From NCBI GenBank assembly GCA_964106915.2, contig OZ066923.1: a stretch of 64,000 bases of DNA, one strand, 5' to 3'. The stretch comes from Podarcis gaigeae (taxonomy: Eukaryota). A model generated the notes under the pieces. It did not search any database. It had not been told where the DNA came from and worked only from the letters and a program-made list of their open reading frames with translations. This document shows positions 1 through 64,000 of the stretch, in pieces. Made by a program: the position numbers and the translations under genes. Positions within the stretch are counted from its first letter, which is position 1. Each line of letters starts with the position of its first letter.

Positions 1-123
1 AATTTTTTTGTTACATTTTCAAGGTTTTAATTTAAAACATATTGCTAAAAGCTTGTGGGATTTTGTTTTCAAAGGAGCCTCTCTGACTCAAGGTTAAAGC
101 CTTTAGTCAGTTTGAAAAGGCAT

Positions 124-125
124 GA

Positions 126-180
<55 letters not shown>
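124..180. repeat. (GAAA)n microsatellite
   Basis: About 14 perfect GAAA units. Confidence 0.95.
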
Positions 181-181
<1 letters not shown>

Positions 182-926
182 CATGGGCCCTGCTTACAAA
201 CCATGCCTTCAACTTCTGAGCAGTGAGGGAGTGAGAACAGCATTCCATGTTGGAGGGGAAATGAGCTGACATGGTTTTTGCCATTTCTGGGCAATCTAAA
301 AAATCATTGAGATATAATATGATTTGTACTTTTGCAAGCTAAGGTAAAATTCTGATGTTTCTCCCCTTTTCTTCAATTCCTCGCAAATTGGGAATTGTGG
401 TGACTTAGCACTAGTAGAAAGTGCTTACATTCAAGTTGGGGCAATGTGTTTTGCCTGCCCAAAACTTGTTCTAGTTTATGTACTTTCCACCTACTGCAGT
501 GCCACCATTAGATGCATCCTATTTTCTTTTAGAAGTGTGAAAATGGTAAGATGATATTTTGCACAACCAGTGGCTAAACCAGGAAAAACCCCAATAAAAT
601 TGCCTGCAAAATGGTGAAGGAATCAGTTTTTCAGGGAGGTGTAATATCCTATTTCTGGGTGTAGTTTTAAGGTGCCTCTCAAGCAGATGGACCAATGGTT
701 TGACTCTGTATAAGGCAGCCTCCAATGTTCTGTTAAAGGCTGCTTGTCTACTGCAGAGCTTCCTCTGTAATGCACTATTGAGGTAGGGAGTACTGTATTC
801 ACACACTTGACCTTGATCCACAATATTCAAGAAATCCATGCCACATGCAAAAAAGTTCCTTGGCACACAAGCTAAGGTGGAAAAAGTTCCTAAAGGCAGA
901 AAGCTAGTGCTCCGCAGTTCTGTGTA

Positions 927-1168
927 CAGTCATACCTTGGATCCCAAACACCTTGCGAGTTGAACGTTTTGGCTCCCGAATGCCACAAACCCGGCAGTGA
1001 GTGTTCCAGTTTGCGAACTTTCTTTGGAATCCGACGCTGCTTCCATGGCTTCCGATTGGCTGCAGGACCTTCCTGCAGCCAATTGGAAGCCGCACCTTGG
1101 TTTCTGAACACTTTGGAAGTTTAACGGACTTCTGGAACGGATTCCGTTCAATTTCTGAGGTACCACTG
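927..1168. mobile_element. Tc1/mariner-pogo-like MITE
   Basis: TA-CAGTCATACCTT ... GAGGTACCACTG-TA: imperfect TIR with TA TSD. Same family as 30181 and 50548. Confidence 0.8.
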
Positions 1169-1187
1169 TACTTTGATATTGTATACA

Positions 1188-2340
1188 ATTAAAAAACTTA
1201 ATATGGAAGGTCAAAGATGGACCTATGAGGAACTACTGGTAAAATCAGACAAAGGGTGGAAGCTCAGACCTTACGATGAACTGGAAGATAAATTAACAAA
1301 TTGGTTACAATTCTATCAAATTAATTCTTTATGGAACGAGCATAAAAAAATAGGGATGAGTGAGAAAAAGTCCAGATTTCAGGTGGAGATAATAGAAGGA
1401 AACTCCAAACTCCTATCTAAAATGTATAACCAACTATTGGACTGGGAAACCAAGGATGAGGAGGTAAAGGAGGTAATGATTAAATGGGCCATCGACCTCG
1501 GTTATAATCTAGACTACGACAGATGGGCGAAACTTTGGAACAAGGACATGAAATTCACGGCATGTGTTGATCTCCGAGAAAATTTACAAAAAATGATGTA
1601 CAGGTGGTTCCTCACCCCTATGAAATTAGAAAAAATGTACAAGACGGGGGATAAAACTTGCTGGAAGTGTAAGTCCAAAGAGGGTGATTTCCATCACATG
1701 TGGTGGGCCTGTGAAAAAGTGAAAAGGTTCTGGGGACTTATTTATGATGAATTAAATTTTTTTTTGAAATATACCTTCCCTAAAAAACCTGAAGCCTTCC
1801 TTTTAGGGATGGTCGGGAAGGAGATTAGGCCAGAAGATCAAACTATGTTCCAATACGCAATGGCAGCTGCCAGGATACTGCTAGCGCAAAACTGGAAAAC
1901 CTCCAATATTCCTACCATCAGAGACTGGCAATCCAAGTTATTTGAGTATATAGAGCTAGCAAGGATGACACAGAAGACCAGGCATCAAAAAAAGTAAAAT
2001 TTATTAATGATTGGAGCAAATTTATTACATACATAGAAACAAATTTAAAAAATATTAGAATTACAGTAGGTGATATATAAAGTCTGAGAGGTGTAGATTA
2101 GGGTGACAAAAAGACACCGCAGGAAGATAATGTGGGAATGAAGCTCAAACCGTGCTGGAGGGAAGTCAAACACTGTTATGTTATGTTATGAATGTCTGTG
2201 TTTTTGTTTTGTTTTTGTTTGTTTGTTTGTTGTTGTTTATGTTAGTAGGCTTGTACTTTTGTTCTATGTTATTCTTCTGCTTGTTTTCTTTTTCTTTTCT
2301 ATTTTTTGAAAAAGCTTAATAAAAATAAAAATAATAAAAA
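1188..2340 (+). mobile_element. 5'-truncated L1-clade LINE (ORF2 C-terminus, 3' UTR, A-rich tail)
   Basis: ORF 1173..1997 has the L1-type Cys/His motif CWKC...GDFHHMWWAC and AARILLAQNWK. GT-rich 3' UTR, AATAAA and A-rich tail. Perfect 13-bp TSD GATATTGTATACA (1175-1187 and 2341-2353). Confidence 0.93.
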
Positions 2341-3856
2341 GATATTGTATACACTTGAGTTTTCCTTGTTAGCTTAAGTTTTCTACAGCTGCTTTGTTCC
2401 TGGGCAAATCAGTTCACACCCAGCTTTAGAAATAAGCCCTGCATATTTCTGTTTGTGGAAAAATTCAACTAATCCAGCAAAGTGATATATTAGTTGCTTC
2501 TGGTTTCTTCACAGCTAGTTGTTTCAGTTATATTCTGCTGTTAGCCAGGATTTTGCTTTTTTGATCAACATAATCACACATGACAGGATGAAGCTGCTGT
2601 TCGCTTTGTGTTCCTTTAAAAAATAAATATGGTCAGATTGTAAAAACTGAATTTCTTTCTTCTTCCTTTTGTCTTTGGCAATAAAATGTAACTATGCAAC
2701 TAAGAATGAATTCGGCTTGGACCAGCTCCAGGTTTACGTGGACCCCGAATCAAGGCACAACAATCCTGAACTGGATGTGTCCACATTCCCTTCCTGGTTT
2801 CAGTAGACCATTCAGCTATATTCACTCAAAAAGCCTTTGCTTCCGCACAATCAAAGCACAGACAATCAAAGCAAGTTGTGCAGCATTCAGGGAAATAGGA
2901 GTAAGCGGGAAAGTGATATTTCTCATCCTCCCTGTAATGACAGTGGGTGAGGAAGTCTGATATGGATGCAGGCTTCTTATTCCCCTCTGAATGACTACCT
3001 CAATTAAGATGGGTATATATGGGGGGGGGGAATCCTTCCATTGGTCAATATTAAAGTCACAGTTTAATAGCCTGGATTAAATAAATAATCATTGGTCATA
3101 TTTTTCTACCAATTAATACCTGCATTTTCAGTTTAGGCTTAGATTTTTAAAAGGATCCTCCCCCATGTTGGAAGCTGCTAATCTTGTCTGCCTGGATGCA
3201 GCTGGCTGTTACTAACAAAAAAATCAATGTTCTGTCCTCTAGAGTGCATCAAGTGACCTCTTCTGCTTGTTTCCTGTGCTGTGTCTTTAGTTTTTGTGTG
3301 TGCAATAAGAGTCTGTTTCATATTTCACAAAACAGGCCATGCTTCCACATGGTGCTAACAGCAAATATAATGTAATGACCTTAGAATCCTAGCTGGAAGG
3401 GCTGTGTGAGCCTCGTTTGCCATGCTAAGGCAGGAATGTATTGTATCTGAAGGATGCTTCATAGCATTGCCTCATATATTATGCCTCATATATTACGGAG
3501 ATCCACCCCCCCCCCAAGGAAATTCTGCAGCACTTTTAGGAAGTGTTTCATTACTGAATTCTATAGCCTTTTCTTCCTATTGAATCTAAACATATATTGC
3601 ATATTATCCAGCCCATGGATTTTCAGTGTTTCCAGGGAGTTGGGCAAAAAAAATATACACTCTCAACATTGGTTTAACTTTTGGGATGGGTGAAATCAAA
3701 GCTTTGAGTCGGGTAGGCTAAATATGAGGTGGCTTGGTTAACATCTGGTCAGCATCCCAGTGGCATTCCCTTTGAAAGTTGGGACGGGGAACAGTGCTAC
3801 ATCATGACATAGAATTCTTAGGACTATCCTTATTAGCCATCTGTCCCTCACTTCGC

Positions 3857-4220
3857 GGGACGCAGGTGGCGCTGTGGGTTAAAGCCTCAGTGCCTAGGAC
3901 TTGCCGATCGAAAGGTCGGCGGTTCGAATCCCTGCGGCGGGGTGCGCGCCCGCTGCTCGGTCCCAGCGCCTGCCAACCTAGCAGTTCGAAAGCACCTCCG
4001 GGTGCAAGTAGATAAATAGGGACCGCTTACCAGCGGGAAGGTAAACGGCGTTTCCGTGTGCGGCTCTGGCTCGCCAGATGCAGCTTTGTCACGCTGGCCA
4101 CGTGACCCGGAAGTGTCTCCGGACAGCGCTGGCCCCTGGCCTCTTAAGTGAGATGGGCGCACAACCCCAGAGTCTGTCAAGACTGGCCGTCGGGCAGGGG
4201 TACCTTTACCTTTACCTTTA
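3857..4220 (+). mobile_element. Sauria SINE, full length
   Basis: tRNA-like head with B-box GGTTCGAATCC, (ACCTTT)n tail, 12-bp TSD CCCTCACTTCGC (3845-3856 and 4221-4232). Confidence 0.92.
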
Positions 4221-7200
4221 CCCTCACTTCGCAGCACATGCAGAAATCACTTTCTTGATCATTGGACCTACTATTGGTCTTGTCTGCTCAATCCGCCAGA
4301 GCCTGCCTTCTCATGAAGGGGAAGTCTCTATCTCACTGAGGGTTTAAGACTCATCGGCTACCCTCACCTGCTTTTGCCAGCTAGTCGAAGCCATTTTGCA
4401 GGATGTGGCTGCTGTTGCATGCTGACAGCTTTTAGGAGCTACATGTGAGACCTGAGTGGGGACCAAAGCCTTCACCAACCTAGCAGATACCACATTGGTG
4501 AAGATTGTACTACATCATGATATAGCCATGGTTCCTATGGGGCATTCTGTCCCAAATGAACACAGGTAGGCTGCTGAGGGCAGCTAACCTACCACTTGAA
4601 GCAGCGACATTTTTTTCCCTTTGGTAAAACGCCTTGGCCACCTCCTCCTTAAAATGTTAAGGCTACCTGCATCAGCAAACTCTTCTGTTTCCCTTCCCTC
4701 TTTATGGGGGACAGAAAGGTCCCACAAATCAATACGTGTGTGTCTGGAATATTCAACATGGCTTGATTTTAAACCTGTAGCTTATTCTAGCCTTTTATGT
4801 GAAAGCTATTATCTGCATATTGATCTGTTTTTCATGTCACTTGTCCAGATGATTTAATTCTATAATATGTGAGAACATGTTCACAGCTGTCAGATGCCAG
4901 TTGTTGTTTTTTTTTTTTTGTTGCTGGGGAAATGCAAAGCTGCATCAGAATCTAACATTTCATTTGAACACGTCGGCCCAGGGCATGATGAAGGTGACCT
5001 CTCCCTACTTGTTGTCTCCAACAACTGGAAATGATATTTTTACCTCTATCCATTTCAAGTTATATTTTATTTATTATAGCTAACAAGTGGTTAGTGCAAC
5101 AAAATATTGCAATATGGACAGCTCTTGTTCAGTGTTCCAGCCCAACCGTGTTATCTTTTAGGATATTGCATTCCTTCCACTTAGCATGCTCAATGCTCAC
5201 TAGGCTATGTTGGAGTTTCTCCTCGCCCTTAGGATTTTTAACTTATGGAATCATTTTGTCTACCTACAGATATACACTAGGAGAACTGAGTTCACATTCA
5301 CTGTTACAAACTATAGGATAGCCCATTACCAATACATTCTGAATTTGTCTAGTCATCATATTTTGTATCAATTGCATACATTACTTACATGTAGTGTGAA
5401 GCAATATTTCCTTCTGTTAGACCTGAACCTAATCACAGTGTTTCTCTTTCTCTTGTTCATAATATAAACCAAACCTCCATCAAAATTGGCTGAAAAACAG
5501 GAAAGGAATCAACAGACAGTTTTCACAGTGGAGGGAAGTAAATAGTGGGGTCCCTCAAGCTATCTGCATGTGGACCATTGCCGTACAAGTTGTTCAGAAA
5601 TTTACTAGTGTCAGGGGCAAGGTAACCCAGGTTGCAGATGACCTGAAAATAGTGTGCCGTCCCATACAGATTGTGAAGAGTTCCAAAATTATATTGCCAG
5701 AGTGCATGATTAGGCAATTGGGTGGCCGATGGGGTTTATGGATGAGGCTGTTTGTCCACTTGCCATTTGAAAAGCAGCCAGACTCAAATGGTTTAGAAAT
5801 GTAAAAGCTCTTTAATGACAGTCAAGGAAAGATGGGGTACAAGTGGTATTGTCTTGGGGTTGCCCTGAGAGGGAGTAATGTCCACTGAGAGGGATGATGT
5901 CCACTGGTGGGATGTTTCATTTTAGTATCTAGTGTTCTTGCTCAGCTGTTCTCCTTTAACAGAATTGGGGAGAACAAATGGAAGAAATATCAAGTTATGG
6001 CTTTACCTTATCTTATGACTTCAAATGCAAGCTCTTTCAGCTTTACTTGTCTTTTAGGAGGGACCTAGGAGTGCTAAGACCTCCTAGCAATAATGGTACG
6101 AGAGGTACCACTGATTTTTCTGGTGGTGGGCCTGATCTGGCCTTTAGGCTGTGGGTTCACCATTTAGAAGCGCTAAGGCCGGGGGCGGGGCTTAACTCTG
6201 GCCCTGCAGATGTCACTGGATGCCAACTCCCATCAGCCCCAGCCAGCATGACCAGTCGCTGCAAATTATGTGAGTTGTATTCCAGAAACACCTGGTGTGC
6301 CACAGGATAACCACCTGTTTTTCGTATATGATCTTTGATGGCCATTGAGTCACCATGAATTGCCTTTGAATTGTTTCACTGTCAGATTATTTTCTGTTTA
6401 ATCTTGAAGACAACATCCTCTGCTTTTATCCAAAGGTTTTTTGCTTTGCCTCTGTCACAACCCTTGATCATATATTTTGATTGTGACCCTGAGGGGCATC
6501 GATAACTTGTAAGCTGCTTTGGGATCCTTGTTCGGCTGAAGAGGACAGAAATGTTTTAAATAAATAACAAATTTTGAGATTGATGGGAATTCAAGGAACT
6601 CTTTTGAGATAGACTTTTTATGTGAGGGGTATTTCATACAGTACAGAGACTTTTCTTGGCAAGCTGCCTATACGTTCCATGACAGGCTGGTGTTCCTCTT
6701 TCAGACGCATTGTGGCGGGAAGTTGGTATCTAGTTTGGACAGAGGCTTCTTTATCTTGAAAACTACTACAACATACATACAACATAAAAGTTTGAAAATT
6801 GTGGTCGCAATGAGGCCTTCCCTATCCCTAGTGGGAGCCAGAAGATTTATCCAGGCTATCTGATAACAGAAGCCACTATTCCTACATAGCCCTTGCGAGC
6901 AATGCTTTGCTGCTACTTACAGAAAGCCCTTTTTGTTTTGATCCGGAATAGAGCCGTTGCATATCTCGCAAGTCTGTTTTCCCTACAGACTGACCGCTTG
7001 TATGAAATAAGCATTGCTTTGCCCTCATTTGGTCTGAAAATGCTGGAGCCTTGCCATAAAACCCTCCATCTGCCTATATACAGATGCTTTTGTAAATGGA
7101 ACATGCTTTCTGCTGTACAGGCGACGGCCATTTTGCACAGTGTTTTTGTTCCCGGTCCCCGAGTGCGTAGGCTGAGCGCATATAAGCACACCCCACTCTG

Positions 7201-8030
7201 TTCCATCCCTGTTTTGCCTTCTTCCAGGTCCAAAAGGTCCCACACCTCAATTGGACGTGCCTAAGATGGCTGCCGCCTGTATGCTACAACTGTTTGCCAG
7301 TTAGGTTCTCTGTATTTCTTGACAACTCTTCTCTTCTGGACAAGTGTTCATATTTTTTTGAGATTGGGTAGGGAGTCTGTACTCCCTGCCCCCCACCTTA
7401 CCCAGAGATAAAGGAAAAATGTATCCCCATTTATCTATATAGTGATGAACTGGAAGAAAAGTCCCAAGCACCTCTGACTTAAACTCGCCTAAACTTGCTA
7501 GCGTTTGGTGGTTCAATAAATTCTATTCATCACAAGCTTTATCTAACCACTTCTGCTGAGAAAAAACTTCATTACACCCTGTTTATTGACTAGTATAGCG
7601 TTTGCTGCCAATAACTAATAGTGAAAACATCAGAAACCATTATTCAGTTCTATGTGTGTATGTTTTCGTTTCCGAGGGGAGTTCTAAAGAAGAATTGCAA
7701 GACATTCCAGGGGCCACCTGGCCTCTGAGGGATTGAATCTGGAACCTGCTGCATGTAGTGTTCTTCTGCTTCTTTTAATTAAAACTGGTGTTGCATCAGA
7801 GAAACCAAAAGAAATGTTAATGTGGAGAGCAATTTAAATGGAACACATAACCTTTAAAATGGAGAAATATTAAGCTCTTTGTTTCAGATTGTTTAAAAGA
7901 TCTGTAGGATACCTTCCTCTTAAAAATAGGAGCTAGTGACACCCACACCCACACCCACCCACACACCCACACACCCACACACCTTTAGATTGAGGCCTCA
8001 GTGATTCAGTGTTATTTTATCAATTAAAAT

Positions 8031-8403
8031 GGGATGTGGGTGGTGCTGTGGTGTAAACCACTGAACCTTGGGCTTGCTGATTGGAAGGTCGGCGGTTCGA
8101 ATCCCCGCAACGGGGTGAGCTCCCATTGTTTGGTCCCAGCTCCTGCCAACCTAGCAGTTTGAAAGCACGTCAAATTTCAAATAGATAAATAGGTCTATTT
8201 ATCCGGAGGGAAGGTAAATGACGTTTCTGTGCGCTGCTCTGGACTGGACTTAACTGTCAGGGGTCCTTTACCTTTAGGTAAAGGTAAAGGGACTCCTGAC
8301 CATTAGGTCCAGTCGTGGCCGACTCTGGGGTTGCGGCACTCATCTCGCTTTATTGGCTGAGGGAGCTGGTGTACAGCTTCCAGGTCATTTGGCCAGCATG
8401 ATT
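8031..8403. mobile_element. Tail-to-tail Sauria SINE pair: internally deleted + copy (8031-8276) and 5'-truncated - copy (about 8277-8403)
   Basis: Junction reads ...GTCCTTTACCTTTA|GGTAAAGGTAAAGGGACTCCTGACC. It is followed by a hAT-MITE terminus (about 8405-8456). Confidence 0.85.
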
Positions 8404-9494
8404 GAGAAGGCGATTGCACCGCATCCGGCCCCTGGGCCTTAGGTTGCCTACCCCTGCTGTAGTCATTGAAAATTCCTCATAATAATGGGAGGATGATGCT
8501 TTGCTGTTGTAAATGGGAGTTTGGCTTTAGATTCTACCACACTGAGCAGCCTTGGAAGCAGTTTGTAAACAAGGGCTCTGCGGATGGGGGTGGGGGACAC
8601 ATGGGAAGAACTGAATCTGCATCCCGCATACTCCATACTGTCTTCTCTACAAAGAAGCAAATACATTGATTCTTGAGCTTTTAAAATTCTGTTAATAGAA
8701 AGGAGTGTAGGAGTAATCACTGCACCAACAATGAGCTTTCTTATCTTAATGGGCACAACAAAAATTATTGTAGTTTGATCTCTGATCACCACATTGACAT
8801 CTTTACAACAGGAGTGTGTGAATTTACTATTACCATTTCAAAGTGGAGGGATCTGAGCTTTGCCTGCTAGGCGCTTGAACAGCTTTATTTCATTGACCTT
8901 GGTTAGTCTAAGCACTGCTAAGTACAAAATCAGTTGTAGACTTTTTGGATTAGATTAATGAGATGGTCAGCACTGTATCTCCCTTAATCTCTCATGTATC
9001 CCCTTATCTTTTTAATCATCCACGGATAAAGCAGTTGATCTCTTAACTTTCCTTTTAGAAAACTGAGGTTTCTAGGAATGATAGACCAAGCTTTTAATTG
9101 AGAGTGAAATTGTTTTCACATAAGCCTGTGCCATCTTTTATACTGAAGACTTTTATTTTCCCTAACTATGGCATGAGTTTGTAATAGCATACCTGAAATG
9201 TGTTTCATATGGTATGGATGTGCCCTTAATTTCACCTTGTTGCTTCAACCTAAAAATGCCAATATGTAGACTTTATTTTTATTTGAAAAAGTTGGTCTTT
9301 GATTTCAAAATTACCCAGCCCAAAATTACCCAAAATTATGCCCAACCCACTTCCAGTGATGACAAGTTTCAGGGATGTGTTTGCTTACCTGGGTTTAGTT
9401 TCCTTTGGAATGATGTCTCTGGTAGCTTACAGTATTTTACAATATTTATTTGTAAATATAAAGTTTGAGGGCAAGGAAAAGGCATAGCTTAAAC

Positions 9495-9714
9495 CAGGGG
9501 CCACCCCTTAACTGAGCTGCCCGCTTGTGCACTGCGCTAAACCAGTACTGTGCGGTGCGGGGATTTGCTTCTGCAGCGCCAGAAATTGCGTCTGTGCATG
9601 CGCAGATACCGGAAATCGCAGGCACGCGCGCTCACACGCATGCGCAATCCGGCCCACGGAGGGATCTCTGCGGGACCAATCTGGCCCAGGCAAGATAAAC
9701 CTTGCTGACCCCTG
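9495..9714. mobile_element. hAT-like MITE
   Basis: CAGGGG ... GCTGACCCCTG termini; degenerate flanking repeat (G/C)CTTAAAC; CpG-rich interior. Confidence 0.6.
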
Positions 9715-11268
9715 GCCTTAAACAGACACCCTGAGTTCAGCACTTGTACATTAGCCAAGAAGAGACAGCAAGCTGATTTGGGGCTATGGTAGTTTACAGA
9801 GCCCCCAATCAACTCTCTCTGCCTCTCAGTCGGTCCTTTTCTCATTTTTTAAAAAACCACAGTTTTTGTTGTCTCTTATTATACATAAACCTCCATAGTT
9901 TTTAGTTGTTGCAGGTATACCCTGTGGTGGAAAGTTTGAAGACCCCTGTTTAATGTAATTCAAATGCTCAGAACACTTGAAACACATTGGCATGGTTGCA
10001 CAGCACCCCTGTGTGAGAGAGGGAGGACCCCAGGTACACTGGAGGAGGAACCAGGTGCCTGTGGTTGTGAGGCATCTAATCATAAGCCTGCATTTTTATC
10101 AAAGCTTATATTTTTGATCAGGGCCTGTATCTTAAAAAGAGCTTAGAGATTTTCAAATGTTTATGCCAGGCAGAAGACCAGCTGCCTAAGAACCTTGGCA
10201 ATGTTTATTCTCCTAGACAAGGGGGCCCCCCTGATTTATAGCAGAAAACAATTCTCAAAGTCGTAAAAAGGGAATTACAGGCTGAGAGCAAGGACACTGA
10301 CCTTGCATGTTGCAAAGTACAATTAAGCTGTAAGAGTGGTTAAATTAAGAGTTGGTAAATAGTAAAATAAAACCATGTGCCTCCCATTAAACTTGAGCCA
10401 TATTTTCCTAAGGTTAAAAGGCCAAGAGCAAATGGCTGGAGAAGGGGAGTGTAAACAGAAGAAGAGGTTTTCTTCCTATTTTATTTTGAGGCTGTAAACT
10501 GTTCATTCCTTTTACTTTGAGAAGGTTTATTCTTTTAAAAAGCTACCTATGATAATGTATTAAATATATTGGCTTAAATGTAATTATGCAAAGGATTTAA
10601 GAAATGATGGATTCTTATTTCATATAGTTGTAAGAGTTGTAACTATCCTGAAATTGTCAGCCATCAGCCCAGCCCCCCTGCCAAGCAGGAAACATCATTA
10701 GAGCACACATATGGTTGTCAGGCCTTTGTTTAAAGACCTCCAAAAGAAGGAGATCTTTCAATGATGATGTGAACTTAAGATCCTTGACATCTCTCTAAGA
10801 TAAAAAGTTAAGATTAACCATCTGTTTTGGAAGGCAATAGGGCAAGGAGGGCAAGAGGTGAGCTGGTAATTAAGGTTCCTTGTTGAGACACATGTAAGAT
10901 ATATTACTACTTATTTGTCATTTATAGATAGAAGAATATATAGCTTTTTGTTTCCCATAAAAGTTAAAAGGAAATGGGTGTATCTTTTGTGATTGGTTCT
11001 AGCAAACAGCCAATAGGAATTTCAACCAGGCTGATTGGATAGAGGCAGCCACAGGAGGAGCAAGGGGGCTGGATTAAGGAAATATAAGTGCTGGCCAGAA
11101 TGGCAGGAGGCCAGGCCAGAGCTTGGTAACCATATACCACTGTGCCTCTCATTTATTTGTCTGACAAATAAATTACTATTTTAATTTCTCTATTGCTGCG
11201 TTGAATATTTCATTCCAGCTAAGCGTTAACCACAAGCAGGGTGCTACAGTTGCCTGCTTTGCAGTGGG

Positions 11269-11790
11269 CAGTGCCGGATTTATGTATAGGCTAAGTAGGC
11301 TGAAGCCTAGGGCCTTTAAATCTAGGGGGCCTCCCCAGCCCACCCTCCCCCCAGCGGGCAGTCTCCCCTCTTCCAAAATTGCAAACCCAAGACTTGAGCC
11401 CAGCAACTATAAGACCCAGGGCCAGCCAGTGTGTCCCAATTTGAAACTCTAGGGCCCAACTTGATTTATATTTTTTGTGGGGCTCTATGGGGCAGAATCT
11501 TAGAGATATAAATCCGTGTGCTAGGTCATTATCACAAGGTCAGCAAAGTCCTTCAGAAATCAGACCTGTTACTGAGTTCTTGTGCAAGTTTGTAAACAAA
11601 TTTCGATAACGTTTTCTGGTGTCCTTTAGAGGAGAAATTGTGAATTGCAGAATTTTAAATACCCATCATCATCCTTGGCGTCATTCAATTTTGTTTATAA
11701 CACTCTTTCATTTTCTTCTAGTCATGAGGGTGGGGGGTTGGGAGGGGCCTCACAAGTGGAGTAGCCTCTCTTCATCTAAATCCAGCCCTG
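11269..11790. mobile_element. hAT-like non-autonomous DNA transposon
   Basis: TIR CAGTGCCGGATTTA / TAAATCCAGCCCTG; perfect 8-bp TSD GCAGTGGG (11261-11268 and 11791-11798). Confidence 0.8.
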
Positions 11791-12284
11791 GCAGTGGGAC
11801 TCCTGAGCATACGTGCAGGAGCACCCACTACATTGCCCAGCAGTCTCCCTGCCTGAGCTGCCTGGGCTGGTCTTGGAGGCAGTGTTGAGGGCTCCCAGAC
11901 AGTTGATTTGAGGAGAATTCAACATTCATTCCAAGGCGATTGGATCAGAACTTTATGGCTGCCATGATGGACCATGGTGATGTGCTTGGAAGTGAATGTG
12001 ACCTCAGATTGAAAAAGGTACCCCACCTTTAGCTTAGCATTGCATCCCAAACCAGGCTTGTGGTTTGTTACATCCGAACCAAGGCCTGTGGTTTGTCTTG
12101 CTTCAAACAAACTATGACCTATAGCCAAGATTTGTTCTGGAGAATGCAAACAGTAGGTTTGCACAGCAGAAATGGTGCTACATTCATACTCCTAAAGTAG
12201 GCCTCTTGGAAAGAGGATAGACCTCCCCCCCCTTTAAAAAAAAGTGAAACCACTTTTTAGGAGCCTATATGGCTGCTTATCAGG

Positions 12285-12430
12285 GACCTGAGTTGCTATA
12301 AGATGAGACTCTTAATCTCAGCGTCATGGGTTTGAGCCCCACCTTGGGCAAAAAAATCCTTCATTGCAGTGGGTTGGACTAGATGACCCCTGTGGCCTCT
12401 TCCGACTCTACAATTCTATGATTCCATGAG
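12285..12430 (+). mobile_element. Degraded tRNA-derived SINE with CR1-like 3' tail
   Basis: tRNA-like GACTCTTAATCTCAG..GGGTTTGAGCCCCA followed by GGGTTGGACTAGATGACC...TCTACAATTCTATGATTCCATG, a typical CR1 3' end. Confidence 0.6.
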
Positions 12431-12789
12431 ATCTCTTCCAACTCAGTTTCTATAAGTAGAAGTAGACAGCTATGAATATCCTTGTTAAATCAAATAGCAC
12501 AGGGCAATAATTTGGGCTTCGCAGTATCACACTTGCTAGGTGTTGTTTTGGCAAAACTACAACTAGAAAATTTTCGTTTTCATTTTTTAAAAAATGAAAC
12601 TTGCTGAGCCTAGCGATGTTCCAAGACCAAAATTATTTGTGGGCCAGTGGTTTGGCTGTTTTGTGAGTAGTTTTATCTTTGCTAATGTGTGTCTAAATGC
12701 TACTCTGTTTTTATCTAAATGTAGTGTGCAAGAGGGTTTTCCTTTCTGTTCACCACAATTTATACATCAGTGGATTTCTTAATAATTAG

Positions 12790-13415
12790 TATATAACCAC
12801 AACTCTTAGTTTCCTTTTGATTTGGTTTTTTTTTTTAAAAAAAAGTTCCCCCCAGTTCACCTCCAATAAGCAGCTGAAATGTTTGCTCATTCAGGGAAGT
12901 TGCAGAAGGCAAAATAACCACAAGTTTAGGAGGCAAAAAAGAAACTGCTGGCCAGCTTGTGGAAAGAGCTGTTATTGCATTTAAACCGTGACAGAGTTCA
13001 GAGTTTTTAAGCAGCTGAGGCACTAGATGAAAACAGCCTTTGTAGTTTTACAGAGTGCTTTTCTCCGGCAGTTTGAAAGTTACATAAGTTGAACTTCCCT
13101 GTTAACTCTTTTAGCTGGAATGAAACCTTGTGCTCCCCACCCCCCACCCCCCACTTCTTGCTCGTTTGCATGTTTGCCGATACACACTCCACAGCGCAAA
13201 AACAGCTGTGCCTCAAGGGACAGTGGGTCTGGTCATGACTCTCGCCCGCTGAAGTGTAAACTTCCAGTGTGTAATGATTTCAGAACTCCTCCTAGATGTG
13301 GTCAGCAAAGCTCACAGCTAAGGAGTTGTGAACCTATCATATGATCCTTGCTCATTGCGAAACCGAGTCTCTGCACGCTTAACGGCACTAGATTGACGTG
13401 TGTGTATCTGCATAC
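12790..13415 (+). promoter_or_regulatory. Candidate internal promoter / 5' UTR of an alternative FGD4 first exon
   Basis: Repeat-free block upstream of the 13440 donor. It has two AACCACA (RUNX-type) sites at 12795 and 12916, CCAAT at 12863, three CAGCTG E-boxes (12871, 13012, 13203) and a CCCCACCCC tract at about 13135-13152. Based on motif presence only. Confidence 0.35.
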
Positions 13416-13440
13416 ATGACTGCCATGTCATCTGATCCAG
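13416..13440 (+). CDS. FGD4: Candidate alternative first coding exon (MTAMSSDP-G) of an N-terminally extended FGD4 isoform
   Basis: ATG ACT GCC ATG TCA TCT GAT CCA G|gtaaag is a good phase-1 donor matching the phase-1 acceptor at 21277. There is an in-frame TAG upstream at 13389. It lies in a repeat-poor, TF-motif-rich block. Confidence 0.55.
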
Positions 13441-16158
13441 GTAAAGGGTTTCATTCTGGTTTTGTCGCTGCTGCTGTTATTTTCGTGTGTTTACCAAAGT
13501 TGCCCTAATCCACATTCTTCCTTCCTGTGTGCATGCACTTCTGATAGTTTTAAGCATATCCAGATTCAGGAAAAACGTAGCTGTATGTTTGAAAATCTAA
13601 ACTTTCACAAATGTTGCTTGTGTGTAATACTTGTGGAATGCCTTTTCTCTCTCTCGCCCCCACCCTTTCTTAGTTTCAGTTGGTATTATTAGTTAGGAAA
13701 ACACAATGTCCAGTTAGTATAGCATGCATAAAAACTGTGTTTTGGCTCTCTTCTGTTGTTTTAACGTGCTTGGAAGTTTTCTTGCGCAACTAAATGGATT
13801 GTTAAGTGATTTCTATTTCCAGTTGGGAATTCTCTGTTTACAGTCAAATCATTCCTAGTTCCTGTGCCTATAAATCATTAGTGATAGTACTGAGAGATCC
13901 ATTACCTCTCTCATTTGTAAAATAGCTGTCCTTCCTGGAATGTTAAGAAACAGCTTTCCCTTTAATATGTATAGTTTGATGCAGAAACAGTTATCTATGA
14001 ATTTTGTGGTGCTAGTGTGAATTAAAATGCATGTTTGGTTTGTTACAACTACCCCAGAAATGCGGATTTCCTTTGAGCACTTAATATTATATCTTCACTT
14101 GTGTACATTTATGCTTTTTAGGGGCAGATGGGTGTTGTAGGGATTAAAAGTCTGGACAATTTTAGGGGCTCTTGGTTCACTGTTTACCTTTTTTACGCAG
14201 TGTATAAATAGTGGTGTCAAAATTATTTTGGCATTGTGGAAATGAAGGGTCTGCAGAAATCAGTGCAAGAAGACACTTAAATATAATGTTGTTAAAAGTA
14301 ATGATGTTATCAAGGTTTTGAAATAATAGATCGGTTGCCCAGATATATTTGGAGAAGATCTTCCTTGCTCTAAAATTCTTCTGGTGCTTACAATTAAACA
14401 TAAAACTTTTTTTAAGAAAACGTTATATCACATTATTATTCATGCAAGAGTCTACATTCATCAAATTTGACACTGAAAACCAACTGCCATTGTTGGCCAT
14501 TTTCTGAAGTTACTTTAATCCCTTATTTATTTATCTATTTATTTGCATTTTCAAAAACAGGAACAGAGAGCATATTTAACCTCCCCCCCCCGTCCCACTT
14601 ACAACTTCCTTGCCAATACAGCATGTATACATATACCATATGACTTTCCTTCCACACTTTTCCTGGTTCCTTTTGCTTTTTCTACTACTCCCTTATTCTT
14701 GACGAAATTGTCATGGCTGAAATTTACTAAAACCTTTAAAGTGGGGAGGCAATTTGCAGAACATAAATTTGACTTCTGAGTCATGAATTGAATGGTCATT
14801 GAAAAAATGTCTCAGGAACATCATTGACATGCTAGCCAAGGCTTGTAGATGCGCCCAGCATTTCCAGTCTTCTTGCAGAAATAGCAGAAGATAGGGTTTT
14901 TCTTTCTGCCCTCACAATCTGTGAAATCCCTGCTGTTGTGACTAGTTCAAGTCTAGCTCACTGCTCTGGGGGATCAATATTCAGAACCAGTTCAGTAAGA
15001 CTCCCATCCCCATTTGGTAATTCCTTGCTGGTCTGCTCTGGTTTCCAAAATGTGAGGGGAAGGGGGGGAAATGAGCTTCTCACTGTTACCTTGGGGAAGC
15101 CCTTGCCTCATAATCCTCAGGTTGTTTGTAATGCATCCTGGAAAGGAATCACCACGTGCAAAGAATTTTTAAAAGAGAGAAAGTGCTGAAAGAATAAAAA
15201 CAAAGTATCTTCAGAACCAGCACATGGACCTCCAGGTAGCAATTAGATAGGTGGAGACTTGGTTTTTTAAGCCTAAAATTTGGAGAAACCTCACATCTAA
15301 AGGCAATGTACAATCTATTTTCGAAGGCCAAAAGTAATTTGTTGTTATTGTGTTTTCGTTTATAATTATCTGCCGGGATAACTTTAATCAGAGCAAGGAG
15401 TTGGGTCCCTTCTAACTCCACTGTTAAAAGAATGCACACTGTCTAAATAACTTGGGGATACCTGATCATGTATAGATTACAGAAAGTCTTTGGTGTGCAT
15501 TGTACTTGCCCAACTTTCCTAAAACTAATGGTTACATTTGGGAGTCTTTGTGGTCACTGTTGTTTCCTAACTTCTTCAGCCATGTTGTGTTTTATTTATC
15601 TCAGTTGCAGACAAAAATAATCCAATTATTTTGATGCAACTAATACATAGCTAAGTTCAACTGCTCAGAGCACTGACCTGTAAGATTAGCTCAAACTTTT
15701 CATTCAGTTAATGAATATAAGTGAATGTTTTTAACATCAAATTTATATTGGAGAGCTTTCTGAGTTACTATAATACTGAGGCCTGCACTGGTGGGTTTAG
15801 TAGATACTGTATAAAGAAATGTTGCAGGTGAATGACTTCATAGAGCAGGACTCTCTTGGCTTGAACTTTGCCCGTGAAGAGCAGCTGGAGGAGGAGGAGA
15901 GGGCAGAGGGTGAAGAAAGAGCTGAGAGATGGAGGGCCCCATCTTCCCATTCTTTGGACCTTGAACTGTGGACAACCTGAGGAAGTACTGTCTACTTTGG
16001 GCCTGCCCATAAAAACCAAGTCTAGAGTGATACTTTTGTGGGGGATAGGGAAGGTGTAACTGTGCATTTTTGTAATATTCTGTTTATGTTGTCTGTTGTT
16101 GCTTCAGTTTTCTGCACACTGCTTAAATATATTTTAAATATATTAAGCAGTATAGAAA

Positions 16159-16270
16159 TCCATCCATCCATCCATCCATCCATCCATCCATCCATCCATC
16201 CATCTATCTCAATCAAGGGAACTGGGAAACCCAGCCAGATGGACAGGGTATAAATAATAAAAAATATTAT
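16159..16270 (+). repeat. (CATC)n microsatellite followed by an L2-type 3'-tail fragment
   Basis: About 11 ATCC units, then CTGGGAAACCCAGCCAGATGGACAGGGTATAAATAAT. The same tail occurs at about 19355-19452 (+) and 36743-36858 (-). Confidence 0.7.
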
Positions 16271-17482
16271 TATTTTCAAGGCAGAAACAGGAAGTGCAGG
16301 AGTGTTGATGAGACATCCAGGTAGATTCTCCATGTGAACATGCAAGAAGGACTGGCTGTTCATTTTCCTTCTGTATTGTATAAGCTAGTGGCTGTTAAGC
16401 TTGGCAAGTGTGCTGTGAAATAAGCAATACTGCGTAAAGAGATTGTCACATAAGTACAGTGAAATTGCTGCTCTGTTATTAAAGCATTCCTGGACCTTGC
16501 TCTTTAACCAAACCAGAAAATGAATTCGCTATTCAGCTTTAGGGCTAACATTCATGTTTAAAATTAACTACCATGATTCTTCTGTAGAAAAACACCAGCC
16601 AAAAATAGTTATGTGACTGAGATTGAGTTCCAGGCACTCCTCCTTCAGAAGAAATAGGAGCCATAGGATGGGTATCATAGTTCAGGGTTGTTAAATTCCA
16701 TTGAAATTTCCAGTACTGCATACTAAAGATCATGCATTAAAGATTGTGCACATAGTCAACTAATTTATATATTTAACAAGTCTATATTTTTTAAAAAGTT
16801 TTTCAAGAATGAAGAAAGCAAATGCTCTTTATTGTGAGGAAATCGAGTAAAGCCACTAGGGCAGTATTTTTAGAAACAGGATGCCACAGAAAGCTCACAC
16901 ACATACTAGAAGTTTAAAGACTGACCCTTTTAATAGTAACCTTTTTATCATCTCAAACCATCTCACTTTTCCGAATCAGTTAAAGGTTAATTACAATTTT
17001 TCTGCAGATAGAAGTCGTACTTTATAACAAAACCAATTATTTATTTATTTTATTTATTTAAATAGCACTTTAATAACAGTTGACTTCTGTGTGTCTTTGC
17101 TATCCATTCAAAGTCCTGTCCCATGCCTATCCTATTGATCTCCTTCGCAGTTCTCTCTTTTATCAATTATTTTGCAAAGATGAGATGGAAACTCTGTAGG
17201 TGAGCAGTCCCTAGATCAGGGGGTTGGGAAGTTCACAGATTTTGGATAAGATGGCACTCCCTCTGAATTAACAAGTACATGCTAGTTCAGGGGCACTTCT
17301 AGAGCCATCTTTGCCACTGGAGGCCCAGATAATTTCTGTGGCAAGACTGGTATGCAAATTTGGAAGGAAACAACACTTTCTAAAGTAAGTGCAGTTTGTT
17401 TCACTATTTGTAACAATTCCACCCCCCCCCCCCCATTTAGAATATTCTGGGAAAACTTGTTCATATTACTTAGTTCTAGTCA

Positions 17483-17650
17483 CAGGTAGGTAGCCGTGTT
17501 GGTCTGCCATAGTTGAAACAAACAAAAAATTCCTTCCAGTAGCACCTTAGAGACCAACTAAGTTTGTTATTGGTATGAACTTTCGTGTGCATGCATACCA
17601 ATAATAAACTTAGTTGGTCTCTAAGGTGCTACTGGAAGGAATTTTTTGTT
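17483..17650. mobile_element. Penelope-like element remnant forming an inverted repeat
   Basis: GTAGCCGTGTTGGTCTG...TAGCACCTTAGAGACCAACTAAG...CTTTCGTGTGCATGCA resembles reptile Penelope ends. Arms 17521-17577 and 17594-17650 are reverse complements with one mismatch. Confidence 0.7.
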
Positions 17651-19995
17651 GTTGTTATCACTTAGTGTTTGGGATAAAAATTATACATTAGGAAACTAGT
17701 TCCTGCTGATTTGCATTCAGAGTTGCTCAGTATTAAACTTTCACTTCCCACTGGAAATCCTTCAACTTTCTTTGCACTCCCTTGACCTGCCCCACATTCC
17801 CTCCTGAGCAATTTCACAAACTTTAGTTGAGGTGGCCTCAGTAAAGCAAAATGCACAAAAGAAATCTCTTTCTGTCATATTGTACTTTCTAACGAGAGCA
17901 CTTTGAAGTTTGAAGTGGTCCTCTGCAAGATGGAGTGATTTACAAGCCTATACTGTACAGGAAGATCCATATATGCAATTAACCTGTTAAATTGCAAAAT
18001 GTGTTTGAACCACTGAAGGGAAGGGTTTATGGTTTACTGTTTTAGTTTGGGAAGTGGCACTTGGAGTAATGTCCATCCTTATACTACAAAATTGGCATTG
18101 TAAATACAAACCCTAAATAAGAGTATCTGCATTCATACAGAGGATGTACACCACAGTTTTGTCACTGAAATTGATCCTTTCCTCTCTTCCTTTCCAAAAA
18201 GGAGCTATTAACAATGGTGTCTTACTTGTGACTACGTCAGTGCAGGATTTCCATTCTCACAATGGTTTATTCAACATTTCGTTTTCCTTGCACATGTCTT
18301 TCTAATGTTGGTATAAGGGTTTTCTTTCTTAAATTGTGTCTTAAGTTATAAATGACACAATCCAGTCCATTAACTTTTAGTAGCTGCTGCTGCCTAACAT
18401 AGCTTAAGGTTCCAACCCATATCGTCCTCTATGTCACATTTCCTGATGTCACTATTAGGAAATTCATTCTACATATTGTGCTGGCCTCTTGTTGAGTACA
18501 GGTAGCCAAATTCTGCAGCTGTTCTCTCAGAGCATCACATGACAGGGCCCATCTATTGTTTTTACAGCTGCATTTGTGTCATATTTTTCCTAATATCTGA
18601 CAGAATTTTGGAACACTTTTCTTTTAAATGAAGTTCTCCTTAATATTGTTCATCTAGCCAAAGACATTCCCTTAGCTGAACTGATGTAATTGTTTTCTGT
18701 CTTGCAGTGTAAAGCCTAAGCAAAATTGTCATGTGCAGCTCTGGGGTGGAACAGAGACAGTAGAAAGTTTTTGGCTGAAGTAGTCAAAATATGAATTGGT
18801 GTGTCTTGGAAAATACACAAAGCTAAGGATGTGCAAAGGGTTTACAAAAAGGGTATTTAAATCTGTAAATTGTCCTCTGAATTGACAGTGACTATTGATA
18901 GTGTAATAAGAAGTGTAATTCTTACTGGTGACTTCTAAATTATTTGATGGCTATAGTGCCGTAAATTCTGCCTTGTCTATTAAATCACAGCAAACAAATG
19001 CAGCCCTCTGTGTACTAACCTTGAACATTTCTGCTCATTTTAACATTTTAAGGCAGCACAAATTTAAAGAGGTAGAAAATGTTGAGATACTTGAAATTGT
19101 GCGAACTTGGACCTGATGACTTTGTGGTAAAGTCACAAGGTTAAATCTCAAATGAATTTTCTGCATTTTGCCAAAATATTTTCCCCCATTTTATACAACA
19201 CAAGCTTCATTTTCTTATACATTTAAAATATATAAAGAACCAATTATCATGGTTCAGTTCTGAAAATGAATGTTCATGTTTGGAATAGATGCAGTACTTT
19301 TCCTTCCTGTTTAGGGAAGCATTTAATGTTTGAGGCATTACTGTATTTTAATATTTGGTTGGAAGCCACCCAGAGTGGCTGGGGAAGCCCAGCCAGTTGG
19401 GCAGGGTATGTATCAATCAATCAATCAATCAATCTAATTATTATTATTATTATTCCCCGTAGGAAGAATCCCTGTGGAAGTCTAATACTGCAAACAGAGA
19501 CAAAAACAGTTTTAAAACAAAAATTAAAATATGTAATGTGAATCAGCTAAGCATAACAGAATATGCACAGCACTGGCATATATCAAATATTAGTTATGAA
19601 TCAAAAACTGAAATATTAAAATAAGAAATTAATGAAAATACATATAAAACTGGAAATGTTTCTGTCCAAATGATCTTCCTTGGCAGTACAACAAAATAAC
19701 ACAAAATTCTAACCTGTTCTACTAGCATATTTATTTGTTTGTTTATTTTTAAAAAGATGATTAAATATTTACACAGTATTCAAGAATAGCAGGACCAAAA
19801 TCAAATTTGTATAATGCCTAAATGTAGTTAAATGAGATGGAGCAGCAAAAGGTTGACCTAAAATGCTAACCCCATCTGAAGTCAAATGGCCCAGTCAAAT
19901 GGAAAGAACAATAAACTATTCAAAAATCTGGAGCGACTCTGTAAAATATATTCTATTCTTTTAGCAGTGGGCATCAAGCAATAAGTATTCAAGGA

Positions 19996-20377
19996 TAAAG
20001 GTAAAGGAAAGGACCCCTGGATGGTTAAGTCCAGTCAAACTTGGCTATGGGGTGCGGCGCTCATCTTGCTTTCGGGCCAAGGGAGCCAGCGTTTGTCTGC
20101 AGACAGCTTTCTGGGTCATGTGGCTAGCATGACTAAACCGCTTCTGGTGCAACAGGACACCATGGCGAGTAGCAGAGTGCACAGAAATGCCATTTACCTT
20201 CCCGCCACAGTGGTACCTATTTATCTAGTCACTCTGGTATGCTTTTGAACTGCTAGGTTGGCAGGAGGTGGGAGAGAGCGATGGGAGCTCACCCCATCAT
20301 GCGGACTCGAACTGCCATTATTCCAATTGGCAAGCACAAGAGGCTCACTGATTTAGACCACAGCGCCACCGGCCCCC
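19996..20377 (-). mobile_element. Sauria SINE (older, diverged copy)
   Basis: Reverse-strand match to the other copies, with a (AAAGGT)n tail at the left end; TSD degenerate. Confidence 0.85.
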
Positions 20378-21276
20378 TTATTCACGAGTAAAAAGTCTAA
20401 ATCAAGGCAAACAGCCTAATCTTTTCAAAAACTACTGCTGGAAAAAATAATGCAGAAAAATGTCTCTCATTACTGATACAGTGTTTAGTACTTTATGAAG
20501 GAAAAAAAATACAATTTGTGGGTAAAGGGTAGCAGATACAAAATTCACTCAAATGACCAATGGTAAGATGTTGAAGGACCAGTTAAGAGAAATTCATATA
20601 AAACAGGGTTTTATATTTAACTTGTTTACTGTGAAAGAATCCCATGATTCCTCTATGGATGGCCAATTCTGATTAAATATTTTCATAGCTGGGGAGAATC
20701 ATTCCCAAGCCACTTTTTCCACAATAACCTAAAACTTAATGCAGAGCTTTTACTGTGAAAGTTGCCTTCAAGAAAAGGTCTTCGGAGTCAGTGGAAATTG
20801 AGACTTGTCTGGCAATCATACTTATGGCCTGTAAAACCACAGGGCAATGTGACTATTAGGTAGTGGACAGAAGGATAAACTAGCAGCCCAATTCCCAAGG
20901 CTGTCTTTTAACACACTTTTTTGATGTAGTAGAAGCTGAGATTAATTCGCTCTTGCAACAGGCCATAATTGTAACAAACACATTACAGTCACAACTGGAA
21001 ATGTTGAATGTTTTGGCAGCTTGCTGTAAAAATGAGAAATCACCAACCTCTTTGAGCATTGGGCTCTCCAATACCATGCATAGTTTCAAATTGCACTGAA
21101 GTGCACTCTTCTAAAACTGCATGCAGAAGTTAGACTTATCTAGGTTTTCCAAGTTGCTGCTCCATATTGTAAGAGGAGATAAACCACTCTGAACTCGGCT
21201 TCCCATCTTCCTTTTATGAGCTAGCAAGGAAGTCCATATGTTCAGTCATGTTCACAGTTGCCTTTTCTCCTTCCAG

Positions 21277-21438
21277 GTGGCAGCACATGTCCAAAGATCT
21301 TCATAACTCCACTGTGCACGACGAGCAGCACAACTAGACTGTATGAGCCAAACATTGGCAATGAGGTGGCTCAGAAAATAAATGGAATCGTACCAGAGAA
21401 GCCATCTCCACAGCCAGTTTCAATTCCAAAACCACAAG
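21277..21438 (+). CDS. FGD4: FGD4 upstream coding exon of long isoform(s) (GGSTCPKIFITPLCTTSSTT...IPKPQ), 162 nt, phase 1-1
   Basis: Acceptor ccttttctccttccag|, donor CAAG|gtcagt. Open frame joins in frame to exon 29238 (Q-V-PPKP). The peptide resembles the N-terminal extension of long FGD4 isoforms as I recall it. Confidence 0.85.
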
Positions 21439-21643
21439 GTCAGTAGCAGCTCATATCTGTGACCAGCTGTTGACTCTCGGAGGCCACCAAGTCAAGTACC
21501 TTTACCAAATATGCAGTATTTTGTGGCACAAATAAAATGGCTCACTCACACACACTAACTGATCAGGTTTTGTGAGATTGTGGATGCATTGTGGTGAAAA
21601 TAGCAAGGGTTGGATACAATTCTTGTCATCATCATCATCATCA

Positions 21644-21645
<2 letters not shown>

Positions 21646-21687
<42 letters not shown>

Positions 21688-22252
21688 CCGCCCTATACCC
21701 AGAAGTCTCGGGGCGGTTCACAGAATAAAATCCAAATATAAAACCACAAAATAAAAATAAAAACAACTCAATAATGCCCCCCTCAAACCCCCACCACATT
21801 TTAAAAGGGCATAGGATGTCAATCAAATCAACCAAAGGCTTGGTTAAAAAGCAACGTTTTTGTCTGGTACCTAAAGGTGTATAATGAAGGCGCCAGATGA
21901 ACTTCCCTAGCGAGAGCATTCCACAGATGGGGAGCCACTGCAGAGATGGTCCGTTCACGTGTTGCCACCCTCTGGACCTCTTGAGGAGGAGGCACGTGAA
22001 GGAGGGCCTCAGAAGATGATCTCAGGGCCCGTGTAGGTTCACATGCAAAGAGATGGTCCTTGAGGTATTGCGGTCCTGAGCAATTTAAGGCTTTATAGGT
22101 CAAAACCAGCACTTTAAATTGGGCCCAGAAACTAATTGGTAGCCAGTGCAGTCAGACCAGGATTGGTGTAATATGCTCAAACCGTCTTGCTCTGGTGAGC
22201 AACCTGGCCTCAGAATTCTGCACCAGCTGAAGTTTCTCAACCATCTTCAGAT
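21646..22252 (-). mobile_element. L2-clade LINE 3' fragment with (TAA)n tail
   Basis: The minus-strand ORF 21828..22112 (LVLTYKALN.SGPQYL...LRSS...APHLWNAL...KTLLF) is the L2 ORF2 C-terminus. It ends in GAACCGCCCCGAGAC...GGGCGGTATAA and a (TAA)n/(TGA)n microsatellite tail. Confidence 0.85.
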
Positions 22253-22770
22253 GGCACTGCAGGCCTATTTGCCGTAAAGACAATTCCTCCAACTTGCTAA
22301 TTGAGGAAAACTTAGGGCATTTTCTTTATTCCGTATGTTTGTTCAGTCAAAGGTCTGCCCTGAATGGAGTGGGAAATATTCAAAGGTTGTCTTTGCTATT
22401 CCAGATCTGTTCTGCCAACAAACAACAGGCCCTGACCTGGTTTTGTAGAGTGTTAGTTGGTACTTGGTTTCTTTCTGAAAAGCAGCTTTAAATCTCTGGA
22501 AACCAATGGTATCATTTTATATAACTATTGAGTCCCCACCCAGCATGGGAAAACAAATCCAGGGGAAAAAATGTGTGCAATGTTTATACTTGCTTTAACT
22601 TTTTTTTTAACATTATATTGCTGCTATCTGAAGCAAACAACTACATAAATTTAGCCTGGAAAATGTTAGTTATTACTATCCAGGGGTGCAAATAGGGCAT
22701 TAGAAAAGAGCAAGAGTTTTTGGAGCAGGTTTCCTAGTTCTTTACCAGAGTTAAGGCATGGATCCATGGA

Positions 22771-24444
22771 CTTCCGGGTTGGCGCCATCGCCGAATGGCG
22801 GGCTCCCTCCGTGCTCCGGAGGGAGCCGGCTCGGCAGGGGTTGGGTTCTACCGCGCCGGCGACGCGGGGACCCTCAAAAGCCATGGGCACGGAGCCCCAT
22901 GGACATGGTGACTCGGCTGGCACCTTTGCGCCCCTCCCCGGCCCGCGAAAGAGCCTTTTTAAAGGCTAAGGAACGGGCGCCTGGGGGGTGGTGGTGCTTT
23001 GAGTCCGCCGCTTCCCCTGCCGAGCGAAGCCGCATGCCATTCGGTGGAGAGCGCTAGCTTCTTCTATTGAAAATTTGGATCCAAAAGAAAAACCCGTGAG
23101 TAATTGGACTATGGATTAAAAAGAGGGATAAATTTTTAAAATTTGATGCGAACGGGGGAGGTGGAAAAAGGAAGTCAGCCCCCCCTTTATTGTAGAAAAG
23201 ACAAAACAAAGGACTAGACAACTAAGATCGAGTGTAACCCTATCTTGATGAACTAACAACTTCGCGAGGGAAAATTATAAGTTTGAGCTGGAGGAGAAAA
23301 GGAGAATTTGCATTAAAAAGCAACCCCCCCCCCCCGGAATCCCTGGAGCGATCTGCGAGAATACCTGGAGAAGAGTAATGGAGGTTTTGACAGCTGTCAA
23401 AGAGCTGTCAAAACGGAAGAACAAAATAGAGACGGTGTTTTGAGGACTTTGCCAATTACATTTGGATATAAATTGGATACAAATTGTTTCAAATAAGGAT
23501 TAACAAGCTATTTGGACTGGTGGATGTGATCTGGAAGGGAACTCAGTTACGGTAATCCATCTAGAGGAGCTGAGGGATATTGCATGTGTTTTTGCTAGGA
23601 AACTTGAACAGTTGAACAGAACTTTCAACCTCCTGGGAAACTGCAGAAATGGAACATTATTTTGTCTACAGAGGTCTACATACCACAAGAAACAATGGAT
23701 TTATCTGTTGGAAAATGAAAGGGACATGACGTAATGTTTTGCTCCTGAATAACAAGCCCCTGCAGAGGAATTAGAAGCTTTTGGAAAAAGAACCTTTCTG
23801 CGGGAGAACAGGGAAACAAAAAGGAGGAGAGTGACCGACAAGAATAAGGAAACAACAAGAACTGGACAGAACTGGAAGTGGGGACATTTGGGATATCCAG
23901 ATTTGACAAGCTTATGGAAATAAAATTGGAGCTTTTACTCCTGGATACAAAAATCTGGATAGAAGAAATGAGCCCCTTTTTGAGATAGACTCCTTCTAAG
24001 ATTGGACACTTGTGATTAAAAATGACTGGTAAAGAATCAGAGAGATATGGGTTTAGTGAAAGGTGGGAACACCAGGAAGATATTAGAATTGGAGGGATAT
24101 AAGGAACGCAACAGGGAAAGAGGGGAGGGAAATTTGGAATCCAAAGGCTGTAAAATTATTTTTTCTTTCTTTTTGTATTTTTTTTTCATCTGCACTATAT
24201 CTGAAAGGGGGGAACTCGTGGAAGGGAAGACAGATCTTAGGGGATGGGAATTTGAAAAAATTGGGTTATTGACGATGAGTGTAATTTGGGGATAAGAACT
24301 TGTTGAATTTAATTGTTTATTTAGAAGATTTGGAACACAAGAGGGGGGGGAGGGGGAAGTCCTGGTTATTGGAAGAAGTGTATAAATTGGATTTAATTTG
24401 TTTTAATTTGGAAAATCTTAATAAAAATTATTAAAAAAAAAAAA
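22771..24444 (+). mobile_element. Non-coding, probably non-autonomous L1-mobilised retroposon, apparently full length (about 1.67 kb)
   Basis: Perfect 18-bp TSD AAGGCATGGATCCATGGA (22753-22770 and 24445-24462) preceded by TT. CpG-rich 5' end starting (GA)CTTCCGG. AATAAA at 24420 and an A14 tail. No ORF of 100 aa or more. Confidence 0.8.
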
Positions 24445-25099
24445 AAGGCATGGATCCATGGATAAGTGAATGAAGTTCACAGAATGAAAGCTTCCTTTTT
24501 TCTTCACTCTGTAGCCAATTGTGCACCTTGAAAATGCCTCACCATGGTTCCCTTCTGAACCCTGTGGGATGGTATGGATGGGAAGCTGTCCATAACTGTG
24601 TAGGCCTAAGCATCCTATATCACATGTCATCTCCTGAGAGAAGTTTTTAGGGGTGGCGGAGGTAGCTGTAGGCCAAATTAATTTCAGCATTTGTTTAGCC
24701 TTTAAAACAAGGCACAGTATGTGTGTGTTTACAGTGTTTGCTAAGGTGAAACAACATGTGCATAGAGCTCCTCCGCGTGACCTCCAAGTAAGTCACACAG
24801 AGTAGTATTTAAGGGTTTTTTTGGTCCAAAACTGAATGGTTTGTCTAACCAAATTCCTGGAACAGAGTGCACTTTCATAATCATGTAAACAGAGAAACAT
24901 TAGGATAGGCAGTCTGCTATATGTCTATTACTTTGGTGTTTTGGAATACAATGACACAAAATAATGGACTCATGTAGATGCTGAAGCAATGGTCGTCCCA
25001 GTCCTGTACTATCTGTTCTAACAATTCTTGGAACAATGGGATGGGATATGTTTAATATTTAAGTGTTCAGTCAGAATTTTTCTTTAGACAAACAGTGAG

Positions 25100-25630
25100 T
25101 TAGGAGGGACATGACAGAAGTGTATATGATGAAATAGATTAGAAGTTTTCTCTCTCCCATAAAATACTAGAACCTGAAGTCATCTAATGAAGCTGAATGG
25201 TACAATGTTCAGGACAGACAAAAGCTATATATATATATATATATCATTGATAAACTATGGAATTTGCTAGCAAATATATAGTGATGATTGAGGGACGCGG
25301 GTGGTGCTGTGGTCTAAACCACAGAGCCTAGGGCTTGCTGATCAGAAGGTCGGCGGTTTGAATCCCCGCTCTGGCGGGAAGGTAAATGGTGTTTCCGTGT
25401 GCTGCTTTGGTTTACCAGAAGCAGCTTAGTCATGCTGGCTACTTGACCCGGAAGCTGTCTGCGGACAAACGCCGGCTCTCTCGGCTTATAGAGCGAGATG
25501 AGTGTGCAGTCCTAGAGTTGTCAGGGGTACCTTTACCTTTACCTTTATATAGTGATGAACACTAGTACAGACTGCTTTTAAAAGATCAGGCAGATTACTG
25601 GAGTATAAAGCCTTCTGTGGCTATTACTCA
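25100..25630 (+). mobile_element. Degraded CR1-like LINE 3' fragment, interrupted by a Sauria SINE
   Basis: GGGACATGACAGAAG...TACTAGAACC..GTCATCTAATGAAGCTG..TTCAGGACAGACAAAAG resembles the CR1 RT C-terminal coding region. Boundaries approximate. Confidence 0.55.
25292..25546 (+). mobile_element. Sauria SINE with internal deletions
   Basis: GGGACGCGGGTGG head and (ACCTTT)3 tail; ATATAGTGATGA repeated on both sides. Confidence 0.88.
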
Positions 25631-26787
25631 AGGATGACTGTCTTCAGATACTAGGTCTAAGACCTCAAAATTCCTATCACAATATCTCAATTTTAATTCA
25701 TGAGCTACTGCTACAATCTGCTCCAATTGTATATTTTGTCTTTATGAACACTGTCATTATTGTGTTATATGAGCTGGTCTTTGACTGTAATAAATTATCT
25801 TATCTTGAACTTATCAATGGTTTCAGGCTGTGAAACAGTTTATTAAATAAAGTAAGTTGTTGGCCACCATGAGAACTGGATACTAGACCAGATGGGCCCT
25901 TGGTATAATTCAACAGGGCTGCTCTTAGGTGCTTAATAGAAGGTTGCTTTTAACATTCTTCACCCTGCTCAAGATGCTTTCTGCATGATACAGCTTTGTT
26001 ATCATTAACACCATCTAAGCTGCTGCTACTTCCATTCAGACTTATTTCCTAGGTTTGTTCTGTGGCCTCCTTGTTTCTCAGCCATGTTGGTGGTTTTGAG
26101 TTCTCCTCCAACCCTCTTATGTTTTATCATCTCTCTCTGTTAGCTGTTCGATTTCATGGCAATTAGCTGATGTTCACTGGCCTAGATCTGCCTGTCATTT
26201 CTAGAGAAAACACAGAGTAGGAAACAGCTCAGTCTCTTAACAGCATGCAGGTGGATGTCAAAGCAGATTCGAAGAACACTGACAGATAAAACAGCTATAA
26301 TGAGCAATTACAACAGTTCAAAGAAAAACAGGGTGGTGGTGGCTGTCCCTCCATAATATTTTCTTAAGTTTTCAGAAGACTTCCATTAACATGGGGAGTA
26401 GGAGGAGTTGATGGGTCAGTTACAGATGCTTCATTACAGAAATAAACACTTGGTTTTGATCGTGCTGGGATGCTTGTAGGGATTGTGATTTTTGTTACAA
26501 TTATTTTTTAGCATCCTGTGCATTTGCTCTCCATGCTGGACTGATTTTCTTGAGCTACTGTGAGTCCTGAGCATGCGTTTGTGTGTGCATACATAAACTT
26601 TTTCATGAGCTTACAGGTAACTTGGTCCTCAGAAAATACCCATTTGTTCCAGATTCACAGGTTACAGTTGTACTTCACAGAGATTGCCGCACAAGGCATG
26701 CGACCGACCACCTTTGGCTTGCCAAAGTTTTGAGGTTTTGTTTTTTTATTTTAACATTTTGACTCTTTGATTGGGTTTGGAATTCAG

Positions 26788-26972
26788 GGACCTGGTAGAC
26801 CACGGTTCAAAACCCCACTGAGCCATGAAGCTTACTGAGTAACCTTGGGCCAATTGCTGCCTCTTAGCCTAACCACCACACAGGTTTGCTGTTGGGATTA
26901 AATGAGGAGGAAGAAAACCATATATACCACCTTGTGCTCCTTGAAGTGTGTGATGCAGTAAGTGCAATAAAT
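26788..26972 (+). mobile_element. Old MIR/CORE-like SINE fragment (related fragments at about 44940-45400 minus and about 53885-54030)
   Basis: GGTTCAAAACCCC..GCCATGAAGCTTACTGAGTAACCTTGGGCCA...CTTAGCCTAACC..CACAGG core-like sequence. Confidence 0.5.
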
Positions 26973-28009
26973 ATACTGGAGAGAGACAGCGGCTTCAGCT
27001 GGGAAATTCATTTCTTCTTCTTCTGGCAGCTGCGTATCTAGCCTATAAGCTGTATTCCATAACCTCTGATGTGTTGAGAAGCACTCTCTCTCCGTGTGTG
27101 TGTGTGTGAAAGAGAGAGAGCAGCAGCATTCGAAATTAGCTGGGTGCCAGTTGTGATTTGCGACAGGCAGCTGGCCTTTTGTGATGAAGTGGAGATATCT
27201 GGTTGCCAGGTTTGGCCCCTAACATCTCCATCTGGCTAGCTTGTGTGGCTGCGATGCCACACCACTCAACTGGTCTGTTGGGCAGCACAGCACCATAAGA
27301 TATGCCTCTTTTGGTGTTGCGATGCCCCGCAAATCAGCTAATTCATGTGGCAGCGCGGCACCAAGAGAAGTGTGTCTTTTGGTGCCACACTTCCCCACAG
27401 ACCATTTGCTTCATAACCTTGCACACACAAAAAATGCACCTAGGCATATCATTGTGGTGACTATAGCCTAGATTTAAGGTGCTATTTGGCTCCTAGATTT
27501 TATATCTCAGTTTCTAACACTGAGAGACTTACTTGGATTGTGGAATATGCTTTGCTTGTTCCTCTCCCTGATTCAGGTTTGAGCCTTGGTGCTTGGGTGT
27601 GTGTGTTTAGCTTCAAATCCATGCCCCATCAATGTGTCCATTGGTGGTATTTTCTTCTGTAGTGACTATAGGTTTACATTTATATACCATTTGATTGTAA
27701 TAAAACCTCAAAGTGGTTTAAAATAAAGGGAGTGGTCTGTTTTGAGTTATTGCTCAGCCCTGGAAAGAGCTTATTAGGCTAGAAATTACCTCTGAGCATA
27801 TGCAGAGTGCTTTTCCTTGCTGTTGAATAAATACTTGGTACTGTATTCATAAAGCCATTATTTAATATTTAGAGTGTTTTGCATATATTATCTCAGTTAT
27901 CCTTGCAACAGTCCTGTAAGGCCATTATTATGATTCTCATATTGCAAATGTTTGAGAGAATGCAGAGGCTGAGAGGGTGGCTTTCCTAAGGTCACCTAGT
28001 AAATTGGAA

Positions 28010-28180
28010 AAGGCTATAGAGCATCTGCCTTGTATGCAGAAATTCCCAGGTTCAGTGGACTGGCACCTACAGCTAGGGCTGGATATGTCCTTTGCCCAAA
28101 ATTCTGGAGTGCCACTGCCAGTCAGTGAGCTAGATAGACCAATGGCCTGGTTTTATGTATGACAGCTTCCTATGTTCCCA
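28010..28180 (+). mobile_element. Old tRNA-derived squamate SINE (Squam3-like); related copies at about 31752-31915 (+) and about 37380-37545 (-)
   Basis: AGAGCATCTGCCTTGTATGCAGAA..CCCAGGTTCA head; CTGGAG.GCCACTGCCAGTCAGTG body; CTTCCTATGTTCC end. Confidence 0.55.
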
Positions 28181-29237
28181 TTTCATAGCAGAGATGGGCT
28201 CTGAGGTGGGGTCTTTTTCATTCACATCGTCTTATGCAAGCCTGTGTACTATGTACAGAAGGAGTTGCTCTATGGCGAATTTTGGATTGCAGGCCAGGGA
28301 GAGTTTTGTACATGGCATTGAGATAATTTTGAAAGAAATTGTTGGACAAGGCACATCTTAGTACAGAGGCAGAGAAGCCAAAGAGGAAAGAGTTGTGGCT
28401 CGCAAAAACCTGGAGCTGCTTCAGCTGTAGGAAGTTCCAGAACATTATTTTACAGTATCAAATCATCTGTGGGCTTTTTGGGTTAGCCTTGCTGCTGTGC
28501 TCATTAGTTATACATCTCTTGATGAAGTTGTGGAGGCTGGACACGAGGCAGATCTTGCTTAAGTACCTAAGAAGATGTTGTGTGTGTGTATGTGTGTGTG
28601 TGTGTGAGAGAGAGAGAGAATAGAGTACAACATTTATTTACATTTACCCCAATTTTGTACGGGGGTTCTGTTCCTGGCCACCCCATGCATCACTGGGATC
28701 CCCCTGTTCCACCCTGTCCCCTTTCGGTGCTGAAAACAGCATGTGTGTCAATGGGAGCACGTGCTGATCACGCACAAGTGGGGAGTTGCCTGCATTTATT
28801 TATTTTCATATAATTTATATATCACTTGATTATATAAAACAACAAAAACAGCCACAAACCGGTTTACAGAAAGAATGAAACAATAAAATTACCAGTAAAA
28901 AGAGCTATTAAAAACATTTAAATAATAATTAAAATCAGTGATCAGCTAAAAATGTATTAAAACACATGTAAACCTTCTACATATCTGGGCAGGCACTGAA
29001 AAAGAGTAGAGTTAAGGCAGGGTGTACAGAGTACAGGTTTTGTGTTTATAATAATAGCAGTGTTTATAATAATAGCAGAGCTTTCCTGAAAATAAAAAAA
29101 CCGGGAAATCTGGTGGTTTTGGAAAGGGTTTTAAGAATCCCATAGGCCTTTCCGGGAGTCACAGTGTTGAACAGCTTTGATATATGAAATGCCTCCAAAT
29201 GCAAAATACAGTATAGTATGTTCCTTTTTCTTCACAG

Positions 29238-29418
29238 TGCCTCCAAAGCCATTACATCTGCAGAATTCACAGTCATCCATTGCCCACCAAACCCCCAGGC
29301 ATAAAGCTTTACATTCTACGAAGCCAAGAATGGAGGAAGTTACACCTACCTCTTCTTGCGTATCTAAAGAAAAAACTAGTAAAGTTTCTGATCTCATCAG
29401 TCATTTTGAAGGAGGCAG
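29238..29418 (+). CDS. FGD4: FGD4 exon (VPPKPLHLQNS...MEEVTP...[13 protein letters not shown]) containing the classical start ATG at 29330 and the start of the F-actin-binding region
   Basis: Acceptor ttcttcacag|, donor CAG|gtaaac; 181 nt, phase 1-2. Confidence 0.95.
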
Positions 29419-32400
29419 GTAAACAAGTTTGTTTCATTTTTATTCAAAAGGGTACAGATTAAAAGAAGCATAAGTGACAGTGAATGAGGAACTGGTGTGT
29501 GCTCCACTTTTATAGCATAGATGGATGGTTGTGTTCTAGTGAAATGCAAAATTGGGAAGCTGATACGTTTCTTAAGGCTATGTATTATTCCTTTGTCTCC
29601 CCTTTATATTGGGCCAGCTTGTTCATTCTGCACACCAGGTATCTTCTTGCTAGTCAAATAAATGGGTCTATATATTGGTTATGGATGTCAAAGGCTTGCA
29701 TTCCGTTCCTTTAGATAGGGCAGTCTAACTCTCTTACAGTCTTTCTCCACGCTATCCATCTGTCACTCACTTTGATTCCGTCCGCCATGCCACCACACTT
29801 GGCTGCTATCACTCATGCTTCTGGTCCATTAAACACTCACACTCGAACAGTTATCCAGATTTGATTTCCCATGACAATGAGGATTGATTATTATATAAAC
29901 AACACGGTTTCAGTTATGGCGCCCATAACCATATTTAAAATACCAGAACAGTTACCAATATTTGTGAAGAGGGATTTCACAACTTAGATGTGGGTTATGT
30001 TCTGAGGATTGCGCCTAAAGCCAAAATTGTGTATAGTCAAAACACATTGGGTACAGTGGAAGGTGCAATTGCCAAAGTCTTTCTCCCTGGATGCCCGCCC
30101 CCTTTATATATAATTTTTTGTCAACCTCATAAAGCTGAATGCGCACAAGTTAAATGTGCATCAGTTGTGTGTTTACTGTACAGTGGTACCTCGGTTTAAG
30201 AACAGCCCTGTTTACGAACGATTCGGTTTACGAACTCCACAAAACCGGAAGTAGTGTCCCAGTTTGTGAACCTTACCTCGGTCTAAGAATGTAAGCTGAA
30301 CGGTGGAAGGGCACCAGCAGCAGGAGGCCTCATTAGGGCAAGTGCGCCTTGGCTTAAGAACAGTTTCGGTTTAAGAACGGACTTCCGGAATGGATTAAGT
30401 TCGTAAATCGAGGTACCACTGTATATTATTATAGAAAGATTCAGAAACAGGATGCAGTACGATTTGTATCAGATTGTAAATCTTAGTTTGTAAACTAGTG
30501 TAAAAAAAGTATTCAAAAAGTAACCATAACAGAATTGCTTTCTGCTTCAACAACCCGGAATAGACTTTAAATTTTACTGGGAATCCACTCCCAGGCACCA
30601 GTTCTTAAAGTTACAGTCCTTAAAACTAGTGTGAATATGAGTCATTCGGACCAGTATCTTCCCAACAGGACCAGTAGCCCTTTGGACCCTTAGCTTCTAA
30701 GCCATTTTATCCCCAGCCAGCTTGCTTAGGCAGCTGGCTGAGGATAAAAAGGTGACATGCCTTGCCTGCAGCATCTAATCTTCCCAGGTGGTCTCCCATC
30801 CAGGTACTGGCTTGCTTGGAGCAGAATGGCTGCAGGTACCAGCGACTGTGCCTTATGCATGCCACACACAGAAAAGCTGGCTGTGAGAAGAAGATGGTGG
30901 ACCTGTGGAGGTGGGCTCTGTTCTGAAGTATGGAGTGTTGCAAGGTTATGCTAAAAAAAGAAGAGAGGTAGATTATGCACCTTGGTGGATAATCTTTGAG
31001 TGGATGCACCAGGTGCTAAAAATGAACCAAGGAAGAAAGCACAGCATAGAAGTGTTCAGGGAGCTGCCAAAGTACACAGCAAAAACATTTCGTTTTTAAA
31101 AAAAATCCAGCTGAAGCGGTATGTTGAAGGAGGAAAAATGAGAGGTAAGCGTGGGCTTTTATGTGAGGTGGTAGGATTTCAAGGAAGAGAGCTGCAGTGA
31201 GGGAGTGAGCCCAGGTGCAAGGAGAGGGAACATGGCTGGTGTGGGAAGAGATAACACTCAAAATACTTTGGTGGAAAGGGGAAATGTGATCCTTTCACAA
31301 TGATCACTTTAAAATGGTTTACATGTTCGAAAAAGTGGGGAATAGAACATCAGTGGTGCATACACTCTCACTCTGAACAATCGCAATGGAATAAATAAAG
31401 TGGAGTTTGGAGGAATGGTGAAGACACGTGCCAAAGGAAAATAACAAAGCTTGGGCAAACATTAGGGCAAAGGTTGGGGCATTGCTACATTGGCAGTTTG
31501 TGTAATGTAGGGCTAGGAAACTTCAGTTCTCCAGGTGCTGTTGAACTCCAACTCCCATCAGTCCCAGCTATCATGGCCAGTGATCAGGGTTGATGTGAGT
31601 TGTAGTTGAGCAACATCTGCTTCTCTAACCCTGAATTTGAAAAAGTAGACTTTATGATGTTTGTTCTGTAACTATCGTCTCCCTTCACCCCACTTCTGAC
31701 CCTGATGAAAAAATACAGAATAACAATGTAAGGTAAACAAACACTTATATGGGGAGAGGCCAGTGCACAGTGGAAGAGCACACACTTTGTATGCAGAAGG
31801 TTCAAGGTTCAATCCTCGTCCTCTCCCATTAAAAGGGTTAGGTAACAGGTGCTGGGAAAGACATCGGCTTGAGACTTTGGAGAGTCACTGCCTGACAGAG
31901 TAAACAATGCAAGGCTTTGTGTTCTTTTTTAATGTGTTCATAATACTCCATAGAGAAAAATCCAAGAAAAATAATTCAGTGTTTCAGCAAGATCTATTGA
32001 TATTTGTTTAATGTAGGTAGCAAGGAAACGTTGAAGTATACGATGGGAAGAAGTGCAGTAAGGCTGCATTTCATGTCGAAGAATGTTGTGTTTTTAAAAG
32101 TCATATTTGTGTGTGTGATGTAGCAAATTAGAGGGTGGGATGATGCTTGGCTTCATTCCCAATATCATTTTCTCCAACCTGAGCTCTGATATGGGGAATC
32201 AGTTAGCTGGGAGAAGAGCAGTGGACGCAGGAAAAGTTCAGATTCTCTCACCTTTACCTTTATTAGTTGTAGAAATCCCTGCCACTTTGTGTTTGCTTTG
32301 GCTGCACCCAGTCTTAAAAAACGCATGTGATGTAATCCTTAGTAAGCAGCAAACAGCACTGACTGTAGTATGTTGACTTCAATGGGGTTTAGCCACAAGT

Positions 32401-35400
32401 TTTACCAAGCAAGTCCTAAGTAAGCGTGAATAGGATTGTAGCCATTCTTGGCCTCTGAAACAATGCTCACCATTCTCTCTGCAAATTTTTGACTCAACTT
32501 TGTTTAACATTGCTCTACTGATACTGCTTTTTTGTTTTTTGCAAAGAGGATAGGAAGGATCTTCTATTCACATAAATTGTTCATGTAATATGAATTAGTT
32601 TTTGCTGTCTTTTATTCTCTTTAGCCCATCCATTCCTAGTGAGCTGAAGAAAGAATCCTCTGTTCTAAATGTTGCTAAATCTCAAGGAAAGCATGGGCCA
32701 GCACCAGCACCTCAGCCAAAATTCCTCACCCAACACCCACTACAGAAGCAGGGATATAGTACAGATCACTCTCAGGATGTACAGAATCGCACAGCCAATG
32801 GAGAAGTAGCACAGAACCAGTTGGACTGCAGGGACAGCACATTGCCGGTTCATAATGCGAGTAGGGCCATTCAAAATGCATCATTTGACAGCAGCTTGGT
32901 AAATGGAGAACGTGAGAACATTAGTACAGACGCATTGCAAACTACAGCAGCCTGCAAAGGGCAAACAATCAATAGCTGTTGCCAGACTCCAAGTGTGAAC
33001 ACGTTATTTCCATCGGGAAAAGAAAGTGTAGAAATGATTACCAATACAAAGAACAAGCAGATTGAGGAGCACAATAAGCAAGACTCGCATGTGGAGACAA
33101 AGGTAAGGCAAGCAGTTTATAAAGAAATGTAGGCTATAAAAATAAAATGTACCTTCTGCATTATTGAAATATATAGGCCTCTGAAGGCCATACAGACCAT
33201 TTGTATTTGCATTCAAATCTGATAGCTGTATCCCTAATGCTTTTTAGACCACTCTACAGCTTGAGCAGTTTATCAAAGGAACGAAGAAATTCAACAATAC
33301 ACTTAACTAGACTGCTTTCAAACGACTGAAATTTTAAGTATCTTCCCCTTTTTAACATAGATACAATATACACACACCAACACTTTTCCTTTTAATTTCT
33401 CAAAGCTTTGCAATTTCAATCTGTCCCCTTCTTGTTCCAAGATTTCCCAATATCTCGGCCATTTAGCCTCCATATTTAGTTTTTTAACAGCCTTTGCCTC
33501 CATAGGCGACAACCACCTTGGAGTTTTACTTTCCAACAAATCTTTATATTTGCTCCAGACATTATATAATGCTTTCCTGACAATATGGTTTTTGAAACCC
33601 TTGTGAGCTTTAACCTTGTCGTACCACAGATATGCATGCCACCCGAAAATATTGTTAAATCCTTCTAGGTCCAAAATGTCAGTGTTCTCAAGAAGTAGCC
33701 AGTCTTTCAACCAGCAAAAAGCTGCTGATTCATAGTAAAGTTTGAAGTCTGGCAGGGCAAATCCGCCCCTTTCTTTCACATCAGTTAATATCTTAAATTT
33801 AATTCTTGGCTTCTTGCCCTGCCAGACAAATCTAGAAATATCTTTCTGCCACTTCTTGAAACAATCCATCTTGTCCAATATTTGCAATGTTTGAAACAAA
33901 AACAACATTCTAGGCAATACATTCATCTTAATAACCGCAATTCGACCCAACAAGGAAAGCTTCATATTTGTCCAAATTTCTAAAATCTTTTTTCACTTCT
34001 GTCCAAGATTTCTCATAGTTGTCTTTAAATAAGTTCAACACCAACACAAAATCTATGTATCTTTTGCCAGTTTGACCACATTCCATTTATACAAGGCAAA
34101 AGCTGTGAAGGAATCGATATTGTAGGTGTAGATCAGAGAGGCAATACCAGTGGTATCTCTTGGATATGGAAGCTGTTGAGGGAGATTGCCTGGAGGGCTT
34201 TCCTGCAAAGGAAGGTTCTGGCTCTGAACACAGACTTCCTGTTTGTGTGGACACTTCAGTCTACACAGTGTGGTCTCGGACACTGAAGGGCTTTTTCATT
34301 TAGCAGAATAGCTGGAACAGTTCTTTTCCTCTTTATGAGTGTCCTCATTAGTAAAACGAGCCAAATGCCAATGATTGCAGGAAGGACATCCCAGTTATGA
34401 AAAGGGTGTTGACAGTAATTTACAGGAAAAGGCAGAGACAACAGGGTGGTGGTACAAGAACATACAGGAAGTAAATTGGCACACACCTGGAGAAGGTAAC
34501 GGAAGGAAGCCGTTCAGTATGAGCCTTCTCACCTTCTGGATGATGAACTAATGTTATGATATGTGGCCTTTACATGTTGTAACACCCCAGTGGGAGCAGT
34601 TTTTCTGTGGGTTATTGCCATAGTTCAGCTGTAACATTTCGTTTAATAGACTGTGACCTTATGGACAGGGTCATTCCTATGGGTCCTTTCGCTGGAATTC
34701 TCAGCGCAGTGGGAAATGACACACCCATGGTCTCCCTCAGAGGGGGTACAATGGGTAAAGGGCACCCAACAGACGTAAGCAGCAAGGAGTGTTTAGACAT
34801 TCCGTAATACAAAAAGAGTAAAGCAGAAGAATGGCAGCTGCTGTGATATTCATTATTCCATGCTGTGATATCCTGCTGTGATTTGTAAGGTAAAGGTAAA
34901 GGGACTCCTGACCATTAGGTCCAGTCGTGACCGACTCTGGGGATGCGGCGCTCATCTGGCTTTATTGGCCGAGGGAGCCGGCGTACAGCTTCCGGGTCAT
35001 GTGGCCAGCATGACTAAGCCGCTTCTGGCAAACCAGAGCAGCGCACAGAAACACCGTTTACCTTCCCGCCGGAGCGGTACCTATTTATCTACTTGCACTT
35101 TGACGTGCTTTCGAACTGCTAGGTTGGCAGGAGCAGGGACCGAGCAACGGGAGCTCACCCCGTCGCGGGGCTTCGAACCGCCGACCTTCTGATCAGCAAG
35201 TCCTAGGCTCTGTGGTTTAACCCACAGCGCCACCCGCATTCCACTGTGATTTGTACAGAGTATTTTTTAAAAAAATCATAATAAGGTGGGCTCCTCCTTG
35301 GAGTTGAGCATTCCCTAATCCTGGTCAGCACTCTTGAGTTCCTGGCCAGTTGCAGATCAATCAAATCCAGATTTCAAAATGGACTAGAAACATAGGGAGG

Positions 35401-36740
35401 AGTGCTTTGGAAAGAACTAGAATCTCATGATTTTTTTTTTTTTGGGGGGGGTATGCTGCCCTGCAGTATCTGGACTCTTCCTAGGCAGCATCTCTCACTG
35501 GCTGGCTTCACTCCCTTATTGTGTTTTTTCCTGCCTGAAATGTATCCCCGATGACCCCTCTTCTAGTGTTCTGCATATAGAATCCATGCTCCCTGTTTTT
35601 GTTTAGTGAAATGCCAGGACTAATTTTAGACTTAATGTTCTGCTTTCACTTGATTGTTCCCTTTTTAAAAGTTTCCTTACACAACAAGCCATTATTTTTA
35701 AGGCACTATTAGAATTAGGGAGAGTTCAGAGAATACTGTTTTTCCTATAGACCATCTCGCAATTAAAGTATTACATAACTTGTGTAGAAAGAAAGAAAAA
35801 ACAGAATTCATGACTTTTAGATATCCTACCCTTCTACAATGGGTAGAACAGGCTTATGCTGCTAAGTGCTGTGTTATTTAAACCTATGTGCTCTGGAATC
35901 TCATAATCTTATTCAACTGGCTAGTTTCCTTGCACAGCAGAGTACGTACATACATACATACATACGTACGTACATAATTTTATTTGTATGCCATCTTTCC
36001 ATAGTTAAAACCATGCTCAAGGCTGTTTACAACATGAAAAAATACACAATTACAAACATAACAAAAGAAGTCATATAAAACATAGAAAAAAATCACAACC
36101 AAATTAAACAATTTCCACATGACTCATAATAAGATCTAAAATAAAGATACAAAAAGTTAATATCGGAAACAGAAGCAACACCCCCCCCAAAAAACCCACA
36201 CACACACACTTAAACAATTCCCCAACCCAAGAATCTGTTCAGCAGCCTCAGTTAGTCAGGGCCCAACCCTCCCAGGCCAGGTGGGGAAAGGCCTGCAGGG
36301 CAGGAAGCAGGCCTTCCTGGATTCACAGACAATGACCATGTGTGCCGAGCCCCTAAGGAAGGGCTGGACTCCAAGATGTTGTGCCACAACTACATTAGCC
36401 AAAGCTAGGCTGGCCAGTGGATTGTGGGAGCTGTAGTCTAGCAACATCTGTAAGGCCATTGATTAGCCACTCCTGTCTTAATGCTTGAAAGCAGGATACA
36501 GCAGCACACCCAACGTTGCATCTAATGTGCTTGAAAGAAAAAGTATTCATAGAAAGTGCAATAATTAGAAGAATTTTGAAGGCTCCTCATGCCTGGTTAA
36601 TATCTAAGCCAATGCAGCTGTCTCTAGTTTACCAATGTGGAGGCAGAGGTTCTTGGTTTCTCGCACTTTGGTCCTCCCAATTTTCTACGACTTGAATTGG
36701 GTGAAGGGGGAGAGAACCCTTGTTTGATAAATGCAAAATA

Positions 36741-36794
<54 letters not shown>

Positions 36795-37065
36795 TATTAT
36801 TTGTACCCCGCCCATCTGGTTGGGTTTCCCCAGCCACTCTGGGCGGCTTCCAACAAAGATAAAAGATACACTGAAAGAACTAGCAACTGCTAGCAAACTG
36901 CAGCAAAAATTCAGTAATTCTATTGCAATTTCTTCATTCTGAAAATTGTCTGCATTTCCAGGAGACAAATGAACAGAAATGTTACAATATTGCCAATGAG
37001 CTTTTGCACACAGAAAGAGCTTACGTCTGCCGACTTGCTCTCTTGGATCAGGTAAGAGTGGGATT

Positions 37066-37117
<52 letters not shown>

Positions 37118-40100
37118 TCATGCTGTTTCTAGCTAATATAAGAGGAAACTCTTATATTAGCATGGGAAACCTGCTTTGACCACTAAATCAATTTATTAAA
37201 TCAACCAGTGGATGGCTTCAAAATAATCTTTGCATGTTTGCTTTCTTGTAGTTCCATCCTTTGTCTTTATGAATTTGCATGTATCTCCTACCGTCACACA
37301 CATATTCTACACAATTTCTTTCTGTGTATCTTCTTCTCTTGCCCGCAGACCATGGTAACTGGGACTGCAGCAGTGATGTAGGAACATAGGAGTCAGATCA
37401 CGAGTCCATCTCATTCAGTATTGCCCCCAGTGACTGGTAGTGGCTCTCTAGCATTTCAGATAGGTAACATTTCCAGACCTCCCTGGAGATGAACATGGGA
37501 TCATTGCATGCAGAACGAATGCTCCTTTATTGAGCTATGGCCCTTCTCCACCCCACTATCTTTTAGCAATCTCAGAAAGCACCACCAACACCTTTAGAAA
37601 ATCCTGAACCTATTGCTATGTTTTAGATCTATTGCCATTAAGACATGCAAAATCAATTCTTTCCTTTGCTCAATAAAGGCTTGGTTCTTCGCCCACCCTG
37701 CAGTTTGGCCAGGAAAAGTATATGGCTTTGGTCACTACTTGACATTTACAAATTACAAATGAAAAAAAAAAAAGCCATTTAAATTATGACTAATGACTTA
37801 ATTGAAATGACTAGGAATTACTCATACCTCTGTTGGAATTATGGACTCTGTGGAGGTGGCACAGAAAAATATTCTGTTTGCCATGTAAATGTCACACAAC
37901 CCACGAGCTCTGATTCTGCTCTTCTGATTCAGTGTACTGTACTGGGTCCCCCCTCCAATATTGCAATGAAACACTTCTGTTCCCAATGCCTCCACATTTT
38001 TCATCATATATTGCCTGTCTGCTGAGAATGTTCCTCATCTTCACTCACTGCATGGTTAATTTACCTCCCTTTCATTGGATCATAGCTTCAGCTTTGTTCA
38101 AAGAGGCCCATTTTTCTTATTGGCTTATCCTGAATTTCCCATTTGAATATGAAACAGAGGAAGTCTACATAGCTACCTTTCTTGGAGCAGAAGCTTGACA
38201 CCTCTTATTAGCTTTGAATTGCTTGCTGCTCAGGTTCTGTTGACTGCTAACATCTTACTACATCTGTTGGCTGCACTAATGCATGCGCAACTGCCTTCAG
38301 TTTTCTGAGAAACGACTTTGCTAACAAGTTAAGCAAATAATATGATTAAAAGGTGTAGGAAGCAAACAGACCTTCAATTAAAATTCATGCTAGAATCCTA
38401 CAGCCAAAGATTCAGCTGGCAGGTTCAAGTCAGCATAATGAGCCTTACCCCCTCAAGCCCTTTGCCCCTTGGCAGCAGAAAAGGAGAAACAAATCAGATG
38501 CAGCGGACTGCCTAGAATCTTAACTAGTAAAATGTTGACTTGCGGATCATTCTGTTTGCTTCATTTTGCTGTGTCTTTGTTTGCAAGGAAGTGTGATTAA
38601 TGGCAAGATAGTTCTGGTGGTATTATGAAAGAGGAAGGAGGTCGTTATAATAAATGGACATTTTTAATTAGCTGCAAATTGGCTGAAGACTTTTGATTGC
38701 CTTGTGCCTGCTTTATTTGCCCAGGAATGCGTGTTTTGTGGCTGACTCTCTTTCCCCTTCTTATCCGTTGCAGGAGTTTTATTGTAAATTGATGGATGAA
38801 GCTAACAGGGGCTCATTTCCTGCTGAAGTTGTTAATAAAATATTTTCCAATATTTCATCCATTAATCAGTTTCACAGTCAATTCTTGCTGCCAGAGCTTG
38901 AGAAAAGAATGCAAGAATGGTAAGCAGTGCAGATAATTGGGAGATAGTACTCTGTGAAAGACCATGTGAATGTTATCTGTGCCTGTAGGAGGTTCTATGA
39001 TTCTATTATAAATTGGCAAGTTGTTTTTGTAGTATTGGGATCCATAATAGTCTTGAAATGTCAGAGAACACAGAATGATGTCCCCATGAGATGTCCAGAA
39101 ATGTATAAGACAGGCATAGGCAAACTTGGCCCTCCAGATGTTTTGGGACTACAATTCTCATCATCCCTGACCACTGGTCCTGTTAGCTAGGGATTATGGG
39201 AGTTGTAGTCCCAAAGCATCTGGAGGGCCAAGTTTGCCTATGCCTGGTATAAGATATATTTAACCTCTACCTTAAAACAGGTATTTTAAATACACAACCA
39301 CACTTAACATTTATTCAGAAATACTGGGTGTCACAAGCCAGAGGAGCACCAAGAGAGATGAACCATGCATGTGTTTAGAAAACTGGCAGCTATACATGAT
39401 CTAAGTCATGGGTAGGCAAACTAAGGCCTGGGGACCAGATCCGGCCCAATCACCTTCTTAATCCGGCCCACGGACGGTCTAGGAATCAGCATGTTTTTAC
39501 ATGAGTAGAACGTGTCTTTTTATTTAAAATGCATCTCTGGGTTATTTGTGGGACCTGCCTGGTGTTTTTACATGAGTAGAATGTGTGCTTTTATTTAAAA
39601 TGCATCACTGGGTTATTTGTGAGGCATAGGAATTCATTCATATTTTTTTTCAAAATATAGTCTGCCCCCCCCCCACAATGTCTGAGGTACAGTGGACTGG
39701 CCCCCTGCTGAAAAAGTTTGCTGACCCCTGAACTAAGTAATACAGTTCCAGCTTTTGTAGAAGTAATACAGTTCCAGCTTTTGCAGCCTGACTTGGGAGG
39801 GAAATAATATTTTCCTTTATCATTGTTTGTCAACCCTGAAAATGAAAGTTCTAGTACTGGAATAAATTATTGGAGGGGGATTTTATATTAATAGGTGAGC
39901 TGCAGTGTTTATTTGGTAGGGTTATTAGAGGTGCTTCACTCATGTTTTTTTCTTAGGGTTACTCGACCAAGCTGTGAGTTAGAGACATAATTTGTTTGTT
40001 TAGTTTATGGAATACTCTTTTTTTAAAAAAGTCAATCAAAAGGTAGTTATCAAGCAGAATAAACCAAAAGATACATATTTGACAGAATTGAGGTGCCCAT

Positions 40101-43100
40101 AGTACATATTGTCCAACCTCCCATGTTTATCTCTATAACTGCTTTCTTTTGCCTGTCCAGGGACACAAACCCCAGGATCAGTGACATTCTACAGAAGTTA
40201 GCTCCTTTCCTCAAAATGTATGGGGAGTATGTGAAGAATTTTGACAACGCAATGGAATTGGTGAAAACGTGGACTGAGCGATCACCTGTCTTCAAATGTA
40301 TTATTCAAGAAATTCAGGTAGTGTGCGCGCGTTTGTATGTGTGACATGATAAATTTATTGGCAGTCAAGATTGTGACTGCGGCACTTCTGTTTCATTGCT
40401 TGATAATAGTGTATTGGGTGAACAAAATGGGTGCTTTGAGGCCACATGGAGTTCCAGATGTGAGAGGCTTGCACTCTTACCCTTTTATTTATGTGAGTTA
40501 TCCATGCATGTAATGGTGAACTTACGTACCCGAGTGGGAGCAACCTGTCAGTGGATAATGAGCATGTGCTTACCTGTGTGATATTCCATGTGCGAATTGG
40601 AACCCACCCCAGGCTTCTTTAAGGAAATAGTATTACGCACTGTTTGGTTTACTCTGCTTGTCTCTTATACCTACATGGTGTACCAAATAAGTATTTATAT
40701 TGGAATACTTATCATGTATTTGTCGTATACAACTTCTTAGTTGTATATGAAGTTGAGAGGAGGGAGAAGGAGCGTACCTTTGGCTTGTGTCTGTGTGTGC
40801 TGATGGAGGTGTCTGAAATTCAGTACATATCTATTCAGCATTTTATCCTTTGAACTTTAGGAAACAAATGGGGAAGGTCAGAAAGCTTTTTACATTTGTC
40901 CGGTAAATGACTGACTTTCATTTTTCTGGTTAAAAGAGGACATTCACTATGCCTTGCTCGTAAAACAATCTGAAATAACGCCAACAAGTGTAACCTTATG
41001 GTCAGTTTTCAACCCATTCACTCTTATTTCTGTAACGTTCATCTTAACACCAACATATAATCACAGTTTTTCTTGAGTGGCCTTGCTATCTGAAGAATGG
41101 CTTCATGTTCCTGTAATCAAAGTGCAATTATCTGAAATTCTTCCATGGGTCAGCTAATGTCTCAGCAACAGCTCTCTGTTGAAGAATATTTTGCAGTTGT
41201 TTGATTTGAATCTAGCCCCTCACCCCCACCCCATGGCAAAGACAGTCAGGTTTGAGGTAGTAAGCTATCCTGGGGCAGCACAATGCAAGTTTGTACACAC
41301 ACACACACACACACACGGATGGACGGACTTCAGAAAGCATAGTACAGTGGTGCCTCGCAAGACAAAATTAATTCTTTCCGCAAGTCTTTTCATCTTGCGA
41401 GTTTTTCGTCTTGCGAAGCACGGTTTCCCATAGGAATGCATTTAAAATCAATTAATGCGTTCCTATGGAAACCGCCTTCAGACCAGGTCCGGGGACAGTC
41501 TGTCCCCCGACCTCTTCTGAAGGCCGGCGGGGGGCGAAAGTCTTTGCTCCCCCCCGCCTGCCTTCAAAAGCCATCCGGGATAGCGGGAAGCGCTTCCCTG
41601 CTATCCCGGACTGCTTTTAAAATGCTGGCGGTGGGGAGCAAAGCCTTTTGGCCCCCGCTGGCCTTCCTGGACCTCTTCTGAAGGCCGGAGGGGGGGGGAA
41701 GGCTTTGCTCCCCACCGCTAGCATTTAAAAGAGGTCCCCGGAGATTTCCCTATGGGCTTTCTTCTTGCGAAGTAAGCCCATAGGGAAATTCGTTTTGCGA
41801 AGCGCCTCCAAAATGGAAAACCCTTTCGTCTAGCGGGTTTTTCGTCTTGCGAGGCGTTCGTCTTGCGGGGCACCACTGTATTCTTTTTCTCGAAGAACGA
41901 TAAAATTATATCTCACTTCCCTCAGCCCATCATACACATGGAGCTGGGAGTGGTGTGAAGGAGAAGAAAACCTGGAATCTCTGTTACACAAGCAAGATGC
42001 TTCAATTGCATATCACCCAATGTTTGAATTCTGTTATCAAAACAATATTTTAAAACTAGGTTTATATGACTACGTTTTCTTTTGATATTCCTTTGGGTTT
42101 AGAATAAATAACAAAGAGTGGGAAGTATAAAGTCTGTTTACAGATAGTATAAAGGGTTTAAGTTATTTAATGAAAGCAACACATTTAGCTGAGGATTTCA
42201 TTTAATAATCACCTTTCTGAATTATTAAATAAAATCCCTGGATGAAATGTATTGCTTTCATTTGCCAACATCACTAAGAGTGTGTTACTGAAATAAAGTA
42301 TTTTTAATGGATGCAGAGTGCAAGAGATGCATTTCTGGACCCTCCGTTTCAATACATGTATGTTGTCTTTTTAGAAGCAGAAAGTCTGTGGAAATCTCAC
42401 CTTGCAACATCACATGCTAGAACCAGTGCAGCGCATTCCAAGATACGAGATGCTTCTGAAGGACTATCTAAGAAAATTGCCTCAAGACTCTCTAGACTGG
42501 AAGGATGCTGAAAGTAAATACATTTGTGTGGGTTATATATTCAGCATCACATAGTAAATCTGTAAAGGGGGGGAGGATGGACCATTAATATTTCAAAACT
42601 GTCCCAGGAAAAGGAAACAAAGAACAGCACTTCACAAGAAGCAATTTGTTTAAATACTCTATTATTATTTATTTATTTACTAAATTTATTACTAAATTTA
42701 TTATATCCCCTTTGTTGAAACTTTCTGGACAAATGAAAATATGCTGTGTTTTCAGAATTTCCTTTCTGAAAAGGAGTGCAGATTCTGAACACACAAACAA
42801 CAAAATTCAAAGCTGATTAGCAAGAGATTTGGGACAGACAAAAGGAATCAATCCTTGACGCAGCACATAATTAATCTGTAGAATTTGGTGCCACAAGATG
42901 CGGTGGTGGCCTCTAGTTTAGAGGGCTTAAAATGAGATTAGGAAAATTGATGGAGTGCAAATCTCTCCCTGGCTACTAGTCTTCATGGCACCAGCTTCAG
43001 AGATAGCATGCCACTCCATAGCCTTTACTGGGGAATGGCAACAGGAGAGGGTTGGCTTCCTAAAGGAATCTGGTTCTTTACTGTAGAACAGCGGTAGCCA

Positions 43101-46100
43101 AACTTGGCCCTCCAGCTGTTTTGGGACTACAGTTCCCATCATCCCTGACCACTGGTCCTGTTAGTTAGGGATGATGGGAGTTGTAGTCCAACAACAGCTG
43201 GAGGGCCAAGTTTGGCCACCACTGCTGTAGAAAATAGGATGTTGAAGTAGATCAAGGGTCCCTGATCTGTTTGGGCCTAGGGGCACATTTGGAAATGCAA
43301 TAAATGGAAAATACACATTTAATAGAAGGAAAGCTAGAGGTGCTCAGGACCCCACCATCACTACGCAAGCAATGGGGGCGGGGGGGGGGGAATACATACA
43401 TCTTAAGCAAAGAAGGTCAGGCAATGCCTTTTACCGAGTTCTCAAGATTTCTTAGGGACGCGGGTGGCGCTGTGGGTTAAACCACAGAGCCTAGGACTTG
43501 CTGGTCAGAAGGTCAGCGGTTCGAATCCCCGCGACGGGGTGAGCTCCCATTGCTCAGTCCCTGCTCCTGCCAACCTAGCAGTTTGAAAGCACATCAAAGT
43601 GCAAGTAGATAAATAGGTTCCGCTCCGGCAGGAAGGTAAACGGCGTTTCCGTGCGCTGCTCTGGTTCGCCAGAAGCGGCTTAGTCATGCTGGCCACATGA
43701 CCCGGAAGCTGTCTGTGGACAAACGCCGGCTCCCTCGGCCTATAGAGTGAGATGAGCGCACAACCCCAGAGTCGGACACGACTGGACCTAATGGTCAGGG
43801 GTCCCTTTACCTTTACCTTTAGAGATTTCTTTGGTTGTTGGAAGATGAGCAAATTCTCATAAGGATTTTGTTTTGAGGTGGCTAGAGGGGCAGATAGCAA
43901 TTTGAACTGATTGTTAATTTGTAGTTTCTAGTCCTAAAGCACTGTTCCACCCAGAACTTATTTCATATGCTTCATTCTAACAAAAGATATATTACCAAAC
44001 CTGTGTCTGTTTTATAGCTAGGGACTAAGGCACCTATATCAACTTCACAAAGTCTCTTTTTTTTTACTTCTCCAAGTTTTGACGTTATCTACTTTAAGTT
44101 CACATAAGTCTAAGGAAACTTATTGGACTGAGGGCACAATCCTATACATGTCTACTCATAAGTAAGTCTCATTGAGTTCTGTGGGACTTGCTCCCAGTAA
44201 GTATGTAAAGTATTACAGCCTGAATCTTATAATTCACTATAATTTGTTGGCAATAAAAAAGTGAAACATGCAAGTTAGCATTTGAAGCCGCTGTTTATGT
44301 ATTGTAGTACTAGTAATTAACCTTTGGGGGGGGGTCATTTTCTCTTATAGAATCCTTGGAAATAATATCTACAGCAGCAAGTCATTCTAATAGCGCCATC
44401 CGAAAAATGGTGAGTGACTTCTGTGAGATTTTTTCCTTTGCATAATCCACGTCAGGAGATAAAACAGGCAATTTGGCAGGTGTCTAAGTAGGAAATATTG
44501 CAATTAAGCCTTTTATATTAGCTTTTTCCAAATTCTCATGCAGTAATTTTAAGGTAACTTAAATGAAAGGTAGGGCTGTCACATGCTTGGAAAAAACCCT
44601 TATTCAATTATATGTATTAGATTCTGATTAAATCTGTATGAATAAATGCAGTTTTGGGGAAAGTACACTCCTCACCTTAAAGCAAGGAATGTGTATGTTT
44701 CACAGCAGGTATTATATCATAAGATGTAATTTACAATGGGGGATACTTCTAAGATGACAGTAGCTTTTAAGGGCTTACCTTAGAATATTTTTAAAAGCAC
44801 TGCCAATTAATTGGAGTCATTAGTCATTAGTCATTAGTTTTTAAAAATGCATTGTTCTAATAAATTAGTGGCTAAATATTGCAGCTCTGTTATCAAGCGA
44901 TTCAAGTGTTTTACTGCATGAAGCTTGTTACATTTAACTCCCACCTTTCATCCAAGGAGCTCAGAGCAGCATACATGGTCCTCCCCTTCCCATTTTATCC
45001 TCACAATATCCCTATGAGATAAGTTAGACCAGGGCTCAGCAAACTTTTTCAGCAGGGGGCCAGTCCACTGTCCCTCAGACCTTGTGGGGGGCCAGACTAT
45101 ATTTTGAAAAATAAAATAAAAAATGAACAAATTCCTATGCCCCACAAATTACCAAGAGATGAATTTTAAATAAAAGGACACATTCTACTCATGTAAAAAC
45201 ACGCTGATTCCTGGACCATCCACGGGCCAGATTGAGAAGGCGATTGGGCTGGATCCGGCCCCCAGGCCTTAGTTTGCCTACCCATGAGTTAGACTGAGAA
45301 AAAATGATTGATTGAAGGTCATTGAGCTTGTATGGCTGAGTTGGTGAATTTGAACCTAGATTCCCAGCCCATCTTAGCTGGATGCTCCTATCACTACACC
45401 ACGCTTGCTCCCAAGTTCCTTTTTTTCCATTCATTGAATATAGTGTCTTTTGAGGATGTTTATTGATGGGATTTTTCTCTTAGCAAGCATATATGTACAA
45501 ATATTTTATTGGGAAAGTCATTTTGTTGCAAGAGATGTTCATAATTGCAAGCCGTTTCCTAATTTTTATTGTAGCAATGCCACCAATCATTTTCATAGAG
45601 GACAGTTCTTGCTAAAACAGTTGCATGTTTTTGTTCTTAACGATTTAACCTTTCTCATTAAAAAAATTCACAAGTGGCGTGCACTAACGGTTGTCGCATT
45701 TTGTTTTGATGGAAAAGGAAAACTTAAAGAAGTTGTTGGAGGTTTATGAGATGTTAGGAGAAGAAGAAGACATTGTCAATCCTTCAAATGAACTCATAAA
45801 AGAAGGACAAATACTTAAACTTGCTGCTCGTAATACATCTGCCCAAGAAAGATACCTTTTCTTAGTGAGTATTTCTTTCTTACACCCCACTTAATTTTAG
45901 CCTGTGCATAACATTTCTAAATCTGATCTTTTGGTGTATCTTCTATTTTGTTGGTATGGTACATACATTATACTGGCTCTCTGAAAAAAAATATGCTTGC
46001 AAACTAGCATGCCTTCATCCTGTACAAATTTCCTCCTCATATCCCTTTATTTGTCTTAACCATTGTTTAGTGTTGCATCTGAGTTAATGTTAATGAGGTT

Positions 46101-49100
46101 CCCTCTTAACCACTTCTAGCAAACTTCAAAACTATGAGTAAGCATAACAATGGCTTGTGTTGGTGCAATTGTAGCATTAAACCATTATTAAGTCTGAAAA
46201 CACAAGGATTGAATTCTTTTTGTGAAAGGAGTCTCCCAATTTGCAGACTGGATTGATGGGAGTATTTCTGCTGCCTCAGTGAATTTGGCTGAGGAAGCAC
46301 AATACATTTATTATTTTTTACCTTGCTGGTGAAGCTCAAGCATCTTTTGTTACTGCTAGCAACACTTTTCCACCCATTAAATGGGCAGGTTTTTTCCTCT
46401 CCCTTGTAAACGGGGAGATGCATTTTTACATTTTTTTTCTGGTCCCCTCCTCCTCCCAGTGGGCATATTTATTAATTCCGCTCAAGCAGGTATGAAGGAT
46501 ATGCATGTTTAAAGCCTGCATGAGGGAAAAACTTCACTTATACTCCATTTAAGCTTTAGATGACACAGATGTGGATTAAACCATCAAAGTGATCCTGGAG
46601 AATCCTTATGTATACTTAATCTGCCCTCAGCCTAATCCATAATGACTCCTTCCTTGCAAGCCATTTTATAGTATACTCAGGAGATAAAAAGAGAGAGCTT
46701 CAAGTCAGTGTAACTGAATCCCAGGCCCCTTACATACACCAACCTACTAAAATAATTTATCTATGAAATGTCCTTTCAGTGAGCTTCTGGTTTGTTTGAT
46801 CATTAATAACTGAATATGTTAATAGTTTTAATTCCAGCAAGCAAGCATAATTCTGAGGCCTGTTTTATATCTTAATCCATGCAACATGAAGAAAATCTGA
46901 AATGTGAGGAATAGCCCTCTCTTTCCCCCCAGTGTCAATGTAGTTGTCAAAAAGTCATCCGTTTTGGGAAGTTCAAGTCGGCGCAGAATATTACCCTCTA
47001 TTAAAATACATGTCAGCTACTTAATAAACTAGTGCTTGCAACTTGCATTCATTGCAGCATTGGTTTTAAGAAGCATGTGGAACGGTAGGGTGCAAATAAT
47101 TTGGCTTTTCTTTTGAATCCTTGGAAGTAGTTAGATTTCATTACCAGTGGTTTCAACAATACATATGAAGGTTGCATTTATAACTATAGATGGGCTAGCC
47201 TTCTAAAAATTAAGTTGGCAATTCAATAAGCCTGTTGCGAAGTGCTGCATACAACAATTTAACCCTAGAATGTTTTGCCATGCTGGAAACATATGTTATC
47301 ATGTTTGCTTTATTTATTTTTCTTGCTACCCAGCTGCTTCCTGCCTTAACTGCTGCTACAGTGGTGCCCCGCAAGACAAACGCCTCGCAAGACGGAAAAC
47401 CCGCTAGACGAAAGGGTTTTCCGTTTTGGAGGCGCTTCGCAAAACGAATTTTTTATGGGCTTGCTTCGCAAGACGAAAATGTCTTGCGAGTTCCTTCGGG
47501 TTTTTTCCCCTTTTCCTAAGCCGCTTATCAGCTGATCCGCTGATAAGCCGCTTAACAGCTGATCGCTAAAAGCCGCTAAACCACTAATAGCGCTAATCCG
47601 CTAAGCTGTCAATGGGCTTGCTTCGCAAGACGAAAAAACCGCTAGACGAAGAGCCTCACGGAACGAATTAATTTCGTCTTGCGAGGCACCACTGTACTAC
47701 TGTGTTCTCTTGCTCTGGTGGGGCAATTGCTGCCATGTTGTGAAACATGAATGTGTGCAAATGCATTGCTCATAAACACAGCTGACTGGATAAATTGCTG
47801 TGCATAGCAGGGAGTTGTGGCATTTTGTAGAACAGAGACAGCCAGCAAGAGCAGCAATAATGGCGGCAGCAGCAGCAGCAAACGCCATCTTGTTCTGCCT
47901 TTTGCTTTAGGAAGCCACCTACACTTACCCAGCTGTACAATAGCTCTTCCAAACACTTTTGCCCACTGCTGATTGATGCTGAGAGCTTAATAACAACTTA
48001 AAAACACAGTTCCAAACAATGAAGATCTTAAATTAATAGATGGAACAGTGATCAACCAAGTGTGCATTTGGCTGTCCTTAATAGGTCAAGGAACGTGGGT
48101 GGCGCTGTGGGTTAAACCACAGAACCTAGGACTTGCCGATCAGAAGGTCGGTGGTTCGAATCCCCGTGACAGGGTGAGCTCCCGTTGCTCCCTGCTCCTG
48201 CCAACCTAACAGTTCGAAAGCACGTTAAAGTGCAAGTAGATAAATAGGTACCGCACCGGCGGGAAGGCAAATGGCGTTTCCGTGTGCTGCTCTGGTTTGC
48301 CAGAAGCGGCTTAGTCATGCTGGCCACATGACCCGGAAGCTGTACGCCGGCTCCCTCAGCCAATGAAGCAAGATGAGCACCGCAACCCCAGAGTCGGCCA
48401 CAACTGGACCTAATGGTCAGGGGTCCCTTTACCTTTAATAGGTCAAAGTTATTGAGTGGCAGGCTTCTTTCTGCAATAAATACACATGGGTACCTCATCT
48501 ATTTTGCACATTCCTCATGCCTTCCTTCGGGGTTGCCCATCTGTGTGAATGTGTGTTTACCTTCATTCTTGAGTGCTGACTACATGCTTCAAGCAAATCT
48601 CTGCCTTAGAGCCTCAGGACATTTTGTTCCACCAGTGAAGCAGCTTTCGGAGGGAGTGACTTGAGAGCAGAGAAGTGTGGGGAGAGCACAACACTTTCTG
48701 AACTCCAAATTAGCTTCCTACCCCCACATCTCTCCTCTCCACATCCCCAATTTTAAATGTAAGCAGTTTTTGAAATGCAAAATACATAGCAGAAGGTGGC
48801 AGCTATAATATGAGTGTTTGATGTAATTTGTAAACAGTTCCTCTTATTTAGTACATTGGAAAATTTAGCATTTCTTTCCAAAAGCATATTGAACGTTGTG
48901 CTTACTGTGTGGAATATGGTTGGGTGAACACTGTGAGATGTTTGACGTTATTATTGATAACTTGACTGAACTCCTCTATACCACACTTCTGAAAATTCCT
49001 TTTTTGTTGTTTATGCTGTTTAAGCTTCTCTACCTTTTTCAAGCCTTTTACGCAAGAGAGGTTTGTCTTTGTGGCAGCTAACATCGGTTGGTGTGGCTTG

Positions 49101-52100
49101 TGCTTTTTGCAGTTCAACAACAGATTGCTATACTGTGTCCCCAAATTCAGCTTGGTGGGATCTAAGTTCACAGTTCGGACAAGAGTTGGCATTGATGGTA
49201 TGAAAATCGTGGAAACGCACAATGAAGAATACCCACACACATTCCAAGTCTCTGGGAAAGAGCGAACTTTGGAATTGCAGGCCAGGTAAAGCAAGATGAA
49301 AATTTGAGGTTATTATAGTGGTACTTAATCTTTGGCGATCACTCGTAGCAAAGTAAGATTGTCTTCCATAAACATGGTTTTAAGAATGAGTCCGTAAGTG
49401 ACTGTGGAGGCCAACTCTGGATCCACACGTCCTTCCACAGTGGGGACATTGGTTTCTGGGCGGGAGTTGATCATGGTGTGGATTTGCCAAGTGTGCCTTC
49501 CTCTTAGCACGTTTCTCCCTTTTGTCCTGAGTTTGAGTGTCTTCAAAGCCCATAACACCTTTGGTAAAGGCTGTTCTCCAACTGGAGCGCTCACAGGCCA
49601 GTGTTTCCCAGTTGTCAGTGTTTATGCTACATTTTACTTAATAGATACATGTTAAAGTGGTAGGGCCCTGGTGGAAAGGTATTTACAACTTGGGCTACAA
49701 TCGTTTTGCACCTGGAATGCATGGTTTTTCTTCCAACTCCTCGGTCAACCATCTCCTTAACCTTGGTGAACCATAGGCTGAGAGGAAGATGCAATTTTAT
49801 TAAGCTGCCTCCAGGGTAGTAGTTCTGATTATGCTTGCGTACTAGCTGAAGCACCTAAGGGAAGGCAAAACGACCCCTCTCAGGTCACTGTCCAATCTAT
49901 GGGGTGATGATAATCTCTGATGTCTCCAGTGCTGAGAATATCAAAGGGCATCTAGGATATTTTCACTTTGGGAGATAGAAAAGCAGCTGTGAGAAAATGT
50001 TCTCTTGTAGACTGACGGAAATATTGAACCAAGCCATACTCAGAGTAGACCCATTAAGGGTCCATCCCATTGCATATCTCTTCCAGTTTTTAGAGGCGCT
50101 TGAACGAAAATGTGATATTCTGTTCATCACATTAGCCTAGCCAGCTTTCCCTCCCTCCACATTCAGTATATTAATAAGTGATAATATTAATCTTTCCCAT
50201 CCCATAAAATGTGCATTAGCTCTGATGCAAAGCTTAGCTTGCCCAGAGGATTTTCTTTACCAGAAAAGCCTGTGTGCATGCTTTCTGATTGCCACTAGAA
50301 TGCACAATTATGTTGGCGGTCAGTAAGGTTCACTTCATTATAGAACGTTGCTTCCTGTTTCGCTCATGATGCAGATACTTCCTTTATTGTTCATTTAGTG
50401 TTTGGTAAGATCAGCCGCATTTTTTCAGGCAGATGGGAGAAGGTGAACAGTAAATCAGTATTGTGGGTCTCAAAAGAAGCAGTAAAAGCTCCACCTCTTA
50501 GATTTTCCCAACTTGCTGCATTTTACAAGGCTTAAAACAATATAATACAATGGTACCTTGAGTTACAAATGCCTCAGGTTACAAACGCTTCAGGTTGCAA
50601 ACTCTGCTAACCTGGAAGAGTTACCTCAAGTTGAGAACTTTGCCCCAGGATGAGAACAGAAATCGTGTGCCAGTGGCGCAGCGGCAGCAAGAGGCCCCAT
50701 TAAGGAAAGCATGCCTCTAGTTAAGAACAGTTTCAGGTTAAGAACGGACCTCAGGAATGAATTAAGTTCATAACTAGAGGTACCACTGTACAAGAAGAAA
50801 AACTGCAAAGACTGTGTTGCAGATGTTCTTCATAAACAGGTGTTTTGACCTGCTCTACTATTACCCTATCTATATGAACAGAAAAAGTGGAAGCAGGCTT
50901 CACACTCCCCTGCCTTTCTCCATCTTAAGGTAAAGGTAAAGGGACCCCTGACCATTAGGTCCAGTCGTGGCCGACTTTGGCGTTGCGGCACTCATCTCGC
51001 TTTACTGGCCGAGGGAGCTTCCGGGTCATGTGGCCAGCGTGACTAAGCCGCTACTGGTGAACCAGAGCAGTGCACGGAAACGCCGTTTACCTTCCTGCCG
51101 GAGCAGTACCTATTTATCTACTTGCACTTTGACGTGCTTTCGAACTGCTAAGTTGGCAGGAGCAGGGACCGAGCAACGGGAGCTCACCCTGTCGCGGGGA
51201 TTCAAACCGCCGACCTTCTGATCGGCAAGTCCTAGGCTCTGCTTTAACCCACAGCACCACCCGCGTCCCTTATCCATCTTACTTTGCTTTAAATCAGACA
51301 GGAAATACCCATGATTATAAGAGTGCAAGATCTCTCCTAATGCTGGAATTTGAAACCACTGGAGCAATAATTTTCAAATTGTGCAAGGGCGCATTAGAAT
51401 GCCCCAAAATAACTGCTAGTGCATCACGAGAGATTTAAGTAAGTAGAAGGAATTGCATGACTCCAGTCTCCCCAAAGATACAGAGGAGTAGGGAAATAAG
51501 CTTCTGAGCTTCTTCCCTGGTGATGATTTTAACGGCAATTTTAATATGGGGGGGGGGAGCCACCCTCTGTTGCTTGTTAGAACTCTCTATTCCTATACAT
51601 CTTGTACACCTAGTGTGCACACTTTTGTGTTTAGATGTTATTTTCTTTATTAAGTAAGTTTATGTAGCTGCCCCATGACATCAGTTCTTTGGGTGGCTCA
51701 CAAAACTATTTTTAGATAGACTTCAAATTGGGCAGTAAAATATTTGTGTGGAGTCACAGATATGATTTATTTGCGAATGTTTTCCTCTTTACTTTTTGGA
51801 GGGTGAAGGGAAGGAAATTATGAAAGATGGGAGAAATCCACCTCTAATTATAATTGAATGATTTGTGATTGTTGGAAAGAGTTTCTGTTTGTGTGTTCTA
51901 TACATACATTACGACTGGATGCAATCATTTGACATTTCCTTACCACTATGTATTGTGGGATGGCGGGAGAGACAGGAGGCTACTGCTAAGAATGCCATCG
52001 TGATTCATAATTAAAATTTAATTTGAAATAATCCTGTGCAGCGTTTGAATACAGGATGCCAAACTTTTCTTTTAATGGGGCATTTTCAGTACAGTATTCT

Positions 52101-55100
52101 CACTTAAGCCTTCTGTGTTCAGATTTACATTGTAGGCAAGTTAAAGTAATATGTGCCTTCAATAAACAGAAATTGATTTGACTCTAGCTAATTAATGTTT
52201 CCTGAACTTTCTTTTAACTGTTATGTCCCAACTGTTTCCTGTAGTTCTGAACAAGATAAAGAAGAATGGATAAAGGTAAATGTGATTTTTTTAAAAAAAC
52301 GTATGATACAATAAGTTTGCTAGTTGTTAGAAAGGATTTTGTATTTGCCGCAACAACCTAAAACTGCTATTGCTTTAGAATCTGCCTTATTTTTGTTCTT
52401 TCTTTAAACTAAAACTTTTAATGCTTATTCCTTTTTAAAATTAACGGATATGCTAGCTGTAAATCAAGCGTGTGTGTGACCTCCTTTGTTTTGTCATTAA
52501 ATTGGTTAGATTTGAAGTTTTAGTAGTTCTGACCCATGCTATTCATTCCAGGCTCTCCAGAATACTATAGATGCTTTTCAGCAAAGGAATGAAACATTCA
52601 GAACTGCTATTGCAAAAGAATATGAGGACACACCTATTGAAGTTTCTGTAAGTGGGCACCCATAACGTTTTGATAGGGTATGTCTGAAGCTGCTGATGTG
52701 AAAATTGCACCTGAAAATGCTGGGAATGGCTTTTGAAAGTGAGGCCTCATACTTAGCTTTGTCCCAGTTAGGTTTCCACTTTGAGGCCTGCGTACACGCT
52801 GTACCTTTAAATCACATTCAAAGCAACTTTCTTTCCCACAAAGAATTCTGGACATTGTACTTTGTCCCTTACAAAGGTACAGTTTCCAACAACCCTTAAC
52901 AAACTACAGTGCCCAGAATTGTTTGAGTGTAAAAATGTGCATCAAATACACTATAAACACATCATATGTATCCAGCCTTGGTTTCTTAGTATTAATTCAC
53001 AAAACACATTTGCATCCATATGAACACGTCCTTTACCCTTGTTAGATGCTCATGTGAGAATATGGTTTATTACTGTTGCTGTTGTTGCTGCTTACCATAA
53101 TTTATTGTGCTATCAAGATGCACAGCGCTTTGTTTTATGCAGAAGATGCTGCTTTTCACTTATATGACAAATCACCAAAGTTATTTGCATATATAATGTA
53201 ATATAGTATAATCAATAAAATGCATTTATGGAAACCACATCAAACAGCAGAAAAAATACAGTGTCAATACTTTATGGAGTACAGAAAACGAGGTCCCTGA
53301 AACATGTAGATTCCCAAACGGCTTGTGTTGTGCTGCTACTTTCCCAGTGAAAGAAAGTGATTTGTTTTCTTTGCTGCTGTGCGAATGACTTCATAATTTC
53401 TCCACACCTCCCTTCAGACTGCTGAGCTTGGGAAGAGAGCACCAAGATGGATTCGGGACAATGAAGTGACCATGTGCATGAAATGCAAGGAATCCTTCAA
53501 TGCGCTGACGAGGAGGAGGCATCATTGCCGAGCATGTGGGCATGTAAGCACAAAGCCATGTCTACTAGTTGGTTAACAGATGCTGGATCAGCCCAAACCC
53601 TGCTCAGATCCGCCATCTGCTGGTGGCTTCTAAATGCTGCTTTGTTGCCGTTGAGCGAGCCATTGAGCAGTGGTCAAAATGTGGGCGGCGGCTTCACTGT
53701 ATGAGCCAAACTGATTCCCTTTGCGGACAGCTCAGGAAATTTCCCATTAAATTGTTCTTTCAGCAGTTGGTGATTTTTAAGTCTTGTTTTCCTGCCTCAA
53801 TCTACAGTAAACCTGATGGATATTTCAGCAGTAAATATCAGATTTCCCTGAGGGAAAGTGGCAGGACAAGCAGAAGTCTGAATGAGCCCTTAGCTAGGTT
53901 GGGTCATTTGGGTCAGCCACCTTCTCTTGCCCTCACATACTTCATAGGGTTCTTGTGAGGATGAAATTGGGGGGGATGGGACCATGTATTCCTTAGAAGG
54001 AAAAGGTGGTATATAAATGCAACAAAAAATAAATAAAAATAAAATGAGAATCTCAGGTATAGCATTGTAATCTCACAACCTAAGCCTGAATTAATTGTTT
54101 GTGGCTCTTGGATTGCATTGATTTGGGTGGCAGAGCTAATTCAGGGAGGTCCCATTCTTGGAACAAGTATGGATGACTTTTATTTATGGAACTGTCAGGA
54201 GGCACGTGTTTGACAAAATCTCACCATATAGAATGAATGGGGAGGAGGGAAAATAATATTCCAGAATAATTCATTCCCTTCCTCCTCTTACCCTTCTTAA
54301 GGTGGTTTGCTGGAAATGTTCTGATTACAAAGCTCATCTTGAGTATGATGGTGGTAAGCTGAACAAGGTTTGTAAGGACTGCTACCACATTATAACAGGA
54401 TGCACAGATAGTGAAGAAAAGAAGAAGAAAGGAATCTTGGAGGTATGACATTTAAAGAGTTACTGTGTTGTGTGTAATATGCTATTTGGCTTACCTTTCA
54501 TTGGAAGATGATGCATTTTTCTTGGATGGTTTACATGGTACTAATATACAGAGCTTTTGGATTGGACCTGAGACTAGGATTCATATCCTGTGTTTGTTTA
54601 GATACAGTCAAAAGCCATCGTTTCACAGAACAGCCACCTTGATGTGGCTGCTTAGAGCTGCATCAGGATGGCAACTGCTGTGTGTGGCAAGCCATTCATG
54701 AAAAAAACACCAAGTCACATGCTTTTGCCTCTGTCATGTAGTGGATCTCTTTGCTTCTGCAAAGCCTTTTATGTCAATAGTTTATTGCAGCATCCAGAAA
54801 ACCACCAATCAAATTTTGTGTCTGTCTATCTGTCTCTCACTGTATGTATACCCATACATACATTTTAAAAATAGCCTGCATATGGGGACCATTTTGTTTG
54901 AAAACAGACTTAGGTGGATGGATTTGGCTCGTCATGATCCTTTGACCACACTCCCCCCCCCCTCTTGAATATGACATATTTTATAGGGTTGCTGGATTCT
55001 TACAGACATTTACAGCTGGTGAAGTTTGGGCAGAGGGAGAAGAAGGAAGTGTGTCTGTACTCAAGTGAGATTTGCAGAGAGTGGGGGACTATTGACTAAA

Positions 55101-56539
55101 AACCAACCAAGGTTGGCAGATGATCTTGAAACTTCTGTTTCAGCAGAAGCTTCCAGTACTATTCTTTTCCCTCATTCAGCTGTTATTTAAACTCACCGTT
55201 TTGTTCTTTATGAGGCACCCAGTGTCAGAATAACTAATCCCCATCTTTATCAGGAACTTATAGAAACATAAGAGCACTCCATTCTCCCAGCATCTGTTTG
55301 TGTGTCCTAACACTTCGTTGCTTCCATGCCATATTATTTTGACAAAGAGCAAAATAGTGAATTCAGTGTCAGGGACTGAGATTTATCTTGTCTGGTTCCT
55401 TCTAACTATTTGACTCAATTGACATTTGCTGTACTTTAACTCTCAGCAAATGGATAACATCTTATATTCTAACTATAATAATCTGAGTAACTGAGCTGTA
55501 GCTAGACTAAGCTGTTGGAGTTCTCTGAAAGAAAATATTTCTCTTCCACCCTTCCAGATTGAATCAGCAGAAGTGTCCGGGAACAGTGTGATATGTAGTT
55601 TTCTCCAATACTTGGAAAAATCTAAGACCTGGCAGAAGGCTTGGTGTGTGATTCCTAAACAGGAAGCCCTTGTATTATATATGTACGGTGCTCCACAGGT
55701 ACGTAGGGAGAACGCGTTGGACAAAAAAATCCTCTGATAGGGTGCATGAAAAGTGGGGTGCAATTGCTCCCAATAACAGCTTTGCAGTGATCGACTATGC
55801 ACTCTGTCCCACTTCCTCTGATTTTTTAATCTGTTCCCTTCAGCAGACAAATAAGGTGTTTTTCACAGAAATAAATTGTTGTGGAGACCATGGCATCATT
55901 CTGCTTCCCCAGTGCTCATCCTGTGATTAATTGTGGGGTGGAGGGGTAGGTAATAAGAGGATAAGGAGGCAACTTGTAGGTTGAGAATTTCTCCACTTCT
56001 GCACCTTTCTTCTCCTATGGGTGCATATGCCATCTTCGTACTTCTGTCTTGCTTAAGACCACCACAATAGAGTTTTCCTTTCCTCCTAACACCTGTCTGC
56101 CCCTGCTGGTGTGAGAGGTTAGTGTGACGGGGGCTGATGTCTTGCACTCTGATTTCCTCTAGAACGTCTTGGGTTAAGTTTGGGGGGAAAATTAGTTATG
56201 TAATCAGTTGGTCGATTACTCTCCTCCTTACCAAACCTAGAGCTTTTTAAAAGGTTATTATTTCTGTTTGCTTAGGATGTAAAAGCGCTAGCTACCATCC
56301 CTTTGCTGGGCTACACAGTAGATGACACTCCAAGAAGCGCTGACCTTCCACACAGTTTCAAATTGACTCAGTCCAAGTCAGTGCACAGCTTTGCCGCGGA
56401 CAATGAGGAACTAAAACAGAAGTGGTTGAAGGTCATCCATTTGGCCGTCAAAGGCGAAACACCGGACTGCCCCAATGATTTGCGGATGAGTTTAGAGGAC
56501 CAGCATGAAAGCTCTGCAAAACTGGAAGCTGAAACTTGA
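29330..56539 (+). CDS. FGD4: FGD4 / Frabin (FYVE, RhoGEF and PH domain-containing protein 4), spliced CDS of the classical isoform: join(29330..29418,32625..33102,36962..37051,38774..38919,40161..40317,42375..42513,44351..44409,45718..45864,49113..49285,52245..52275,52552..52647,53418..53543,54302..54442,55558..55698,56276..56539) = 2277 nt, 758 aa
   Basis: All introns are GT-AG with consistent phases and no internal stop. The translation starts [29 protein letters not shown]. It contains DH ([10 protein letters not shown]; [19 protein letters not shown]), PH1, FYVE (WIRD; [10 protein letters not shown]; KVCKDC) and PH2 (TIPLLGY; [15 protein letters not shown]) motifs recognisable as FGD4. 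The ATG at 29330 is in strong Kozak context (AGAATGG). Confidence 0.97.
30181..30421. mobile_element. Tc1/mariner-pogo-like MITE
   Basis: TA-CAGTGGTACCTCG ... CGAGGTACCACTG-TA: perfect 13-bp TIR and TA TSD. Confidence 0.88.
32625..33102 (+). CDS. FGD4: FGD4 exon, low-complexity N-terminal linker ([11 protein letters not shown]...HVETK)
   Basis: Acceptor ttctctttag|, donor AAG|gtaagg; 478 nt, phase 2-0; lies within ORF 32602..33132. Confidence 0.93.
33384..34037 (-). mobile_element. Internal L1-clade ORF2 fragment (post-RT region) with TSD and no poly(A)
   Basis: ORF 33318..33965: [23 protein letters not shown]...[10 protein letters not shown]...[12 protein letters not shown], typical of L1 ORF2. 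Flanked by ACACCAACAC (33374-33383 and 34038-34047). Confidence 0.9.
34888..35242 (-). mobile_element. Sauria SINE, full length
   Basis: Close to the other young copies; 12-bp TSD CTGTGATTTGTA (34876-34887 and 35244-35255). Confidence 0.92.
36743..36858 (-). repeat. (AAT)n microsatellite attached to an L2-type 3'-tail fragment
   Basis: About 17 AAT units, then GTACCCCGCCCATCTGG..TTCCCCAGCCACTCTGGGCGGCTTCC. Confidence 0.8.
36962..37051 (+). CDS. FGD4: FGD4 exon, start of DH domain ([30 protein letters not shown])
   Basis: Acceptor catttccag|, donor CAG|gtaaga; 90 nt, phase 0-0. Confidence 0.96.
37064..37119. repeat. (TTTC)n microsatellite
   Basis: About 13 TTTC units starting 12 nt after a splice donor. 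Confidence 0.95.
38774..38919 (+). CDS. FGD4: FGD4 exon, DH domain ([49 protein letters not shown])
   Basis: Acceptor ccgttgcag|, donor TG|gtaagc; 146 nt, phase 0-2. Confidence 0.96.
39111..39246. mobile_element. 136-bp palindromic hAT MITE
   Basis: About 40-bp TIR CAGGCATAGGCAAACTTGGCCCTCCAGATG..GGGACTACAA; 8-bp TSD GTATAAGA. Confidence 0.9.
39407..39730 (+). mobile_element. hAT MITE with an internal tandem duplication of about 65 bp
   Basis: CATGGGTAGGCAAACT ... AGTTTGCTGACCCCTG; TSD ATCTAAGT/AACTAAGT; inverted relative of 45030-45286. Confidence 0.85.
40161..40317 (+). CDS. FGD4: FGD4 exon, DH domain ([35 protein letters not shown]...IQEIQ)
   Basis: Acceptor gcctgtccag|, donor CAG|gtagtg; 157 nt, phase 2-0. 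Confidence 0.96.
41345..41878. mobile_element. Tc1/pogo-like MITE (CAGTGGTGCC family) with a GC-rich palindromic interior
   Basis: TA-CAGTGGTGCCTCGCAAGAC ... GTCTTGCGGGGCACCACTG-TA; repeated subterminal TCTTGCGA motifs. Confidence 0.88.
42375..42513 (+). CDS. FGD4: FGD4 exon, DH domain ([46 protein letters not shown])
   Basis: Acceptor gtctttttag|, donor AAA|gtaaat; 139 nt, phase 0-1. Confidence 0.96.
42825..43080 (+). mobile_element. Degraded CR1-like LINE 3' fragment
   Basis: AGATTTGGGACAGACAAAAGGAA...GCAGCACATAATTAATCTGTAGAATT..GCCACAAGATG..GGCTTAAAA..GATTAG resembles the CR1 ORF2 end. Confidence 0.55.
43089..43224. mobile_element. 136-bp palindromic hAT MITE
   Basis: Same family as 39111; 8-bp TSD CTGTAGAA (43081-43088 and 43225-43232). 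Confidence 0.9.
43455..43821 (+). mobile_element. Sauria SINE, full length
   Basis: Head GGGACGCGGGTGGCGCTGTGG, B-box, (ACCTTT)n tail; AGATTTCTT on both sides. Confidence 0.92.
44351..44409 (+). CDS. FGD4: FGD4 exon, end of DH domain ([20 protein letters not shown])
   Basis: Acceptor ttttctcttatag|, donor ATG|gtgagt; 59 nt, phase 1-0. Confidence 0.95.
45030..45286 (-). mobile_element. hAT MITE nested in an old MIR-like SINE
   Basis: CAGGGCTCAGCAAACT ... AGTTTGCCTACCCATG; perfect 8-bp TSD AGTTAGAC. Confidence 0.88.
45718..45864 (+). CDS. FGD4: FGD4 exon, DH-PH1 junction ([49 protein letters not shown])
   Basis: Atypical purine-rich acceptor gatggaaaag|, donor TTA|gtgagt; 147 nt, phase 0-0. 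Confidence 0.94.
47359..47694. mobile_element. Tc1/pogo-like MITE (CAGTGGTGCC family), inverted relative to 41345-41878, with an (AAGCCGCT)-type repeat interior
   Basis: TA-CAGTGGTGCCCCGCAAGAC ... GTCTTGCGAGGCACCACTG-TA. Confidence 0.88.
48090..48436 (+). mobile_element. Sauria SINE, full length
   Basis: 12-bp TSD TTAATAGGTCAA (48078-48089 and 48435-48446). Confidence 0.92.
49113..49285 (+). CDS. FGD4: FGD4 exon, PH1 domain ([31 protein letters not shown]...TLELQAS)
   Basis: Acceptor gctttttgcag|, donor CAG|gtaaag; 173 nt, phase 0-2. Confidence 0.96.
49329..49635 (-). mobile_element. RTE-clade LINE 3' fragment
   Basis: The minus strand translates to [27 protein letters not shown]...[37 protein letters not shown], the C-terminal C2H2-like end of an RTE ORF, followed by a short 3' UTR. 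Confidence 0.8.
50548..50788. mobile_element. Tc1/mariner-pogo-like MITE
   Basis: TA-CAATGGTACCTT ... GAGGTACCACTG-TA; colinear with 30181-30421. Confidence 0.85.
50928..51269 (-). mobile_element. Sauria SINE, near full length
   Basis: Reverse-strand copy; flanks TT(C/A)TCCATCTTA form the TSD. Confidence 0.92.
52245..52275 (+). CDS. FGD4: FGD4 31-nt exon, end of PH1 ([10 protein letters not shown])
   Basis: Acceptor tttcctgtag|, donor AAG|gtaaat; phase 2-0. It restores the frame and supplies the PH C-terminal helix Trp. Confidence 0.93.
52552..52647 (+). CDS. FGD4: FGD4 exon ([32 protein letters not shown])
   Basis: Acceptor ttcattccag|, donor TCT|gtaagt; 96 nt, phase 0-0. Confidence 0.94.
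53418..53543 (+). CDS. FGD4: FGD4 exon, FYVE domain first half ([42 protein letters not shown])
   Basis: Acceptor ctcccttcag|, donor CAT|gtaagc; 126 nt; WxxD and R(R/K)HHCRxCG FYVE motifs. Confidence 0.97.
54302..54442 (+). CDS. FGD4: FGD4 exon, FYVE domain second half ([31 protein letters not shown]...GILE)
   Basis: Long pyrimidine tract with an AAG acceptor, donor GAG|gtatga; 141 nt. Confidence 0.96.
55558..55698 (+). CDS. FGD4: FGD4 exon, PH2 domain ([47 protein letters not shown])
   Basis: Acceptor cccttccag|, donor CAG|gtacgt; 141 nt. Confidence 0.96.
56276..56539 (+). CDS. FGD4: FGD4 last coding exon, PH2 and C-terminus ([13 protein letters not shown]...KLEAET*)
   Basis: Acceptor tttgcttag|; 264 nt ending in TGA at 56537-56539. 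Confidence 0.96.
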
Positions 56540-57701
56540 CGTAGCAGATGGTCTGTAATGTATTTTTCTCTCTCTCCACTCAAAACTTTGGTTGACACTA
56601 ATTCTGAAATCAGCAAGAAAGAAGCCAGCCTTCCTGGCTCAACCACGTTTCTTAGCACTTTATGTTGGAAAAGAAAAACAATGTTCATCTTTTTTTAGGG
56701 AACTTTTTCTTATATTTATGTTGTGTCAATAAAATTAATGTACCCTTCCACATTTCCTTTTTATTAAATGAATGTCTATCAAAGAGTGACCAATATAACT
56801 ATACCACTCTTCTCAAGAAAATAGCATCATATGAAATGAATGCTATTGAGAAAGAAATGGCTTGTTTCATATTGATGTCAGTACTGGTATATCTTGGCTG
56901 CATTCTAGGACTCGTAGCTGTGTCTTAAGATATACCTCCACTTTTGCCAAATTAGATGTGTAGTGAATGTAAAGACAGTTTGGTTTATTGTATCTAAATT
57001 CTAGCACTATTTACACTGACTTGTACATATATTCTATCAATTTGTGTTTGAGAAAAGAACATTTCTAAATTGTCTATTTAAAACCCTTGTTCTTTTTTCC
57101 ATTTTAAAAATTATTAAACAAGTACAATATATAAGATTTGCAGGGTATGCTATTAGAGAGAAAAATGTAATATACTTAATTTTGATTTGACCTCATGATA
57201 CTAGGTTCATGCTGTTTGCCTATGATTTATAAAGCATGCATCCTCTTGAAAATTTAAGCAGAGGATTCTAAATTAAAAACAACTAGTTACTTGTTTATAC
57301 CTGATGGCATTGATATTTTTATACATAAACGTAGAGCTTAAAAAGCAGTAGTAAGTCAAATGGCATGTAATGGATGTGCAAGTCCTGGCTGTGTTTTGAA
57401 AAACATAATAATTCCTCTACTCAGTCCTGTGCCTGTTAACCTTTAGAAGGTGGTGCTACCTTTTTAAAATTACAGCAAGTGCTTCAGTAAATAACAGCCT
57501 GGTCTTAAGTGATCACTTGTGATCATGTATTATGCCTTTATAGTTGGTCACTAACACCCGGACCTTAATATTATCATCAATCAATCAATCAATCTAGACA
57601 TCACATCAAATCGTGATTAAGAAATATTAAATATACATAGCTTAGGAGGATGTCTGTATTGACAAGCCATGATTTGAGACAGCAAAAAACACCATTAAGC
57701 C

Positions 57702-57941
57702 ATGCCTTGTGCAAACTGTAGTTGACAAATCATAGTTAAAAGTCAGAGGCAACTGCATTGAGACAGTAGTGCTGAGCAGACAATGTGAAAGTTTCCCTAA
57801 CCCATGATTTACTGTAGATGCTTCGTGCAAACTGTAGTTGACAAATCATAGCTAAGTCAGAGGCAACCACATTGAGACGGCAGTGCTGAGCAGAAAATAT
57901 GAAAGCCTGCAAGTTTCCCTAAACCATGGTTTCCTGTAGAT
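57702..57941. repeat. Diverged tandem duplication, period about 116 bp
   Basis: GTGCAAACTGTAGTTGACAAATCATAG at 57709 and 57825; both units end AAGTTTCCCTAA.CCATG.TTT.CTGTAGAT. Confidence 0.9.
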
Positions 57942-60438
57942 TTGGAAACTCAAATTGTGCTTTGGATTCTAAATTACGGTTGACACAAACTATGATTTGG
58001 CATATTTGAATTTAGCTGTTATAACTCTCACTAACCATGCACATGTTGCAACAGTTATTACTACTGTATTATATGACTCATACCCACATACGGTGGGTGG
58101 CAGATCTGCCATTGCAATATGTGATTGCACCCACTGTTTGCATGGAATATTACACAATGTATTGTATAACATAATAGACATGAAATCTGATTTTGTAGGG
58201 GGTATGGCTTTTTTAAAAACAAACAAACAAACCTGAATACCTGGACCTTACTTAGTGCATAAAAGGATGCTTAGGGAATTATATCTTCATTATGTTTTGC
58301 AGTATTGAGCCAATAATGACAGTAACAGTTTTGTTGTAACTTGCTAATTTTATCTTGCACCTCCGGATTGGTCTGTGTTCAGTTACTTAAGTTCAAATCT
58401 ACCTGACCAGGGGGAAGACACCAGTTTTTAATATTTCTCTGCTAAATAGCCACAATTTGAAGCGACTAAAGGCATAGTCAGACATTTACCTGAACACAAA
58501 GGCTTACCCATGGGCAAGAGGCAAGAGAATGCATGCAGGACCTGCACCAACTAGTCCTTGGCTGCAATGGCTCTTCAGGCATTCATGCATTTAGCAGAAA
58601 GGTCTGAGGAGAATGCTAAGTACATTCTGTTGAAACTGCTTTGAAATCTCTGTATGATAGGTGACCCCAACAAGACAGGCTTCTGATTGCAGGGAAACTG
58701 TCTTCAAGCCTTCATGTTAAAAATACGAAGGTCTGAAGAGATGTTTTATATATCCCATTTTAAATACTTCTTTCATGCTTTGCTCACTTTTGCTAAGTAT
58801 TAAATATGCAAAGCACTCTTTCCGAAATACCAGTGGAATGGAAATATTAGTGCCCACCCAATGCCTTCCGGATGGGCTTGCTTCACCAATAACTAGATAA
58901 AGGAGCTAACAGAATGCTCAAGGTGACAGTCAGTTTGCTGTACTGCCAGTCTGAGCCAACAAACCAGACCCTGTTCTAGACTCATTCAGTAATATTCTGG
59001 TGAATGAATAGACCTCCACTGGTTGTGCATTCTGTCTTCTTCCTAATGTTTCTATGCAGACGATTTCTGTCTGCATTTCTGCATGTAGTACAAAAGTAAA
59101 CATGCCTATGATGGAAAGAACCTTATGGTTTTTAGAGAGAAAAGTAAAATTGGGAATCCAGAGGAAGCACTGGGCTCTTTATTAGAGCAATAGTGATCTT
59201 ACTAGATTAGGGATGAGCCTTGATTCAATCTTATTCCTCTGCCATAGGCCTGAAGTTCCTTTTGCAACTCTTGGGGGTTTTTTAGCTGATGTTGCTGTCT
59301 TTTAAAAATAGTAAAAAAAAAAAATGCTTAATGCAAAAGAAAGAAAATGAATTATTTTCCAGTACTTTGCCTTGTCTTCATTGGAACTTTCCATATTGCT
59401 CCTGCTGGGAAATGCTTCCCATCCACAGAGATGTGCCAGATTCCTTTGCCAACTGATTGGGGAGATCTCTCCTTTCATTCACCCTAATGCAGAATCTCTT
59501 GAGTAATGCAGCATCCACCTTTGTTTAGGTTGGATTTAATTTCAGGGACAGTTTTCAGTGGAGTCTTCCCTTTTCATAAATTCAGATCTTTCCTCTTCAT
59601 TTTAGACTTTGAACAAGCTATTTACTTTTTATCCTTGAGGGCAGGGTTGTTGTTGTTGTAACTACCACATAGTAAGTGCTGCCAGATGTCATCTGGTATA
59701 CAGAATGTCCATTGCTTCTTACCATAAAATTGTGTTAATTACTCACAATCACGTTGTGCCAACAAGCAAAAAGAATGCATCAAGGCATAAGTTGCCCTAT
59801 GTGGCAATTGCACGTGTGCATGCACAACAAAATGTGCATTTTTTGTTTTTCATGTGTGACCCTCTACAATCAAGCTGTATCTTTATTCCCCAAACCCATT
59901 TGAAATATTTAATGGTAGGAAAGGTGTAATATGCAAAGCAGGCCTAAAATAAGCATGTTGGGTACAAAATCTTCTAACTCATTGTATATTTCTGATGTGG
60001 CTCTCAGCACAGAGTTAATCATTGACTGTGAACCTTTTTGTGTACATGCAGTTATCCTAAATGTTGGGTTTTTTTAAAAAAAAATAGAAAACCAACTATT
60101 ACACTTCTACTACAATGAAATTATGGGCAGTTGATTTTCAGAAAGAGGCCTTATGTTCCTTCCCTGGTGAATAGGAATATGGTGGTTTTGGTTCTGGGAA
60201 CCTTGTTTGAAAGCACACTTTTTGTACCAGGGCTAGTAACCATTTATAGTTGATCACATGGTATGCTATATGGGTTGGAAAGGAATGAAAATGTGCTGTA
60301 ATTATCCCTATAATGTTTGAGATGAGGGGGCTGGAGGATGGAAAACAAGCACACAGGTAATGTCAGATTTCCTTCATCTTTCCCCTCCCAGTTTGCAGGT
60401 GTGTAGTGCAAACCTTGCAGGGAGGGAAAGCATCAATG

Positions 60439-60484
<46 letters not shown>
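60439..60484. repeat. (AAT)n microsatellite in the putative 3' UTR
   Basis: About 15 perfect ATA/AAT units. Confidence 0.95.
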
Positions 60485-63400
60485 GCCCCTATCTAGCACT
60501 TAGAGAGCACTTCCTATTAAATATCCTAAGCACATTTGCATAGAAGCAAAGTTCCATGGAAAGAAATGAGATTTACTTCGATGTTCAAGCGCTGGGGTCC
60601 TTAAGACTCCTGCGTAAAGCACAGCTAATGACTACTTTGTAATAAAGATGAGGTAAATAAGATATATGGTCTGATTTCCTTACCCTATTCTGGCTCCAAA
60701 ACCTTTTAAGCTACATTTTTATTTCTAGGACAAAGAAGTGGCCCTTTTAATTTGTTTTCTCCCAAGGCCATCCCACATGTGGGTAACAAAAGTTCTGGTT
60801 TCTTAGTTAACATTTTCAAGCTGTATCTCATTCTAAGCAGAACTTTTGTGTGTCATTGGAAAATACTGTAATTTGTGTTCAATCGTCTTAATTTTCATGT
60901 TGTATTGGCCTTTTAACTGTTACCCCATCTCCTTTTTTATTTTACTGTCTGTTTGACTAGTTCTGTATGGAGTTAGCATGCAGCAAGATGCAATAACGAA
61001 GGAGTGTGTGTTTTTGTGTTTATGTTTATGTACACACTTTGCAACCCAATTTAAGTAATTGCTTCAGTAGAGAGACAGGGACACTTTTGTAACCCAATCT
61101 GCATGTCCTTGTGCTTTTACCAATTACTTCTGATGCTAGATGAAGGGAAACCATAACGGTCTGCAGTTAATGACAATGAGCTGCTCAACTATGCTGAAGA
61201 AGGAAAACTTGCTGCAGGTAGAAGTGACAGAGACCAAGCATGCATTGGTGAAGCTGGATCCCCGTTCGCTAAGTGTGGTTAGTAAGGACCTGGTGCTCCT
61301 TCTGCACCGATCCATTGATGGTGTTTCATATGATTCTCTTGCTTGACCACTTGAGCAGCACTTAAGGTGCCAGCGAATCACTCGGCTTAAAAATGCCTGC
61401 CAGTTCAAACCATAATGTTACCCTGGTGTTCGGTGGATGATCCTCATGGGGTTGGTAATGACGAGAAACCCACCCACCCACTGCTGCATCAGAGAATAAA
61501 TTCCATGAACTGTGGTGCACAAAAGGACTGACCACTTGGAATATCCACATTGCCGACAATAAGCCACCCCAAAACAATGCTTGTGTGTCAAATGTTTTTT
61601 TTTTAACTGAACATTTTCTGCATTTTTCCTCCTTCAACTTTGCCTATATAAGCAAGGTAAACTTACAGTGTAGAATACTATGTGCTAGTGTCTTTGCTGC
61701 CTTATTTAAACGTTCTTGCATTCTGACACAAGTTGATTTTTAAATACAGTAATTTTGTAATTGCTCAGTTGAGAATGAATTTGAGACTTGCGAATTTGTT
61801 GTTTACCCCCCCCCCCTTTTCTTTTTTCTTTTTGGTAGATTTGAATCTACAGCTGGCCGTAATTTGACATATTTGGGGTGTGTGGAATATTGGCCATAAT
61901 CTTGCCAAAGTTAGTAAACGTAAGTCTCTCTGCTTTCAGTGGGACAGTGAAATTTGGTTGGGTCACTGGAAATGGCTTCAGTGATAGGAAAAACTAAAGT
62001 AGTTTGATAAAGCATGGGTATACCAAATGTAATTATCAGTTGTACTTTGACTAAGTGTACTATTGTTTTTATTGTTGCTGGATGTAAATACACTTGAATA
62101 ATGAAAGAAGTCTGTAGCACTGTGCCATCTTGATACCTTTAGCTCTATTGACTTCTTAGTCTTTAACTCTAAAGCATTTATCCATCTTCAGTGGCATTTT
62201 GTATGTGCAGGTGCAAATCAATTGTTGTGGAGTGGCTTTTCCCCTTTTCTCGCAGTCCTTCATTTTTCCCGACTAACTCAAGACTCATCGTGCTAACAGT
62301 GTCCCAGGGCAAGTAACTGGTGTATTGGTTCACAACCGTGAACTGCTTTTTTCCTGAAGGCATAAAAAAGGAACACTTTTCTCCATTGTATTTTCCAAAT
62401 GATTATAGATTAGTGCACTCGTAAATCTAGGGCTATGTAAACATTGTTCATGAAAAGAGGAGTTAGCAGTGTGGAAGCACAATTGTTGCTTCCTTCTCAG
62501 AGCACGTTGAGCTGAGGGGAAATTTTCTGCTGGTTTCAGCAAATGCCAGATGTGCACAGTGCTGACTGGCTGGTGCCTATGACGCCACCCTCTTCCCAAA
62601 AATATTTTGTTGCATTAAAAAATGTCATTAAGAGAAGAAGAAGAAAAACATGTGCAAAGGGGTGTGTACATGGAGCTGCCCTGTTGGTTAAACTGAGAGG
62701 GGAAGCTTGCACACACGAGCTTTCTTGCCGCAATGCAAACGTAAGGTAGAAAGCAGCTCTTTTTGCATGTGGGGCTATTACGATTGTCAAATAAATCATT
62801 GCCCATTGCCTCAGCCAGGGTTTACAGTAGGAACCGCATGTACCCACAGGACAGTGGATCCTGTCATTTAGAAAGACTTGCATTAATTTTAGGGCATGCT
62901 GTGGGCAGTATATGTTTGTACAGATATTTAGCATGCACTTGCTTCTGTACATGAAAAGCAGCAGTGTACATTTTTGCCACTTGTTTGTACAGTGTTCAAA
63001 AGCAGGTCAGTGAGCCAGGATCAATCAGAGCTCCTTGGAGCAAACATCTTCAAGTTCATGTTTTAGCACTTCACATATTCTTTCACACCTGAAATGAAAA
63101 GTCCCTTATTGGTGTAATCTTTGCATTGCTGAAAAATGATGTAACCATCCTCTGCCACAATGCTAACGTGATGGATAATAGGATTAAGGTTCTAGATGGT
63201 GTCTACAGTTATGTCACTGAGGAGCACAAAAAAAATCCATGGTGACGATTGTCTTGCTTTCATTCATGTAAGCCAGTACTACTCAGTGACGGTCCAGTTC
63301 ATGAGCCACAGCCCAGGATGGGTGGGATGCTTCAGGTACCCAATATGGTACCAACTCCTGGCACATCAGGTGGGGTGGGATTTGCCAGTCCACCCCATGA

Positions 63401-64000
63401 GAAAGTTTGGGAAGCACTGATGTAAGCAACCATAGCAGAATTAAATGGGAAAGGAGATGATCAGTTTAAGCACAAGTCATGTAAATTATATCCCCCCCCC
63501 CATAGGTTAGTTATCTCCTCTTCCCTGGATTTAAGCACCATCTTTTAAGAAGAAATGTGTTTCTTTCTTGATAGAATTTTGCTGGGCAAACTAGAATGTT
63601 CTCATCCATGCAAAATAACTCTTGATGACAGTTCAGTCCCTACTCAAAGCTTTCTGCATCCAGTTTAACAAAAGGTAACCAATTTTATAATTTGCACATC
63701 TTATTTATGGGATGGCTTGGTTTCCACAATATTTTACACTCAAAGTACACTGTAAACAATTTAAAATCTAATTGGGAGGTACCCTTTGTGTAAATACATT
63801 AAAGAGAAAAAATTAAATAATGTTCCAGTTTGAGGGCTACTTTGTTATTTCCCGTTTTCTCAAAGTGAATGTAGATTTGATTTCCTCCAAGATTTTTCTA
63901 CTGAAGTAGAAGAGTTCTGTTTTATATATTAAAAACACCCCCCCCCCGACATGTAATTCCAGTATTACTCAGTCTGGAGTTACTCCTTGCAAATGCATAA

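Follow-up and report, generated by a model that had tools for sequence, protein, structure and literature searches.

A protein-free, probably L1-dependent retroposon of a lacertid lizard and its probable descent from an ORF1-only half-L1

What kind of element lies in an intron of the FGD4 gene of a lacertid lizard, carrying the marks of L1 insertion and no evident protein? We address this question in a stretch of 64,000 nucleotides, referred to here as the window, in which a first-pass annotation had proposed a long non-coding, L1-dependent family. The element spans 22768-24446 on the plus strand, in the sense orientation that had been assigned to it between two FGD4 exons (Table 1), an FGD4 exon in the window being 98% identical to the Lacerta agilis protein. 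Its first 300 nt hold 30 CpG (observed/expected 0.88, compared with 0.30 in the window), in agreement with the CpG-dense 5' block described, and the AATAAA signal and A14 tail were likewise found. The 18-bp target-site duplication (TSD) announced at a TT site is present as a repeat preceded by TT; its true length is 15-18 bp, because the GGA that closes the repeat also opens the family sequence. We confirm that no ORF reaches 100 aa: the longest sense ATG-ORF has 82 aa, and on the antisense strand two stop-to-stop frames measure 159 and 121 aa, neither with a useful Met. SINE-type heads (tRNA, 5S, 7SL, snRNA) are absent, as claimed for the tRNA type; an Rfam scan of the element returns no family and a sole hit at chance level (E 0.76), and the head is an L1 5' UTR, which rules out a SINE. 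We found no ORF2 match inside the element, and a Pfam search of its six read-through frames is blank, a result that is uninformative as Pfam misses the host's own L1 ORF1 too.

Table 1. Features of the element and its FGD4 surroundings (window positions), and loci of the sister family.
Feature	Position	Strand	Remarks
FGD4 coding exon, upstream side of host intron	21276..21437	+	96% to P0024
Left target-site duplication	22753..22770	+	AAGGCATGGATCCATGGA; 15-18 bp; final GGA also the element's first letters; single copy at the empty site in 3 other organisms
L1-derived 5' end	22768..23255	+	63-68% identical over ~450-500 nt to the start of the parent L1 lineage; agrees with the start consensus for lizard clade-1 L1 in PMC5381506; predicted, likely internal Pol II promoter
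Internal GGAAGTC	23170..23176	+	kept across ORF-less, ORF-bearing and parent-L1 elements (28/29 listed)
Remaining 5' UTR	23256..23587	+	collinear with ORF-bearing sister family B (66% over element 3-913)
Reduced-ORF1 fossil	23588..24080 (ends approximate)	+	start codon gone; stops in all three frames
3' UTR	24081..24432	+	collinear with sister family B (E 2.5e-18 for element 1093-1475; weak beyond)
G-rich tract closing with GGAAGTCC	24341..24362	+	complement of the element's first 8 nt
AATAAA and A14 tail	24420..24446	+	AATAAA 24420-24425; A14 24433-24446, two A common to tail and TSD
Right target-site duplication	24445..24462	+	AAGGCATGGATCCATGGA
FGD4 coding exon, downstream side of host intron	29237..29416	+	100% to P0024
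Family B copies	L091 7220-9201; L097-L126; L157-L176	minus (L091)	

The window element is a young copy of a multi-copy subfamily. The 40 scored genome hits all match it at 97-100% identity, 39 of them near full length, and each of 30 loci fetched with the 5' 300 nt runs on into the same 1.67-kb element, so the many colinear copies foreseen for a family do exist; 27 of the 30 are flanked by distinct TSDs, 13-21 bp long (median 18). A pyrimidine precedes the nick in 25 of these 27 and an A-rich start follows it, a combination that is the signature of the L1 endonuclease, and the insertions are of the target-primed reverse transcription type. Between TSD and ACTTCC these copies (L001-L030, n = 27) show no letter in 9 cases, G in 5, GG in 4, GGG in 3, GA in 3 and other letters in 3, a variability that would fit cap copying and scatter of the start site. 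Two subfamily-specific 22-mers, one near each end of the element, give 81 and 91 hits (5' and 3', respectively), 77 of which pair up, for about 95 copies, and 81 of the 95 extend to within ~100 nt of the start. Contig C32 (29.5 Mb) of genome G000 holds only 1 of 81 window-subfamily copies, yet long L1s and family B are heavily over-represented on it (10 of 30 B loci); the contig is possibly a non-recombining sex chromosome.

Mean divergence from the majority is 0.47% (30 best-scoring copies), and 25 stop codons, counted in three frames of the central region, are common to the copies, each being present in 28-30 of 30. Coding loss is therefore older than the amplification, which upholds the earlier view of a young insertion that had lost its coding capacity beforehand; the copies have no long common ORF. 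Presence or absence of the insert at the FGD4 site was read from four sequencing runs. Runs of three other, related organisms (X4, X5, X7) join the flanks without the element in a single contig (22757 to 24450), providing the empty orthologous site that had been sought, and in run X2, another sample of the best-matching organism, contigs enter the element from both flanks.

Where does the family come from? An exact 21-mer of the 5' end has 587 genome hits, and from the first 55 places listed we fetched 40, the 15 left out having already been seen. They comprise 29 ORF-less elements, 6 B-like elements, 2 elements of type C, 1 L1 with ORF1 and part of ORF2, and 2 unclassified cases. Identity of the 29 ORF-less relatives to the window copy ranges over 71-98%. 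Their sense ATG frames do not exceed 111 aa, 27 of the relatives carry ORF1-like fragments in shifting frames, and some of their subfamilies bear unrelated ATG frames of 82-111 aa. On contig C1 the ORF-less type occupies 24 of 36 places with the common 5' end (left-out places counted), which makes the protein-free descendant the commonest element with that end, as seen with a marker whose three CpGs favour young copies.

L1 elements of what we call the parent lineage, including some of 5.9-6.7 kb between TSDs, open with the same motif. Their first 450-500 nt are 63-68% identical to the window element and 70-73% to family B, so that the predicted match to an autonomous L1 is found at the 5' end; positions 23256-23587 lack a significant match to the parent L1. 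Towards the other end, the parent 3' UTR matches family B over 270-370 nt at 67-69%, and the 3' part of the window copy matches one parent copy over 56 nt at 82%. The first-pass annotation had likened the 3' end to the L1 at 1188-2340 of the window. A motif of that L1, GGGAAGTC, and the similar end are indeed there, but blastn aligns only 40 nt at 80% (E 0.002), and we reject this L1 as the parent in favour of the other lineage with the same 5' end. The L1 at 1188-2340 (plus strand) is itself a 5'-truncated copy with an ORF2 C-terminus and a TSD, has two genome copies at 98% and belongs to a lineage different from the element's parent. An L1 ORF2 fragment resembling the ORF2 of the parent lineage lies in another FGD4 intron (33321-33992, minus strand), and the window also contains four copies of one short repeat (3890-4246, 34869-35189, 43508-43927 and 48115-48498), probably a Sauria SINE. 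Internally deleted parent-lineage copies with their own TSDs occur at L203 (4.5 kb) and L237 (2.9 kb), and deletions of this kind could found a half-L1. A search for an intact helper L1 found none: open frames do not exceed 1140 aa in the 150 scored ORF2 copies closest to the parent lineage, nor 1083 aa in 40 fetched L1 stretches; another L1 lineage may serve as helper.

Family B, a large half-L1 family revealed as the chance neighbour of an L1, is about 2 kb long, with TSDs and an A tail. Its first 20 nt are nearly those of the window element, and it comprises many subfamilies with protein identities of 60-98%. Each element has a single ORF, which counted from Met measures 193-215 aa and is uninterrupted in 20 of 26 readable copies. 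In 18 copies chosen for open frames, dN/dS of this ORF is 0.45, compared with 0.65 and 0.62 in shifted-frame controls, and falls at 0.32-0.41 in the 15 most distant pairs; gaps keep the frame in 10 of 11 cases within the ORF, the UTR figures being 19 of 73 and 21 of 67, a contrast favoured by the choice of open copies. By these measures the ORF is under purifying selection. Among 1.84 billion representatives, 13 are relatives of its protein. One of them, P0020, is a retroviral-envelope-like prediction that ends in ~60 residues of the family B ORF and is probably a gene-model chimera; the others are all of one kind with it. ESM Atlas gives the ORF one low score (0.76), and in the AlphaFold model (mean pLDDT 44) only the first 50 residues are confident, as a predicted N-terminal helix.

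The family B protein aligns end to end with ORF1 of the parent lineage (hhalign 97.5%, E 5.6e-12), and top hmmsearch scores are 27-49 bits, whereas none of 693 shuffled or reversed controls exceeds 5.7. It retains the coiled coil, the RRM's beginning and the C-terminal tail, and lacks the greater part of the RRM and a large share of the CTD. The ORF has no significant match to ORF1 of the L1 lineage at 1188-2340 and matches only that of the lineage found through the common 5' end. Because its ORF corresponds to a reduced ORF1 of an L1 lineage with the same 5' end, we classify family B as HAL1-like. A DNA profile of family B aligns to the window element over positions 1-1012 (E 1e-135) and 1093-1475 (E 2.5e-18) of the latter, and within the ORF region with E values of 2.5e-4 and 6.8e-4. 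The window copy's own frames do not match the family B ORF profile, so its link to ORF1 rests on DNA profiles and sister subfamilies. The earlier statement that no ORF1 peptide is recognisable thus holds for direct searches and fails when sister families are used, through which the body reads as a broken ORF1; this fossil and the hhalign match of the sister ORF also bear out the HAL1-like origin for which L1 ORF1 profiles had been proposed as a check.

In a tree built for 57 elements from their first 520 nt, with L1s as outgroup, the 27 ORF-less rows fall into one clade (100/100) nested among ORF-bearing ones. Three elements of the ORF type (L201, L185, L190) are its successive sisters, leaving family B paraphyletic. 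The ancestral ATG is gone in all 18 aligned ORF-less rows and present in all three sisters. Within the ORF-less clade, several subfamilies show long inner and short end branches, successive ones having been amplified after the ORF was lost. dN/dS in this clade is 0.64 and rises to 0.73 and 0.74 when the frame is shifted; of 59 gaps, 27 have a length divisible by three. Relaxation of selection is thus less clean than the loss of the ORF. The ORF1-only type C arises separately in the same tree, inside the L1s; its two members (L179, L204), nested in the parent L1 lineage, have a frame of ~199 aa with coiled-coil and CTD pieces.

The copies, their TSDs, the L1-derived ends and the empty site support the original reading of a long non-coding, L1-dependent family. 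We further consider it highly probable that the element is a protein-free retroposon that descends from an ORF1-only half-L1 and borrows ORF1p and ORF2p of intact L1s. An L1 would first have lost ORF2, and its ORF1 would then have shrunk, under purifying selection, to the coiled coil, RRM start and C-terminal tail; one branch of these half-L1s would have lost start codon and frame and still founded new subfamilies. With the L1 5' end as promoter, Pol II would transcribe the element from its first base, the transcript would be ended by AATAAA, and L1 endonuclease and reverse transcriptase would insert the element by target-primed reverse transcription at T/A-rich sites. Mobilisation by L1 ORF2p in trans is likely, judging from the insertion signature. 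Since Pol II transcripts in human cells need ORF1p plus ORF2p in trans, according to PMC2666806, both proteins are likely borrowed.

Other readings differ in where a protein would come from. The ORF-less clade might be a parasite of a parasite that still needs the mini-ORF1p of its ORF-bearing sisters in trans together with L1 ORF2p. Sisters with open frames are present in the same genome, and their ORF combines purifying selection with a confidently predicted N-terminal helix; however, those sisters that were examined seem to be of greater age, at 92-97% to the query copy compared with 97-100% in the window subfamily, and full L1 ORF1p would be available anyway, so we regard this dependence as unlikely. 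That the element instead encodes a new short protein in another frame seems very improbable. A sense ATG frame of 82-83 aa is open in 28 of 30 window-subfamily copies and a residual dN/dS of 0.64 remains in the ORF-less clade, but an open frame is expected at only 0.47% divergence, many ATGs precede this one, which lies ~1270 nt downstream from the start, and the longest frames of other subfamilies (49-111 aa) differ and lie at different places.

A TSD and an A tail are common to every L1-made insert, and would be seen as well if the copies derived from a host lncRNA or other processed transcript picked up by L1, or were dead, internally deleted L1s. The ~95 copies in one subfamily, the ladder of subfamilies 71-98% alike, the L1-derived ends and the fossil ORF1 make such an origin barely credible, and we rule out a processed lncRNA or dead L1 fragment on copy number and subfamily structure.

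A further proposal concerns the ends of the RNA. As reported earlier, GGACTTCC at 22768-22775 is the exact reverse complement of GGAAGTCC at 24355-24362. The 3' motif is GGAAGTC in most ORF-less elements and in the other L1 lineage, mostly GGAGGTC in family B and the parent L1, and GGGAGTC in one subfamily, and G-U keeps pairing possible across these variants; A-to-G change, however, is common in a G tract. Pairing is broken in some copies (L194, L204, L244, L255), the 5' side never covaries, and the internal GGAAGTC competes. GGAAGT is also an ETS site. The pairing probability is 0.69 in the ensemble of the window copy, and a duplex scan ranks the 3' motif third or higher as a partner in only 6 of 23 elements. 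Such pairing goes unmentioned in the 3' UTR section of PMC5381506. The complementarity is common to the element and host L1s, and any role of pairing is hypothetical. We tentatively suggest, as a possibility that we doubt, that lacertid L1s and their parasites loop their RNA by pairing the first 7-8 nt with the G-rich 3' motif, and that the retained loop signal and promoter let the protein-free element recruit L1 proteins in trans, insert mostly at full length and become more numerous than the protein-coding elements from which it came. If so, a long Pol II retroposon could do without ORF1p in cis, and L1 would have a cis signal that has gone unrecognised.

One genome thus appears to record a reductive series from full L1 through a half-L1 with a shrunken, selected ORF1 to a protein-free descendant. 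This contrasts with the view that half-L1s need their own ORF1p and with a 2018 survey, PMC5786205, in whose relevant passages no ORF-less element has an L1-clade source. Natural matched pairs with and without the mini-ORF1 make two questions testable, namely the function of HAL1 ORF1p and the means by which a long Pol II RNA gets past L1 cis preference. The young copies are clean presence/absence markers for lacertids, and they bring a predicted CpG promoter and a poly(A) signal into introns such as that of FGD4.

Among known systems, SVA and LAVA of primates and Sadhu of Arabidopsis are long non-coding retroposons that use L1-type machinery in trans, and are composites or of unknown origin; unlike them, the lizard element is wholly L1-derived, with a traceable ORF1 fossil. 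HAL1 ORF1p is reportedly essential, as argued by Bao and Jurka in 2010. The classification passages of PMC5786205 split non-autonomous LINEs into ORF1-present (HAL1, HeT-A, Ag-Sponge) and ORF-absent elements, treat ORF1p as necessary for the former, and trace the latter to no source other than RTE, Ingi, Vingi and R2.

Our searches of the open-access literature gave no report of a lizard HAL1 or an ORF-less HAL1 descendant; automatic lacertid repeat libraries may hold the element under an L1 label. As with lizard clade-1 L1, in the sections of PMC5381506 that describe it, the start fits GACTTCCGG...ATGGCG, the 5' UTR is long and CpG-rich, and AATAAA and an A tail close the element; unlike that L1, it is devoid of both ORF1 and ORF2, is a quarter as long and has copies that are mostly full length. 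It shares with the mammalian HAL1s described in parts of PMC5753468 and PMC5786205 an L1-derived 5' UTR, the position of ORF1, the lack of ORF2, an A tail, TSDs, multiple copies and repeated independent origin (at least twice here, as families B and C). It differs from those HAL1s, which encode ORF1p, in having lost ORF1p and kept amplifying in a lizard, ORF1 being encoded only by sister family B, where it is just ~200 aa long, with the bulk of the RRM and a good part of the CTD missing. With the ORF-absent bipartite LINEs covered in PMC5786205 (RIME, NARTc, and RTE and Vingi derivatives) it has in common the lack of a protein, a LINE-derived 5' end, presumed Pol II transcription and dependence on an autonomous LINE. 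Unlike these, which in that account consist of 5' and 3' parts only, it belongs to the L1 clade, measures 1.7 kb, retains ~500 nt of fossil ORF1 and would have decayed stepwise via a half-L1 instead of by one internal deletion. The element therefore works like an ORF-absent LINE and is HAL1-like by descent, departing from each class in one defining trait.
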